This document shows positions 1 to 61,731 of a stretch of 61,731 bases of DNA, piece after piece. This DNA is from Folioceros fuciformis. Lineage: Eukaryota. Position 1 is the stretch's first letter; each line of letters starts with the position of its first letter. Under the pieces are notes generated by a model that was not told the origin of the DNA, did not search any database, and saw nothing but the letters and a program-made list of their open reading frames with translations. The translations under genes were made by a program, and so were the position numbers. The DNA is taken from contig JBNGIO010006236.1 in the NCBI GenBank assembly GCA_049999805.1, positions 1-61,731 of the forward strand, read 5' to 3'.

Positions 1-1954
1 CCCCTCTTGTGTCTTGCTTGCAACATTATGGCGTGAGCACCGCGTTACGGATCGAGACGGGACTGGATGGCTCCTGCTAGCTGGAAGGCAGCTTGTCGTT
101 CTCCGCCCGGGCCGCCCCGCTTCGCATTCCACTTCCACCCAAACCCTGCTCCCCGCTCCTGCTCCTTTCTGTACGCCGCTACTCTTCTTGCACAAAATGA
201 TTTTGTCCGCCACTCCACCCTCTCATGCAACCCACGAAGTATCGGTGCGGCTGCAGCTGCGGCTGCGGCCGCTCTGCCTCCTCCACTCCAATTTTGAAAT
301 GGGCGACAGGGAACGGGGAAGGGAAACGGCAAGGAAAAGCCAACAGAAGGACACCCCGCCGTGTGCCAGATTTTCCCTCCGCGACATCGATACACATAAA
401 CAAGACGGAAGAAACAAACGTGGAAACGACCTCGTCTACCACATGCCTTCATACGTCTCTCTTACCGAGGCAGATCGTTGTTCCCTGTGTCTAATGCATC
501 CGGACGCCTGTTTGTACAGCAGGGGCTGTTCACGAGGGCATGTTCCAACTGTCAGGGAGACATCCGTTTTACTGAGATTAAAGTAGATAATAAGTCCTAC
601 GGCCTTGACAAAGAACCTTAACCATACACCGGGTTAGTTGTCATGGGTTTTGATTCATTATTACTATTAGATTAAGTAGGATGACTTTAAAGCATAGGTT
701 ACAAGAATTTGGTGAACATCCTCTTCTTTTTTTCAGTTGTAGAACAAGGGATTTGAGAATAAAGTTGAGATCATCTAGGACTAATCAGAAGCAAGCAAGC
801 TCTTTGCTACACAAGATCTACCGAAGCATGGTGTCTACATCGTACACATATTTGTATGTTATGAATAGATAGATTGGTCTGTCCAATGACATGAACCATT
901 CCGTCTCAATCGGTACCACATGCACATACTAGCACATAAAACGGTCAACAAGACCATATGCTTTGGAATCAAAAGAAAAGTTGGTACCATTCGCACACAC
1001 GTACAGATGTCCACACGTGCCAACTCATGCAAAGTTACCGACATATCACATCCTAAACTTCATATGTGCAAAAGTACACCACCTATGCTAGAAAACTGCA
1101 GACATCTTTGGCTATAAAAAGAGCTGCACATTTGTGCATCGAAGTCTTAATATGCATCATTTGTACGGCGCAATCATACCATTGGACGTCAAGTCCAAAA
1201 GATCACTTTCGACATAGTCCTATGTATGGTTTGTTGACTCTATCCATATCTATACTAGAAGTCTTGGTCACAAGGATTTCACATCTATGTGAGGTAATGT
1301 ACACAAGTACATGAGTAAATGCATTTGCAGTGGCAGCTGACCAAAGGTTCTACGTTTGTGGATAGTGATAGCATACTAGCCATAAGTAAGAGACATCAAG
1401 ACAAAGGAATGCTCAAACTTGAAATGTATACAAGGAGAGGAGGGACTATGAGACTAGTGATGAGTAAATGCATACAAGGAGGAGGGACAGCCCACTATGG
1501 CAGAATCTTTTAGTGCTCCAATTTGACATGTGCTAGCATTCAAGCCTTTGATTGACCTGGATTGGACTCATAACATGTTTAGTATGCAAGTTCAACAATG
1601 ACATCCTCGTGGTAGGACTTTAGGTGAGTGAGGCCAATCTTCAAACTTGAAGTAGTGAATGCACTTGAGATGTAATGGTGAAAAGCAGCTCACACTTACT
1701 TTTCACTCCCGGTGGAGTACCGCCCTTCGCTTTTGCGCTCTTCAATGAAAGAGCTGGCAGGAGGAATGTGATGTGATGGCTTCTCTGAACACCAATAATG
1801 AACAGTGGTAAAGCAATACGTAGTTGCAGCTCATCCCGTGACTTGCGTCAGGTGGCTAGCTACGTATGTACCTATGTATAGGGAGTCACGTCCAGGCTGC
1901 CCATGTGCCAGCCGGAGTGGGAGGAAGGCGACGAGGGCGACGAGGCGCCTAAAC

Positions 1955-1991
<37 letters not shown>

Positions 1992-2013
1992 CCAGGCTCA
2001 GCCTGAGCCTGAG
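1955..2013. repeat. (CTCAGG)n hexamer microsatellite followed by an inverted (CCTGAG)n tail
   Basis: ctcaggctcagg... ~7 units, then gcctgagcctgag, visible directly. Confidence 0.85.
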
Positions 2014-2841
2014 CATGCGACCGAGCAAGCGGCCTGGAGCCTGGAAACTGGAAAGTGGAAACTGGAGCCTGTCGCCTGTTGGAGACAGCTTCCAGCTTTT
2101 CTACATTATCTTCTGCCACATAGCCTCATTTTGGTGCCGGATTGTTCCAATAACCAACGAAGAGGAAAAGTGGGCAGTGGGATTAAGTTAAACCGGCCAC
2201 TGCCTACCACCGCAGATCGGCTGATCCATGATCCTGATCTCAGCTGATCCCCAGCCTGATCCAGATCCATCAATCTATGTATGTATGGATGCCGCCGAGC
2301 CCAATCGTCGGCCCGGCCGTACGCCGCGGAGCCGACCGCGGTCCGGAATGAGGATTCGATGCGCCCGCGCCCTCTTGTGTTGTTTCAGCCATTAATGAAA
2401 GGGAAGCCACGACATTTAAATCCTGGGTGCAGACGGAGGATGGGGGAAGGAGAAAGGAGGAGGCCCGGAGAGGGACCCGCGCGGCCCCGGCCCCGGCCCG
2501 CCACCAGCCACCCTCCTTTGCTGTCGTCGCTGTGGACCGGTGGTCAATGGCCGGCTACAGTCCAGTCCGGCCCGGCCCCGGCCTGCTCTCCGGTCCTGTC
2601 CCGCCCACGTTTTGTATGTATAAATTTTTCGTTACGTGTAGCTATAGATAATGCACTTGGCAGAGCGCGCTCAGCACAGACGCAACTTGAAGCGTGACAA
2701 GGAAAACAAGGCGGTGGCAACATGTTGGGCGTTCCGTCCTGGACCGGACTCTGCTCTGCTGCTGTCGCTGCCTCTGCCCCTGCCTCTGCCGCCATGAACC
2801 ATGGACCATGGACTATCGACCGTCGGCGACAGCTAAGCACG

Positions 2842-2941
2842 NNNNNNNNNNNNNNNNNNNNNNNNNNNNNNNNNNNNNNNNNNNNNNNNNNNNNNNNNNN
2901 NNNNNNNNNNNNNNNNNNNNNNNNNNNNNNNNNNNNNNNNN
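2842..2941. other. assembly gap (100 N)
   Basis: run of N. Confidence 1.
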
Positions 2942-3927
2942 AATGCTGTGCTGCGCTTCTGCAGTGTGCAGTCTGCACACATCGGATGCGAGGTGGGCCG
3001 TGTGGGGCCGAACTGCTGTGCGCCGAGGGACGAGGCAGGAAGTCGGGACCCAGCCACACGACAGGCGCCAGGAGCCAGAGCGTGCACTGCCTCGGACAGG
3101 GATCATTACCTTTCGTCACAAACACAGGCCGCGCCAGGCCAGCTGCCACCACACCTACAATGCCAACGGCAGCGGCAGAGGCAGCTGCCATCAGTGGCCA
3201 GTCCAATGCTACCCAGAGATACAGTATGTTTGTCGTTCAGGGGCCAGCCAGAGATGAATCTCACCACACCCCAATGTCACGCCCCTTCCCGTTCCGTCCA
3301 CCTCTGCCCCAGGCGCCAAGGAACACCATAGATCTATCTCACTTCACTTCGCTTCACTGCGCTGCTCAGCTCCCTGCACTCTCTTCCTCATGAGCGACAG
3401 ACGCCGCAGAGAGCGGTCAGTGCCAGGAAGCCAAGAAGCCAGCAAGGCAGGGCCCAGCTCCCGGGCCCGGCCACCAGCTGGCGCGTTGAAGCAGCTCCAT
3501 GTGATCCCCAAACGGAACGGCCGCGTCAGCCCGGACTTGGAACTTGTGTAAGACGGCGTCCCGGGGCCCGGCCCCCCCAATGGACTTGCCAAGATGTCTT
3601 GGCACATGCACCAACAGCCTGTTTCTCTCAAACTCCGATCACAACCAGCAGGACCCATTCCATGTCACTTCCGCCCTAAACCTCCTCCACAAGGAAGCAA
3701 GCCAAGAGACCAGCGACCAGCAACCAGCGACAAGCGACCCCGCGCCCACATCGCCCTTGCCGAATTGTATGTAGACGAGATGAGAAAAACAGATTGGGAA
3801 ACCACGTCATGACAGCCAGCAATCATAGCCTGCACGCAAGCTATGGACCATCTAGCTCTGCTTGCCTGTCCGCCTACCATGCCTACAGGTGCGTGCACCA
3901 GGACCACCCACACAGCATGCTTTCAAC

Positions 3928-6900
3928 TTAGTGCTGCAAATTGGGCTTGCGCATGTGGAAAAAATGCGCAGCCATCTCCGTTAACCACGAGGCCTCGATG
4001 CTGCTCACTTCCCGCATGTAGTACCGTTCCGTCACCATGACCGAGTGGAACACCACCCACTTGGGCATAACCCTGCACGGGACGGGACCAGACACAGTCA
4101 ATCCTTGATTCCTTCCGTTCTGCCGGGATTGCTTGCAGCTGGCCTGTTGGCTGACACACACCAGCGAGTACCACGCCCACCTGAATAGGACCGAGGACGG
4201 ATGGATGAACAGCTCCTGCCCACCTCTTACGCTCTTGTAGCACTCTCCTGAGCCCCAAGACTGCCACCACCACTTGCTTCCCGTGAAACCGTTGGCCAAG
4301 ATACACACCAAAATCAGGCAATTCCTGTCAGCAGCAGGCCCGTGAGCTCACCTCCAGACGGCAAGCGTTTGCAAAATATCCTGCAGTTACCGCCTTCCTC
4401 ACTACCTGCACGTACACAAGCACTTCCCGTCATTCCCATGCATTGCCTTCTTCAAGTGGCCAGGGACTGAAAACGGCACAAAGTAGGCAGCCTTAGGCAC
4501 CTGTGTATCCCTCCCGCAAGACTTGAGAGCCATGCCCAGCCCACGCAACAGCTTCGACAACTGTTCTCGCACATCAGCCACCTTCTTCTGTAAATGGTTC
4601 AAAAGCATCATATGTGAGCCTACCGCAACACACACCGCCAGACCGGAGGGATCCACTAACTCACCATGGCCTGGTGGTTGATGCAGTTCTTGTGACACCA
4701 CTGTGGTGACTTGTTGGAGTTGAGGTACCCTTGGTATACATTCAGAAACGTGATGTGGTCACCCTGCCACCGATACTCCGCGTTAACACCTTCCATAGAT
4801 ACCTTTTCAACAATGCCCAAACCTGCTTCCTCAAAATGGGAACCCAGGGAGTATAACCTCGGCTACGGAAAACCGGTCACGTGCTTCATCCACCTCCTTC
4901 TGCCGCCCCTTGCTAGACACCCATATGGACTGCAGATTGCAACCAGGCATACATCAACAATTCAAGCTTCTTCCCGCATTGTCAAGTCAAACGTTTGGCA
5001 TCTCGAAAACCTGGACGTTAAGTGTAGCTGCGATTGTGAGGGCTTCTTCTGAACAGCCTAAAGTGTCGGAGGCTAGCAATACTTTTGCAAGCATGGGATC
5101 CTGGACATGAGGATCAAGTACACTCATCAGTCCAGCCACTCTTGCCATGGAAACTCAGTAAGCTAACGAGGAAGCACATCAGAGCATCCATAAAATTCAA
5201 ATCGAAGAGCACTTGGAAAGGGAACTGACAATGGGAAACTCTGCAACTCGGAATCCAACTGGAGACGTGAGTTTTGCATGATCATCCAGAACTCCTATTG
5301 CAAATAGGAGCTCCAAGGCCCTCACCATAGCTTCTGGTGGTGGTGCTGAAGGCCAATCAAATCGCATGATGTTGTCAATGCCCATCGCTTTCAGCTGCAA
5401 GAAATTCCCCCAGGAACCAGTTCAGTGTACAAAACGAAGGAATTAGTAACACATTTGGAAACTGGCTGCTCCCCACCTGAAGGACAGGGCTGATCAGATT
5501 CGACCGCTGCATCTCAGGAACAGCTTCAGCCAGCATGGCATTCGAAAAGTACTCCTCGGTATAAAGCCTGTAGAAAAAGGAGACTAATATATCAAAGCGG
5601 CGGAGGGCATGCTCCTGTTGTGATGACTTAAACCCTACTAAATTAAGGAAATGGCCATCAGTGACGTGCCTGTAACATTTGCCAGGCCGAACTCTTCCTG
5701 CTCTGCCTGCTCTTTGTTGCGCAGAAGCTCTTGATATAGGAGCAATGACCAGTGCCTCCACATCACTCTCCTGGCAAAACCAACAGATTCATCAACCACT
5801 CCTGAGAGACATCACCCAATCCCAAAGGAACAGGACAACAGGGAAAAATACAACTGTTTTCCCGCAAATGCAAGTGAAAACCGCCATACAGGATTGTAGA
5901 AGCGCTGCTTTGAGAAACCACTGTCAACCACATACACAATTCCCTGCATACAAACCAACACCCGTGAAAAACAGCAAAAAATAAGGCATGCAAGGCAACA
6001 TGCACAAGATGTAGCTGCTTTCACCTGAAGTGTTACTGATGTCTCAGCAATGTTGGTGGCCACAATAACTTTACGCTTCCCCCTTGGGGTGGGTGAGAAA
6101 ACTAGCTCCTAATGAGAGAGCACGCACACATAACACAGGTCAGCTCAAAGTAAGAGAGTCAAATAAACCTCTGCCCAAGAAACTAAATGTCCCCTTCATC
6201 GATTACTTGATACTAGCAACGGCGTTTACAACAAGCAAAGATGCTTTGAACATGAAGTGAACCCGGCTGTAGGCACATACGCACCTGATCTGCACGGGGT
6301 AACCCAGCATAAAGTGGAACAGCAATTAAACCTGCATGTTGTCAAACATGGACTACGTCAACCCAACAGAAACTCCAGCACAAGCAGACGTATCTTTCAG
6401 AGGGCTTCCTCCACGATCAATCATTAGACAGAAACCCATAAGCGCCCCATACCAAGAGAAGCTCCACGAAGGCCTCTTGATTCATCAAAGACAGCCTGCA
6501 CTGCTGCGTCAACTTCGTCTTGCCCAGTTAAAAACACTAGAATGTCTCCTGGTGGTTCCTGGATCACCATATAAGTTTGATTTTGGGATGACTAGAAACT
6601 TTGATGGCAAAAGAGAAGGGAACCAACCACTGTAGTAGGACTTACCAGCTGATGTATCTGTACACAAGTGGATACAGCTGCTCTTGTGTAATCTTCCACT
6701 GGCTCCTCTAGATAATGAACACGTACAGGAAACGACCTTCCCTGCAAGAACACAATCAGCCAGTTCTCAAACAACTTTGCATTGCGACCTTCTAAAGTTC
6801 ATAGCGAGCACCAGCAAGTCCAGACTTTTCTCCTCTACCTCCACGGAGATTATTGCAGGCTTCCGTTTTGGCGCATTATCCTCCACAGACCGCTGCAACC

Positions 6901-8417
6901 TTTCTGTACTGCACCCAAAGCAGAACAGATAACACAGATGAACCCCGGAGCTTTCTTGATCAAACGAGAGAAAAACAACAAGATAACTTCACCTGGCGTA
7001 CTCAGAAAGCTCAGCCTACATAGCAATGCATAGCGTTGAGGACAATTCAGATTCACCTCGTATCGAAAAATGCTGCCATAGAGCTTGCCTCCATTGTTGC
7101 AGATGCAATTATAAGTCGCAGCTCTGGTCGGCGACGCTGGATCTGTACTGATGCACCACTTACATTTCTCGAATTAATCTTACTTGACAAACTAATTAGT
7201 GAAACAGAGATACGTGCATGCTGCTTTTCCTCAAGAAAATGACCTTCTTTAACAGTCCAAGAAGCATGTCTGTTGCCACACTGCGCTCGTGGGCCTCGTC
7301 CACCATGATTACGCTGAACAATTAGAATCTAGAAGTCAGCACTTGTACGAAGCTCTTTGTCATCAGAGCTGGTGTCAGGCACGAGAACAGGGAATCACAT
7401 ATACCTGTACCTACTGAGCAAAGGATCCTGCATCATCTCTCTCAGCAGCACGCCATCTGTCATGTATTTTATTTTGGTGATACCCTTCACAAAGGAAACA
7501 ATCCACGTGCTTGGTCACCTTGGACGGCATAAGAATCACGGGGTACTAAAGCCCTCCTTCTTGCTAGCATGCTGGACATACACACCATCGTTGTGACATC
7601 CTCAAAGCGGACGGCATAGCCAACTTCTGATCCCAAGGGAACTTGCCTCTCTTCAGCCACCCTCGCTGCCACCATCTGTACAGATCCAGAACATGCAAAA
7701 CACTCAGCTAGCCCCGAAGACACCAATTTCGTTCAAACTGAAACGCAACAAACACCCCACACACCCAACCCAGGATCCTAGTCAGTATCAAAGCTGACAC
7801 GAAGCTTGACCAACCTGAGCGGCAATACGCCTTGGCTGTGTACAGGCAATAAGCCGACCTCCTTCTGCCCATCCTGCCTCTGCGAGATACTGCTCTGTAT
7901 AAACCACAATTTAAATGGCATTAACGATGTGATGCACGGGCAACTTGGCGGACACTGGCAGCAAAGGACAGAGCCCAGGTAATGAACCCCAAAATGCCCC
8001 CATGCTGAAATGCCTTCATTTACAAGATGCACGGCATTCCACGGTGGCAGAATTCCACAAGTACTCCACCTGTGGTATTTGTGTGGTCTTGCCACTGCCA
8101 GTCTCTCCAATAACAAGGGTAGTGCCCGTGGTCTCAACCAAGTACAGAATAGCCTCCCGGTGCTTGAAAACAGGAAGCCGCTGTCTCTCCTTGTCCAAGT
8201 TAACGTGGCCAGAGCTGCACGGTGCGCGTTCACAACTCAAGCACTCAGTACTTGAGCAATCAACGGGAAAATTCCTCGCCACGATCGGTTCAATCACAAG
8301 AAAAGAGCAAAGAACCTACCCCCCGAGTGAGCCAAACGGTAATGGCACGTCTTCTTCACCATACTCAGCTACAGCAACTTCAGGCCTTGCAGTTCCTGGT
8401 TTCCAGAACTGAGCCAT
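3928..8417 (-). CDS. DHX35: DEAH-box ATP-dependent RNA helicase, DHX35/DEAH9-like (multi-exon, ~20 exons)
   Basis: Spliced translation begins MAQFWKPG. It contains [65 protein letters not shown] and a C-terminal HPSSVLF..PKWVVFH OB-fold. GT-AG introns plus one GC-AG. Confidence 0.93.
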
Positions 8418-8696
8418 GCGACGTTACCAGCAAATTCGTATCCAAGCTGTGAAGGGAATAGGGATAAAACAACAACGCCAGTTGTCCAGGCAGTTCGGCG
8501 CTTAGGTCCGTCGGAACTCATAAAATTATCTTCCAGCAGGCCTCATTATATACATACAGTAGGTGGTACTAAGATAACGCACATGAGTAAGTCGAAGGGG
8601 ACCAGTTAAGGCTCGGATAACGGTTGCTCGGACTGCGGCTGCCCTCGACGTTAGCTTGCCAGCACAAACGCAAGAGAAGGAGGAGTCGCGGTGAGA

Positions 8697-9686
8697 ATGG
8701 CGATGGCGGCAGCCGCTCCCGCGCTGCTCGTTTGGCGAAACGGGGACGCCAGCTGCAGCAACAGCGGCAGCAGCATTAATGGCAGCGAGCTGAGCTCCAC
8801 GTTCCTGCGGAGAAAGGATGGACAAACGGCGCTCTCCTCCTGCGCCGCGCTGCGCACGCAAACGGCGCAGCTGGCGGCCTCATCCTGCGCGCTGGTGGCA
8901 CCCGGCAGGCAGACATTGCGCGTCGTGGCCATGGCCCCGCCCAAGCCGTCCGGGAAGCCTAAGAAGGGTGCGAGTTTCCGCAATACTCATGAGGCTGCTG
9001 CCGGTTAGGTGTCCACCTCCCATGCTCACTGTCGGTCCATGGAATTTGCAGTCGTTGCCATCGTGAAGCTGGCATTGGAAGCCGGAAAAGCCACCCCCGC
9101 GCCACCTGTCGGTCCAGCCCTGGGGTCCAAAGGTGTCAACATCATGGCATTTTGCAAGGAATACAATGCCAAGACTGCCGACAAGCCTGGCTATGTCATT
9201 CCCGTGGAGATCACGGTCTTTGACGTAAGTGTGCACGTTGAATCTGTGGTTGTGTCAGCTGGAAGCCAGACTTTCTCAAATGGATGCTGTCGCCCTGGCA
9301 GGATAAGAGTTTCACGTTTGTGCTGAAGACACCTCCCGCTTCAATTCTTCTGCTCAAGGCTGCAGGTTGGGTTTGCAATCCTTCTCACGCACTGGAGCGT
9401 AGTGTCGCACGTGAGGATTCCTACTTCACTTGCCGGGGGTTCGTGTTATGTTGACTAGTTTGATAACTTCTGTGCAGGAGCTGAAAAAGGATCCAATAGT
9501 CCGCAAAAGGTCAAGGTAGGAAAGGTCACGATAGAGCAGGTAAGAACCATAGCTCAGGAGAAGCTCCCGGACTTGAACTGTTCATCGATAGAATCTGCTA
9601 TGAGAATCATCGCTGGAACAGCAGCAAATATGGGCATCGATGTAGTGCCTCCTCTACTAGAAAAGAAGAAGAAAGTCATTTTGTAG
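8697..9686 (+). CDS. RPL11: plastid 50S ribosomal protein L11 with transit peptide (4 exons)
   Basis: Ser/Ala-rich N-terminus, then MAPPKP..|[36 protein letters not shown]..|[14 protein letters not shown]|..[22 protein letters not shown]; stop TAG at 9684-9686. Confidence 0.96.
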
Positions 9687-10813
9687 GCTTCGATTTGAGC
9701 TAACGATTCTAGTCTCCATCTCCTGTATCTACACAGTGCCTGCTTCGTTTTCTCATCGGACATGCGATCTCTATTTCACATCGTTACATCCAAGCAAGAG
9801 TTTAAGCTCGGGAGATCAGGTTTGGTACGAAAGTGACCGGAGCTATGTCTCTCTTTTGAATCTTCTTTCGTCCCGGCTGAAATCTAACTCAGACTCGGAT
9901 GAATTGAAGCGCCGGTTGGAGTGACGAACAGTGTGCCGAGTTGTGAAACCCTCAAAAGTGTTGTACGCGCGCTTAGTCTGGAAGTCGTTCCGCAAGAGGG
10001 GAACCCTAACCTTGACTTGCTTCAGCTCAGTCTCGTCCAGAATAGGGTTTCCTGGGAGGTACAGCTACTCACCCACAACTCAGTCGCTAACCTGAACGGG
10101 CTGATACCTGTTCATCCTCACGAGGAGGTTGTGACACGGTTGTCCTGTCAATGGCATGCGAGCCGGACTTCCGAACGTAGCAATGGACTAATCAAAAGAC
10201 CGCATCAAAATTTGCCTCAACAACAGTGTCTCGCGGTGAACAGTATCTCACGGTTGATCACAGGCTTAAAAGACTAGTGACTTGAGAGGTCAAGCCACAC
10301 TCCAATGAACTCCGGGCAGGGCCAGTGAAATTTGGTGAAGACCTGAACAACCCCACAGTGGAGGGAGTAAGCAACCGGGGACATCAGAACTGCCTTTCAG
10401 ATCCCTTTCCTGCCTGGCTTGAGAAGAACTGGCCTAAATTTCGGTGACCACGACAACCACTCTTGCCAACATGCACAACGCGTTAACTGTTTGGGAGCCC
10501 TGAAGATGGCATCCATTCAAGCTGAGATACAGTTTGTTACTCTCTAAGCACCTCCGACAGAGTGCTATCCATGTCTGGTCAAGGGAAAACGAGACACTCG
10601 CCCATAGATTGCAGGAGTCGAACTTCGCTTGCTCTTGACCAGTCAGGGAGAACGGTGTTTCCTTACTGACTTGACTGCTCTCAACGTTCGGGTCCTTGGG
10701 TCTTCTTGCTAGTGAAAAGGCTGCGAGTGCTGCGACAGGCGCCAATTGTAATAAAAAGCTCGTTCCCAAGAAACCTGCACTCAATCAACTGCTTCGAAAT
10801 CTCAAGACAATAG

Positions 10814-10908
10814 ATTCTCGGAAGTGGAGCAGGCAAGGAGAAGCTATGTGATGGAAAAGATGATCCACATCATATAGCGTTCTTCTTGCCTGCTCACCTC
10901 ACGAGAAT
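10814..10908. ncRNA. candidate miRNA precursor hairpin (~40-bp stem)
   Basis: attctcggaagtggagcaggcaaggagaagctatgtgatg pairs with catcatatagcgttcttcttgcctgctcacctcacgagaat, with 3 single-nt bulges, 1 mismatch and 2 G:U pairs on the + strand; no recognised family. Confidence 0.55.
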
Positions 10909-11054
10909 TGATAGCACCGCGGGGTGAAGCAGGAGGCCGAACGTGCCCGAAAGAAGAGACAGCATTACGAGAAAAACTCAGAAACCCTAAAACGCTCACT
11001 CAAGTCCGTCGCCACGAACATTCCGTAAATGCTAGCTGCCTTGATGAGTTGCAC

Positions 11055-11132
11055 ATCTGAGGCTGAGAACAAAGTTTTTCATCAGAACATATCTGAGGCT
11101 GAGAACAAAGTTTTTCATCAGAACATATCTGA
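11055..11132. repeat. 36-bp exact tandem duplication
   Basis: atctgaggctgagaacaaagtttttcatcagaacat x2 plus partial third copy. Confidence 0.9.
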
Positions 11133-11649
11133 AACTCAAAACTGTAGATTAAGCATATACAGGACATATGCAATTGCTTAGCAGCTCTATGAAGAGAGAT
11201 AGCTCAACAAAGAGCATGTATGAATTGCAGTTACAACAAACCTATTTGCGTTGTTGGTTTGTTGGTGAATATAAGTAACCTAAATTATATTCATATTGTT
11301 GGGTTGTTGTTGAATGTAAGAGTTGCTTTCCATGTCTACTCAAATCGGTTTGGATAAATAAGTTTTAGAGCACTTTCCATATTCACATAACACTCACTTT
11401 GTACGTGGCCAAAAGTGCCGGATTTTAAAGGCATTCACTAAGATGAAACACTGCTCTTGATGGTGCACGTCACAACTAGTTCTTTGCTATTAACACAATC
11501 ATGGTTGATCGTCAAGAGCACCCGATTCTCACTCTCGTGATGACCATTGTGGTCACAATCCCAAGGGCATATTACACACTTTTGCAGCTACATTCACAAG
11601 TGAGCTTATTGCCTAAGAAATGTCTAAATTTGTGTTCTTCTTCCTCTAT

Positions 11650-12860
11650 GCAAGTGGCAGACGAGGAAGACACCCTCCTCACCACAATGTGGCTGCTCAT
11701 ATGCACAGTAGCTCGATTGCACCAGAAGCCTGAGAGAAAGGTGCGTTACATCAAGTCATGGTCACTTCATTGGTGGGCGAAGTTCATGACAATTGTTCCA
11801 AGTGGAGATCCTGACCATTGGAGAGAGATGATCAAAGTCTCCCCAACCGCATTCAATTTCTTCAATACTGTTGTTGCTCTTGACTTGACCAAATGTCCTC
11901 CTCCATGTCTCATTACCTTGCCAAACTTGCCAAACTGTAAGTTGCAAAACAGGTAGCTATGGTTCTCAAAGATTGGGCATTGGAGATTCTTCGAAAGTAG
12001 CTGCTGAATTGTTTAATATAGCCAAGTCAACCTTATCTAAGGTGGTGTGGAGGTTTGTGCAGTCACTCACCTCTCATGCATCCCACCATGTGAACCGGCC
12101 AACAAGACATGAGGTAAGTGACGTGGAGATGGGTTTTCAAATCATCATGGATCACGAAATTGCAAAGGGGTTATTGATGTTACCCACATTGAGCTAGAAT
12201 TGCCTCCAAGTGTGACCTCAATAACCTACTTTGACCATATGAAGAATTACAACATCACTCTTCAAGGTACTATGGACATGAGCATACGCTTCATTGATGT
12301 CTATGCTAGCTAGCCAAGAATTGTAAACAATTCTAGAGTTCTTCGTAATTCCAACCTATGCTGACTAGTAGAAGACTTGATGTCTATGCTAGCTAGCCAA
12401 GAAGTGTAAACAATTCTAGAGTTCTTAGTAATTCCAACCTATGCTAACTAGTAGAAGACTTGATGTCTATGCTAGCTAGCCAAGAAGTGTAAACAATTCC
12501 AGAGTTCTTAGTAATTTCAACCTATGTTGACTGACTAGTAGAAGACAGGAAGCAACTCCATGGATCTATATGCTTGTAGGACCTCGTAGAATCCAAGAGT
12601 GTATAATTGGTGATGTTGGTTTCCCATTACTACTTTGCTTTACTATTCCCTTTCTTCGCAGAAACTTGAGCATGTTCAAGAAGTCCTTCAACTACAAACA
12701 CAACTCAAGTAGGATTCTTATGGAAAGGGAATTTGGGCATATGAAAGGTACATGTCATATCTTGAACAAATGTAAGTTGGTAAGCTGGAATTTTACTGTT
12801 GTATATTATATAATATCAATATTGATATGCAAGATAATGCTGATTGTGCCCTAGACATAA
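11650..12860 (+). mobile_element. degenerate PIF/Harbinger transposase (DDE_Tnp_4, HARBI1/ALP1-like) remnant
   Basis: Frameshifted fragments WREMIKVSPTAF, LGIGDSSKVAAELFNIAKST, NCKGVIDVTHIEL, YNITLQG..D..RFIDV, IIGDVGFPLL, FNYKHNSSRILMEREFGHMKG; stops and frameshifts; AT-rich flanks. Confidence 0.85.
12294..12546. repeat. 83-bp tandem triplication inside the Harbinger remnant
   Basis: units start at 12294, 12377 and 12460 (ttgatgtctatgctagctagccaagaa...tagtagaagac). Confidence 0.9.
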
Positions 12861-14221
12861 TCCCTCAACATGGTTCTAACTACATTATATTACAGTTCCA
12901 AGTGCAAGGACTACAAGGGAAAGTTTATAAAGGACCAACAAGCCCTTATCTTGTCGTAGCAGGAGCATGACTTCGACTCTAGCGAGTAGCCCCATATTAT
13001 AGTTCCACAAAAAGGCAGTGAAACAAGCCTATATGACTTTGTAAACCCTAAACCCTCAACCCTTTACAAAAAGACTTACAAACAATTTCTTAATAGTAAG
13101 AATATTCATAATATGGAGAATTCAAGCATTCATCATGATGGTGATGAATGTTCTGAACATTCTTACTATGAAGCATGAACATAGCATTTTTAATCCACCA
13201 TGATGGTCATGATGGGTTAAAAATGCTACTAGCTTCTACATACTATATTAAAAAAATAAAGAAATTGATATTGATTCGTATATGATGCATAATAATTTTC
13301 ACGTCATCCACTCAAGTTTTAAGTCAATGTACATCATGTTAAACATGGTATGACTCACAAAATCAAAAGATGATGTGCATATTCACCTGATTTTGTCAAG
13401 CATTAGGTACTGAGAAATTTTGATTGTTGAGGACCTCAATGCATGTCTTGTTCTTTGTTATATTTATCGTGTGAAATGTTTTGTTACAAAGTAATAGATC
13501 CCAAAGCTGTTGTAGATTATTTATTCTATTTAGCTATTGTAAGATTTCTATATGTATGAGAGTAGCTAGCAACAATAACGGCTACTATTAATAATATATG
13601 AACTTTTTTATTATGAGCTTTAACTAATGGAATACGATACTTGGGACTCTTTACTTTCTCCTACAGAAAAGAAGTAGATGATTACGATAAGATCATTATA
13701 GATTATAACCATTATCAAGCTCTTATCCTTCCATCACCCTACATACACTAACGTCTAGTTAGGCTACATCAAGCATTTCTTCCAATAGTCTAGAAATTCT
13801 CTAAGTGAAAGCATTGTAATACAATAATTTTTCATCTAAATAGACAAGAATATTTATAGGCTACTTTAACTTTACTGCCTTGTCATCATTTATTTATATC
13901 TTATTCTAAGAGTTTTAATTTTTTGGATATATTATTATGATACCATATTTATTTATTACAAGATCATATCACATGCAATATTGGGGTATATATATCTTAT
14001 TGATTCATTAATTATCATGGTATCACCACAACAGGATGGGTACCACAAGTTGTCTCGTGTATGTTTGTCGTGGAACATAAGGCCATATAACTGTACCTTG
14101 AGATGCGTAGGTAGGGGTAGATGCGAATGGTCATGTCTTCGTAGCTGCTCTTTATGCTTGTGTGCGTGTGCCTCCTCGTTTGCCGTAGACTTGGAATCTG
14201 GCAGAAGGTTTCTGTGATGTT

Positions 14222-16026
14222 TTGCAAAATGGCATTGCTCCTGACTGGTTCATCAACAACTGTTGGGTGTACATGTATGCAAAACGTAGCAAACGGAAGG
14301 AAGCGCAGCAGGTTTTCGAAAGCGCGGCCACAAAGGACGTGTTGATCTGGAAGGCCCTGACTTCTGGGTATGGTGAACTGAAAGATCCACGCCAGATTTT
14401 TGACAGCATGGGCGCCAAGGATGTGTTGACATGGAATGCCCTGATATCAAGGTATTCAAAACGTTGTGAACTGCAAGAGGCACGTTTTTGACAGCATGGC
14501 CAGAAAGAATGTGGCCACATGGGATGCCCTAGTTCCGAGATTAGCACAGCAAGGACTGGGACATGAGGCACTTGTCCTGTATGGACTGATGGAGCGGGAT
14601 GGGCTGATTTTGGCGACCCTCGTTACTTTCTCTACCCTTTTGAAGGCCTGTAGAACCACAGGTGCCATACGGAGGACAGGCACCTGCACTCACAGATTAG
14701 TCAGAAGAGAACTGATCGATAACGTAGTGTTTGGTACCTGCTTGGTTGACATGTATGCAAGATGTGGTGCACTGGAAGATGTGCATCAGGTGTTTGGCAA
14801 CATGAAAAGAAAGGATGTCGTGACATTGATCACCCTGATATCCGGCTGTGCACAGCAGGAACTCGACCAAGAGCCGCTTGTATGGACAAATGGAGGAGGC
14901 CAGCCTGATTTTGGCAGACGATTTTACTCTTTCTTGCCTTCTGAGGGCCTGTGGAAGCATTTGTGTGTCAGAGAAGGGCAGGCAGCTGCATTCACAGATT
15001 GTCGAACAAGGACTGCTGGATAACGCAGTGTTGGGCTTCTGCCTGTTGGCCGCACAACCAGAAGTGGTGACCTGGAAGATGCACGCCAGTTTTCTGACAC
15101 CATGATGAGAAAGAATGTAGTGACATGGATGCCCTGGCAGCTGGGTATGGTAATTGTGATGATGGTGTAAGGGCACTAGCTTATTTTGTCGACATGTTAG
15201 TCGCTGGTATTCCTCCTATCGTTGCTTCTTCTACCTGCCTTATAGCGGCATGCACTCTCGAGGGACTAGTCCCCACGAGGGTCGCAAGTACTTTGATTCC
15301 ATGGGTGAACAGCATGGCATCAAGCCTACTAGGGAGCATTACCCCGCATCGTTGATCTTCTTGGGCGTGCAGGCCATTCTGTTGAGGCGGAGAAGGAGCT
15401 CTGGCCATGTGAAGGGCGAAAGTGATATTGCGGTATTATCGTCTTTGTTGAATGCTTGCAAAAATCACGGGGACAGTGGGAGGGCGACTTGGTGTTTTAC
15501 AAGCATTGTGAGGCTGGACCCTCAGAATGATCCTTCGCACGTGCTCATGGCCAATGCCTACGCAGCTGCAGGCAGGTGGACGGATGCGCACAGGACTGAA
15601 TCAGACGGAGGGCAGCTGGAGCTGAAAAAAGACCTGCCGTGGCTAGCTACCGTTAAGGTGGAGACGCAGGTGCATACATTTGCGTTAGGTGAAACGTAAG
15701 ATGATCGTGCGTTGCAAGAGAGAGCACGAATGCGCCGCTGAAGCAGTAAGGTTGGCCGGCCACTACCTTACACAAAATTGCTGTTGAAGCTAGTGTCTGA
15801 GAAGGAAAAGGAAGATGCGCTCTGTGGCATGCTGAGAACCTAGATCTGGCGTTCGGCCTCTTGAACACTCCTAGTGGGACGCCTCTGGTGGTAACCAAGA
15901 ATCTACGCACGTGCAGTGAGTGCGAAAATTCTACGGAGATCATGTGAAGGAGACATGGCTGCAAGGGTTGGGTACCGTTTGCATCGATTCACAGCTGGCT
16001 CTTGCATTTGTGAGGTCCGACCTTGA
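14222..16026 (+). pseudogene. PLS-class PPR pseudogene with E domains and DYW:KP-type deaminase domain
   Basis: PPR motifs (DVLTWNALISRY, LVDMYARCGALEDVHQVF, EGRKYFDSMGEQHGIKPTREHY) spread over several frames; KRPAVA-TVKVETQVHTF box, HAENLDLAFGLLNTP, KNLRTCSEC, C-terminal HRFTAGSCICEVRP*; many frameshifts and stops. Confidence 0.9.
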
Positions 16027-16497
16027 GAACACGGAAGAGGTAGCCATGCTGTTCGTGTGTTCAGACAACACTAGGATAGGCTAAGTACGTCTTTCGAAAC
16101 CAGACATATCGAGAAAATGAGAAACTAGACAGGGTTTCCCACATGTGCATTTCGTCTTAGGGTTACCGATGAATATAAGACTAGGGGTTGTTGAAACCCG
16201 CGCACAAGCTTCGGAGATCATTACCTGAGACAATCTAAAATTCCACTGTGAAAAACATATGTTCACGTAGGAATAACGATAACGATGATCTAAAACAGGT
16301 CTGAATTGATCGGACGAGTTTATGTATTTCATAAGGAATGTAGGCCTTTTGTTGATCCTATGCCGGATTCGCTGGCTCCGGCAACTACCTACTCCAGTCC
16401 CCGCTGTCTTCGCCTTTCGTTTGCCATCGGCCTCGCCGAACGTCAGACTTTACCCAATTGTGCTTCCATTGCCGACAGGCCGGTATCTTGCGATTAA

Positions 16498-19400
16498 ATG
16501 GATGCTATGTCCGCCCCTGCTCTCTCGCTCCTGCCAAATTCAGGAGCGCCACCTCCACGAATAGCAGCAGTGCAAGCTCAGAGCTTCGGTGCTGCCTGGA
16601 ATGTGGCCAGCTCCCCGTCTTCTTTACTGGTAAGTCTTGTACGCTGACCTCGTCCTGCTCGTTGGTTGGTGGTTTGGTGCGTTGCATCCTATTCACACAG
16701 ATTTTGGTGCTTCCTGAAGGCGACTGGATTGTAGGTTGTTTTGACCTTTCAGAATTCGCGGAGTACTGGAACGAGTTCGATTCTCTGGCAATGTTGCATG
16801 TGCAGGGACTTTTGGCAGATGTCCCCACTTTCGGGAACTATGCAGCCCAGTCCTCGTTCCGCCCTGGCCACAAACTCCCGTTAGGTCTTCAGGGGAGGAG
16901 GAGAGCACACAATTGGGGACCAAGATTCTCCGGCAACACTGGTACGTACTTCGACTGCCCTTAGAAATGACAGCTGATTGCCGTCTCGTATACGGGTACA
17001 TCAGGTCTCTGAAAGCAAACCCTGATCTTTCCGCCACAGAGTCCATTGCTTTCTCTGAAGAAGCAGTTTCCAGCACAAATGCTGATTTATCCACCACAGA
17101 CTCTCTTGGTTTTACTGAGGAATCTGTGACCGAAGTTGAATCAAGTCCAAATGGGGCTGCAAAGGACGCATTTCTTGAAGATGATAGTCGGAGAGAATCT
17201 GATCCGAGGAGTGAAGAAGCGGGGCCTACAGTGGAGGAAGCAAAGGTAGCTGCTGGAATGTACTCTAATATCAAAACAGTACCGTTGAAAAAGGGCAAGG
17301 GATACGTAGTTGCAGATCTTCTCATGGTCTATGGTGGGGTTCTAGATCGGCCTTTTGGGAGTGGCCAGATGATAGCTGCGGCAGGTGATGCAGTGATTGA
17401 GCGGGTCCTCGAGGAATTTGAGAATCCAGACGTTCAAACTGGAGTAGATGAGCAGTTGCTATCTGATTTCCGTACATCTATAGGCTCGTTGCGCAAGGGT
17501 CTTGAAGTAGTGAGTGCAGCTCAAGAGCGATCCACGTTGCTTGAAAGCCTTGAGGTGGTGAAGCTGCATTGCAGGCAGGCCATTCTTGCGGCAAACAAGT
17601 TCTAGAGGTTTCGTTATCATGATAGCTTCAGGCCGTGGTGGAAACAAACAAACACTCTCTTTATCGTTAAGATCATAGGTGTCAGCCATTCCTTTCAGAA
17701 TGGAATGGCCTCTTCCAACCCTAGTATATCCCGTGAATCCGTATGGATGCCAATGTATTGGATGCTGCTTGGTAACTGTATCTCCTTGATTCAAAGTGTG
17801 ATTCCCATAGATTCCTCCAGCATGTTGCATCATTTCTTGCAAACCAATGCCATGTGTGTTCAGAAGGACCTCCTGATCTCAGGAGGATACTGTTGTTGTT
17901 TTAGCTGCAAAGTGTCCTTGGATTTTAATTTGCCAAATGTGATGACGCTGCAGCAATCTGATGCTATGGAAGTAGGTGATACAGTCGGATCAAGACAACC
18001 TGACAATGGCGATGAGGATATACTTATAGAATGCCGAAATGTGTACAAATCATTTGGGGAGAAGCAAATTCTTAGGGGAGCAAGTTTTAAGGTGGGTCTG
18101 TGCTTCCACAGGCAAACTTGTATCATGGATTCAGCCTACTTGCCAAGCCAGATAGCACTTATTAGCAGTTCACTTTACCCAGTCCTTGCGTTTTTCCTCC
18201 CACTATGTCCGCACCTGTTCACATATTTGCAGATTGCTGTTGTGTTACTTTTCAAAGATTCGAAATGGGGAGGCAGTTGGCATCATTGGCCCTTCAGGAA
18301 CAGGCAAAAGCACAGTACTTCGAATAATGGCTGGGCTCCTTGCACCAGATAAGGTGAGCTGCGTCCAACGATTCAAGGAGCTCATATAGGTTTGAAAGCT
18401 GAGATATAGAGTAGTCGAGCTTCTCAAATTAACTGGTGCATGCTCCACTTTGCCGCGAGTTACCTTTGGCAATGCGAACTCGGAAATCCGCTAATGCTTT
18501 CCTGAATGTGTCTAGGGTGAGGTGTACATTTGTGGCAAATTACGACATGGCCTTATCAGTGATGAAGAGCTTTCAGGTCTTCGAATTGGCCTGGTCCGTC
18601 ATCTCTACCCATGTCTAGATTGTCTGCAGGCGATGCTGAGAAGCTGCGGTCATTTTGTCAATTCACAAATTACTTCAAAACGAATCGCAGGTTTTCCAAA
18701 GTGCTGCACTTTTCGACTCCTTGACTGTTCGAGAAAATGTTGGTTTCATGCTGTGAGTTCTGCTGCCCTATGTTTGGATTTTGACCTCCAATGTAGGTGC
18801 AACTTTATGGAAATGATTATGCTTGTACAGGTATGAACACTCCAATCTTTCAGATGAAAGGATAGCGGAGCTGGTTACTGAAAGTCTAGCAGCTGTGGGA
18901 TTGAAGGTTGGTCTCCATATTTTGTTTCTGTAGTTTGGGAATAACTTATCAGCACTGACGTTGTGGTGTAACCCATTCTGGAGAACTGCGTGGGCTGTAA
19001 CTCAATGTCTGCAGCTGATCTTTGTCGTACCTGCAGAATGTAGAAGACCGCTATCCCGCAGAGCTCTCAGGCGGTATGAAGAAACGGGTGGCCCTGGCTC
19101 GAGCAATCATCTCTGACAACCAAGAGACCGAGAACCATGAGCCTGAGGTAACAATGTTTATGGAGCCTGGAGATCCCTGACATCATTTCTTACAAACTAA
19201 GACACAGCTTCGTTCTTACAGCCTGAAGGGTATTCACCGAAGTGACACAAACGGTTGCAGGTTGTGATGTATGATGAACCTACAGCTGGGCTTGACCCAA
19301 TTGCATCGACTGTTGTGGAGGATCTGATACGATCGATGCATACTAAGGGCAACGATGCAAGGGGCAAACCTGGGAAAATAGCCTCTTATGTGGTTGTTAC

Positions 19401-19736
19401 TCATCAACACAGTACAATCAGGCGAGCAGTGGACAGGTAGCATGCATCCGTAAGTCCGCAGCTCTTTGAAACGTTGTAGTAGATAGTTGTCCTTCTCAAC
19501 CCCTCTTATTTCCTCACCGGAATTTGTTGGAACAGGCTTCTCTTTCTTCATGAAGGCCGTGTGGTTTGGGAGGGCCAAACCTCCGAGTTTGATCACACAA
19601 CCAATCCAACTGTCAGACAGGTATTTGCTGTTTTCTTAAGTACATTAGTTTTCGTGTTGCAACGTCTCTCTCAGGTTGTCGTTTCTATCGGATGCAGTTT
19701 GCAGATGGAAGTCTCGACGGTCCTATACGGTACTAA
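16498..19736 (+). CDS. TGD3: TRIGALACTOSYLDIACYLGLYCEROL 3, plastid ABC ATPase (ABCI13-like). Core exons 17954-19736; N-terminal exons 16498-16629, 16806-16941 and 17679-17740 are inferred
   Basis: ILIECRNVYKSFGEKQILRGASFK|IRNGEAVGIIGPSGTGKST..|VFQSAALFDSLTVRENVGF|..ELSGGMKKRVALARAI..|YDEPTAGLDPIASTVVEDLIRS..VVVTHQHSTIRRAVDR|..FADGSLDGPIRY*. The core is highly confident; the 5' exons are joined by phase-compatible GT-AG sites. Confidence 0.9.
17005..17605 (+). CDS. nested or alternative terminal coding exon, tentatively OSA15/AAF (senescence-associated plastid protein)-like C-terminal domain
   Basis: ~200-codon open frame with an acidic linker, then DRPFGSGQMIAAAG...VSAAQERSTLLESLEVVKLHCRQAILAANKF*. 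The HCRQAIL end recalls OSA15/AAF proteins (from memory). It lacks its own transit peptide. Confidence 0.6.
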
Positions 19737-20273
19737 GTAGTTGTAAACTGTTTGGCTTTGCAATCCTTGTGCTACATTTATTAACAAGTTAACATGATAT
19801 AGTAGTCGTCGATAATAATAATTAGCACATTCATGGAATCCGGGGGGTTTTAAACACTGTTGTACGATTTTAGGCATCACCATTAATATGTTAGTTGAGG
19901 CACCAAGTGAAACACAACTGTGGTACTTTATCTACAATCGGCTCGCGAGGGCTTGGATGATGTTTTCTAGAGCGGCACGAGATGATATGACCATGTACCA
20001 ACGGCAGGGAGAAACCTAAAACAGAATTGCAACAGCTACGAATCTAGAGGAAATACTCCCTAAACCGACAGGCTGCGTACAACGGGGGCACTCGTTCGAC
20101 ACTCTACAGGGGCCACAACGAGAGCTTGAGAATTCAACACGTGCATCGAATTCGAGTTGTACTCCCGATCATTCAAGGAGGTATGCTCAGCCTGCAAAAA
20201 AAAAAATGGCTCCCTATCTGCAGTGTACCAGGTGGCAGGACATGCAATGTTCCCACAGATTTCACGAACATCC

Positions 20274-21725
20274 CTAGTCGCAAACCTTGGAAATGACTCC
20301 GGCACCAACTGTCTTCCCTCCTTCTCTGATAGCAAACCTCATCTTCTGCTCGATGGCAACAGGCATGATAAGCTGGACAGTCATCTTCACTCTGTCCCCA
20401 GGCATTATCATTTTGGTCTCCTCGCCCTTGTCATTCTGAACTTCAGTGACGGAACCAGTGACATCGGTTGTCCTCATATAGAACTGGGGCTTGTAGCCAC
20501 AGAAGAATGGTGAGTGCCTGCCGCCCTCCTCCTTTTTCAAGATGTACACGGAGGCCTCGAACTTGCTGTGAGGCAAAATGGTTCCAGGCTTGGCCAGCAC
20601 CATACCCCTTTGAATATCGTCCTTTTGAATACCCCTCAGAAGCATACCACAGTTGTCACCGGCCAATGCTTCCTCCAAGATCTTCTGGAACATCTCCAAT
20701 CCGGTGACAGTCGTACTCCTCGTGGGCTTGAGACCAACGATCTCCACAACCTCTCCCACCTTGATAGTTCCCCTTTCCACCCTGCCAGTGGCCACAGTGC
20801 CTCTTCCAGTGATGGAAAACACATCCTCAATAGCCATGAGGAAAGGCAGGTCTGTCTGCCTCTGAGGCACGGGGATGTATTCGTCCACCTTCTCCATGAG
20901 CTCGTAGATCTTATCCACCCACTTGTCCTCGCCCTTGGCAATAGTCTTCCCGGCGGTGATGGCATTAGTGAGCGCCTCCAAGGCGAGCAGCGCGGAGCCA
21001 CTCACTATCGGCACCTCATCGCCGGGAAATTCGTACGAGGTGAGAAGCTCTCGCATCTCCATGTCCACCAGCTCCAACAATTCCTCATCATCCACTTGGT
21101 CCTGCTTGTTCAAAAACACCACCATGTTAGGCACCCCGACCTGCTTAGCCAGCAGAATGTGCTCCTTTGTCTGTGGCATGGGCCCGTCGGCCCCAGACAC
21201 CACCAAAATGGCTCCGTCCATTTGAGCCGCTCCAGTGATCATGTTCTTGACGTAATCAGCGTGGCCTGGGCAGTCAACGTGCGCGTAGTGCCTGCTCTCC
21301 GTCTCATACTCGACGGTAGCAGTGTTGATAGTGATGCCGCGAGCCCGCTCCTCCGGTGCGGCATCAATCTCGTCGTACTTCTTCGGGGCCCCCAGGGCCA
21401 TGGTGAGGGCGGCGGTGAGCGTGGTCTTGCCGTGGTCGACATGGCCGATGGTACCTCTGTTTACGTGGGGCTTGGTCCGCTCGAACTTTCCCCTGGCGGC
21501 CCGCGGCACCACCAGGTGGTAGCTGCGGCCGCCGACCACTCTCCTTCCGGCAACGCGCAATCCCTCCGTGTGCGAGAAGGTGGATGCGGAGCTGAGGGCG
21601 GCGACATTCTTGAGCGGGGCGAGCCCTAAGCTGGCCGCCTGCTTCTGCGACGACGGCGTGGCGGCGCTGCCGGACACCGAGGGCATGCACAGGGCCGCTC
21701 TGTTCAAGGACGCGCAGCACGCCAT
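20274..21725 (-). CDS. tufA: plastid elongation factor Tu, nuclear-encoded, intronless, with transit peptide
   Basis: [75 protein letters not shown]. Confidence 0.98.
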
Positions 21726-21973
21726 CTCTGCGGAGCTCCCGAGCGTTGCCGAATGCTCACTGCGACAGGGCCGAGCAGGGCTGTGCTGTGCGCTGCGCTA
21801 GGCAAGGCAGACGAGAATACGCAGACGGGAGCACGCGAACAATGGCCTGCGCGGCGGGAGCTAGAGAGGAAGGGTAGTGGACGGTCCACCCGTTGCGCTC
21901 CGCTGATGGCCGTCCGATCAGCTCGTCGGAGGAATGACAGCCGCGGATGAGGCTATTTGGGAGGTTTTAGGGC

Positions 21974-21979
21974 CACGTG
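21974..21979. promoter_or_regulatory. G-box (CACGTG) upstream of plastid EF-Tu gene
   Basis: ggccacgtga ~250 bp upstream of the tufA start; short motif, function inferred. Confidence 0.35.
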
Positions 21980-22884
21980 ACCAGTGTTTGATCCACTCAT
22001 CGCTGCTCCTCGCTTGACGCCGTCCGATGTCGATAACGCTCTACCCACTTCATCCTCCCGCATATGCTAGTTTCCATGTGCGGTTTGACTGTGAAATGAC
22101 ATACCGAATGGCATCTACATGAATGAACCAGCTGGTTACCAGTTTGAACGCGTCCAGTTAAGAAAAAATGTGGAAGTGTCGAGACCCTCGTAACTTCTCG
22201 CCTGAAGTGAAACCATGGTAGTTGTCAAAAGGGCGAACAGATTGGACAATTTCAGGAGTCGCCATCATGGGACTAGTCTTCTCCTTGAAGTGTCCTTCAT
22301 TGGGTTCTATTTTCTTTGTTGGGGTGCTCGTTACCCCGCTCTGTACGATTTCGGAGGGGGACAAACTCCGGACTGATGTAAGATCCACCAAATCCGATGT
22401 ATGAACACACATAAAAAGGGAGGAGGAAGCAACAGGGAAAAGGGACGAGGAAGCAACTACACCACCTACTCTCAGGATTCTGGACGAACAAGGATCCTTC
22501 CTCGGTTCTTTCGCTGGCCTGGCTCTCTAAAGTCATACATAGTAAGATCTGCTCAACCAAACCTTATCAAGCCAGCAATTAGAGGCTGGGAATTGAGCCC
22601 TTATGGCTGTTCCCTGGCCCCGTTCGCCACCGCCAACTAGAAGGTCAAACTGTCAAGCAGCAAAACCTATTTGATCCAAAGCAGTTCTCTGAAATGTGCC
22701 ACAGCAAAGTAATACTCCCCTCCGCGAAGGGTCCAAAATAACCCTTCGGAATGGACGTTATTCGCTCTGCTTCCACGTTCCGGACGAAAGCAATTGCGAT
22801 TCTGTCCTGACGGGCCGATTACTGCAACTGCAACTGCAACTTAAGGCCCTGACAGCGTACAAAAAAATCCTATACTACTACTTG

Positions 22885-23844
22885 TCAAGATCTCTCACTC
22901 CTCGGTGTTGCCCACTCCACTCGCAAAATGAGGTTGTCATAACCATAACCATCGAGTTTGTTAATTGCTCGGACGGCATCATCCCTGCACTCAGGAATGT
23001 GAAACACGTCAAGGATGAACCCGCACACGACTTCCAACCACCGCACAAAAGCAAGTTGCAACTCAAACGCATACCTGTTGACAAAGTTGATGAAGGCAAA
23101 CCCTCTGCTTAGACCTGTATCACGATCAAAAGCAACATAGATGCGCGAAATAGGCCCAAAAGGCCGGAACAGCTCTTGCAGATCTTGCTCTCTGGTGTCC
23201 TCTGAAAGATTAGTAACCCTGATGGAGTTGTCATCCCTCCCTCTCCTCATACTTTCTCCCTCGTTCTTGGTACCAGCCCTCATGCTCGGAGGTACGTAAG
23301 AGCCCTTGCCACCACTGGCAAGGCTTGGTGTTGAAAACGCCCCCAAATCATCATCTCCAGGAGGCTTATCTGCCAAACTGAGACCTCTGGTAGTTACAAA
23401 CTCTTTGAAGGGACACTTGGAGGTCCAGTGGTCGCCCTTCTTCCCGCAAGTCCTGCAAACAATAAGAGACGCGTTCCCTAGAGTGGCAAGATCCCCAGAC
23501 TTCTCTTCCTGCTTTGAGGAACCGGCCGGCCTTGTCCGCTCCAGAAAAATCTCCTCCGTGGACACCACCGTGAGGTTGTCTGATGCATTTTGTCCCACAG
23601 CATCCCCAAACTTCTTCAGCTGGCGGCGCCGTATTACCGCAGGAGTCAGCTTCTTCACCTGCTTCTTCACTCGCACCGTTTTGGTGACCTTGACGCGCAT
23701 CCCGTCATCGTTTTTCCGCCACTCCGTGATCACCTTAATACCCTTCTCGTCAGGCCCGACCACCTGCATCGGAGGCAGCACTCCGTCAATTCCATCGTCC
23801 TCGTCCGCAGCATCTCCCCACTTGAAATCCTTCCGATTCCCCAT
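22885..23844 (-). CDS. eIF3g: eukaryotic translation initiation factor 3 subunit G (one 90-nt intron at 22985-23074)
   Basis: CRTCGKKGDHWTSKCP zinc knuckle, YVPPSMR, RRM (IRVTNLSEDTRE..SRGFAFINFVNR|DDA..LDGYGYDNLILRVEWA). Confidence 0.97.
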   Translation of the reverse strand: MGNRKDFKWGDAADEDDGIDGVLPPMQVVGPDEKGIKVITEWRKNDDGMRVKVTKTVRVKKQVKKLTPAVIRRRQLKKFGDAVGQNASDNLTVVSTEEIFLERTRPAGSSKQEEKSGDLATLGNASLIVCRTCGKKGDHWTSKCPFKEFVTTRGLSLADKPPGDDDLGAFSTPSLASGGKGSYVPPSMRAGTKNEGESMRRGRDDNSIRVTNLSEDTREQDLQELFRPFGPISRIYVAFDRDTGLSRGFAFINFVNRYAFELQLAFVRWLEVVCGFILDVFHIPECRDDAVRAINKLDGYGYDNLILRVEWATPRSERS

Positions 23845-24091
23845 ATTTCGTCAACCGCAGAGCAACAATTAGCCAGCTATCAGCGTAGCGCACACACAAC
23901 AGCAAGCGGAGCTGGCTCAGCGGGAAGAATTCGGACGTGCCCTTGCAGATTAGGGTTGACCTGATGTGGAAACGTACCAATATACCTACTGCATTTGGCT
24001 TAGGGGTTTGGAAGTCTGTCAGCTACGAGATCACAATTAGGGTTTTGCTTGTTTGCCCAATTTTACGCAGAGCTTCTTGAGCGACGGTGTC

Positions 24092-24949
24092 ATGGCGTCG
24101 CAAAACGCGGTGTTGCACTTGCCCTCTGGGCCGACAGGTGTGGTTGCCAAGCTGCATCCTACAGTTCTCTTCAACATATGCGACTCTTACATCAGGCGCA
24201 ATGATCAGCAGGAGAGGGTTATCGGTACTTTGCTGGGCAGTGTGTCTGGGGATGGAGTGGTGGAGATTCGCAACTCGTACGCGGTACCGCACAACGAATC
24301 CCTTGATCAGGTGGCTGTGGACATCGATTACCACCGCACCATGTTTGACCTACATCAAAGGGTGAATACGAAGGAGGTCATCGTCGGCTGGTACTCCACT
24401 GGATATGGTGTGTCTAGCAGCGATGCCCTCATCCATGACTTCTACGCCAGGGAGGCGCCTCCCAACCCCGTCCATTTGACAGTGGACACGACCTTCTCTG
24501 ATGAGAAGGCAAACATCAAGGCTTATGTCTCCACATCCCTGACTCTTGGAGATCGGCCATTAGCCGCACAGTTTCATGAGATCCAGCTTGACTTGAGGAT
24601 GCTGGAAGCGGAACGGGTTGGTTTTGACGTGTTGAAGAAGACAATGGTTGACAAGCTACCCAATGATTTGGAAGGGCTGGAAGCTTCAATGGAGAGGCTG
24701 AAAGGAATGATCGACACTGTCCTGGCATATGTTGACAGTGTTGTGGAAGGAAGGGTACCTGCGGACAACACGATCGGGAGGTATCTTGCTGACACTCTTT
24801 CCTCTGTTCCAAGGATTGGATCAGATGCTTTTGACAAGCTGTTCAACGAGAGCATCCAGGACTTGCTTCTAGTACTGTACTTGGCGAATTTAACGAATAC
24901 ACAACTAACTCTTGCGGAGACACTCAATACTGCTGCTCAGACAATTTAG
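24092..24949 (+). CDS. eIF3f: eukaryotic translation initiation factor 3 subunit F (MPN domain), intronless CDS
   Basis: LHPTVLFNICDSYIRRNDQQERVIGTLLG, NSYAVPHNES, EVIVGWYSTG, QDLLLVLYLANLT. Confidence 0.96.
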   Translation: MASQNAVLHLPSGPTGVVAKLHPTVLFNICDSYIRRNDQQERVIGTLLGSVSGDGVVEIRNSYAVPHNESLDQVAVDIDYHRTMFDLHQRVNTKEVIVGWYSTGYGVSSSDALIHDFYAREAPPNPVHLTVDTTFSDEKANIKAYVSTSLTLGDRPLAAQFHEIQLDLRMLEAERVGFDVLKKTMVDKLPNDLEGLEASMERLKGMIDTVLAYVDSVVEGRVPADNTIGRYLADTLSSVPRIGSDAFDKLFNESIQDLLLVLYLANLTNTQLTLAETLNTAAQTI

Positions 24950-25927
24950 GCCAGGCTAGAGTTTCTCACGGCAGGGAACTGATGGGGCGATGGTTTGAGG
25001 GCATTTGTCGGCAGCAATGTGGTTGCTTTAGTTTAGTTCAGACCGGGTCAAGAGAATCCTGTTAAAATTTTGTTGTGTACCATTCCGTTTGAATATGAGT
25101 ACTTCGATCACAGTTTGTGTGGCTTTGTGGATGGAGGATGCATCTTCTTGGATTCAGGTGATCGCTTTATACTACCTCCACCGATGAGTGCCAATTGAAC
25201 CATGCCTAGCGGTATATTGAAATGCTCTGGCTATGCCTAGAACTCTGTTGCAAGGTTGAAGGGTGAACTTTTTGTGTTTCTTCTAGCCAGGGCACATGCT
25301 TTCGTTGTGGCTGTGGAAACGTTTCCCTGAAGCGTGGTAGCAGGGGCGAGTGTACCAGGCAATTTTAAGCTTCTGATCAAGCCCAAGGAGGTTACGTCCT
25401 TTGTTTACGGTGCAAGGAAGCCAGCCTCGTCACGCGTGATGATTTGGTTTGTATGATCCGGTTGTAACTAACAGTGCGAATTTGTCTCGAGTTTACTCAA
25501 TTCTTTGCAGGTTTGCTACTACCCGGTGGCGATAAACAAGTTCATGTCACGTGTTCCCTTTATTGCCGCGATAAAGTAGAAACACTTACAACCCATGGGT
25601 TGGGGACAGCTATGCCACAACACGTCCAACAACCTCGGGTTCGGAACAGTTATGCCACTTAGCCTTCTAGAACTAGAGCACGAGCCTGGGGACCGATGTA
25701 ACAAAATCCTTCAGCTCATGCGGGCTATCTGCCAGCCCTGGTGGAAATAAAAATCTGCCCCTTCCACTCTAACGCCGCCGGCTGGTAACCAACATCATCG
25801 GTGGTTCTTCCCTGCCTCCATTCGGCTCTGGTCAATCAAGCTCAAGCTAACATGCTGTGCTCGCCGGCTATGGAGTCACGACACACAAAAGGAGGCCATC
25901 AGAAAAATGCAACCAATCCCACCTTCA

Positions 25928-26833
25928 TCAGTCATCGTCCTTGTCATCAGACTTCCTCAACTTCGTCTCGCCTCCCTCTTTGCCGAACGGCAAATGCATG
26001 GGGCCGAAGGGAGTGTCTGCCTCGAGGCTTCCAAAAAAGTCGTAGCCGGTGCCCCTACCCCTAATGATGTCCCACAAGGCTCCCCCAAAATCCTTTGGCC
26101 GGAAGGAGATGGGAAGATCTAGGTAGGACACACCCTTGGCCCCAATCTTGGTGGACTGGCCCAGCACAGCCTTACCGACTGGCACCCCGGCCAATGTGAG
26201 CTGGTAGTCCAGCTTATTGATCCCGATGTCGAACTTATTCAAGTTCTCCACCTTCAGGTGCAGAGTGGCAGCTGTCTCCTCTAGCGAAAGATGATCCCAC
26301 ACAACCTTCTCGACGTCAACATCCGGCTTCTCCGGGATCGGAAACTCCCCTTCTTTCTCCAAAGGCACCGTGATCTTTCCGAAAACGGGCACATCAGCAA
26401 TGAGATCTATTTTGACCTTGTAAGGGAACACCTCCCCGGGCTCGAAGTCATCGAACGCGTCTACCAGCTCCTTGAAGATCAACTTGAGCGGGATCTTGAT
26501 GGTTTCAGATCCGTGAGCCTTGAGGGTGCCGGCATCTGGAATTTTACCCGACAAAATGTGGTTCTTCCCGCTCTCAATGCTGTAATTGATGTCCACCAGT
26601 GGTATGGGCAGAGGGTTTGGATTCTTGATGAGCAGCTCAATAATAACATCAGCCTCCTTCAAACTGATGGCCGGCAGGTGAAACCCTGCGACGTGCGCAG
26701 TTGGCTTCCCGAATCCGATGGCCTCCTCGATCTTCTCCCCGATGTCGTGAACGAACTCTTTCACCTTCTCCACAAACGTCTGTCCCTCGCTATCGGTCGC
26801 CTCCTTGGTCGCAGCCTTAGCCTCGTCCGCCAT
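25928..26833 (-). CDS. LEA_2 / LEA14-like desiccation-related protein with two WHy domains, intronless
   Basis: EKVKEFVHDIGEKIEEAIGFGKPTA, KNPNPLPIPLVDINY, DAGTLKAHGSET, SFRPKDFGGALWDIIRGRGTGY; first ATG at 26833. Confidence 0.92.
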   Translation of the reverse strand: MADEAKAATKEATDSEGQTFVEKVKEFVHDIGEKIEEAIGFGKPTAHVAGFHLPAISLKEADVIIELLIKNPNPLPIPLVDINYSIESGKNHILSGKIPDAGTLKAHGSETIKIPLKLIFKELVDAFDDFEPGEVFPYKVKIDLIADVPVFGKITVPLEKEGEFPIPEKPDVDVEKVVWDHLSLEETAATLHLKVENLNKFDIGINKLDYQLTLAGVPVGKAVLGQSTKIGAKGVSYLDLPISFRPKDFGGALWDIIRGRGTGYDFFGSLEADTPFGPMHLPFGKEGGETKLRKSDDKDDD

Positions 26834-27503
26834 TGGAGCCTCTTCGAATGACACTCAGCGACACAGTCTCAGCCAGCCGAGCGGCAGGACTCCAGATACA
26901 TACATCTGTGAGAACAGACCCCGGACGTAGCTGTTTAAGCCCTAAGTGCAAGCGCGTGCGCCGAGACGTGCCGAGCGGCCATGTTGCCAGGTACAGGTGT
27001 GCTAAGTACGAACGGAGAACCAAATGTCGAAGAATAGCAGCTCCGTGCAATGAACGTACTGCCAACTTGTGCTCTGGCATCGAGGAGTAATAACTCATTT
27101 ACTTGGGGAGACAACATGCAAAAACTTCTCGGGAAGGGCGCAAACATTATTGGCTTTCATTAGGGAGCTGAAAAACCTAGGAGAGACCCAAGGCTATCAT
27201 GGAAGACGATATCGGCAGGATATCGATTAGCGAGACCATATGTCATGCTGGATCAAAGAAATAATACTAATACACAAAGGTGCCGTACAAGAAATCCACA
27301 ACTCTTAGACCTCTCTACCGGCATTCGTTATCTATAGTACATGCTGAAACTCACTGAAAGGGAGAGGATCACGTCATGTCCACTCTCGGAATCCTGTAAG
27401 GTAACCACTCCAAGTTGAACGACCTGGCATTTGGATTCAAGACCACACGCAAATTCCGTGTGCTTGGTTTCAATAGTGAGCAACCTCCACCAAGCTTCCA
27501 CCG

Positions 27504-28465
27504 TTATTGCAGTTTCACAACTGTCCGCAACCGATACTGATACTGGGGTTGAGAATCGTCTTCCTCCTCTTCATCGCTCAAATCATCTCCAACACTTCCC
27601 CACCGAGAGTAGTCAACCCCGGAGTGACCCTTGGGTTTTGCAATGGCTCCCCATCCTTTCGCTTCCTCAGCTGGCGGCTCTTCTGGCTGAGGAGGTAGAG
27701 TTGTGGTAGGGGAAGATGATCCTAGAGCCCTGCTGTTAGGTGAATCCGGGGGAGACACATCCTCCACTTCCGAAGGAGCTTCACTATCGGCCTCCGGAAT
27801 TGTCGTAAGACACTGTGCACACACGAAACGTCACTTGTTACTGAGACCCTGGACGGCGTCGTCTCCAAAAGCTTATGCGAAGGAATTAAGAAGCGTACGG
27901 GCCGGGGACATGGTGAAAGCATACCAGTTGAGTCCTAAGGCGCGCTTGAAGATTACGGTACGCATCTGAGGAAGGGTTGATCTCAATCAGCCTGTTGACA
28001 TCAAACAAGGCAGACTGGTAATCCTTCAGCGCAACAAGCGTCTGCGCTCTGAGCATCAAGGCGCCTGCATGCTTGGGGTCCAGCTCCAGCACAGCCGAGC
28101 ATTCTTCAGCTGCCTGCGCCGCGAGGGAACCTCAAATCAAACATAGACCGAGACAAGAAAAGAGACACGATGAGCATCCTCCTCCCTCCCTGCAGCTCAG
28201 GGGAACACAATCACTCCAAAACTCGCAACGCGCGGCGGAAATCCCGATCCAGCAAGGGTGCAACCCCATAGAAAGCGTGCAGCTGAGCTACCTGCTGAAA
28301 GCTGTGAATCTTAAGGTAGCAGGCAGCGCGGTTGCTGTGGAGAGCAATCCGGTGCGACCGTTGCGTCGCCAAGCCCAGGGCTGTGGAGTAGAGCAGCAGC
28401 GCATCCTCGTAACGTCCCTCCCTGTACTTCTGGTGCGCAGCCTCCGTGCGCGATAGTGCGCTCAT
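27504..28465 (-). CDS. tetratricopeptide repeat protein (3 exons)
   Basis: ALHSNRAACYLK|AAEECSAVLELDPKHAGALMLRAQTLVALKDYQSALFDVNRLIE..; conserved tail KPKGHSGVDYSRW. Confidence 0.88.
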
Positions 28466-29009
28466 CCTGCGGGCTCAAAATGGGAGCAGAGCCGCTCCCC
28501 TCCACAGCCCTGTCCAAAGCCACTCCCTCGGCGGGTGTGCGCGTGAAGTGGAGGCGAGGGGAGTCCGTGCGAGAAGCCGCAGCCAGGAGGTAGTGGCGGT
28601 GCCAAAAGCTTGGCACGTCTCGCTCGTTCCACTCACCGGTCTGCCGAAAACTACCCACGGTCGTCATGCGCTGTGCACATGCCGTGTGGAGCAGCTGGGT
28701 CCGGGCCTCGGGCCCGGTGAAACAAAATTCGGCGCTAATTCGGGCATTTTTGTCCTGGCTTACGTTCGAAATTTGAACTTCACTGTGTCGGTTCAAACCG
28801 GTGACAATAATTTTTCAATGGATACTTAGGGCGGCAGCGAGCCGCACGAGGCCCGACAGGCACATGGCTAAGTTTGAAGAGCCTGTGACGTTGAGGAGGC
28901 CACGGTGCCCAGCGTCTTTAAATCCCTCTCAGCGAGTGCAATATCGTCATCATAATCTTAGGAAGTCCAGTTGCTTTCCTTCCCCTTCTCCCCAGTCTTA
29001 TCTCCATCC

Positions 29010-32000
29010 CTAAAGTTCACCCCACCCGAGTGCGTCCCGGGAACCCGGGATAGTACCGCCCGGAACACCAATCCGGACGGGGCATGAGATGTGCGCCACC
29101 TTGGACTCCGCCTCCAGCTGCGCTGAACCGGAGCCGAAAAGCATGTGGCTCCCACCCACTTTCCCTACAGTGCCGTCGCGGTGGATCGCACTGGGGTATG
29201 AGGCAAACCCCACTAAAACGTAGCTTCCTTTGGAGAAGACATGACAGCAGCTTACTCGTCTTGGGTGGTTTTAGCATCAGTTCTGTGCGAGGAGGAGGCC
29301 TTCCGACTGCCTAGAGGCAGCGACGCTTGAGCAAACTTGGGTGGCCGCTTCACGCCCCTCTTGCCGCAATTATCTGTGGGCGGCCCGGGAACACCTCCTG
29401 AGCAATTCTTAGCTCATGAGAACATGGGGAATCCGCACCGTCAAAGGACCGAATAGTGGAAACCCGTACCTGTTTGATTCCGAACCTCCTCTTCTCGAGC
29501 AGCAAGACGCTGTTCATAGAATATACGGTGCTGCGGCGGTACGAACTCGGCAAACCTGGAGTTTTAGTTGGACGAAATTGAACACCGTGTAAGACAGTAA
29601 CCAGCAAAGGATTCCTGGTGAGAAGGAAAATGACGGGTGAGGGGGGGGGGGGGGGTTTGTACCTTTTGAGCAGAAAAATCCGCTCAGGTGCCGAAAATAT
29701 GTTTGCGACCGTGTCGATGACCTTGGTCATGTCCAATGGTTGGCTTTTCAACTTTTTCATGCACGCTAAGAAGCTGTTGAACTCCAAAATGCTCAGCCGG
29801 GCTTTCACCTGGTCAGACAGTTGATGCAATAGTGAATGCGTAATTTACACTGGTTTGAAAGGCGTACCTCTATCTGATGCTGCACATATTAACGGTACCC
29901 CAAAACAAAGGACGTTCGACCATTGATGGTGGCAGGATCAGAGGAAATTCTCGTCTCAGCGTACCTCTTTCAAAAACTCTCCGGCAACTTTCTCCTTGCC
30001 TTCACTGCTTTTCGATGAGCCTTCCTGTCTTTCAGCTGTCCTAACTGCTTTCTCACTGCTACCTATGGAGCTGTCAGCAACCTGGTTAGCGGTGGTGGCA
30101 AGGTTGATGGCATGCCTTTCTAATCCCCACGGTTTGTCCGATGGGGGAGCCTTTGAACCCGTGTTCTTGACCTGGGCACTTTTTGTTGTGTTCACATTAT
30201 TCTTCACACCAATTGCCTGATGTGCTGGGGTGATGGATGCATTGCTCAAGAGCTGAGCTCCAGCCTTTTCGCGAGTGGCTGCAAGCATGGCTGAAAGAGA
30301 GGGGCGTACCGTGGTGGCATTGCCACCTGTCTCAGGACCCTGTGTACGAAGCTGTCCCTACAGCCACACATCAGGTTGCGTCAGGCTCTAACTACCGGTC
30401 GTAACTGTAACGTCTATTGCCAGAGAAGTGCCTGCCTTACCGACACTGTTGTAGTCCTTCGTCCCAAAACTTCACAGCCGGAAGCTCTCGTCTCATATTC
30501 GACAGGCTGGACGTTTCTTTCCTCTGCTGTGCAAGGCTGAAAATGAAAAACAGACTCTTTCTGGAGTTGGTAGTAATACAAGGTTGGAAGGTTGACAAAC
30601 CATGAAGTCTTGTGGGCAATGAAGTCTGAGCCACTTTTTGGATTTCTCCATGATGACTTATTTGGTCGTCCTTCAAGTTCTCTGCAGCAAGTAGGGACAG
30701 AACTTGAGACTCAGGTGCTATGTTCGAATAGGAATCAAAAGAAATCAACGAGCAAACCACGAAGCTGAAAGGACCCAATAGTATCCTTAGTTCAGTGGAG
30801 CACAAACGAAATCAATACTCTTGGGAAGTACGACATCCTCTGATGGATTCCTATCTCTGAAAAATCTTGTAAGAGAGTATGAAGCATCCCCGAATTTCGT
30901 ATAGCACTGCACAGATTTGACGGGGCCACCTGAGAATGAAGACATGGTTGCAATCAAAATTCGTCAGCATGAGCGTCGAGCATACCCTGATATGGGGCCT
31001 GAGCCACAGAGACATCTGACTCTGAGCGCTCCCTTGACCGAACCTGAAATCACCAGGTACCGATCAATCTCAGGTGCTGAAAGTTTGAACAAAAGCACCG
31101 AGCTATTCTTAACAAAGAGACACACAGACCTTTCATCACACAAGATGATTGCACCATAGTCATCTCTGTGGCGGATAACACGTCCCACTGCTTGATTCAC
31201 AGCTCTTGCTGCTTGCTGTACATACCATTCTTCTCCCTTTAAGACCTGCGTCACACACGACTAAAGGTTAGCAGCAACTCAGCTACGCTCGTATTTACGT
31301 TTGCACCCAAAAGTTTGGATGAGGCGTGCTTTTTCCTCTTGACAGCTACCTGTTCTACAGACTGATTCTTAACTGAACAGTAAAGGACGGACCTGCTTTG
31401 ATTTGTTCTGCTGCAGTCGGACTTGCTCATCTAAGTATTCCCGCTTCAACCGCACCTGCTTTTGCAGCCAAAGCGATTCATAAGGACGCAGTGGCTCAGC
31501 AGCATATCCTGTCCATTAGCTGCTCTTGAAAGTGCAGAAGAGTGCTACGCTGGAGTTCATATACGCAAACGAACACACCTTTGGATCTGTCTTCATAGCA
31601 TAAGGGATTCCCGTCACAACTACAGCCCGTCCTGCTCGATCTGCAAAGTCCAACCCCTCACTGACCTGAAAGGTTTTCCAGATCAATAACAATTTTGACT
31701 CTCTGGACTTCATTGAGCTGACAACGAGAATTCTTGTAGTGATTGATGTGCAGCAAATTTCTGTTACAGCATAAGAGAGCAGGTCTGCACCTTCCCACGG
31801 CAGACAGCAAAGAAAATAGCTCCTGTGGAAAAGGTCGCCTTCAATTTCGTAGTGAAGTCCTAGGAGCACACAGACGAAATAGGTTTATTAGCAATCCGAA
31901 ATGCCTCATCTGATTGCTAAACGTTATTGAACGCCAGTACCTCCATAGCCAGATTAAACAGTTCAGACTCCTTAGGTTCTATTACTGGTTGCTTATGCTT

Positions 32001-34922
32001 GCATATTCTTTCCCATACAGTAGTCGTGCTTCCTGTAGAAAGAGGGCTCTGCCCTCTTAAACCATACAGCCATCAAGCTCGGAAAACTCAGGTTTCAGAG
32101 AAGTTTGAGAAGGAAAGAAACACAAGGAAAGCTACCTGACTTTGCCATGCTTCAATGCAGGCATTGAGAAGGTAGTAGGATGGGAAGAACACGAGAACAC
32201 CATCTGGAACTATCCTTGCAAGATTAACTGAATAAATGGAAATAAACATCCCTCAGATTTCCAAATCGCCTCAGAAAAATTTACGTCAAATCAGATAGCT
32301 GGACAGGATCTTACCGATGGTATTTCCCAGCTCAAGCTTATATTCTGGTGAATCCCTGCTCCGATACGATGAGTTCAGGGGCCTGCCATATGGTCCCACA
32401 GGAAGCACACCAACCCATATTTGGCTGGGTCCGATGACATGAGGATTTTCAAGTCGTATATTGAACGGCCTACATGATAAGTCTCACTGTATTAACAACA
32501 GTCCAATAGAGAAAGGGTGCATAAGTGCCCTCTTCCACCTCCGTAAGGCACAGGTACACGAGTAGGGAGGCTTACAAATTTAATTCCATGGCAAAAGAAT
32601 CCATAGGGCTCAGTGTCCCAGAAGTCAGAATCACAGATCTGACACCCAACCGTGCAAACTCCTCCATTGCAATTCCAGGATTGAAACACCACCAACTCAG
32701 GATACGCGGATTCTTTGATCCTGAATTTGACAACGGTTCATGCAGCCAACGAGCTTGCTTTTAACGCAAAAACATTTTAGCAGACATATTTGTGACAGAG
32801 AAGGAGGCAGGTGCTGAAAAAAACCTTTTGCAGTGCGATCTCCTTCTTTGCTTCGAGACTCATGAATGTGCACCTAATTCACAGCATTCACCGCCCTTCA
32901 GCAATCCACCTATCCAGCCTTCGCAAAACATATAGGTGGCCAGAGGACAGCAGACAAATTCATCTTACTCGATAGCAAGTAGCATGGGAGCGATCAGTAC
33001 CCCTGAAAATCAGCCTCAACGCATCCCGCAAACCTTGAAGGCGATAAGTTGAACTTAAGGAAAACCTGACAGATTTGGTTGTTGCCTCTGCCTCACCAAC
33101 ATAAGCTTTATAGCTAGTAACTTAGGAGATCAAATGATTGAACCACAAAGAAGCCTCGATCAACTTACCATCCTGAAGAAGTTCAGTAGCCTGATCAATA
33201 GTATCTATGAGCATGGTCACCGTTTCCCAGGTGATCTTAATTTCCTCCAGAAAGTCATAAATATATGGCCCCGGCTTTGTCAACCCCAGCTCCTGTGATC
33301 CTATATCCAGATCAGTGATTCTCTTCTCTAGCTCCAGAAGAAGAGCTGGACAAAGAGACCGCTGAAAGTCAGCATATGCAGTAGGTCTTCATGGAAGACT
33401 GATGATAACCTCAACTGGAAAAGCATCATTCTTGGCCACCTTGAAGCACAGCAAAGTTGTCTGGGTCCAGGGACGTATCAGCAGCATTATCAGTTGCTCT
33501 ACGGGCAAGAGCCAGGTCCACACATTGCTTTGCCTCCACAATGCAAGCAGTCAAGTGTGACGCCGGCAAATCAAAAGATGACGCATCTGCGCAGATGCCT
33601 TCCTACAAAGAAATTGATGTAAGTGTCCTGTTGTTGTGATAAATAACTTTCCTGTTCCGCTGAAAGGAAACATAAGAAAGAAAAGAGCTGATGTCCAAGC
33701 AACCGTAGTGGATCTTTCTTACAAGGTTGTGTGCCTCATCAAAAATAAGAACTGTCCTCTCCCAGCTTATGCCTGTGAGGGAACGCCGATTCTCCTTATC
33801 AATGAGGTAGTTGTACGGTACAAACATGAGATCGACAGTGTTGTGCAGCTCACGAGAAAGATAATAGGGGCACCTGCCAGCATTGCAGTTATCTGTGAGC
33901 ATTGTACTCACCAGCCGTTTGTGCAAAACCGGCAAGCATCCTGGCGAAAAAAAACACTTACGGTCCCTGTGTCTTGCCAATGGTGACCAAATCTTCAATG
34001 TCTATGGGCTCGTCACCAAGCTCTGGATGGGCTTTTAGGTAGTCTGCAGACAAACCATGTCTGTGACATCAAGGGGCAAACAGCCTCGATTCTTGGGTTT
34101 GAACCAAAAAATGCATTTGACGTACCAGCAACGCGATTGTGATGGTGGCAAGACCGAGCTTTTGTTAATGCACGGCAAGCATGATTCTGCACACGCCCCC
34201 GAAGGCTGCGTATACTCGGATTTATACACATTTGCTCCCTGGATCCCAACACCACCATCTTCGGTCTGCAAAGTTGCTCAACTTAGCCTGAAAGTTGTGT
34301 AACGGGGCTCATAAAGATCGTTCATTAAAGCTCGAGAACAGGGCACTGCAGTACAAACCAGACAAAAAAACATGAAGCCATACCTATATGCAGTAACCTT
34401 GAGTTCACCGATGACTTGTTGAAGCTGACTGTGTGTGCGGGATGCGTAAATTATCATGGGCAACTTTGGGCCACCAGGCTCCAATTGACTCAAGCCCATT
34501 CTCTCGCCAGTTTGAGAATATGACTGATAAGAACCTACAGTAGCTGCCAGGCTCTCCCTCCAAGCCAAAGTGGCACAGAGCAGGCAGAGTGTCTTTCCTG
34601 TGCCCGTCGGGCTTTCCAGTAATGCATTTCGACCCTACGCAATTCAAATTAGTGCCTTCAAAAGTGCTATCACAATATCGGCTAGGGTTGTTATATGATC
34701 TCCTTCTTCCCATTCTGATAATCAAATTCAAATCAAACGCTTGGCCATCAACAAAAATACCCTCTCAGTCAACTCTTACTCCGGTAGGAACTTCATCAGT
34801 TGAGTCAGAAAAGTTTGAACCTGCTGAAGAGCATGTATGACGCGCTCCATGTACACCAGCTGACAATCGTAGGCATCGAATGGAAATTGCACGTTGATCC
34901 CTCCAATTCTATATGAAGGCAT
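29010..34922 (-). CDS. RTEL1: regulator of telomere elongation helicase 1 (RAD3/XPD-family Fe-S helicase), multi-exon
   Basis: [125 protein letters not shown]-terminal helical domain ([17 protein letters not shown]). Confidence 0.94.
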
Positions 34923-35123
34923 GGTCTCGCTTTACTGTCACTCATCAGGCATGAATAAACAACGCCTCGCTCCTGATGAGTTGATGCAAGCAAATTGGGA
35001 CCTCGGATTTTCTTCAAACTTGATGAGGAAGATATCACATGATATCAAAAGTCCCACTAAAACCAACAGTGGTGGGCACTTATATACGTTCCAGTCAAAG
35101 AGTAGGGTTCACTACCTTCTCTT

Positions 35124-35290
35124 CCTCAGCTTGTCTGTCCGGACAGCAGATTCTTGAATCATTGAAGGGTAGGGCTCAATCCCCGTCTCATCCTCAGCTC
35201 CGCAAACAGGACAGCAGATACTTGGATTTCAGCGTTGAAGGGTATGGCTCAATAGTGTCTATTCCTCAGCTCCACAAACCGGATAGGAAC
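35124..35290. repeat. ~70-bp imperfect tandem duplication in the RTEL1/methyltransferase intergenic spacer
   Basis: cctcagct...ggacagcaga..ttgaagggta.ggctcaat repeated ~2.3 times. Confidence 0.7.
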
Positions 35291-35352
35291 TCCTTGGATT
35301 GCTAGAGTTCATTTGTCGGGTTGTCAATCAGGTGTCCCGACCAGCTAGCTTG

Positions 35353-36042
35353 ATGCGCTACACAGGGTCCCCGGTGGTGGAGCTGCCGGTGGGAGGAGAG
35401 ATTCTGCGCTTTGAGCAGGACAATGGGTCCATGCATGTGGGGACCTCTGTCTGGGAGTCTTCGCTGGTGCTCGTGAAGTGGGTTGAGAGGTGTAGGACTG
35501 AACAAAGCGGATCGCTACCAGAAATCGGGGCGAAGCGGGCGGTAGAGCTTGGCACAGGCTGCGGGGTGGCAGGTCTGGGATTGGCAGTCCTGGGCTTGAA
35601 TGTCACGCTCACAGATATTCAGCCAGTAATGCCTGCTTTGAAGCGCAACGTGAAGAAGAACCTCGCGGCAACTTGCCTTGCCTCTGCAGGGAAGGCGGGA
35701 AGCAAGGCTGGAAAAGTTAAGGTTGCGCAACTTTACTGGGGAAACGTCAAGCAGATCGATGCGTTGAAGCCGCCATTTGATATCGTGGTGGCTACAGATG
35801 TAGTTTACATGGAGGACCTGGTGCAGCCCTTGTTGACAACGATGAGCGCGTTGGCAGGGCCCGACACAGTTATTCTGCTGGGGTACCAGTTGAGGTCCCC
35901 TGAAGCGCATGCCCTTTTCTGGAGACGTTGTCTAGAGCTTTTCCTTGTCACAGAGATCCCTCGGGCAGAGTTGCATCCAAGCTATGCTTTTCCCGAAAAC
36001 AGTGTTTACATCCTCAGAAAGCGATCAAATCCAGATTCGTAG
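35353..36042 (+). CDS. methyltransferase family 16 (METTL21-like) protein-lysine methyltransferase, intronless
   Basis: HVGTSVWESSLVL, AVELGTGCGVAGL, LTDI, LYWG, FDIVVATDVVY. Confidence 0.9.
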   Translation: MRYTGSPVVELPVGGEILRFEQDNGSMHVGTSVWESSLVLVKWVERCRTEQSGSLPEIGAKRAVELGTGCGVAGLGLAVLGLNVTLTDIQPVMPALKRNVKKNLAATCLASAGKAGSKAGKVKVAQLYWGNVKQIDALKPPFDIVVATDVVYMEDLVQPLLTTMSALAGPDTVILLGYQLRSPEAHALFWRRCLELFLVTEIPRAELHPSYAFPENSVYILRKRSNPDS

Positions 36043-36402
36043 TGAGTCATTTGGAGGTGCACTACCAGCTGTGCTGCATCAAAACCGTGTAGGAAAGGGA
36101 ATGAGATGCAGTCCTTGGTGGCTTCAGAGATCATAAACGACGGGCAGTGACCATTTATAGAGGGTGTTGCAGACAAATAAATCAATTCACAGTCTCTGCA
36201 GATCAAGGGCAAAAGCCATGTTCACCTGAATCATTCTACAGCAGGCAATACTCCTAAGACATACGAGACTGTGAACAAATGATGATTAATTCATTTTCCA
36301 TCCACAACATCCAAGTCCTCTCTGCCTAGCCTGGGCAAAAGAGTTCAGGTTCTGGGAATGATCTGATAGTGCTACGAAAGCGTAGAGGTACAGGCTGCGG
36401 CA

Positions 36403-37398
36403 TCACACCCCAAATACCAGGTCAACTAACCTAGAAACCGCAGAACGAACAGGGGATGCGATGGGCCTTAGTGGCTGCGGACCTTGGGCCTCCGCCCCAT
36501 TCAGGTAGTATGGCCTAACTGTTGAGGCAGTAACAACATCTCTCGTGGGGGTTTGTGAAGGTGAGGGGACAGACTCATGGCCCTGAGACAGCTGCTTCAG
36601 AGCTGCTGCGTGGACGAAGTCCACGGGCTTCACACCCACCAGCAGAGAGTTGCTCAGCTGCGTGCCGTTCTTATGCAGAGCCTTCTGAGCATCATGTTTG
36701 TTCTGAAATTGGATGTGCAAAAAATTGGAACCATCTGGCCCTGGAAGGTAGTTCAGGAAAGGTCCACATTTCTCGAACTCCCGCAAAACCAGCTGGCAGT
36801 GGGCAGAAGCAAAGCCATACACTGTCACCCACTCCTCAAGCTCATCCCTCTCAGTCAGATTCGGCCTGACGAAGGAGACGGGGGAGATCTGCATATCCTG
36901 CTGCTCAGGGGTTTCCACATGCGGGTCCACTACCTCCTTCCCCTTCCCTCTGTCAGGAGTTTGAAACTGCAGCTTCTGGCTCCTGAGAGGGGAGTGCACC
37001 GGAAACCCTTGCTGCACCGGGTCACCAGAATAAGGAGAGCCAAAGCTCCTCCGGCTGCCACTGTCTTGCCTAGGTGGAGTCCCCCGTGGTTGAGAATCAC
37101 GGCGGAGGAACGGGCCGCCCCCCATGCTGGAGAAGGAGCTGCTCCTCAGATCAAAAGAATCTCCTCCGCTGAGACTGCCATCCAACTGTGCGTCCTCCAG
37201 AGTGGCACAAGGAGGCGGCGGAAGATGGTCGATACCGCCCGACTGCTCCCTCCATGATGGAGAAGAGCCCAGCTTCCCTCCTCCTGTTCCTGGCACGGGA
37301 GTAGCCGCCAAGTCCTTGTAGAACAAAGACTGCGGCCTGGACCGACGCGCAGTCGTGGTCCTCTTCGAGCCGGTGGAGAGCGCTCCAGGCGTGGCCAT
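36403..37398 (-). CDS. NUP35: nuclear pore complex protein NUP35 (Nup53/35 RRM-like domain), intronless
   Basis: QSLFYKDLA.P, PPPP..TLED, EEWVTVYGF..VLREFEKCG, HIQFQNKHDAQKALHKNG.QL..LLVGVKPVD, terminal LVDLVFGV. Confidence 0.92.
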   Translation of the reverse strand: MATPGALSTGSKRTTTARRSRPQSLFYKDLAATPVPGTGGGKLGSSPSWREQSGGIDHLPPPPCATLEDAQLDGSLSGGDSFDLRSSSFSSMGGGPFLRRDSQPRGTPPRQDSGSRRSFGSPYSGDPVQQGFPVHSPLRSQKLQFQTPDRGKGKEVVDPHVETPEQQDMQISPVSFVRPNLTERDELEEWVTVYGFASAHCQLVLREFEKCGPFLNYLPGPDGSNFLHIQFQNKHDAQKALHKNGTQLSNSLLVGVKPVDFVHAAALKQLSQGHESVPSPSQTPTRDVVTASTVRPYYLNGAEAQGPQPLRPIASPVRSAVSRLVDLVFGV

Positions 37399-37962
37399 CC
37401 AGGCGACGCGTAAACCTTTCCCTTCTGCCCTTCACATGAAAACCACAGCCCCAAGCCCTGCCAGAGGTACGCGCTACAATCCCATTCTTGGCTGCCCAGC
37501 TCCCAGACGAGCCTGTTCTTTCCTCTGTTGCTACTCGCCGCAAGTCCCGCGCTTGTCTTCCCCTTACAACGCACAGCGGCCGAGTCTCCAACTCTATTTA
37601 TCTGCAGAAGAGGCAAAACATAGGATCCCAACATCCAACTTCCGCGCCCCAGGCGGGTAGGGGGGGAAGAAGCGTTGTCCCCCGTAAGTTGAGCTGCCTC
37701 GACCCATTCCCGCCTAGGTTGTCTCTCGCATTCAATGCCACTCCAAGTTAATAAGGCAGCTGTTACAAATAGCCTTCCGCTTTTCAGTAGTGACACAAAC
37801 GCAACAGCCGATGACAGATGCTACAGCCCCGCGCCTATGGTTCCTGGCACTTGGATCTTCATGATCCCCTCCCCTCCCCGCCCCAAGGGATAGTTGCACA
37901 ATCCTGGATATGGGAGGAGTCGTTATGCCCTGATGTCACTTTAGGTCTCAGGCTAGCAAAGG

Positions 37963-38330
37963 TCGAGTGGCCTAAGGCGTGCTGCCGATATTTCTCATAT
38001 GAGTGCAAGATACATGCTGACTGCCTCCAGTGTTATATTATCGGAATCTTACCCCGGAGAAGGTGGAACGCCAGAAGCAACCATGGCTGGAAGGGATACT
38101 GTATTTTGCCTGTCGTTTGTACTGCTCGATCTCTGTTGTTCTCCTTGACAAGGGCGAGTCCAGGAAGAGTAGAAATCGAGTGGCCTGAGGCGTGCTGCTG
38201 ATCATTCTAACATGAGTGCAAGATACATGCTAGCTGCCTCCAGTGTCCCATGATCGGAATCTCACCCCGAAGAAGGTGGAACGCCAAAGCAAACCACGGC
38301 TGGAAGGGATATTTTGCCTGCCGTTCGTTT
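37963..38330 (+). repeat. ~155-bp direct repeat pair (37963-38120 and 38176-38330)
   Basis: tcgagtggcct.aggcgtgctgc...gagtgcaagatacatgct...atcggaatct.acccc..agaaggtggaacgcca...ggctggaagggata present twice. Confidence 0.85.
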
Positions 38331-38474
38331 CGACTGTCTCATATCTTTTCTCCTGCAGAGGACCGGGACGAATTTGGGAACATTGTACGTTGCCTACATC
38401 AAAGTGTTAGGCGGAAGAAGTCAGGTGTTGGTTCAATTTGATGTCGTCTGGCGTGCTCAACAGCGCGCACCGGC

Positions 38475-39854
38475 ATGATGGAGCCTGGGGACGAGTTGGT
38501 GAAGAGTTGTAAGAGGTGGAGAGACTTGAATGACGGGCTGCTCGATCTGAACGACGGAATGCTCGCTGTGAATGACGGGACGTTCAATTTCAATAACGGG
38601 ATGTTTGCTGTTTTCACCAAGCACATTGCATCTCGTTTGCCCTATGGTGACCTTCTACGCGCCGAACTGGTGTGTAAGAAGTGGCGCGAGGGTTGCAGGT
38701 CCCACAAGATGCGTGACATCAAGACTGGGACCTGCTTGGTCAAGTTCAAACTTCATGCCAAGTGGATTCCAAGAAGTATCTATAGGAAGACAACAATACA
38801 AATCCACAATCCATTACAGCGAGACTCGTTGCAGTGCGATGTGCTAGGCTGGCCTGAGGATCTTAATGCTTGGTGCCCTTCCGAACGTTGGGAGGCAGGG
38901 AATAACGGGCTTTTCGTTCTATGGAGAGCTGAGCCGGTGTCAGGGAACTTCGGGCAGGACGTACATCATTTAACTGTGTTAAACCCGCTGGGGCCATGTA
39001 CAAGAACTCTACCTATCTTCCAAGAACTCGATTCATCCCTGACACAATTGAAGATGGTTCAGTCCGACAAGCGCAACCCGGGCCAAGAATACAGCATTGT
39101 GCTGTTCATCGGGAAGTTAAATCCGAGGTTGGCCATTTTCCGTTCTAGTCTGCGATCTTGGAGGACATGCCACGCTTGGCCTCCATTCCTAGACCCCCCA
39201 CTGGTGGAGGAGAAAGTTATCTGCATCAGGAGGAGTTGCTCGGGAGGAAGACTATACTGTCTCTTCGAAATCTCAAAGAGGGCCGGTAACGCCCGGGAAA
39301 TTCTAAATTACAGCGTCTGGAGATACGATCTTGAAACGGACGAGTGGAGCTCCATGGGCCTTTTTCTCCCGAAAACGGTCAGCATAGAAGGCAGATTCTC
39401 CCGCCTGACGCTGGCTGGATGTGGCGATACGATCTTGATAGTTGTCACAGGCGGCGACCAAGACTATTTCAAGTGCGTATCTGAAGGCTCTTTGATGAGG
39501 GCAACTGCTGGATCGAAGATCGGTTTCGTGCATATCTGGGAGCTGGACGGGCGTCGCTGGCCCACATTTTTCTGTCTATCAAAAATGCCGGCTAGGTACG
39601 TTGAATTGATGCACAAAGCAAAGTGCTTCCACGTTCCTTACCTCGCGAACTACATCGTTCTGGATGCTGAAGAGGCTATCTACTTTTGCGCGGATCAAGA
39701 GAGCCGTTTCGAGGACATAGTGATGTTTGACTGTACGCGCCGGTCCTGGTATTTGTTGGACAAGCGCCCACCGGTCATGCCTCAGGAGGTTACATCTTGT
39801 CCACCATATGTGGGGATCACCACTTTCAAGCCAAACATAAATGCCCAACCATAG
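38475..39854 (+). CDS. F-box protein with F-box-associated/kelch-like beta domain, intronless
   Basis: IASRLPYGDLLRAELVCKKWR F-box core; NNGLFVLW, TVLNPLGPCTRTLP, WRYDLETDEWS, VMFDCTRRSW. Confidence 0.8.
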   Translation: MMEPGDELVKSCKRWRDLNDGLLDLNDGMLAVNDGTFNFNNGMFAVFTKHIASRLPYGDLLRAELVCKKWREGCRSHKMRDIKTGTCLVKFKLHAKWIPRSIYRKTTIQIHNPLQRDSLQCDVLGWPEDLNAWCPSERWEAGNNGLFVLWRAEPVSGNFGQDVHHLTVLNPLGPCTRTLPIFQELDSSLTQLKMVQSDKRNPGQEYSIVLFIGKLNPRLAIFRSSLRSWRTCHAWPPFLDPPLVEEKVICIRRSCSGGRLYCLFEISKRAGNAREILNYSVWRYDLETDEWSSMGLFLPKTVSIEGRFSRLTLAGCGDTILIVVTGGDQDYFKCVSEGSLMRATAGSKIGFVHIWELDGRRWPTFFCLSKMPARYVELMHKAKCFHVPYLANYIVLDAEEAIYFCADQESRFEDIVMFDCTRRSWYLLDKRPPVMPQEVTSCPPYVGITTFKPNINAQP

Positions 39855-40799
39855 AGCTGCGCATGCGTGTCCTGCTCTTTTGCAGCCTATGAAGTTTGCT
39901 TAGTGCCAGTTATGTGACTCGAAATCATGTGCACCTACATTTGCCAGAGTTTGCGGTTCCAAATCCGTGTAAATGTTCACGACTTTTGATGTGCCCAGCT
40001 TCTGAAGCAATTTCTTCTCTTCCCCAGGCCTGTAAAACTCTATCCTCAGGCTGTTTAGTACCTAGGTGATGGTGTGCCCAGCTCCTGAATCTGACAGTTT
40101 CTCCTTCTCCTTCCCCCTGTAGAATTTCTATTCCGCACGACCAAGTAGATTATGAGCCCAGCGCTGGCTACAGCCTCCTTCTCAGACTCCAAAAGGAAAT
40201 ATTCTCACAGCATCCTGTTCTCAGCTGCAGCAGCACTTTTATTCTAACATGCTAATTCGCTTAGTGACTGCCCGATTGTGAAGTCACCCCACACCGCACC
40301 TGCTCAGAGTAGATGGGGCATCTGTATCCAGCGCCGGCAATGGACAAGAGACAAATTTAAAACTTCTCCAAATGCACAGTTGCTTAGCCTCACGTTATCC
40401 CGGGTTCGAGCGCCAAAACTCCCCAACAATCTTACCAGAGCAAACTGCTGATACAAATCGTAGACTCTCGCTAGCGCTAGTCAGGAGTGACTGGTACGCA
40501 AGAGACGCTGAATTCAGTCTTTCTTCTGATCAACACGACGGTTTCGATTGCTGTGAGCAAGCGCGCCCCTGCCGATGCTTTGATGAGCCTGGATGAGAAG
40601 AGTTCCCGACTCACGATTTCCTATTAGGCTTCTCGTCTCTCCCCCGGGCCGGTAAAGCTAGAAGGCCAAAGCGGGCAGTACTGGAAGGGATATTATATAT
40701 TTAGCGTGTAGTTTCCAGTGTCCGATGTCGTCCCTCGCTGTGAAGAGGGACGAGTCTGGAAATGGTAGACCAGTGTCTCTGGTGGAATTTTTCGTTTGT

Positions 40800-41820
40800 C
40801 GTTTGCCAACTTTCTGCACGTACAACCAGCGTGTAAGGATCTGCGCAAGGCCTGTACGCAGCAGCAGCAGCTGATCAAGACTGGTATGTCCCTGCTTTGT
40901 AAAGCTTTACAGGAATGTGATAATGATGTTTGACGCCAGACTGGATGTGGAGAACACATTACAAATCCACAAGCCTCGTCACCGGGAATGGTCCCCCGCG
41001 GAGAAACTAGTAAGCTGGATTCACGAAGATGTTCCCGAACGACACAGTCGCCAAGTGGAGGCAGGGAATGACGGGCTTATCTAAGTTACGGGTGTTGTCA
41101 ACTGGGAGACCCGTTGCACGACATTGTGAGCATCAGGAGGTCTTGCTCGAGAGGAAGATTATATAGTCTCGTCCAGCACAGCTATCGTGACCCACGGCAT
41201 AAAACTCAAAGTTGCAGCATCTGGAAATTCGAACTTGCCAATGGGGTGGAGGAGTGGATTGCCATCGCCAGAGTATACAGGAGACTGCTCGCGAGAGCAC
41301 GACAGACTGTCAAAGTGACGCTGGTTGGATGTGGCGACAGGATCGTGATAGGTGTCACAGCTCTTGACCCTGACTCAAGCAAGGAGAAATCACCGAGATG
41401 GACGAAGAAGACGAGACGGACGATTCCGATAACTTGCAAACGGAAGCGAGGTCTCATGATGAAACGGGCATCACTGTCGTGGAAGTTTGGGAGCGTGCGG
41501 GACATGACTCCAGCACCCAAAAGGCGAGATGGATTCGTTTGTCACAAACGCCGGCTGAGTATGAGGGCTTAACGCTGGGCAGAAAGAGACACCATGACGC
41601 CTTCCTCCTTGGGCCCGAAAGCGTCGCCATCCTGGATGCTGAAGAGAACTCTACTGCTGCTTGGATGCATGGAGGGGTCATTGTAGTAATCTTGTTCTGT
41701 TCGATTGTACTGAACGGTCCTGGCATCCGATGGGCTGGACAGCTGCCCTGTGGAGAAGCCTCGATGCCGTTGGTTTCCAGCCGTTCGGCCTCAAGACTGC
41801 GCTCTCTCAAGCGTAACAAA
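40800..41820 (+). pseudogene. degenerate paralogue of the upstream F-box gene
   Basis: shared segments (atcaagactgg, caaatccacaa, ggaggcagggaat.acgggctt, IRRSCSRGRLY, TLVGCGD, ILDAEE, FDCT.RSW) with frameshifts and deletions. Confidence 0.78.
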
Positions 41821-42646
41821 GATACTGTGCTACAGAGCTATGAATCCGTACGGTGACTTGGGTCCGGTAGACCATGAAGTGTGCTGCTTGGTAGCATTTA
41901 TGCAGCTGCAAAGTCATTTGTCCCACTTTGGGGGATCAAGATTGAATTTCATTGTGATGGATGGATCTTCAAATAAATGTGCACAGCCTCCGTTTCTTTA
42001 CTACCCTACCCTACACAATTCCATTCCCTAGGACATGGCTTGCAGACCATGAAGCTCGTCATACAACTGTGAAGTCATGTGCATTTTCCAGACTTTGCGG
42101 GAAGACATGTTGCTAGTGTCAATGACTCTCCGAAAGTGGTGTTTCCAGCTAATCCAAGCTACTCCTCGCAGCCTGAGGTGGGGTCACGTGGTTTGCTGAG
42201 CTTGCTACTGCAGCGTTTGTTACATGTACGCTACGGCCTGGACATGTTGCCTCATCAGACAGCAGCAGCGTTGGACCTTTACTCCCCCGGGCCGCTGTGT
42301 AGGACTTGTGGCTTCACACATCTGCTACAGCAGCTTTGCTGTCCGACACAGACATGCATACATGCTACGGGCTGGGTATGCAGATACAGCCTCATCACAC
42401 CGCACCTGCGTACTGTGGGTGGGACAAGTGTATCCAGTGACCGCAGCAGACATGAGACAAACACAGCATTATAAAAGTACAGTTGCAAGCCGTTTCCCCG
42501 GAGAGAACAAAACCCGGGAACGAGAGGCAAGCGCAATCCCAACCCCAAGCTACCTACTGCTACCATCTTACCAAGACTGAGCTCAGATTATCCCCGAGAG
42601 CGCGCACCCACACTCCCTTGAGCCAACAATTACAGCACAACGAAAT

Positions 42647-43259
42647 CTAAGAGACGTAAACAGGACCGGAATGCATCTTGGACTGGCGGTGCAGAGGCAC
42701 GTAAGGCGATTCCACCGACTCCATAGCCCCGTAGCAGATAAGCGGCCCGGACCTTGGCCGACTGCAGCGATGCACAGGTGTGAGCGGGCTGCCGTCGGTG
42801 TAGAGCGGCCCGGAGCTCTCGCGCGGCTTGCTTCTTTGCTGCACGGGCAGCGGCGCGGACTTGGTCCTGGAGCGCACCCGACTCGCCTCCTGCACTGGGA
42901 TCACCTTGGCCCCCTCGTGCCTCTTCTTACTCCCCCGCTTCAGAAAGGAAAGTAGACGCGCAGCCCAGGACTTGCCCCCGTGCCTCTTCCCCCCATCCTG
43001 CCAGGCCGCCTTCTGCTCCTGCTGCCGCCGCTGCCGCTGCTCCTGCTGCTGCTGCTCGTACCTGTACTCCGCGCTGGCAACATGAGTCCTCGCCTCCACC
43101 AACACCTGAAACCGAGCCAGCAACAGTCAGCAACACGCACACTGCGGCCGTGACCCGCAAAGCAGCATGCAAACCACAGCGAAGGCAAATGCAGAATCCC
43201 ACCCTGGCGTACTCCGTGAGCGGGTCGGAGTAGAGCTCCTCCGCCAGGGAAGGCGCCAT
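42647..43259 (-). CDS. uncharacterised plant protein with SGPL(Y) motifs (2 exons)
   Basis: MAPSLAEELYSDPLTEYAR|VLVEARTHV..KSWAARLLSFLK..SSGPLY..RSGPL..SPYVPL..SGPVYVS*; phase-0 GT-AG intron. Confidence 0.72.
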
Positions 43260-45553
43260 GGCAAGAAGAATCGGGCACTAAGACTGGTCCCGGAGACGCG
43301 ACATATTGCTGCTCCCAAAGACGGGAGCAGTGCCACCGAGAATCCGCGTCCTGAGTGCAGGGCGTGGGGAACGCGGAGTCCTGGAGAGGAGCGGATCCGG
43401 TGGAGAGCCTAAGAGTAATGAGTGAGCGAGGAGGACGGGGAAGGAGGTTGGGCGTGACACCAGGCGTGCCGGGCAAGTGCACGGTTGGAGCAACGCATTC
43501 AAGGCTCTCACAGATCACGCCCTTATGACGAGAGCAGCGGCGTCCCGCTGGCGCACCGGAAGTGGGACCTGCCCGACCTGGATACGGTAACCACAGTATA
43601 TAATAGCCAGTTCCTGTGAGCCTCCTGTGCAATGTACATCCAGCCGCTTTGCTCCACCATAGCAGCACAGCATAGCGTAGCGTTGCACCCAATCTCCCCG
43701 TGGGCTGGAAGCTCTGTAGCCTTAGCTGTAAGGGATGCACCGACAGACTAACAGTCACAAGGAGGATTGACGGTGACTCACGCCATCGTGATTCGTGAGT
43801 CGCAAACGGCACTAGTCTTCACACCTACAGGCCGGTGCGACCGTTAAGAAGGAACAAACGACACGTATATAGGTTGCTTGGATGTGTGCGTCTTGATGTC
43901 GGAGAGCGACCCGGGTCATGACTCATACTGAACATTCATATGATGGCCACGGCACGGCGGCCGGTCAAACCGGCACGTTCGTTCCTCACAGATCGGGGCT
44001 CCTGTCAGCATCCCATCACCTCGCAGCCTATTTCTGCGAGATGTTTAATGCGTGCCATGGAGAATAGACAACTTGCTTTCTTCTGGACAAACAACAGTCA
44101 CGGCGCACGTCACAGCCTCACAGTTTCGGAGACAGTTGGAAGTTGGTACATACTTGTACCAGCTGCTGCTGCCTGCTCCTGGCCACTTGACCGAGCAGCA
44201 GCCTCCTCCTGGCCACTTGACCGGGTTCCAGAGATGCCATATTCGATGCAATATTCGAGAGTGTAATAAGTCTCGCAGCAGGGAGATCGGGGAAAGGGAT
44301 TGAAAATATTTTTCTTCTGCGCGGCGCTGGAGTGAAGGTTGTTGTTCCCAGCTGACCGCAGGATAACCTCTTGGTGCGTCCTCGTACATGAGAAGTAGGC
44401 CAAATTCTCGCTCCCAGACGTGGTCCATGACATGGCCCTCTAGCCCTTGTGCCCGCTCTGCAGACCCGTATGGCCTTTGAGCCCCTCTGTGTGCTCTGCC
44501 AAAACCTGGTTATCAGATCATCCAGGGACATGAAGTCCAACCGTTCTCCCTGAAGTGTCCCATACTAGTCCTATTTCGTTCCAAGAAGAGCCCAGCAGAT
44601 CAGGACCGCACAAGATTTCCAACCCCAGATGACTCCAGTACAGGTATCTATGAAGCTAGCCCCTGTAGCTACATCGCATCGTGGAATCCACCAGGTTGCC
44701 TTCGCACATGCTCTTGGAAGTGCACATTACCATTGCCGGGCATCTTGGCTCAAGGTCTTGTTTTCATGATGCCGTTCCGGCTGGGACTAAAGTTCATCCT
44801 CATCCTCACATCCGGATTTACCTGCTACATATCACGATTTCCTTCAGTGGCCAACGCGACCAAAAAACAAGTGCCTGTACGTGGACAAACTCCATCCACA
44901 AATGGATGCCATTCTGATAGAACGTGTTACTCCAGAGGACACAATGACACACACCTGCACTTGGGCTCAAGACTATGGCAGAGGAGGTCGTCGGCGGCCT
45001 GCCCTGGTAGCGAAGAATAACTCCTCTACCAGCTCAAAGACCGACATGGCCCCCTCTCGTCATCGTTCCACATCAATCCCAGCCAACACAAATCCTTCTC
45101 TTTCGCACGTCGCCCCCATGTACTGCGCACAGCAGTGGCCAACAATCCGCCGGATTCATTCGAGGCAAACATCTACGACCACTACCACATCCTCGACCTC
45201 ACACAACGCTGCTGCTCCTTCTGCTGCTCATGAGCAACCCCTGCACCGTTATCCCCATCTACGCCATCCAACCTATTACCCTGCCCGCAGCCTCACCAGC
45301 TTCTACTCCTGGTCTAGGGTACTCCAAGAGTAGCAGTTGCAAAGTTGTTGTTTCTAGATACATACAGTATACACATACCACACCCTGTGATGATCCACAC
45401 AAGGGTATGCTAAGTTCTGCCATTTAGGGCAGACCCCCTACAACCAACCTTGTTAGGGCCGATGCCCTAAATACTTAGCTGGTCGACTCTCTGAGGTCTT
45501 TCCTCTCGCCGGCTGTCTCTCAGTCTGCTCCCGGTTTTCGGTCTGCAGCCGCC

Positions 45554-46727
45554 ATGGCTCCGAAGAGGGGGACTTTGAAGACGCCTGTTCCGCCTCCAGT
45601 TGAGAAGAAGAAGGTATCGTGTGAGCTGAGTCTGAGTTGGTTTGAGCCCTGCATCTGGGGGCAGCGGCTCGGATTTGTTTGCGCTTTTCTGGTATCTCAG
45701 CCAGCTGCGGATTGGCTCGTGCAGGTGCCGGAGAAGGTGGTGAATCCGCTATTTGAGAAGAGACCGAAGCAGTTCGGCATCGGCGGGGCGCTCCCACCTA
45801 AGAAGAATCTTCATAGGTTTGTGAAGTGGCCTAAATATGTGCGGATACAGCGGCAGCGCAGGGTCTTGAACCAGAGGTTGAAGGTCCCGCCAGCTCTCAA
45901 CCAGTTCACCAAGACACTGGACAAGAACCTCGGTGAGTAGAAGTTCATGCCGGTAGGGTTTCAATTATACGCAGGTGGTAGCTCTGGAGCGAGCACGCAC
46001 AGTTGAGGATTAGGTTGAAGGAATGGTGTTTGTTCCGACTCTGCAGCGACGAGCCTCTTCAAGATGCTCCTGAAGTATCGGCCTGAGTACAAGGCGGAGA
46101 AGAAGGAGAGGCTACTGAAGAAAGCTGCAGCAGAGGCAGAGGGGAAGACTATTGACACGAAAAAGCCCCTCGTTGTCAAGTATGGGATCAACCATGTGAC
46201 TTACCTGATCGAACAGGTGGGATGATTTGCTGGTAGCGTCTTCGTTTGAAGAGCCGCGCATGGTGTCTCCTAACTTCCTGTTACTGCAGGGGAAGGCTCA
46301 GCTTGTGGTGATCGCCCATGATGTCGACCCCATCGAGCTGGTGGTTTGGCTTCCTGCCTTGTGCAGGAAGATGGGTGTACCGTACGCGATAGTGAAGGGT
46401 AAGTCCAGGTTGGGTCAGATTGTGCATTCCAAGACTGCCACGGCTCTCTGCCTGACATCAGTGAAGAACGAGGATAAGCATGACTTCAGCAAAATTGTTG
46501 AAGCTGTCAAGGTAATGTTTAAAATCTCGCACGCTAGATGTTTGTTTCCGGATTTCGAAACTTATGGCTGTAACCTTGCTTTCTTTCCTGTGCAGGCCAA
46601 CTTCAACGACCGGTATGATGACTTCCGTAAGCAATGGGGTGGAGGCTTGATGGGTGTGAAGTCTCAGGCGAAGACCAAGGCCAAGGACAAGATCCTAGCT
46701 AAGGAAGCCGCCCAAAGACTCTCTTAA
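45554..46727 (+). CDS. RPL7a: 60S ribosomal protein L7a (eL8), 5 exons
   Basis: [78 protein letters not shown]. Confidence 0.98.
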
Positions 46728-47539
46728 GGAGTGGCTTTCAGTGCGCGGCTTTTCTCGGATTTTTTAACTTTTGGTTCCAGGGGCTCTGATCCTTGTGGAC
46801 AGCCTCTGGAATGAGTAGAAATTTTGAAGCATGTGTCCTCTACAATCTGTTCAAACCATATAGTTTGCGTACGACTTCTTCCAACGTTTTCAATTTCCCT
46901 CCAGAGCCGCCGGTTGCCCCTTGTTGGATAATAAGCAACTTTCGATTTCGTTATTTGGTTGCAATATGTTTGCTCACCCGACGATGGCTTTCAGAGTTAC
47001 CTTCTCCCCGAGGGCCTGGCGTGGCCCTGTTCGTAGGAAACAGGCCTGCCTACCGAACAGGGGAGACTTAATAGTGATATGTCCAAGAGTATCAGTCGTA
47101 GGCGTCGATATATGCTGTGTTGCTTTACCTCCAGTCCCTGGAAAGCCCTTGCACTCTTCCACCCTTTTCGCAAGAACGAATAATATGGTGCTGCATGCCC
47201 GACGCAAGAACTCTGGGATTAAGCATCGCGATCTTAGATCGATCCTTATGGGTGTCTAAAGGGAAGTCGCCCTTTACTGCATGTAGTTAGTGACGATGCT
47301 CTTTGGACACTTAGTTATATACTAAGTGCCACAACGGAAATCGTCCATGTGAGAAATACTAGAATTACACACTAAAATTACATATTTTAACTAGTTTATA
47401 ATTCATTAATCTTTATTGTCCATTCAAGGTTTCTAGAGTTATGTTAGGGAATACTATTAGACTAAATGAATAAGAAACACATTGGGTGGATGACAAATCT
47501 TCCTACAACACCATCTTTGAACAATACATGTCCATTGCT

Positions 47540-48030
47540 CTGCAAAGAACATTGGCCAACATAGCTTTTAGAGTGGATTTTAGAACATCGAATCCATTGC
47601 TTTGCAAAGAGCATTGGCCAATGCGGTTTTCAAAACATCGTATCCATTTGCAAAGAACATTGGGAAATGTGGTTTTTTGGCCAATGCGTTTTCAAAACAT
47701 CGTATCCGTTTGCAAAGAACATTGGGAAATGTGGTTTTTAGAACAACAACAAGCTCAAGTCAAGCGGCTTCTTCTTCGATACCTAATAACATTGTATCCG
47801 TTTGCAAAGAACATTAGGAAATGTGGTTTTTAGAATAACAACAAGCTCAAGTCAAGCGGCTTCTTCTTCGATACCTAATAACATCGTATCCGTTTGCAAA
47901 GAACATTNNNNNNNNNNTTCTTCTTCGATACCTAATAACATCGTATCCGTTTGCAAAGAACATTGGGAAATGTGGCTTTTAGAACAACAACAAGCTCAAA
48001 TCAAGTGGCTTCTTCGATACCTAATAGGCC
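47540..48030. repeat. minisatellite-like tandem array (92-bp main unit, shorter 5' variants) containing a 10-N gap at 47908-47917
   Basis: tttgcaaagaacatt recurs at 47709, 47801 and 47893 (period 92), with shorter-spaced copies upstream. Confidence 0.9.
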
Positions 48031-48750
48031 TTTTGTTATTCTACATCATGATATTGGGGAAGCAAAAGATAGTTTTTGAAATTAGATCAAGCGGTTTCTT
48101 ATGGTAGGTAGGCCTTTTGTTATTCCACATCATAACATTTTGATGTTCAAAGAGTGATGTTCAAAGGGGTTGGTACTTTTGGCCCTATTTGCCTTGTTCC
48201 TCTTTGCAATAGATAGACTTTCCATTCGTTTCAATAATAAAAAATAAAACATGAAAGAACCATTTATTTTAGAAAAACAAGATGGAAAACTCACCTACCC
48301 TAAAAGAGATAAATCATATTGGGACCCTAGGGACAATAAAGTTTAATGACCACTAATAACATCTAAAATATCATGTTCCAACATGAGGAAGGTCTTTCTA
48401 CCACCAACACTGGAGTTGTTGATGCTGCCTCTCTTAGCAATGTCATTGTCATGTTTATGGCATCTGCCTATCTTATTAATGTCGTTATCTTGTATATTTT
48501 ATATAGCATTAACCAAGTCATTGTAGAGCAATGACAACCCTTTATGGAAAGAAAGCTAAAATACACAAAGAGGAAAGCCAAGCCCAACAAAAACCGTGTG
48601 AAATACTTACTTGCCTAAGTGAAACCATGTCCATTTCTTGGTAAACTTACTCTACTTGTATCTTTCTTCTTTCTTATCATAAAAGAAACCAAGGGCTAAA
48701 GAGAGAGATGTAGCAAGCTGCAATTGAAGAGGACAAGGTTCCTCTAGCGT

Positions 48751-48958
48751 GATATTAAATAATGTATGTGAAAATGATTCACTTCATGCTGTTTATATAT
48801 ATTTCATTAATAGTAATAAAAGATACAAAGTGATTTGATTGTAGTAAGATATTAAATAATGTATGTGAAAATGACTCACTTCATGCATAATTAAATATGT
48901 TTATATATATTTTATTAATAATAATAAAAGATGCAAAGTGATTTGATTGCAGTAAGAC
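48751..48958. repeat. ~100-bp AT-rich tandem duplication
   Basis: gatattaaataatgtatgtgaaaatga.tcacttcatgc...aaagtgatttgattg.agtaaga twice. Confidence 0.85.
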
Positions 48959-49510
48959 GAAGATTTAAGACTTTATGATGGGCAGCTTTAATATACTCAT
49001 TACTTCTAATTATATTCTTAAAGTACTATTTTTCAGTTTTCAAATTTAAGTTTCTTAGATTAGGTTTGAAGCAATTGTGACACGATGATGAAAACATGAT
49101 AATAAAATATTAGTATTATGATATTAGAGTACCTGCAAGTTTCTTAGAAGACATGGAATAGTACCTTTGAACAAGAAGCACTAGTTCTGAGTTCAATGGT
49201 GGATGAGAAGTTCTGACTCAAAATTAGCTTTTAGCTAAATTATAAAATTATCGTGCATAAACTAGGAGGAACCCACCTGAAGGACAGTGTGGGCACCCGA
49301 ACGGAAATTACGAACCGGCCCGCCATGTGACTTCTAAAACATAAATGAAAACAAACCCGCCAGGACGATAGATTGGTAACATACACGATGAGAGGAAAAA
49401 GGTGACCTAATCGTCGATGAGGAAGAGATCCGATTGTCAATCCAAGCCGCAGTGCGAGGTTGCTAGCCATGGGCTGATTCCTCCTGCGTGCTGGCTGTGC
49501 TGGTTTTGGG

Positions 49511-50719
49511 ATGGAAGCCTTGCACCTGAGCGCGGCCTCCTCGGCTGTGGCTCGGATTCGGAGTTGTTGTGAGGATGTCTCGTCGTCCGCGTCCGCCTGC
49601 GACGGTAGGCGGTTGTCTGCATCGGCTGTGCACTCGCTCCAGTCCATCTCTGGCCGTGGATTGGGATGGAGGCAGGGATGTGGGAATGCGGGGGACAGGT
49701 ACAAGAAATGCGCTTTCAGCGTGAGGTGTCGAGGGGCCAGTGACAAGGTCGGGTTTTTTGGGAAGCTGGGGAAGGTGATCAAGGAGAAGGCCAAGAGCGA
49801 CATAGAGCGCCTGTTTTCGGGCTTCACTAAGACCCGGGAGAACTTGTCTGTCATCGACGAGCTTCTGACATACTGGAATTTGGAGGAGACGGAGAACACA
49901 CTGGACGAGCTGGAGGAGGCTCTGCTGGTGGCGGACTTCGGGCCCAGGACTGCGCTCAAGATCGTGGACGCCATCCGGCAGGACATTCGTGCGGGGAGGT
50001 TGAAGACGGGTGCGGAAATCCGAGCGGCGTTGAAGAGGAGTATTGTGGCGCTGCTTACAGCCAAGGCCGGCTCCAGCGAGCTGCAGCTCGGGGAGACGAG
50101 GCCCGCCGTGGTGATGGTCGTTGGGGTGAATGGGGGAGGGAAGACTACCAGCATCGGCAAGCTGGCGCACAGGTTGAAGAAGGGCGAGGGGGACCTCAAG
50201 ATTCTCTTGGCGGCCGGAGATACGTTTAGGGCAGCTGCCAGCGAGCAGCTAGAGGTGTGGGCCAAGAGGAGTGACTGTGAGATAGTGGTAGGAGAAGGGG
50301 TGAAGCCCAGGCCTGCGTCTGTGCTGTCCGCGGCTGTGAAACGCGCGGCTGCAGAGGACTTCGACATCGTGCTTGCTGACACTTCTGGCAGGCTCCACAC
50401 CAACTATAACTTGATGGAGGAGCTCCGGGCTTGTAAGCGGGCGGTGGCTAAGGCGCTGCCTGGGGCGCCAAACGAGGTGCTTCTAGTCCTGGATGGCACC
50501 ACTGGATTGAACATGCTGCCGCAAGCTAGGGAGTTCAATCAGGTGGTGGGAGTGTCAGGCTTTGTGCTCACCAAGATGGACGGGACTTCCCGAGGGGGGT
50601 GTGTGGTTAGTGTGGTGGACGAGCTTTCCATACCAGTGAAATTTGTCGGTGTTGGGGAGGGCATAGACGACCTTCAGCCATTCGATCCTCAAGCATTTGT
50701 GGATGCTCTCTTCCCATGA
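49511..50719 (+). CDS. cpFTSY: chloroplast SRP receptor FtsY, intronless
   Basis: transit peptide; LFSGFTKTRENL, LEEALLVADFG, VGVNGGGKTTSIGKLA, AAGDTFRAAA, DTSGRLHTN, DGTTGLN, TKMDGTSRGG. Confidence 0.97.
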   Translation: MEALHLSAASSAVARIRSCCEDVSSSASACDGRRLSASAVHSLQSISGRGLGWRQGCGNAGDRYKKCAFSVRCRGASDKVGFFGKLGKVIKEKAKSDIERLFSGFTKTRENLSVIDELLTYWNLEETENTLDELEEALLVADFGPRTALKIVDAIRQDIRAGRLKTGAEIRAALKRSIVALLTAKAGSSELQLGETRPAVVMVVGVNGGGKTTSIGKLAHRLKKGEGDLKILLAAGDTFRAAASEQLEVWAKRSDCEIVVGEGVKPRPASVLSAAVKRAAAEDFDIVLADTSGRLHTNYNLMEELRACKRAVAKALPGAPNEVLLVLDGTTGLNMLPQAREFNQVVGVSGFVLTKMDGTSRGGCVVSVVDELSIPVKFVGVGEGIDDLQPFDPQAFVDALFP

Positions 50720-50783
50720 AATTCTCTCTGTTCCGCACCTGGCCTAACTACGCACAAGCTGAGGGTTGTGCGCAAGCAGGCAG

Positions 50784-52442
50784 TCACGGAGACGACAGCT
50801 CAATTACTTCGTTGTGTCTGGTATTTTTCTTCAGCACAGACTTGCTCACGCGATGGCATAGCGTCCATGCATATGTTGATGGAACTTCTTCCCTCATACT
50901 AGTCAGCACAGGCAACTCTTCAGGGCCCTGGAATTCCACGTCCACGAAACCCTCAAATCGCTGAAGGAAGATTTGAAGCTCCTTCTTGGTCTCCATTGTC
51001 ATCAAAGACACTAGACTTCCACCAGTATGTATTCCAAAGATGCGTTGTTGCGACTGTTGCATAAACTCTTGTACTAACTCTTCTTTGACTACAGCCGCAG
51101 TTATTAGGCTCCCATCGTCTACATGTACAACCAACTTGCATCCTTGTTCAGTAAGTCTAAACTCCTTTACTCCCACCAGGACGCACTTAACTCTACCACC
51201 AACTGGTCTCTTCTCCAACAGCATCCTGTTCCTGAGTGTAGCCAAATAACTGAATGGGGCTTCCTCGGATTCGGTCTCTGACGCCGCCCGACTGGCGCTG
51301 GTGCTATTCCCTGTGCGAATTTCCCTCGCCTCCTCAGCCACTTCCATCGGCGCGAGCATCTCAGAGATAGGGGGGGGGAAGGCCAAGGACACTTGCCCTC
51401 TTCCCTCAGTGCTGGAGGTCCCTTCACTCCTACCGAATTCCCTCCGAAGGGCGAGCCTACTACCTCCCCGTGGGCGAAGAGCACCTCTACAGGCTTCCGG
51501 CGAATTCCTGCTTTCAAGAGTTTCCACAACGTTCCCCGTTCTGTTCGAGAGGGACACGGGCTCAGTCCCCGTCATTCTGACCACAGCCACAGCTTCTTCC
51601 CGCGGCACAGCATCGCTGACGCTGCCCCTTCCCGTCTCAGACAAATGCCCCGTAGGAGCGGACCGCGGGCCACGTGCGGCATCGCCACTCTCCTCCCCCT
51701 CCTTCACTGGCCAAGCCGCGGACGCTGCGAGCTCAACAACATTTGCACGGTTCCCCCGAGGCGGCTTGTTCACCTCCTGAACCACGCGCTGCCGTGCCGC
51801 TTCCAAGCGTTCCACAAATCCCCCTACAACATCAACCACTTCTGGAACCAACAGCAGGAGCCCGCGCCTAATCTGCACATGCCGCACCACAATCTTCACT
51901 CCAGCCGGCAGCAGCACCTGCAACGCCGCGATGTACCTGTACTCGACCCCGAAAACACGCTGCACGCCGTCAGTCATAGACAGCTTCAGACACCGCCCCC
52001 CCTGCTTCTCCTTGTACCGTTCCCTGAGAGGCGGCCCCACGTCCACNNNNNNNNNNNNNNNNNNNNNNNNNNNNNNNNNNNNNNNNNNNNNNNNNNNNNN
52101 NNNNNNNNNNNNNNNNNNNNNNNNNNNNNNNNNNNNNNNNNNNNNNAGGCACCCGGCCCCCGCCACACTGAAATCCGCCATCAACGCCTGCCCAAAGCAC
52201 AGCTCCGCCTTCCTCTCCACCGGCAGCGACCTGAAACCAGGCCGGGCCAAAGCCAAGCCGGTCAGACATGATTCGAGCCACTCCGGTCTCATCCTCACGC
52301 CTCGGCATCTCAACAGTTCCTGTACACCAACCCACGGCCCTGACGTCGAAACGGACGGCTGCGGAGGTGGCCTATCACATTCGTCGTCGTCCGAGAGCTC
52401 CACGGCATCTCCTCCCATTCGCACGTCGCCATAGCCAGCCAT
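50784..52442 (-). CDS. RMI1: RecQ-mediated genome instability protein 1, apparently intronless; spans an N gap
   Basis: LRCRGVRMRPEWLESC, CFGQALMADF, RCLKLSMTDGVQRVFGVEYR, PAGVKIVV..RRGLLLLVPE..GGFVERLEAARQR, PFSYLA, VDDGSL. Confidence 0.92.
   Translation of the reverse strand: MAGYGDVRMGGDAVELSDDDECDRPPPQPSVSTSGPWVGVQELLRCRGVRMRPEWLESCLTGLALARPGFRSLPVERKAELCFGQALMADFSVAGAGCXXXXXXXXXXXXXXXXXXXXXXXXXXXXXXXXXXVDVGPPLRERYKEKQGGRCLKLSMTDGVQRVFGVEYRYIAALQVLLPAGVKIVVRHVQIRRGLLLLVPEVVDVVGGFVERLEAARQRVVQEVNKPPRGNRANVVELAASAAWPVKEGEESGDAARGPRSAPTGHLSETGRGSVSDAVPREEAVAVVRMTGTEPVSLSNRTGNVVETLESRNSPEACRGALRPRGGSRLALRREFGRSEGTSSTEGRGQVSLAFPPPISEMLAPMEVAEEAREIRTGNSTSASRAASETESEEAPFSYLATLRNRMLLEKRPVGGRVKCVLVGVKEFRLTEQGCKLVVHVDDGSLITAAVVKEELVQEFMQQSQQRIFGIHTGGSLVSLMTMETKKELQIFLQRFEGFVDVEFQGPEELPVLTSMREEVPSTYAWTLCHRVSKSVLKKNTRHNEVIELSSP
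52047..52146. other. assembly gap (100 N) inside RMI1
   Basis: run of N. Confidence 1.
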
Positions 52443-52713
52443 TGCGAGAGCTCAGCGCGCCAGGCTCTCAAAACCCTAGTCGACTAAGCCCTAATGTGTA
52501 ACGGTTTGAAATTTGAACCTTTCCCTCGCACTCTGCTTCGACTTCCTCCTCTTTCCTTCTCCAGCTCGATCCTACCGTTCTGCATTGCGGCGTGTGACTT
52601 GGCGTTCGAGGCGCTGGACAGGGCAGGCTGTGTCCCTGGCGGCGGCGGGAGGGGAAAGGGAAGCTCGGTGGTGGGTGAGGCCCTGGTTGTGCTGCGGGCT
52701 GGGCTCCGGCAAA

Positions 52714-54570
52714 ATGCATCGGGTGGCGCCGGCAAGTAGCCCGCACAGGATCAGATGGAGGAAGGGGGAGCTGATTGGAGCCGGGGCGTACGGCCGGGTC
52801 TACATGGGGCTCAATCTGGATTCGGGAGAACTGCTGGCTGTGAAGGAGGTGATCATTGCGATCAATCACAGCACCAAGGACAGGGCGCAGGCGCACGTGC
52901 AGGAGCTGGAGGAGGAGGTGAAGTTGCTCCGGAACCTGTCTCATCCTAATATTGTGAGGTACCTTGGCACGGCGAGGGAGGAGTGTGCTCTGAACATTTT
53001 GCTGGAGTTCGTGCCCGGGGGGTCTATTGCGTCGCTGCTGAGCAAGTTTGGGTGCTTCACGGAGGCGGTGATCAGAATGTATACCAGGCAGCTGCTGCTG
53101 GGTCTGGAGTACCTGCATAACAACAAGATCATGCACCGGGATATCAAGGGGGCTAACATTCTTGTTGATAATAAGGGCCGGATCAAGCTTGCTGATTTCG
53201 GCGCTTCTAAGCAGGTCCTGGAGCTTGCCACTATCTCGGAGGCTAAGTCGATGAAGGGCACGCCGTACTGGATGGCTCCCGAGGTGATCCGGCAGACCGG
53301 GCATAATTGGCAGGCTGACATTTGGAGCGTGGGTTGTACCGTGATTGAGATGGCCACTGGGAAGCCTCCCTGGAGTCAGCAGTTTCAGGAAGTTGCTGCC
53401 TTGTTCCACATTGGGACGACTAAGAAGCATCCGCCTATCCCCGAGACGCTGTCTGCGCACGCGAAGGATTTTCTTCTCAAATGTCTGCAGAGGGATCCGA
53501 AGTTGAGGCCCTCTGCTAGTGAGCTTTTGCAGCATCCGTTCGTGCTCCAAGACGTTCCACAGCCTGCGGTACAGGGAAGGAGCATTGGCCCGGATCAAAT
53601 ATCCCTGGGGAACAGGCATTTGCAGAGCGTGGAGGAAGAGAATTATCAGGTGTCTTTTGGTGGCGATGGTATGGGTCCGACTTCTGCCACAGCACAGCGG
53701 TATGTGATCTCGGGTGAGACAGAAGTTTCAGGGATAACGTTCGAACAGGATTGCGGGCATTCTTTCAACTCAGATCTCAACTGCTCCGTCAGGGTTGATT
53801 CAGTGAGAGTGGATTGCCTCAGTGACAGCTTTAATCCCATGTCTGATCCCTCTTTCGATAAGCCTAACTGGAGCTTCAAGAGTGCGGCTACGGCCACCTT
53901 TGGTGCCCTGCAAACAGACCACTACTGTGCAGATGTGGCTCCCCGTTCGTCACAGCCCAGAGGTAAAGAGGAGGGAGCCCCGACTCTGACGCTGCGGTCC
54001 ACACAGGATGATGACGATGAAGAGGTAACTGAACTGAAGATCAGGGCATTCCTAGATGAGAAAGCGCTGGAATTGAAGAGAATGCAGACCCCTTTGTTTG
54101 AGGAGCTGTACAGCATCTGGAATGGAGCAGATGAGAATGGCGGTGGTCAAAGTCTCAAAGCACCCCTCAGCCCAGCCACAGTGAGGCAAACCGTTGCCCC
54201 GAGCAGGTCACCAAGCAAGGGGAGCAGTCTAAGCGCACGATCGCTTGCAACAAGGAGCAGCCGTGACAGTGAGACCAGTGTGACTTCAGGCAGTCCCAAA
54301 GAAGCCAGTCCGACTGTCGTCAACGGTGCCCCATTGCTGGAGGTTGATTCGCCAAGGCTCAACGAGTGGAGAGGACTTGTTCATGAGACTCAGCAGCTTC
54401 CTAGCCCCAGTGTGGCAACCTCTGAGAGACAAAAGCTTTGGGAGAAGGAGCTTCACTTAGAGCTTGAGGAGTTGAGAAAGTTTTCTCGCCAGACAAGCAC
54501 TAACGCGAAGGAGAGGACTCCTCAACGTCAGGGCAGCAGGTTTTCTAGTGTGGCTCCCGTCCCACGATGA
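52714..54570 (+). CDS. NPK1: MAP kinase kinase kinase, NPK1/ANP family, intronless
   Basis: IRWRKGELIGAGAYGRVYMGLNLDSGELLAVK, HRDIKGANILVD, GTPYWMAPEV, FNPMSDP, ELKIRAFLDEKALELKRMQTPLFEE, C-terminal coiled coil QKLWEKELHLELEELR; first ATG at 52714. Confidence 0.94.
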   Translation: MHRVAPASSPHRIRWRKGELIGAGAYGRVYMGLNLDSGELLAVKEVIIAINHSTKDRAQAHVQELEEEVKLLRNLSHPNIVRYLGTAREECALNILLEFVPGGSIASLLSKFGCFTEAVIRMYTRQLLLGLEYLHNNKIMHRDIKGANILVDNKGRIKLADFGASKQVLELATISEAKSMKGTPYWMAPEVIRQTGHNWQADIWSVGCTVIEMATGKPPWSQQFQEVAALFHIGTTKKHPPIPETLSAHAKDFLLKCLQRDPKLRPSASELLQHPFVLQDVPQPAVQGRSIGPDQISLGNRHLQSVEEENYQVSFGGDGMGPTSATAQRYVISGETEVSGITFEQDCGHSFNSDLNCSVRVDSVRVDCLSDSFNPMSDPSFDKPNWSFKSAATATFGALQTDHYCADVAPRSSQPRGKEEGAPTLTLRSTQDDDDEEVTELKIRAFLDEKALELKRMQTPLFEELYSIWNGADENGGGQSLKAPLSPATVRQTVAPSRSPSKGSSLSARSLATRSSRDSETSVTSGSPKEASPTVVNGAPLLEVDSPRLNEWRGLVHETQQLPSPSVATSERQKLWEKELHLELEELRKFSRQTSTNAKERTPQRQGSRFSSVAPVPR

Positions 54571-55269
54571 TGTCTGCCCTCTGCTTTAGTCCTGCTGTTT
54601 GTTCACGTTCCTCTAGGCCATGGTTTATGTACAATACCTGCTGGTGGTGTCTCTTCTACTCCGCGTGGCCTTCTCTCTGGTATTCCATATAGGCCATGCG
54701 TAGGTATGCATAGGCATGATCTGACCACTCTGGGTATTAGTGTGAGTGTTCTTGTGGGTCCAGTATCTCGTCTGAACTTCATCGAATTGTATATTAGTAG
54801 TATTTTTATTTGGTGGCCTCATCCAAATATCGGGGACTCGATCTCCGTAGTAATATTGAATCCTAATAAAGCATCAATTACATGCACGTTTCTGCCTGCT
54901 GCAAGTTGTTTCTGCGTTTACGGGTCAACGTCCAATCTCGACCAACTGGAGCGGGTTGAATCGGTTCCAGTGTGAGCTGACGAGGTTGGAGGGACAATGT
55001 TGCTACGATCCATCCCGACGTCGAAGGGCAAGGCCTGATGTCGGCGGATTGGGCTGCAGCGCCGGATCGTGATTTGGGCGTGGTGGAGTAGGTTGAGGAC
55101 TGAGGTTTCGTTGGGTGCCTTTTGGGCTCAACCAGGCCTTTGGTTCCCTTCACTTCCTTCAGGAGTCCTTCTGGCTTTCTTCGCGGGCCTTCGAGACTGG
55201 GCTTTCTCAATCTGCTGATATCAATTCAAGAAAGCGGGAGTGACACATCGAGCTGCGTGTGGCGACACC

Positions 55270-58200
55270 ATGGCGGCGTCGGAGGACATGAGCAGCCTCT
55301 TCCCCATATTCATATTGTCCGTGACGGGACTGTTTGTGGTGCCATGGACATTTTTTCGCCTGGCGAGGGCGGTGCGGCGGAGAACTGGAGATGTGCGTTG
55401 CAAGTGTTCGGAGTGCGGGCGATCTCCTAAGTACCGGCTTTCATTCGCGAGGCGGGTGGGTGGCTTAGCTGTGTGCTATTATGTACTGTGGTGTGGATCT
55501 GGGGTAGTTAGTTGGTTTGCGTGATAGCTTGACACCAGCAATTCGGTGTCGGCTTGTGCGGCTTGATCGGGTGCTGTTAGGTTGACTGTGTACAGAATTT
55601 GGTGCTTGATGCAGGTTGGAAGATTCTCAACTTTTAGCAATGTCACGCTGATCCTGCTTTGGCTGATGATGTTCGTTTTGGCCTACTACATCAAGCTCAT
55701 GGCTCGAGAGGTATTGTCTGCCTCAGATATGAGCTGTACCTGTTGTTGCAGTCGCCGATATCTGACTGATTAGGGCAAGGGTGCCCTGAGCTGATGCTGA
55801 CTGCCGGCTCATTATGCCTTTCAGGTTAAGGCATTTGAGCCGTTCTCCATTCTTGGGTTGGACCTTTCAGCTTCACAAGCAGACATTAAGAAAGCCTACC
55901 ATAGACTGTCAATTCAGTACCATCCAGATAAAAACCCTGATCCAGGTAATACCTCACAGATAGTTTACAGATAAATAAGATAGTTTCACAGGAAATTTGG
56001 GTGTTCTGAGTGAGGGTAATGCTTATGCAAGAAACTGGCAGAGGCGAACAAGTACTTTGTTGACTATATTTCGAAGGCATATCAGGCTTTGACAGATCCT
56101 GTTTCCCGAGAGAACTATGTGAAGTACGGTCATCCAGACGGCAAACAGGTGTGTGACAATAGTTTGCCATGCCAGTGTCCTTTCTACAGTTGACCAATCT
56201 TGAGGGCTGGTCTTGACGTTGCTAATCGTACCGTTTTGTAGGTTATGGAGATGGGCATTGCATTGCCCTCATTTCTACTAAATAGGCATGGGCCGGGCTC
56301 AGGAGCCCTCCTAGTGGCTATAGTTGGTGTTGGTATTATTATGCCACTCCTGGGTGCAGTCGTATACCTGTCTCGATCTTCAAAATACACTGGGAACTAT
56401 GTCATGCATCATACGCTTCAAGCGTACTACTATTTCATGAAGCCCTCGCTTGCACCCAGGTTTGCAGAGCGTCTGATGTTTGGCTTGCTTTCTTGCTGAC
56501 TGCCGTGGGACATTTTTAGTGTTGTAGATGGACATACGTGATATGTAGGCTTTCGCTCCACATCATGAACTCATCGTGTAGTTCTGGTTGCATCAGTAAG
56601 GTGATGGAGGTTTTTATGAAGGCTGCCGAGTTCATGGAAAGGCCTGTGCGGCGCAGCGATGAGGAACCTCTGCAGAAGCTGTTCATGGCTGTTCGGAGTG
56701 AACTGAACTTTGACTCAAAAAATTTGAAGCAAGAACAAGCCAAGTTCTGGAAGCAATATCCTTCACTTGTCAAGGTTCATCACTCTCCATCTTTAGCCCC
56801 TTGTCAGAGAGAGCGTCTAAATGAATGGCGGTGGCTTGAAAGGCTGGAGTTCGTCAACGCATTAAACTGTGTGGTCTCCTCGCTTGAACAGACAGAGCTC
56901 TTGTTGCTTGCCCATCTGACAAGGGAGACTGGAGCTGTTGCACTGGGGCTGCGAACAGATTTTTCTGAAATTCTCCGTCTCACTCCCAGGCTTCTGGAGG
57001 AACTGATGAAGGTTGTATCTGTGATAGCCCTAAAGCCCTCGCTTTCAGCCCTCTGAGTCGGTTGGTTAGATATGCTATGGCTTGACTGGCTTATATCCTG
57101 TTTATCGGTGCTGAAACCAGATGGCAGTAACCCCACGAACTAGTGAAGGACTTGGTTGGCTACGTCCTGCTCTTGGCGTTATGGAACTCTCGCAGTGCCT
57201 GATGCAGGTTGCCGACGTTTCTAACTTCCATAATAATTTGGATCCGTGGCCTGAAAAGTTTTCACGAAAGAAGCATGTTGCTGACACATAGTTGCATGGC
57301 TGCTGTGCATTACAGGCTGTACCCTTAAGTGCAAGGAAATCTGTTGCAGCTAGTGGCTCGTCCGATGGGAATGCTGCTTTTCTTCAGTTGCCTCACATAA
57401 ACGATTCGGTAGTGAAGAAGATTGGTCGAAAGGTACAAAAAAATCTCGGTTGTGAAATTGTTCATGCCATGAGATCATCGGGGTGGGGACTACTGTAGAC
57501 AGACCTTCTGATACCGTGGCCCAGCGCTATGGTAGGACTGACACTCCACTTGGTCTATCCAGAAAGTGCGCTCTTTCCAGGAGTTGAGAGAGCTGACTTC
57601 AACTCAGCGCGCAGAGCTCCTGACTACAGTTGGGGGATTATCAGAGAAGGAAGCTGCTGATGTGGAGGCTGTTCTTGATCTTATGCCTTCAGTCAATCTT
57701 GAGTTAAAGTATGAAACGGAAGGTGAGGAAGGCATCCAGGAAGGTGATGTGGTGACCTTGCGGGCCTGGATTAAAGTTTGCAGAACGAATGGCGAAATTC
57801 AGTGTCATCCGCACACACCTTATTTCCCATATTTGAAGGAGGAGGTGTACTGGTTGTTATTGGCTGATGCAGTACACAACAATGTGTGGGTATCTCAGAG
57901 AGTTACACTTGCTGACGAAGCAGCAAACATCGCACTCGCCAAAAAGGCTGTGCACGAAGCCCTGGAGTTGAAAGCAGCTCCTCCGTCAGAGATACAGTCG
58001 GAGGTGGAATCTGTGGTCTCAAGAGTGGAAGCAGGAGAGAGGCTTGTTTACACCAAGTTCCAGGCTCCGTCAGAAGGAACCTACAGCTTGACGGCGTTTT
58101 GCCTGTCCGACACATGGATTGGATGTGACAAGAAGGTGAGTTTCAAACTGAAGGTTTCAAAACGAAGCAGGGCCGGCACCAGAGGACCCATTGCGGAGGA

Positions 58201-58426
58201 AGGGGATGAAATCGAGGAGGAAGAGGAAGGCGGAGAGGAGGATGAGGAGTTTGATGAGGACTACGAGAGTGAGTACAGTGAAGACGAAAACGAGGGTGAA
58301 GAGGAGAAGTCGAAAAAGGGGAAGGATGACAAGAACAACAGGAACGATAAGTCGAGCAAGGATGAAACGGCAAGGCTTTTGGACAAAGCCGATGAGAGCA
58401 GTTCATCAGACAGTCACACCGATTAA
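55270..58426 (+). CDS. SEC63: SEC63 / ERdj2 DnaJ translocon subunit (multi-exon)
   Basis: [47 protein letters not shown]-domain, [18 protein letters not shown], Sec63 domain, acidic tail. Confidence 0.95.
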
Positions 58427-58795
58427 ACCTCCTTTCCGCCGTAACACTGCGCGAAAATGGGGGGGGTGTAGTAGGTATTTGGTGGATTCAATTTTGTAGG
58501 ATTGTCCTTGACCTCATGTCACGCTGGATAGAGGATGTCACCTTAGTGACTACATTCTCCGTTATTTGTACATACCTGAGCCTGGCCCACATGTACGCTG
58601 GTCTGTAGTCATTTCCCTGCAGTCGTCTGGCGGCAAATGGCGGTGTCCACGAAAGACGTTGCGTCTTGCGCGGCACACTGTGAGAACCTGGCTGCATCCC
58701 TTTAGCCGGCTGTCTCGACGAAAGGTGCACTCCAGAACTTGCTCCTTGCGACGACGCCCCGCCCTGCGTGTCTGCGGCCTCAATTTTGCTTCGCC

Positions 58796-59645
58796 ATGTC
58801 GGGATGGCACCGAGGACACGTCGAACATCAACCCCGCCCTAGGTCCCGTGGGTATGGGTTGCACAGGTCCAGGTCGAGGTCCAGCTCTGCCTCCCGGTCC
58901 CCTGATCCAGCTGCGGCGCGCGGGGCAGATGATCCTGCCGGCCCTTCGCATGGCCAGCCCCTCCCCTCAGGCACAACGGTGAAGGTTTACTCTCGAGCCA
59001 ACGCGGAGTATAACCTCACAGTCAGAAACAATGTGGTGGTTTTGAGCCCGGGAAACCTATCTGACGAGAATCAGGTCCCCATGGATGTTTTCCTTCGGAT
59101 TTTGCTTTGTCGAATTCCATCCTAGTGAGAGCTTTGACAATCGTGCAATCGTAAGAGTCGCTCTGACTGTGTTTCGCGCTTGTTGTTCCCGCAGCTTTGG
59201 ATCAGAGACGATACCTGGAGCACTCGAGTGAAAGACGACGTCGGCCATGGTTCCTTTGCACTGATCAACAAAGCTACGGGCAAAGCTCTGCAGCACGCCA
59301 AGGCCTCGGGTCAGCAGGTAACATCCACAAGTCCTCCGTTGCTCTCGTGGTGCGGCCCCCTTGGCCTGGCAGCGCCTCCGTTTTTTTACCGTAAGCATTC
59401 CGGTCATGTTGCAGGTTCGATTGGCAGAATACCATCCAGGCACACTGGATGAAAACGTGCTTTGGACCCTCAGCGACGACATCTACAACGGGTACAAAGC
59501 AATCCGGCAGGCAAACGACACGGGCCTCAACCTGGATGCCTGGAAGGCAGACGCCGCAAACGGCGGTGTCCACGACGGCACTCTGGTTTGCGTGTATAAG
59601 TGGAACAAGCAGAACAACCAGCAGTGGAAGGTTGTCGATGTCTAA
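58796..59645 (+). CDS. Euonymus lectin (EUL, ricin-B-like) protein 1 (3 exons)
   Basis: TVKVYSRANAEYNLTVR..DENQ|LWIRDDTWSTRVKDDVG..FALINKATG.ALQH|..LWTLSDD..GYKAIR..LNLDAW..GGVHDGT..WNKQNNQQWK. Confidence 0.9.
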
Positions 59646-60258
59646 GGCATCGGACTACGGCAGCACCTTCTTTGGAGCTTGGGAGAAGAGGAGCACAGAT
59701 TTCTGTTATTCACATTGTACCTGCTTAATTCATCGGCTAGGACGCCGTCCAGTGTATGCGTAGATGAGCGCGGCCTGCCGGCATCAGTATTGCTTGACGC
59801 AAGTTGCAGCCCTGTCGCATGTCGCACTGCACCACTTGCCCTGTCACTTCCGGCGCGGTATAAAATAAGCATCTCTTCCGTTACTTAGAATATGTCGTCG
59901 CGCTGGAACATTCGCAGTCAGCATATTCCCGCCCGTTACCAAGATGGCGGCCTTTCCGATCTTCCAAGCGATTCACGTCTCATTCCAACAATTGATCGGC
60001 AGGCCTACCCGGGCGCGCGGAGGCGGTGACAGTGGCGGTGGCTCTGGCAGGCTGCGACAGATGGAAGGACCGACGCCGACGCACTCGAGTTTTGCTTTCT
60101 CATACCAACACTTCTCGTGAATCCTGACTGCCACGTCTCGTGAATCGTGTATGTATCGAAGATTCAACTCTCCGGCCTGCAACGGTTGCACCAACAACAA
60201 CAAAAAACTTTGGACTGACGCGCGTACGCCAACCTCACCGCGTGCACCCGGTCACACC

Positions 60259-60367
60259 ACCGACACGTCGCTAGCCGTGGGTCAGATACAGTGAACGAAG
60301 CGACCGCCATGTCAGCGCGCCCTTCGCCACGCAGCGAGTTGCGACAATCTGGGTATCCAGTATATAT
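60259..60367 (+). promoter_or_regulatory. overlapping DRE (ACCGAC) and ABRE (ACGTGTC on - strand) plus TATA, upstream of EUL lectin 2
   Basis: accgacacgtcg at 60259-60270; tatatat at 60361. Confidence 0.4.
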
Positions 60368-60640
60368 CCATTTCTCGGCTCACAACATTGCATTCGCTCT
60401 GATAAAGGTCCCTGATCCAGTTGGCTCTCTTTCGCGGCCTGTGCGATCTATCGCGCCTTCCACCGACGTCTCCAGGTTGGTAGATCTCTGTGTGTTTGCA
60501 TCGTCTCTGCGGGACGAGGCGTGCTTCTCCTGCGGGATGTAGCTAGCTAGCATTGCGGTTTCGTTGTTTGTCGAGTATTTGGTTTTGCTGAACGAGAGCT
60601 GGTGTGTTGGCATCGTGTGCGTTAGACCACCCCTTCCACA

Positions 60641-61461
60641 ATGGGGCACCACCATGAGTCCCACAGCTACGGCCACAGCAGCGAGCCTGCTCATACCTAC
60701 GCTCACAGCGAGCCTACCCCCGCCGGTGACCTGGTCAAGATCTACTCCGAGGCCAGCCCTCACCACAACCTGGCCGCTCATGGGGACACGGTTGTGCTGG
60801 TCAAGGCCGATGACCACGACGCCGCTCAGGTAGGGGTTTTTGTTTGTGCTGTACTAGTGTGTGCGTGTCTTGATGTGTGTTCGGAGCTGATCTGACCTCA
60901 CCTTCCTGCGTTGCATCGGCAGCAATGGTACAAGGACGGCTCAAACGGGAGCAAGGTCAAGGACGACGCAGGCCAGCCTGCTTTCGTCCTCATCAACAAG
61001 GCCGCACGCTTGGCTCTTAAGCACGTCGGAGATGAGGCGGTGAGTGTTGCCTGTTCTCGCACCTTAGTACCACTGTCATTCCGCCCGGCGTAGGCAGGAT
61101 ACTAAGCGTGAACAGTATTGTTTGGGAATTTTCGTCTTGTCACACTGTTTGTTGTGGATGTATTTGCATCTGTGTAGCCTGGCATGATTGATGAAAAGTG
61201 GACCGGTGGTGCGTCGGATATTCATGCTCAGGTGACTCTTGGACCCTTCCACGACAACACTTTGGACACCTCCGTCTTATGGACTTTGAGCGAAGATGTT
61301 GGCGGTGGTTACCATGCCATTCGCCCGGTGACCAACTCCCACCTGAATTTGGATGCGGATCATGCGGACAAAGAGCACGGAGGTGTTAAGGACAACAACA
61401 AGCTCATCCTGTACAAGTGGAACAAGGGAGAGAATCAAAAGTGGAAAGTGGTCTCCATATG
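60641..61461 (+). CDS. Euonymus lectin (EUL) protein 2 with His-rich N-terminus; 3' end uncertain (probable final intron)
   Basis: MGHHHESHSY..VKIYSEASPHHNL..|QWYKD..VKDDAGQPAFVLINKA|..LWTLSEDVGGGYHAIR..LNLDA..GGVKD..WNKGENQKWK. Confidence 0.9.
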
Positions 61462-61731
61462 TGAGTGGCATTTCCTTCCTAGCTTGTGCATCTTCTGAAA
61501 TGTCCTTTCTAGCTAGATACATGTATCTTATTTTTTTTGGGTCTTCTATACGTCTCGTTTAACGCGTGTGTACGAGGTGTGTCAGGAATGCTTTCATATT
61601 GTGAAGGTAGTGAAGGGCGGAATCGTAACTGAATAACTGAGATGGCGGAAGTGGTTACGACTGGATTGGACCAAGTGAAATGTAGAGCATTATGATTTTG
61701 CGCATAAAACGGTATGTACAGTGTTTGGAGC

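What the first reader, a model, noticed from the sequence alone, without database searches (positions are those of the whole stretch)
16498..19736. One transit peptide, two unrelated plastid proteins: an OSA15/AAF-like exon nested in a TGD3 intron
Seen: exon 16498-16629 (MDAMSAPALSLLPNSGAPPPRIAAVQAQSFGAAWNVASSPSSLL, phase 0) and exon 16806-16941 (GLLADVPTFG..GRRRAHNWGPRFSGNT, phase-1 donor GTACGT) read as a plastid transit peptide. They splice in frame to 17679-17740 and then 17954, which continues into TGD3. TGD3 has no other evident transit peptide or promoter room: only 73 bp separate 17605 from 17679. Inside that intron lies an unrelated ~200-codon exon (17005-17605) with its own stop and no transit peptide. 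It could be reached in frame via the AAG acceptor at 17015, via the weaker donor 4 nt downstream, or via a frame-switching 34-nt exon at ~16701-16734. Established precedent: rps14 shares the sdh2 presequence by alternative splicing in grasses. Inference: alternative terminal-exon choice switches output between a lipid-import ATPase and a senescence-associated-like protein.
Basis: partly seen in the sequence, partly recalled or inferred. Interest (0 to 1): 0.8.

Follow-up and report, generated by a model that had tools for sequence, protein, structure and literature searches.

The report
Two plastid proteins share one presequence
One plant nuclear gene makes two unrelated chloroplast proteins, a CRR41-type NDH assembly factor and a TGD3-like lipid-import ATPase, which share the same first 158 codons depending on whether one splice site is used.

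Summary
The core idea holds, but the splice map and one protein name are wrong. Spliced RNA contigs from four runs confirm exons 16498-16629 and 16806-16941. Exon 2 then joins 17040, not 17005, 17016 or 17679. In 3 of 4 runs a donor inside the "nested" ORF (17245|17246) joins 17954, the first ABC-ATPase exon.

Three exons (158 codons) are therefore shared: a transit-peptide-like stretch plus an acidic linker. Splicing at 17245 gives a 444-aa TGD3-like ATPase. Reading on to TAG 17603-17605 gives a 277-aa protein.

Its last 119 residues are not OSA15/AAF. They belong to the CRR41 family of chloroplast NDH assembly factors. In 40 of 42 related clusters this is a stand-alone protein of 125-301 aa. 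This stretch is coding: 11 of 15 listed differences between organisms are synonymous and it has no indels. The 17606-17953 stretch carries 1-2-nt indels.

The conserved motif GPTVEEAK ends the shared exon, so TGD3 probably borrowed CRR41's 5' exons. This is a new member of the known kind of shared targeting peptides (sdh2/rps14, trx-m3/rps7). The TGD3 subfamily call and import into the plastid remain inferred.

The parts
16362..16497 (+). 5' UTR. The RNA contigs start at 16362 (X1) or 16387 (X2, X17). An in-frame TAA lies directly before the ATG.
   Evidence: table 8; sequence
16498..16629 (+). Shared exon 1 (44 codons), the start of the transit-peptide-like region.
   Evidence: Joint 16629|16806 in 4 of 4 runs. 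Exons 1+2 together give 89 aa with 2 D/E, 7 K/R, 13 S/T and 14 A.
16806..16941 (+). Shared exon 2 (136 nt, ends in phase 1).
   Evidence: Joints 16629|16806 and 16941|17040 in 4 of 4 runs.
17040..17245 (+). Shared exon 3 (206 nt). It encodes an acidic, predicted-disordered linker that ends in GPTVEEAK. It is an internal exon in the TGD3-like mRNA and the 5' part of the terminal exon in the CRR41 mRNA.
   Evidence: joints; 68 aa with 18 D/E; pLDDT below 55 over residues 1-80 of the model; GPTVEEAK-type motif in stand-alone homologues
17246..17605 (+). CRR41-specific coding extension (119 codons plus TAG 17603-17605). It is a folded four-helix domain and is removed as intron sequence in the TGD3-like mRNA.
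   Evidence: Contigs read through the donor in 4 of 4 runs. 11 of 15 listed differences are synonymous and there are no indels. 42 relatives at E<=1e-3. 39% identity to a named CRR41, E 6e-24. pLDDT 80-96.
17606..17795 (+). Likely 3' UTR of the short CRR41 mRNA. The X1 and X2 contigs both stop at 17795, which is only a weak hint of a poly(A) site.
   Evidence: table 8 (records 3 and 9); 1-nt and 2-nt indels at 17631 and 17655 in other organisms (table 4)
17246..17953 (+). Intron of the TGD3-like mRNA (GT..AG, 708 nt).
   Evidence: Joint 17245|17954 in X1, X2 and X17, with 28+2 letters on the short side; not seen in X3 (table 5).
17679..17740 (+). It is not supported.
   Evidence: No joint at either end in 4 of 4 runs.
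17954..18091 (+). First ATPase-specific exon (phase 0).
   Evidence: joints
18258..18353 (+). ATPase exon carrying Walker A (GPSGTGKS).
   Evidence: (ABC ATPase families, best E 4.5e-09)
18516..18593 (+). ATPase exon.
18691..18752 (+). ATPase exon.
18831..18906 (+). ATPase exon.
19037..19147 (+). ATPase exon carrying the ABC signature LSGG.
19261..19436 (+). ATPase exon carrying Walker B. Its best solved-structure matches are MlaF chains, but weakly.
   Evidence: (E 0.013-0.018)
19536..19620 (+). ATPase exon.
19698..19736 (+). Last ATPase exon, with stop TAA at 19734-19736.

Best explanation
This is one transcription unit, starting at about 16362, with two protein products. Exons 1-3 (16498-16629, 16806-16941, 17040-17245) encode 158 shared residues: a transit-peptide-like N-terminus and an acidic disordered linker.

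If the donor AAG|GTAGCT at 17245|17246 is not used, translation runs on to TAG 17603-17605. The product is a 277-aa CRR41 homologue, a chloroplast NDH subcomplex-A assembly factor by family name. Its mRNA probably ends near 17795 in some organisms and carries the ATPase exons as a long 3' UTR in others.

If the donor is used, 17246-17953 is removed. The same 158 residues are then fused in frame to nine exons of a MlaF-type, TGD3-like ABC ATPase, giving 444 aa.

SHOWN: the splice joints, both RNA forms, both reading frames, purifying selection on the CRR41 part, and CRR41 family membership.

INFERRED: plastid import through the shared N-terminus; competition between splicing and intronic polyadenylation as the switch; TGD3 orthology; and the history. 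In that history the shared exons were CRR41's own and TGD3, lying downstream on the same strand, captured them.
For: JOINTS: One search shows joints 16629|16806 and 16941|17040 in 4 of 4 runs. Joint 17245|17954 occurs in 3 of 4 runs (X1, X2, X17), which come from three studies and three coded organisms. Contigs reading through 17245 occur in 4 of 4 runs: to 17795 in X1 and X2, to 17981 in X17, and through to 18088 and on into spliced ATPase exons in X3. In X1 and X2 no other intron is covered, and 17796-17951 is bridged only by the joint. The read-through is therefore not generic pre-mRNA.

FRAMES: Both products are open and in frame, at 277 aa and 444 aa with no internal stops.

CODING SIGNAL: Of the 15 listed differences between organisms in 17246-17605, 11 are synonymous. 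The figure is also 11 of 15 in exons 1-3. All three listed indels between 17040 and 17953 lie at 17631, 17655 and 17853, and each is 1-2 nt long.

FAMILY: The 119-aa part has 42 relatives at E<=1e-3, and 40 of them are 125-301 aa with the domain at the C-terminus. The functional names seen are all CRR41, in 3 of the 20 clusters looked up. BLASTP against a named CRR41 gives 39% identity and E 6e-24, aligned to the last residue.

ORIGIN OF THE SHARED EXONS: The motif GPTVEEAK at the end of shared exon 3 recurs in stand-alone homologues P0002, P0007, P0015 and P0005.

STRUCTURE: In the model the shared linker is disordered. The folded four-helix domain starts only after the donor.
Against: The 17245|17954 joint has only 28+2 letters on its short side. 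That is just under the 31 the tool asks for before a record counts as bridging.

In X3 the joint is absent, and the only contig through the region retains 17246-17953. Contigs can merge overlapping transcripts of two genes, so a separate start site for the ATPase inside 17606-17953 is not excluded in organisms C and D.

The ATPase frame is open through all of 17606-17953, with 0 stops in 116 codons. Only 20 of 20000 shuffles give this. An in-frame ATG at 17705 lies in that stretch and could mark a transit peptide of the ATPase's own.

No protein-level or import evidence exists. No whole genome was available, so a second TGD3 or CRR41 copy cannot be excluded.

Table 3 shows only 40 of 133 difference rows, so the synonymous counts rest on a subset. 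TGD3 orthology could not be tested with the full-length protein.
Confidence: 0.75

Rival explanations
1. These are two ordinary neighbouring genes. CRR41 is 16498 to about 17795. The TGD3-like gene has its own promoter in 17606-17700 and its own first exon from ATG 17705 through 18091, encoding its own Ser-rich transit peptide. The 17245|17954 joint would then be a read-through chimera without function.
For: The ATPase frame is open over all 116 codons of 17606-17953, which only 20 of 20000 shuffles reproduce. An in-frame ATG lies at 17705. X17 and X3 contigs cover 17606-17953 continuously, as overlapping transcripts would.
Against: In X1 (identical to the window) and X2 no contig covers 17796-17951, and exon 4 is reached only through the joint from 17245. 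A 2-nt deletion at 17853 in X3 and X17 breaks that frame. Divergence there is several-fold higher than in 17246-17605: X17 record 6 has 57 differences in 766 nt, and only 12 listed ones fall in the 360-nt CRR41 part. The joint recurs in three organisms.
Confidence: 0.1
2. Only one product matters. One version has the read-through form as an unproductive intron-retention or NMD isoform of a TGD3 gene. The other has the fused ATPase isoform as noise, with the working TGD3 encoded elsewhere in the genome.
For: Intron retention is the commonest alternative splicing class in plants (general knowledge). In X3 the read-through RNA carries many downstream exon junctions, a typical NMD feature. The genome could not be searched for paralogues.
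Against: The stretch 17246-17605 encodes a complete, conserved CRR41 domain. It shows 11 of 15 synonymous differences and no indels. The ATPase exons are also conserved without gaps across four organisms, for example 4-8 differences per 97-174 nt in X17. The in-frame joint is present in three organisms.
Confidence: 0.08
3. TGD3 is reached by 16941|17679 and 17740|17954, and the whole ORF 17005-17605 is an alternative terminal exon inside that intron.
For: The route is in frame and has consensus-like GT/AG sites.
Against: Neither joint is seen in any of the 4 runs. An in-frame alternative (16941|17040 plus 17245|17954) is seen instead. Contigs drop rare variants, so a minor form cannot be excluded.
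Confidence: 0.03

Closest known systems
sdh2/rps14 in grasses (rice, maize, wheat)
   Same: One nuclear transcript yields two unrelated organellar proteins by alternative splicing, and both use the same N-terminal targeting peptide. I read the abstract passage of PMC1543663. I saw the titles of Figueroa 1999 and Kubo 1999 only in its reference list.
   Different: That case concerns mitochondria, not plastids. There the incoming gene is a recent organelle-to-nucleus transfer inserted in an intron. Here both partners are old nuclear genes, since stand-alone CRR41 homologues reach back to Klebsormidium and Chara. The shared part here ends at a donor inside the first gene's terminal coding exon.
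trx-m3/rps7 chimeric gene of Passiflora
   Same: A plastid transit peptide of one gene is shared with a second, unrelated plastid protein through alternative splicing (PMC7488351, passages read).
   Different: There rps7 is a recently transferred plastid gene sitting in the trx-m3 intron. Here the borrower is the ATPase lying downstream, and 69 residues of linker are shared in addition to the presequence.
CRR41 (CHLORORESPIRATORY REDUCTION 41) of Arabidopsis and other streptophytes
   Same: The 119-aa C-terminal domain aligns end to end. Total length (277 aa) and layout (N-terminal targeting region, variable linker, C-terminal helical domain) match the family.
   Different: In 40 of 42 related clusters the protein is a stand-alone product of 125-301 aa, and no ATPase-fused form was found. 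Here its 5' exons also serve a second protein. CRR41's role in NDH subcomplex A assembly is known to me only from the title of Peng et al. 2012 in reference lists and from a review table. The paper itself was not held.
TGD3/ABCI13, the ATPase of the TGD1-2-3 chloroplast lipid importer (MlaF-type)
   Same: It is a small soluble ABC ATPase with Walker A, signature and Walker B exons. Its best solved-structure matches for the Walker B exon are MlaF chains. TGD3 is described as the NBD of the inner-envelope lipid importer in PMC6828968 (passage read).
   Different: It has no 5' exon or transit peptide of its own in use. The mature protein would carry a long acidic N-terminal extension derived from CRR41. 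Orthology to TGD3, as opposed to another ABCI ATPase, was not tested with the full-length protein.

Membership tests
CRR41 family | Significant sequence similarity over the whole conserved C-terminal domain to proteins named CRR41. | tested here: met
   One search gives 42 hits at E<=1e-3 and 19 at E<=1e-10. One search shows P0017, P0022 and P0023 named CRR41. One search gives 39% identity and E 6e-24 over 114 residues, aligned to the last residue. Invariant and near-invariant columns are shared in alignment A1.
CRR41 family | Small protein (about 200-300 aa) with an N-terminal plastid-targeting region and the domain at the C-terminus. | tested here: met
   The read-through product is 277 aa, and relatives are 125-301 aa with the domain C-terminal. 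The transit-peptide character of the N-terminus is judged from composition only.
CRR41 family | Function in the assembly of chloroplast NDH subcomplex A. | not testable with these tools
   Known only from names and the title of Peng et al. 2012. That paper was not held.
   Pfam finds no family. None of the 20 related clusters looked up carries an AAF, OSA15 or senescence name. No AAF/OSA15 sequence was available for a direct comparison.
ABC transporter ATPase (NBD) | Walker A, ABC signature and Walker B motifs in order. | tested here: met
   Exon translations hit many ABC ATPase families in NCBIfam (144, 71 and 15 families for three exons) and ABC chains in PDB. The motifs are visible in the translations.
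TGD3/ABCI13 (MlaF-type) subfamily | Closer to TGD3/MlaF than to other ABC ATPases over the full length. | tested here: inconclusive
   Only single exons could be submitted. The Walker B exon's three best PDB matches are MlaF chains of Mla complexes, but at E 0.013-0.018. The signature exon ranks MlaF behind many other ABCs. The first ATPase exon matches nothing meaningful.
TGD3/ABCI13 (MlaF-type) subfamily | Plastid targeting by an N-terminal transit peptide. | not testable with these tools
   The only N-terminus joined to the ATPase exons in RNA is the shared one. Import itself is inferred.
Shared-presequence genes (sdh2/rps14 kind) | Two mature mRNA forms from one 5' end, each in frame with a different, unrelated protein-coding 3' part. 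| tested here: met
   One search shows three contigs meeting at 17216-17245 in X1, X2 and X17. Frames are checked. The two 3' parts belong to unrelated families. The short side of the joint is 28+2 letters.
Shared-presequence genes (sdh2/rps14 kind) | Both proteins are made and imported using the common targeting peptide. | not testable with these tools
   There is no proteomic or localisation data.

The most novel reading that the evidence does not exclude
This is a transit-peptide replacement caught midway. TGD3 once had its own first exon, from ATG 17705 running contiguously into 17954. It still survives in this genome as a 116-codon open frame, though it is already broken by a 2-nt indel in two related organisms. 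TGD3 now depends entirely on a Val-codon GT donor inside CRR41's last exon. As a result the cell sets the ratio of an NDH assembly factor to a lipid-import ATPase by one choice between splicing and polyadenylation. This couples thylakoid lipid supply to the build-up of cyclic electron flow machinery.
Probability: 0.2. Interest if true: 0.75.

Novelty: new member of a known kind. Interest (0 to 1): 0.55.

Why it matters
Every precedent I could read involves a gene freshly transferred from an organelle. Here two long-established nuclear genes for unrelated chloroplast functions have merged their 5' ends: NDH assembly and ER-to-plastid lipid import.

This shows that targeting peptides can be acquired or swapped by exon capture between neighbours, long after endosymbiotic transfer.

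It also gives a natural system in which a single splice site sets the ratio of two plastid proteins.

There is a practical consequence too. Automatic annotation of such a locus will give a truncated TGD3 without a transit peptide, a missing CRR41, or a false fusion. That would distort presence/absence surveys of NDH assembly factors and TGD components in bryophytes.

Tried and rejected
RUN SEARCH: no RNA holder is listed on record. All 21 rows are marked 'RNA? (a guess)'. I treated X1, X2, X3 and X17 as RNA-derived only because their contigs lack the introns.

NO COVER: X1 and X2 have no cover over 16670-16803, and there are other uncovered parts. I use these only where a contig joins across them.

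DEPTH: X1 shows depths of 132.5 (shared), 81 (read-through) and 307.6 (ATPase contig, which runs on beyond position 20000). I did not use these to rank isoforms, as the tool warns against it.

FAMILY LIBRARIES: Pfam on the nested ORF, exon 1 and exon 2 finds nothing. It also finds nothing for the named CRR41 P0017, so the blank is uninformative. NCBIfam on the CRR41 part finds nothing.

ESM ATLAS: Searching with the CRR41 part gives a best score of 0.80 to unrelated bacterial clusters, which I rejected. Searching with the Walker B exon gives only generic ABC clusters.

SEARCHES FOR LONGER OR FUSED RELATIVES: (119-aa part, longer proteins) finds none. (68-aa shared exon 3, longer proteins) finds only P0001, of 192 aa. 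No annotated CRR41-N/ATPase fusion was found, but this is weak evidence because hornwort-type proteomes seem to be missing from the collection.

FOLD SEARCH: there are 0 matches at E<=0.001, only generic four-helix bundles (cytochrome c', FAT domain, Psb27 at rank 32). I draw no functional inference.

SOLVED-STRUCTURE SEARCHES with single ATPase exons could not settle the TGD3 subfamily.

GENOME AND EARLIER FINDINGS: No whole genome is held, so no paralogue or synteny search was possible. Earlier findings of the scan hold nothing.

LITERATURE: 'TGD3' plus 'hornwort' gives 0 papers. 'CRR41' gives 15 papers, none about a fusion judging by the listing. Hornwort plus alternative splicing terms gives 54 papers, of which 10 were listed and none is relevant by title. 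Peng et al. 2012 is not held. Supplementary files were not consulted.

STOP-CODON READ-THROUGH of TAG 17603-17605 into the open frame was considered. I rejected it because of the frame-breaking indels in relatives.
Full report
WHAT WAS CHECKED FIRST. So are two of the proposed routes into the 17005-17605 frame. Sequence alone therefore could not decide between them.

RNA EVIDENCE. The run search listed 21 runs. None is on record as RNA, and the tool marks them 'RNA? (a guess)'. I laid four of them, from four studies and four coded organisms, on 16000-20000. X1 is identical to the window. X2, X3 and X17 differ by several percent. Their contigs lack the introns and have GT..AG ends, so they derive from spliced RNA.

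Joints seen (positions after applying the tool's stated 'cut' offsets):
- 16629|16806, in 4 of 4 runs.
- 16941|17040, in 4 of 4 runs.
- 17245|17954, in X1, X2 and X17 but not X3.
- All eight downstream introns: 18091|18258, 18353|18516, 18593|18691, 18752|18831, 18906|19037, 19147|19261, 19436|19536 and 19620|19698. These match my exon table exactly.

No run shows 16941|17679, 17740|17954, or any joint into 17005 or 17016. No run shows a 34-nt exon near 16701-16734.

In X1, X2 and X17 the shared 5' contig stops exactly at 17245. Two other contigs begin with the same 28-30 letters (17216-17245). One continues into 17246 and beyond, and the other continues at 17954. That is the signature of a branch in the assembly graph at a splice donor.

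One caveat applies. The short side of this joint is 28 letters plus 2 ambiguous ones, just under the 31 the tool recommends for calling a bridge.

THE TWO RNA FORMS. Contigs read through the donor in all four runs: to 17795 in X1 and X2, to 17981 in X17, and through the whole interval into spliced ATPase exons in X3.

In X1 and X2 no other intron has cover. The stretch 17796-17951 is bridged only by the joint. The read-through is therefore not general pre-mRNA. The common stop at 17795 in two studies is a weak hint of a 3' end there.

In X3 the only contig retains 17246-17953 while all other introns are removed. In that organism the CRR41-coding RNA may carry the ATPase exons as a 3' UTR, or two overlapping transcripts may have been merged. 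The tool warns that a contig across two genes shows no single transcript.

READING FRAMES. Exons 1-3 (132 + 136 + 206 nt) give 158 codons.
- With the donor used, they join nine ATPase exons in frame: 1335 nt, 444 aa, no internal stop.
- With the donor unused, the frame runs to TAG 17603-17605: 834 nt, 277 aa.

IS 17246-17605 CODING? One search lists 15 differences between organisms in this stretch. Eleven are synonymous and the four replacements are conservative (I/T, L/I, V/I, T/K). In exons 1-3 the count is also 11 of 15. Table 3 shows only 40 of 133 rows and omits positions near contig ends, so these are subsets.

All three listed indels between 17040 and 17953 lie after the stop, at 17631 (1 nt), 17655 (2 nt) and 17853 (2 nt).

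X17's read-through contig has 57 differences in 766 nt. Only 12 listed ones fall in the 360-nt CRR41 part. The 17606-17953 stretch therefore diverges several-fold faster. This estimate is approximate, for the same reason of truncation.

WHAT THE SECOND PROTEIN IS. Pfam gives nothing. An exhaustive HMMER search with the 119-aa part found 42 representatives at E<=1e-3, 19 at E<=1e-10 and 2 at E<=1e-30. Forty of the 42 are 125-301 aa long with the match at their C-terminus. The other two (1111 and 2117 aa) match in several short stretches and are probably spurious.

I looked up 20 of the 42 clusters. Three carry the name CHLORORESPIRATORY REDUCTION 41, chloroplastic: Nymphaea, the Quercus/Castanea group, and Ricinus via UniRef. 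The rest are hypothetical or unnamed proteins of Marchantia paleacea, Calypogeia, Diphasiastrum, Adiantum, Ginkgo, Zingiber, Chara, Closterium, Netrium and Klebsormidium. Spirogloea is added. None is called AAF, OSA15 or senescence-associated.

BLASTP against the named Nymphaea CRR41 gives 39% identity and E 6e-24, aligned to the last residue. Against the Marchantia homologue it gives 46% identity and E 1e-24. The named CRR41 also has no Pfam family.

CRR41 is listed as an NDH assembly factor in a review table (PMC4075315, passage). It also appears in the title of Peng et al. 2012, which I saw only in reference lists. The paper itself was not held.

STRUCTURE. A model built on alignment A1 (mean pLDDT 72.7) shows residues 1-80 with block means of 42-54. 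This covers the whole shared exon 3 part. Residues 88-185 form four long helices with block means of 80-96. The donor therefore sits in a disordered linker, upstream of the folded domain. The ATPase form inherits only the presequence and linker.

The fold search found only generic helical bundles, with 0 matches at E<=0.001.

WHOSE EXONS ARE THE SHARED ONES? The last eight shared residues, GPTVEEAK, recur at the same alignment position in stand-alone homologues: P0002 GPTVEEAK, P0007 GPSVEEAK, P0015 GPTAEEAN, P0005 GPTLEEAE. This points to CRR41 as the original owner.

The residue after the motif is Val (GTA, which supplies the donor GT) in the window and in the closest relative P0001. It is not Val in the stand-alone homologues. 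This fits a lineage-specific donor, but with only two sequences carrying the Val.

THE ATPase. Single exons hit ABC ATPase families (144, 71 and 15 families) and ABC chains in PDB. The Walker B exon's three best PDB matches are the ATPase chains of Mla complexes (6ic4, 7d06, 6z5u), and a chain labelled P. aeruginosa MlaF is also listed, but only at E 0.013-0.23. Naming those three entries as Mla complexes rests on my recall; the tool calls them only 'ABC transporter ATP-binding protein'.

TGD3/ABCI13 is the NBD of the inner-envelope TGD lipid importer (PMC6828968, passage).

AN UNEXPLAINED DETAIL. The ATPase frame has no stop in all 116 codons of 17606-17953, against 7 and 8 stops in the other two frames. 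Only 20 of 20000 shuffles give this. An in-frame ATG lies at 17705.

This could be a relic of a former first exon of TGD3. Three things argue against its present use: the missing cover in X1 and X2, the 2-nt deletion at 17853 in X3 and X17, and the high divergence.

MECHANISM. I take the locus to be a composite-terminal-exon switch. Exon 3 is either spliced at 17245, giving the ATPase, or extended to the CRR41 stop with an end near 17795 or later. Both products start with the same transit-peptide-like 89 residues, which contain 2 acidic and 7 basic residues and are rich in Ser, Thr, Ala and Pro. Import, the poly(A) site and any regulation are inferred.

COMPARISON AND NOVELTY. Sharing a targeting peptide by alternative splicing is known for sdh2/rps14 in grasses (PMC1543663, abstract passage). 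It is also known for trx-m3/rps7 in Passiflora (PMC7488351, passages). In both, the second gene is a recent organelle-to-nucleus transfer.

Here both genes are old nuclear genes. I found nothing in print linking CRR41 and TGD3 (listings only). I rate it a new member of a known kind, of moderate interest.

The flanking genes fit a land-plant nuclear genome: a PPR protein with E and DYW motifs, and a plastid-type EF-Tu with an N-terminal extension.

Noticed in passing
window 17606-17953: The ATPase reading frame stays open through the whole intron after TAG 17603-17605: 0 stops in 116 codons, against 7 and 8 in the other frames, and only 20 of 20000 shuffles give this. An in-frame ATG lies at 17705. 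It may be a relic of a former first exon of the ATPase gene. The frame is broken by a 2-nt deletion at 17853 in two related organisms.
   Followed up: partly
window 15163-15947 (+): The upstream gene ends in PPR E-motif and DYW-deaminase segments that lie in two different frames (Pfam E 2e-06 and 2.6e-10). This means either an intron or a frameshift between them. An X1 contig covers 16000-16169, probably its 3' end.
   Followed up: partly
window 20277-21797 (-): This is a convergent, intron-less plastid-type EF-Tu (tufA-like) gene of about 507 codons in the open frame, with an N-terminal extension of about 100 residues before the GTPase domain. The X1 ATPase contig (3003 nt) runs on past 20000, so the 3' ends of the two convergent genes probably overlap or abut.
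   Followed up: no
window 16581-16587: The three other organisms carry small insertions here, totalling 12 letters in each. They lie inside exon 1 (the transit-peptide region), so the presequence varies in length in frame between relatives.
   Followed up: no
window 2842-2941, 47908-47917, 52047-52146: These are runs of N (100, 10 and 100 bases): assembly gaps or withheld stretches elsewhere in the window.
   Followed up: no
window 19729-19736: In X3 and X17 the contigs diverge from the window just before the ATPase stop codon (loose ends at 19729). The extreme C-terminus and the 3' UTR therefore differ in those organisms.
   Followed up: no
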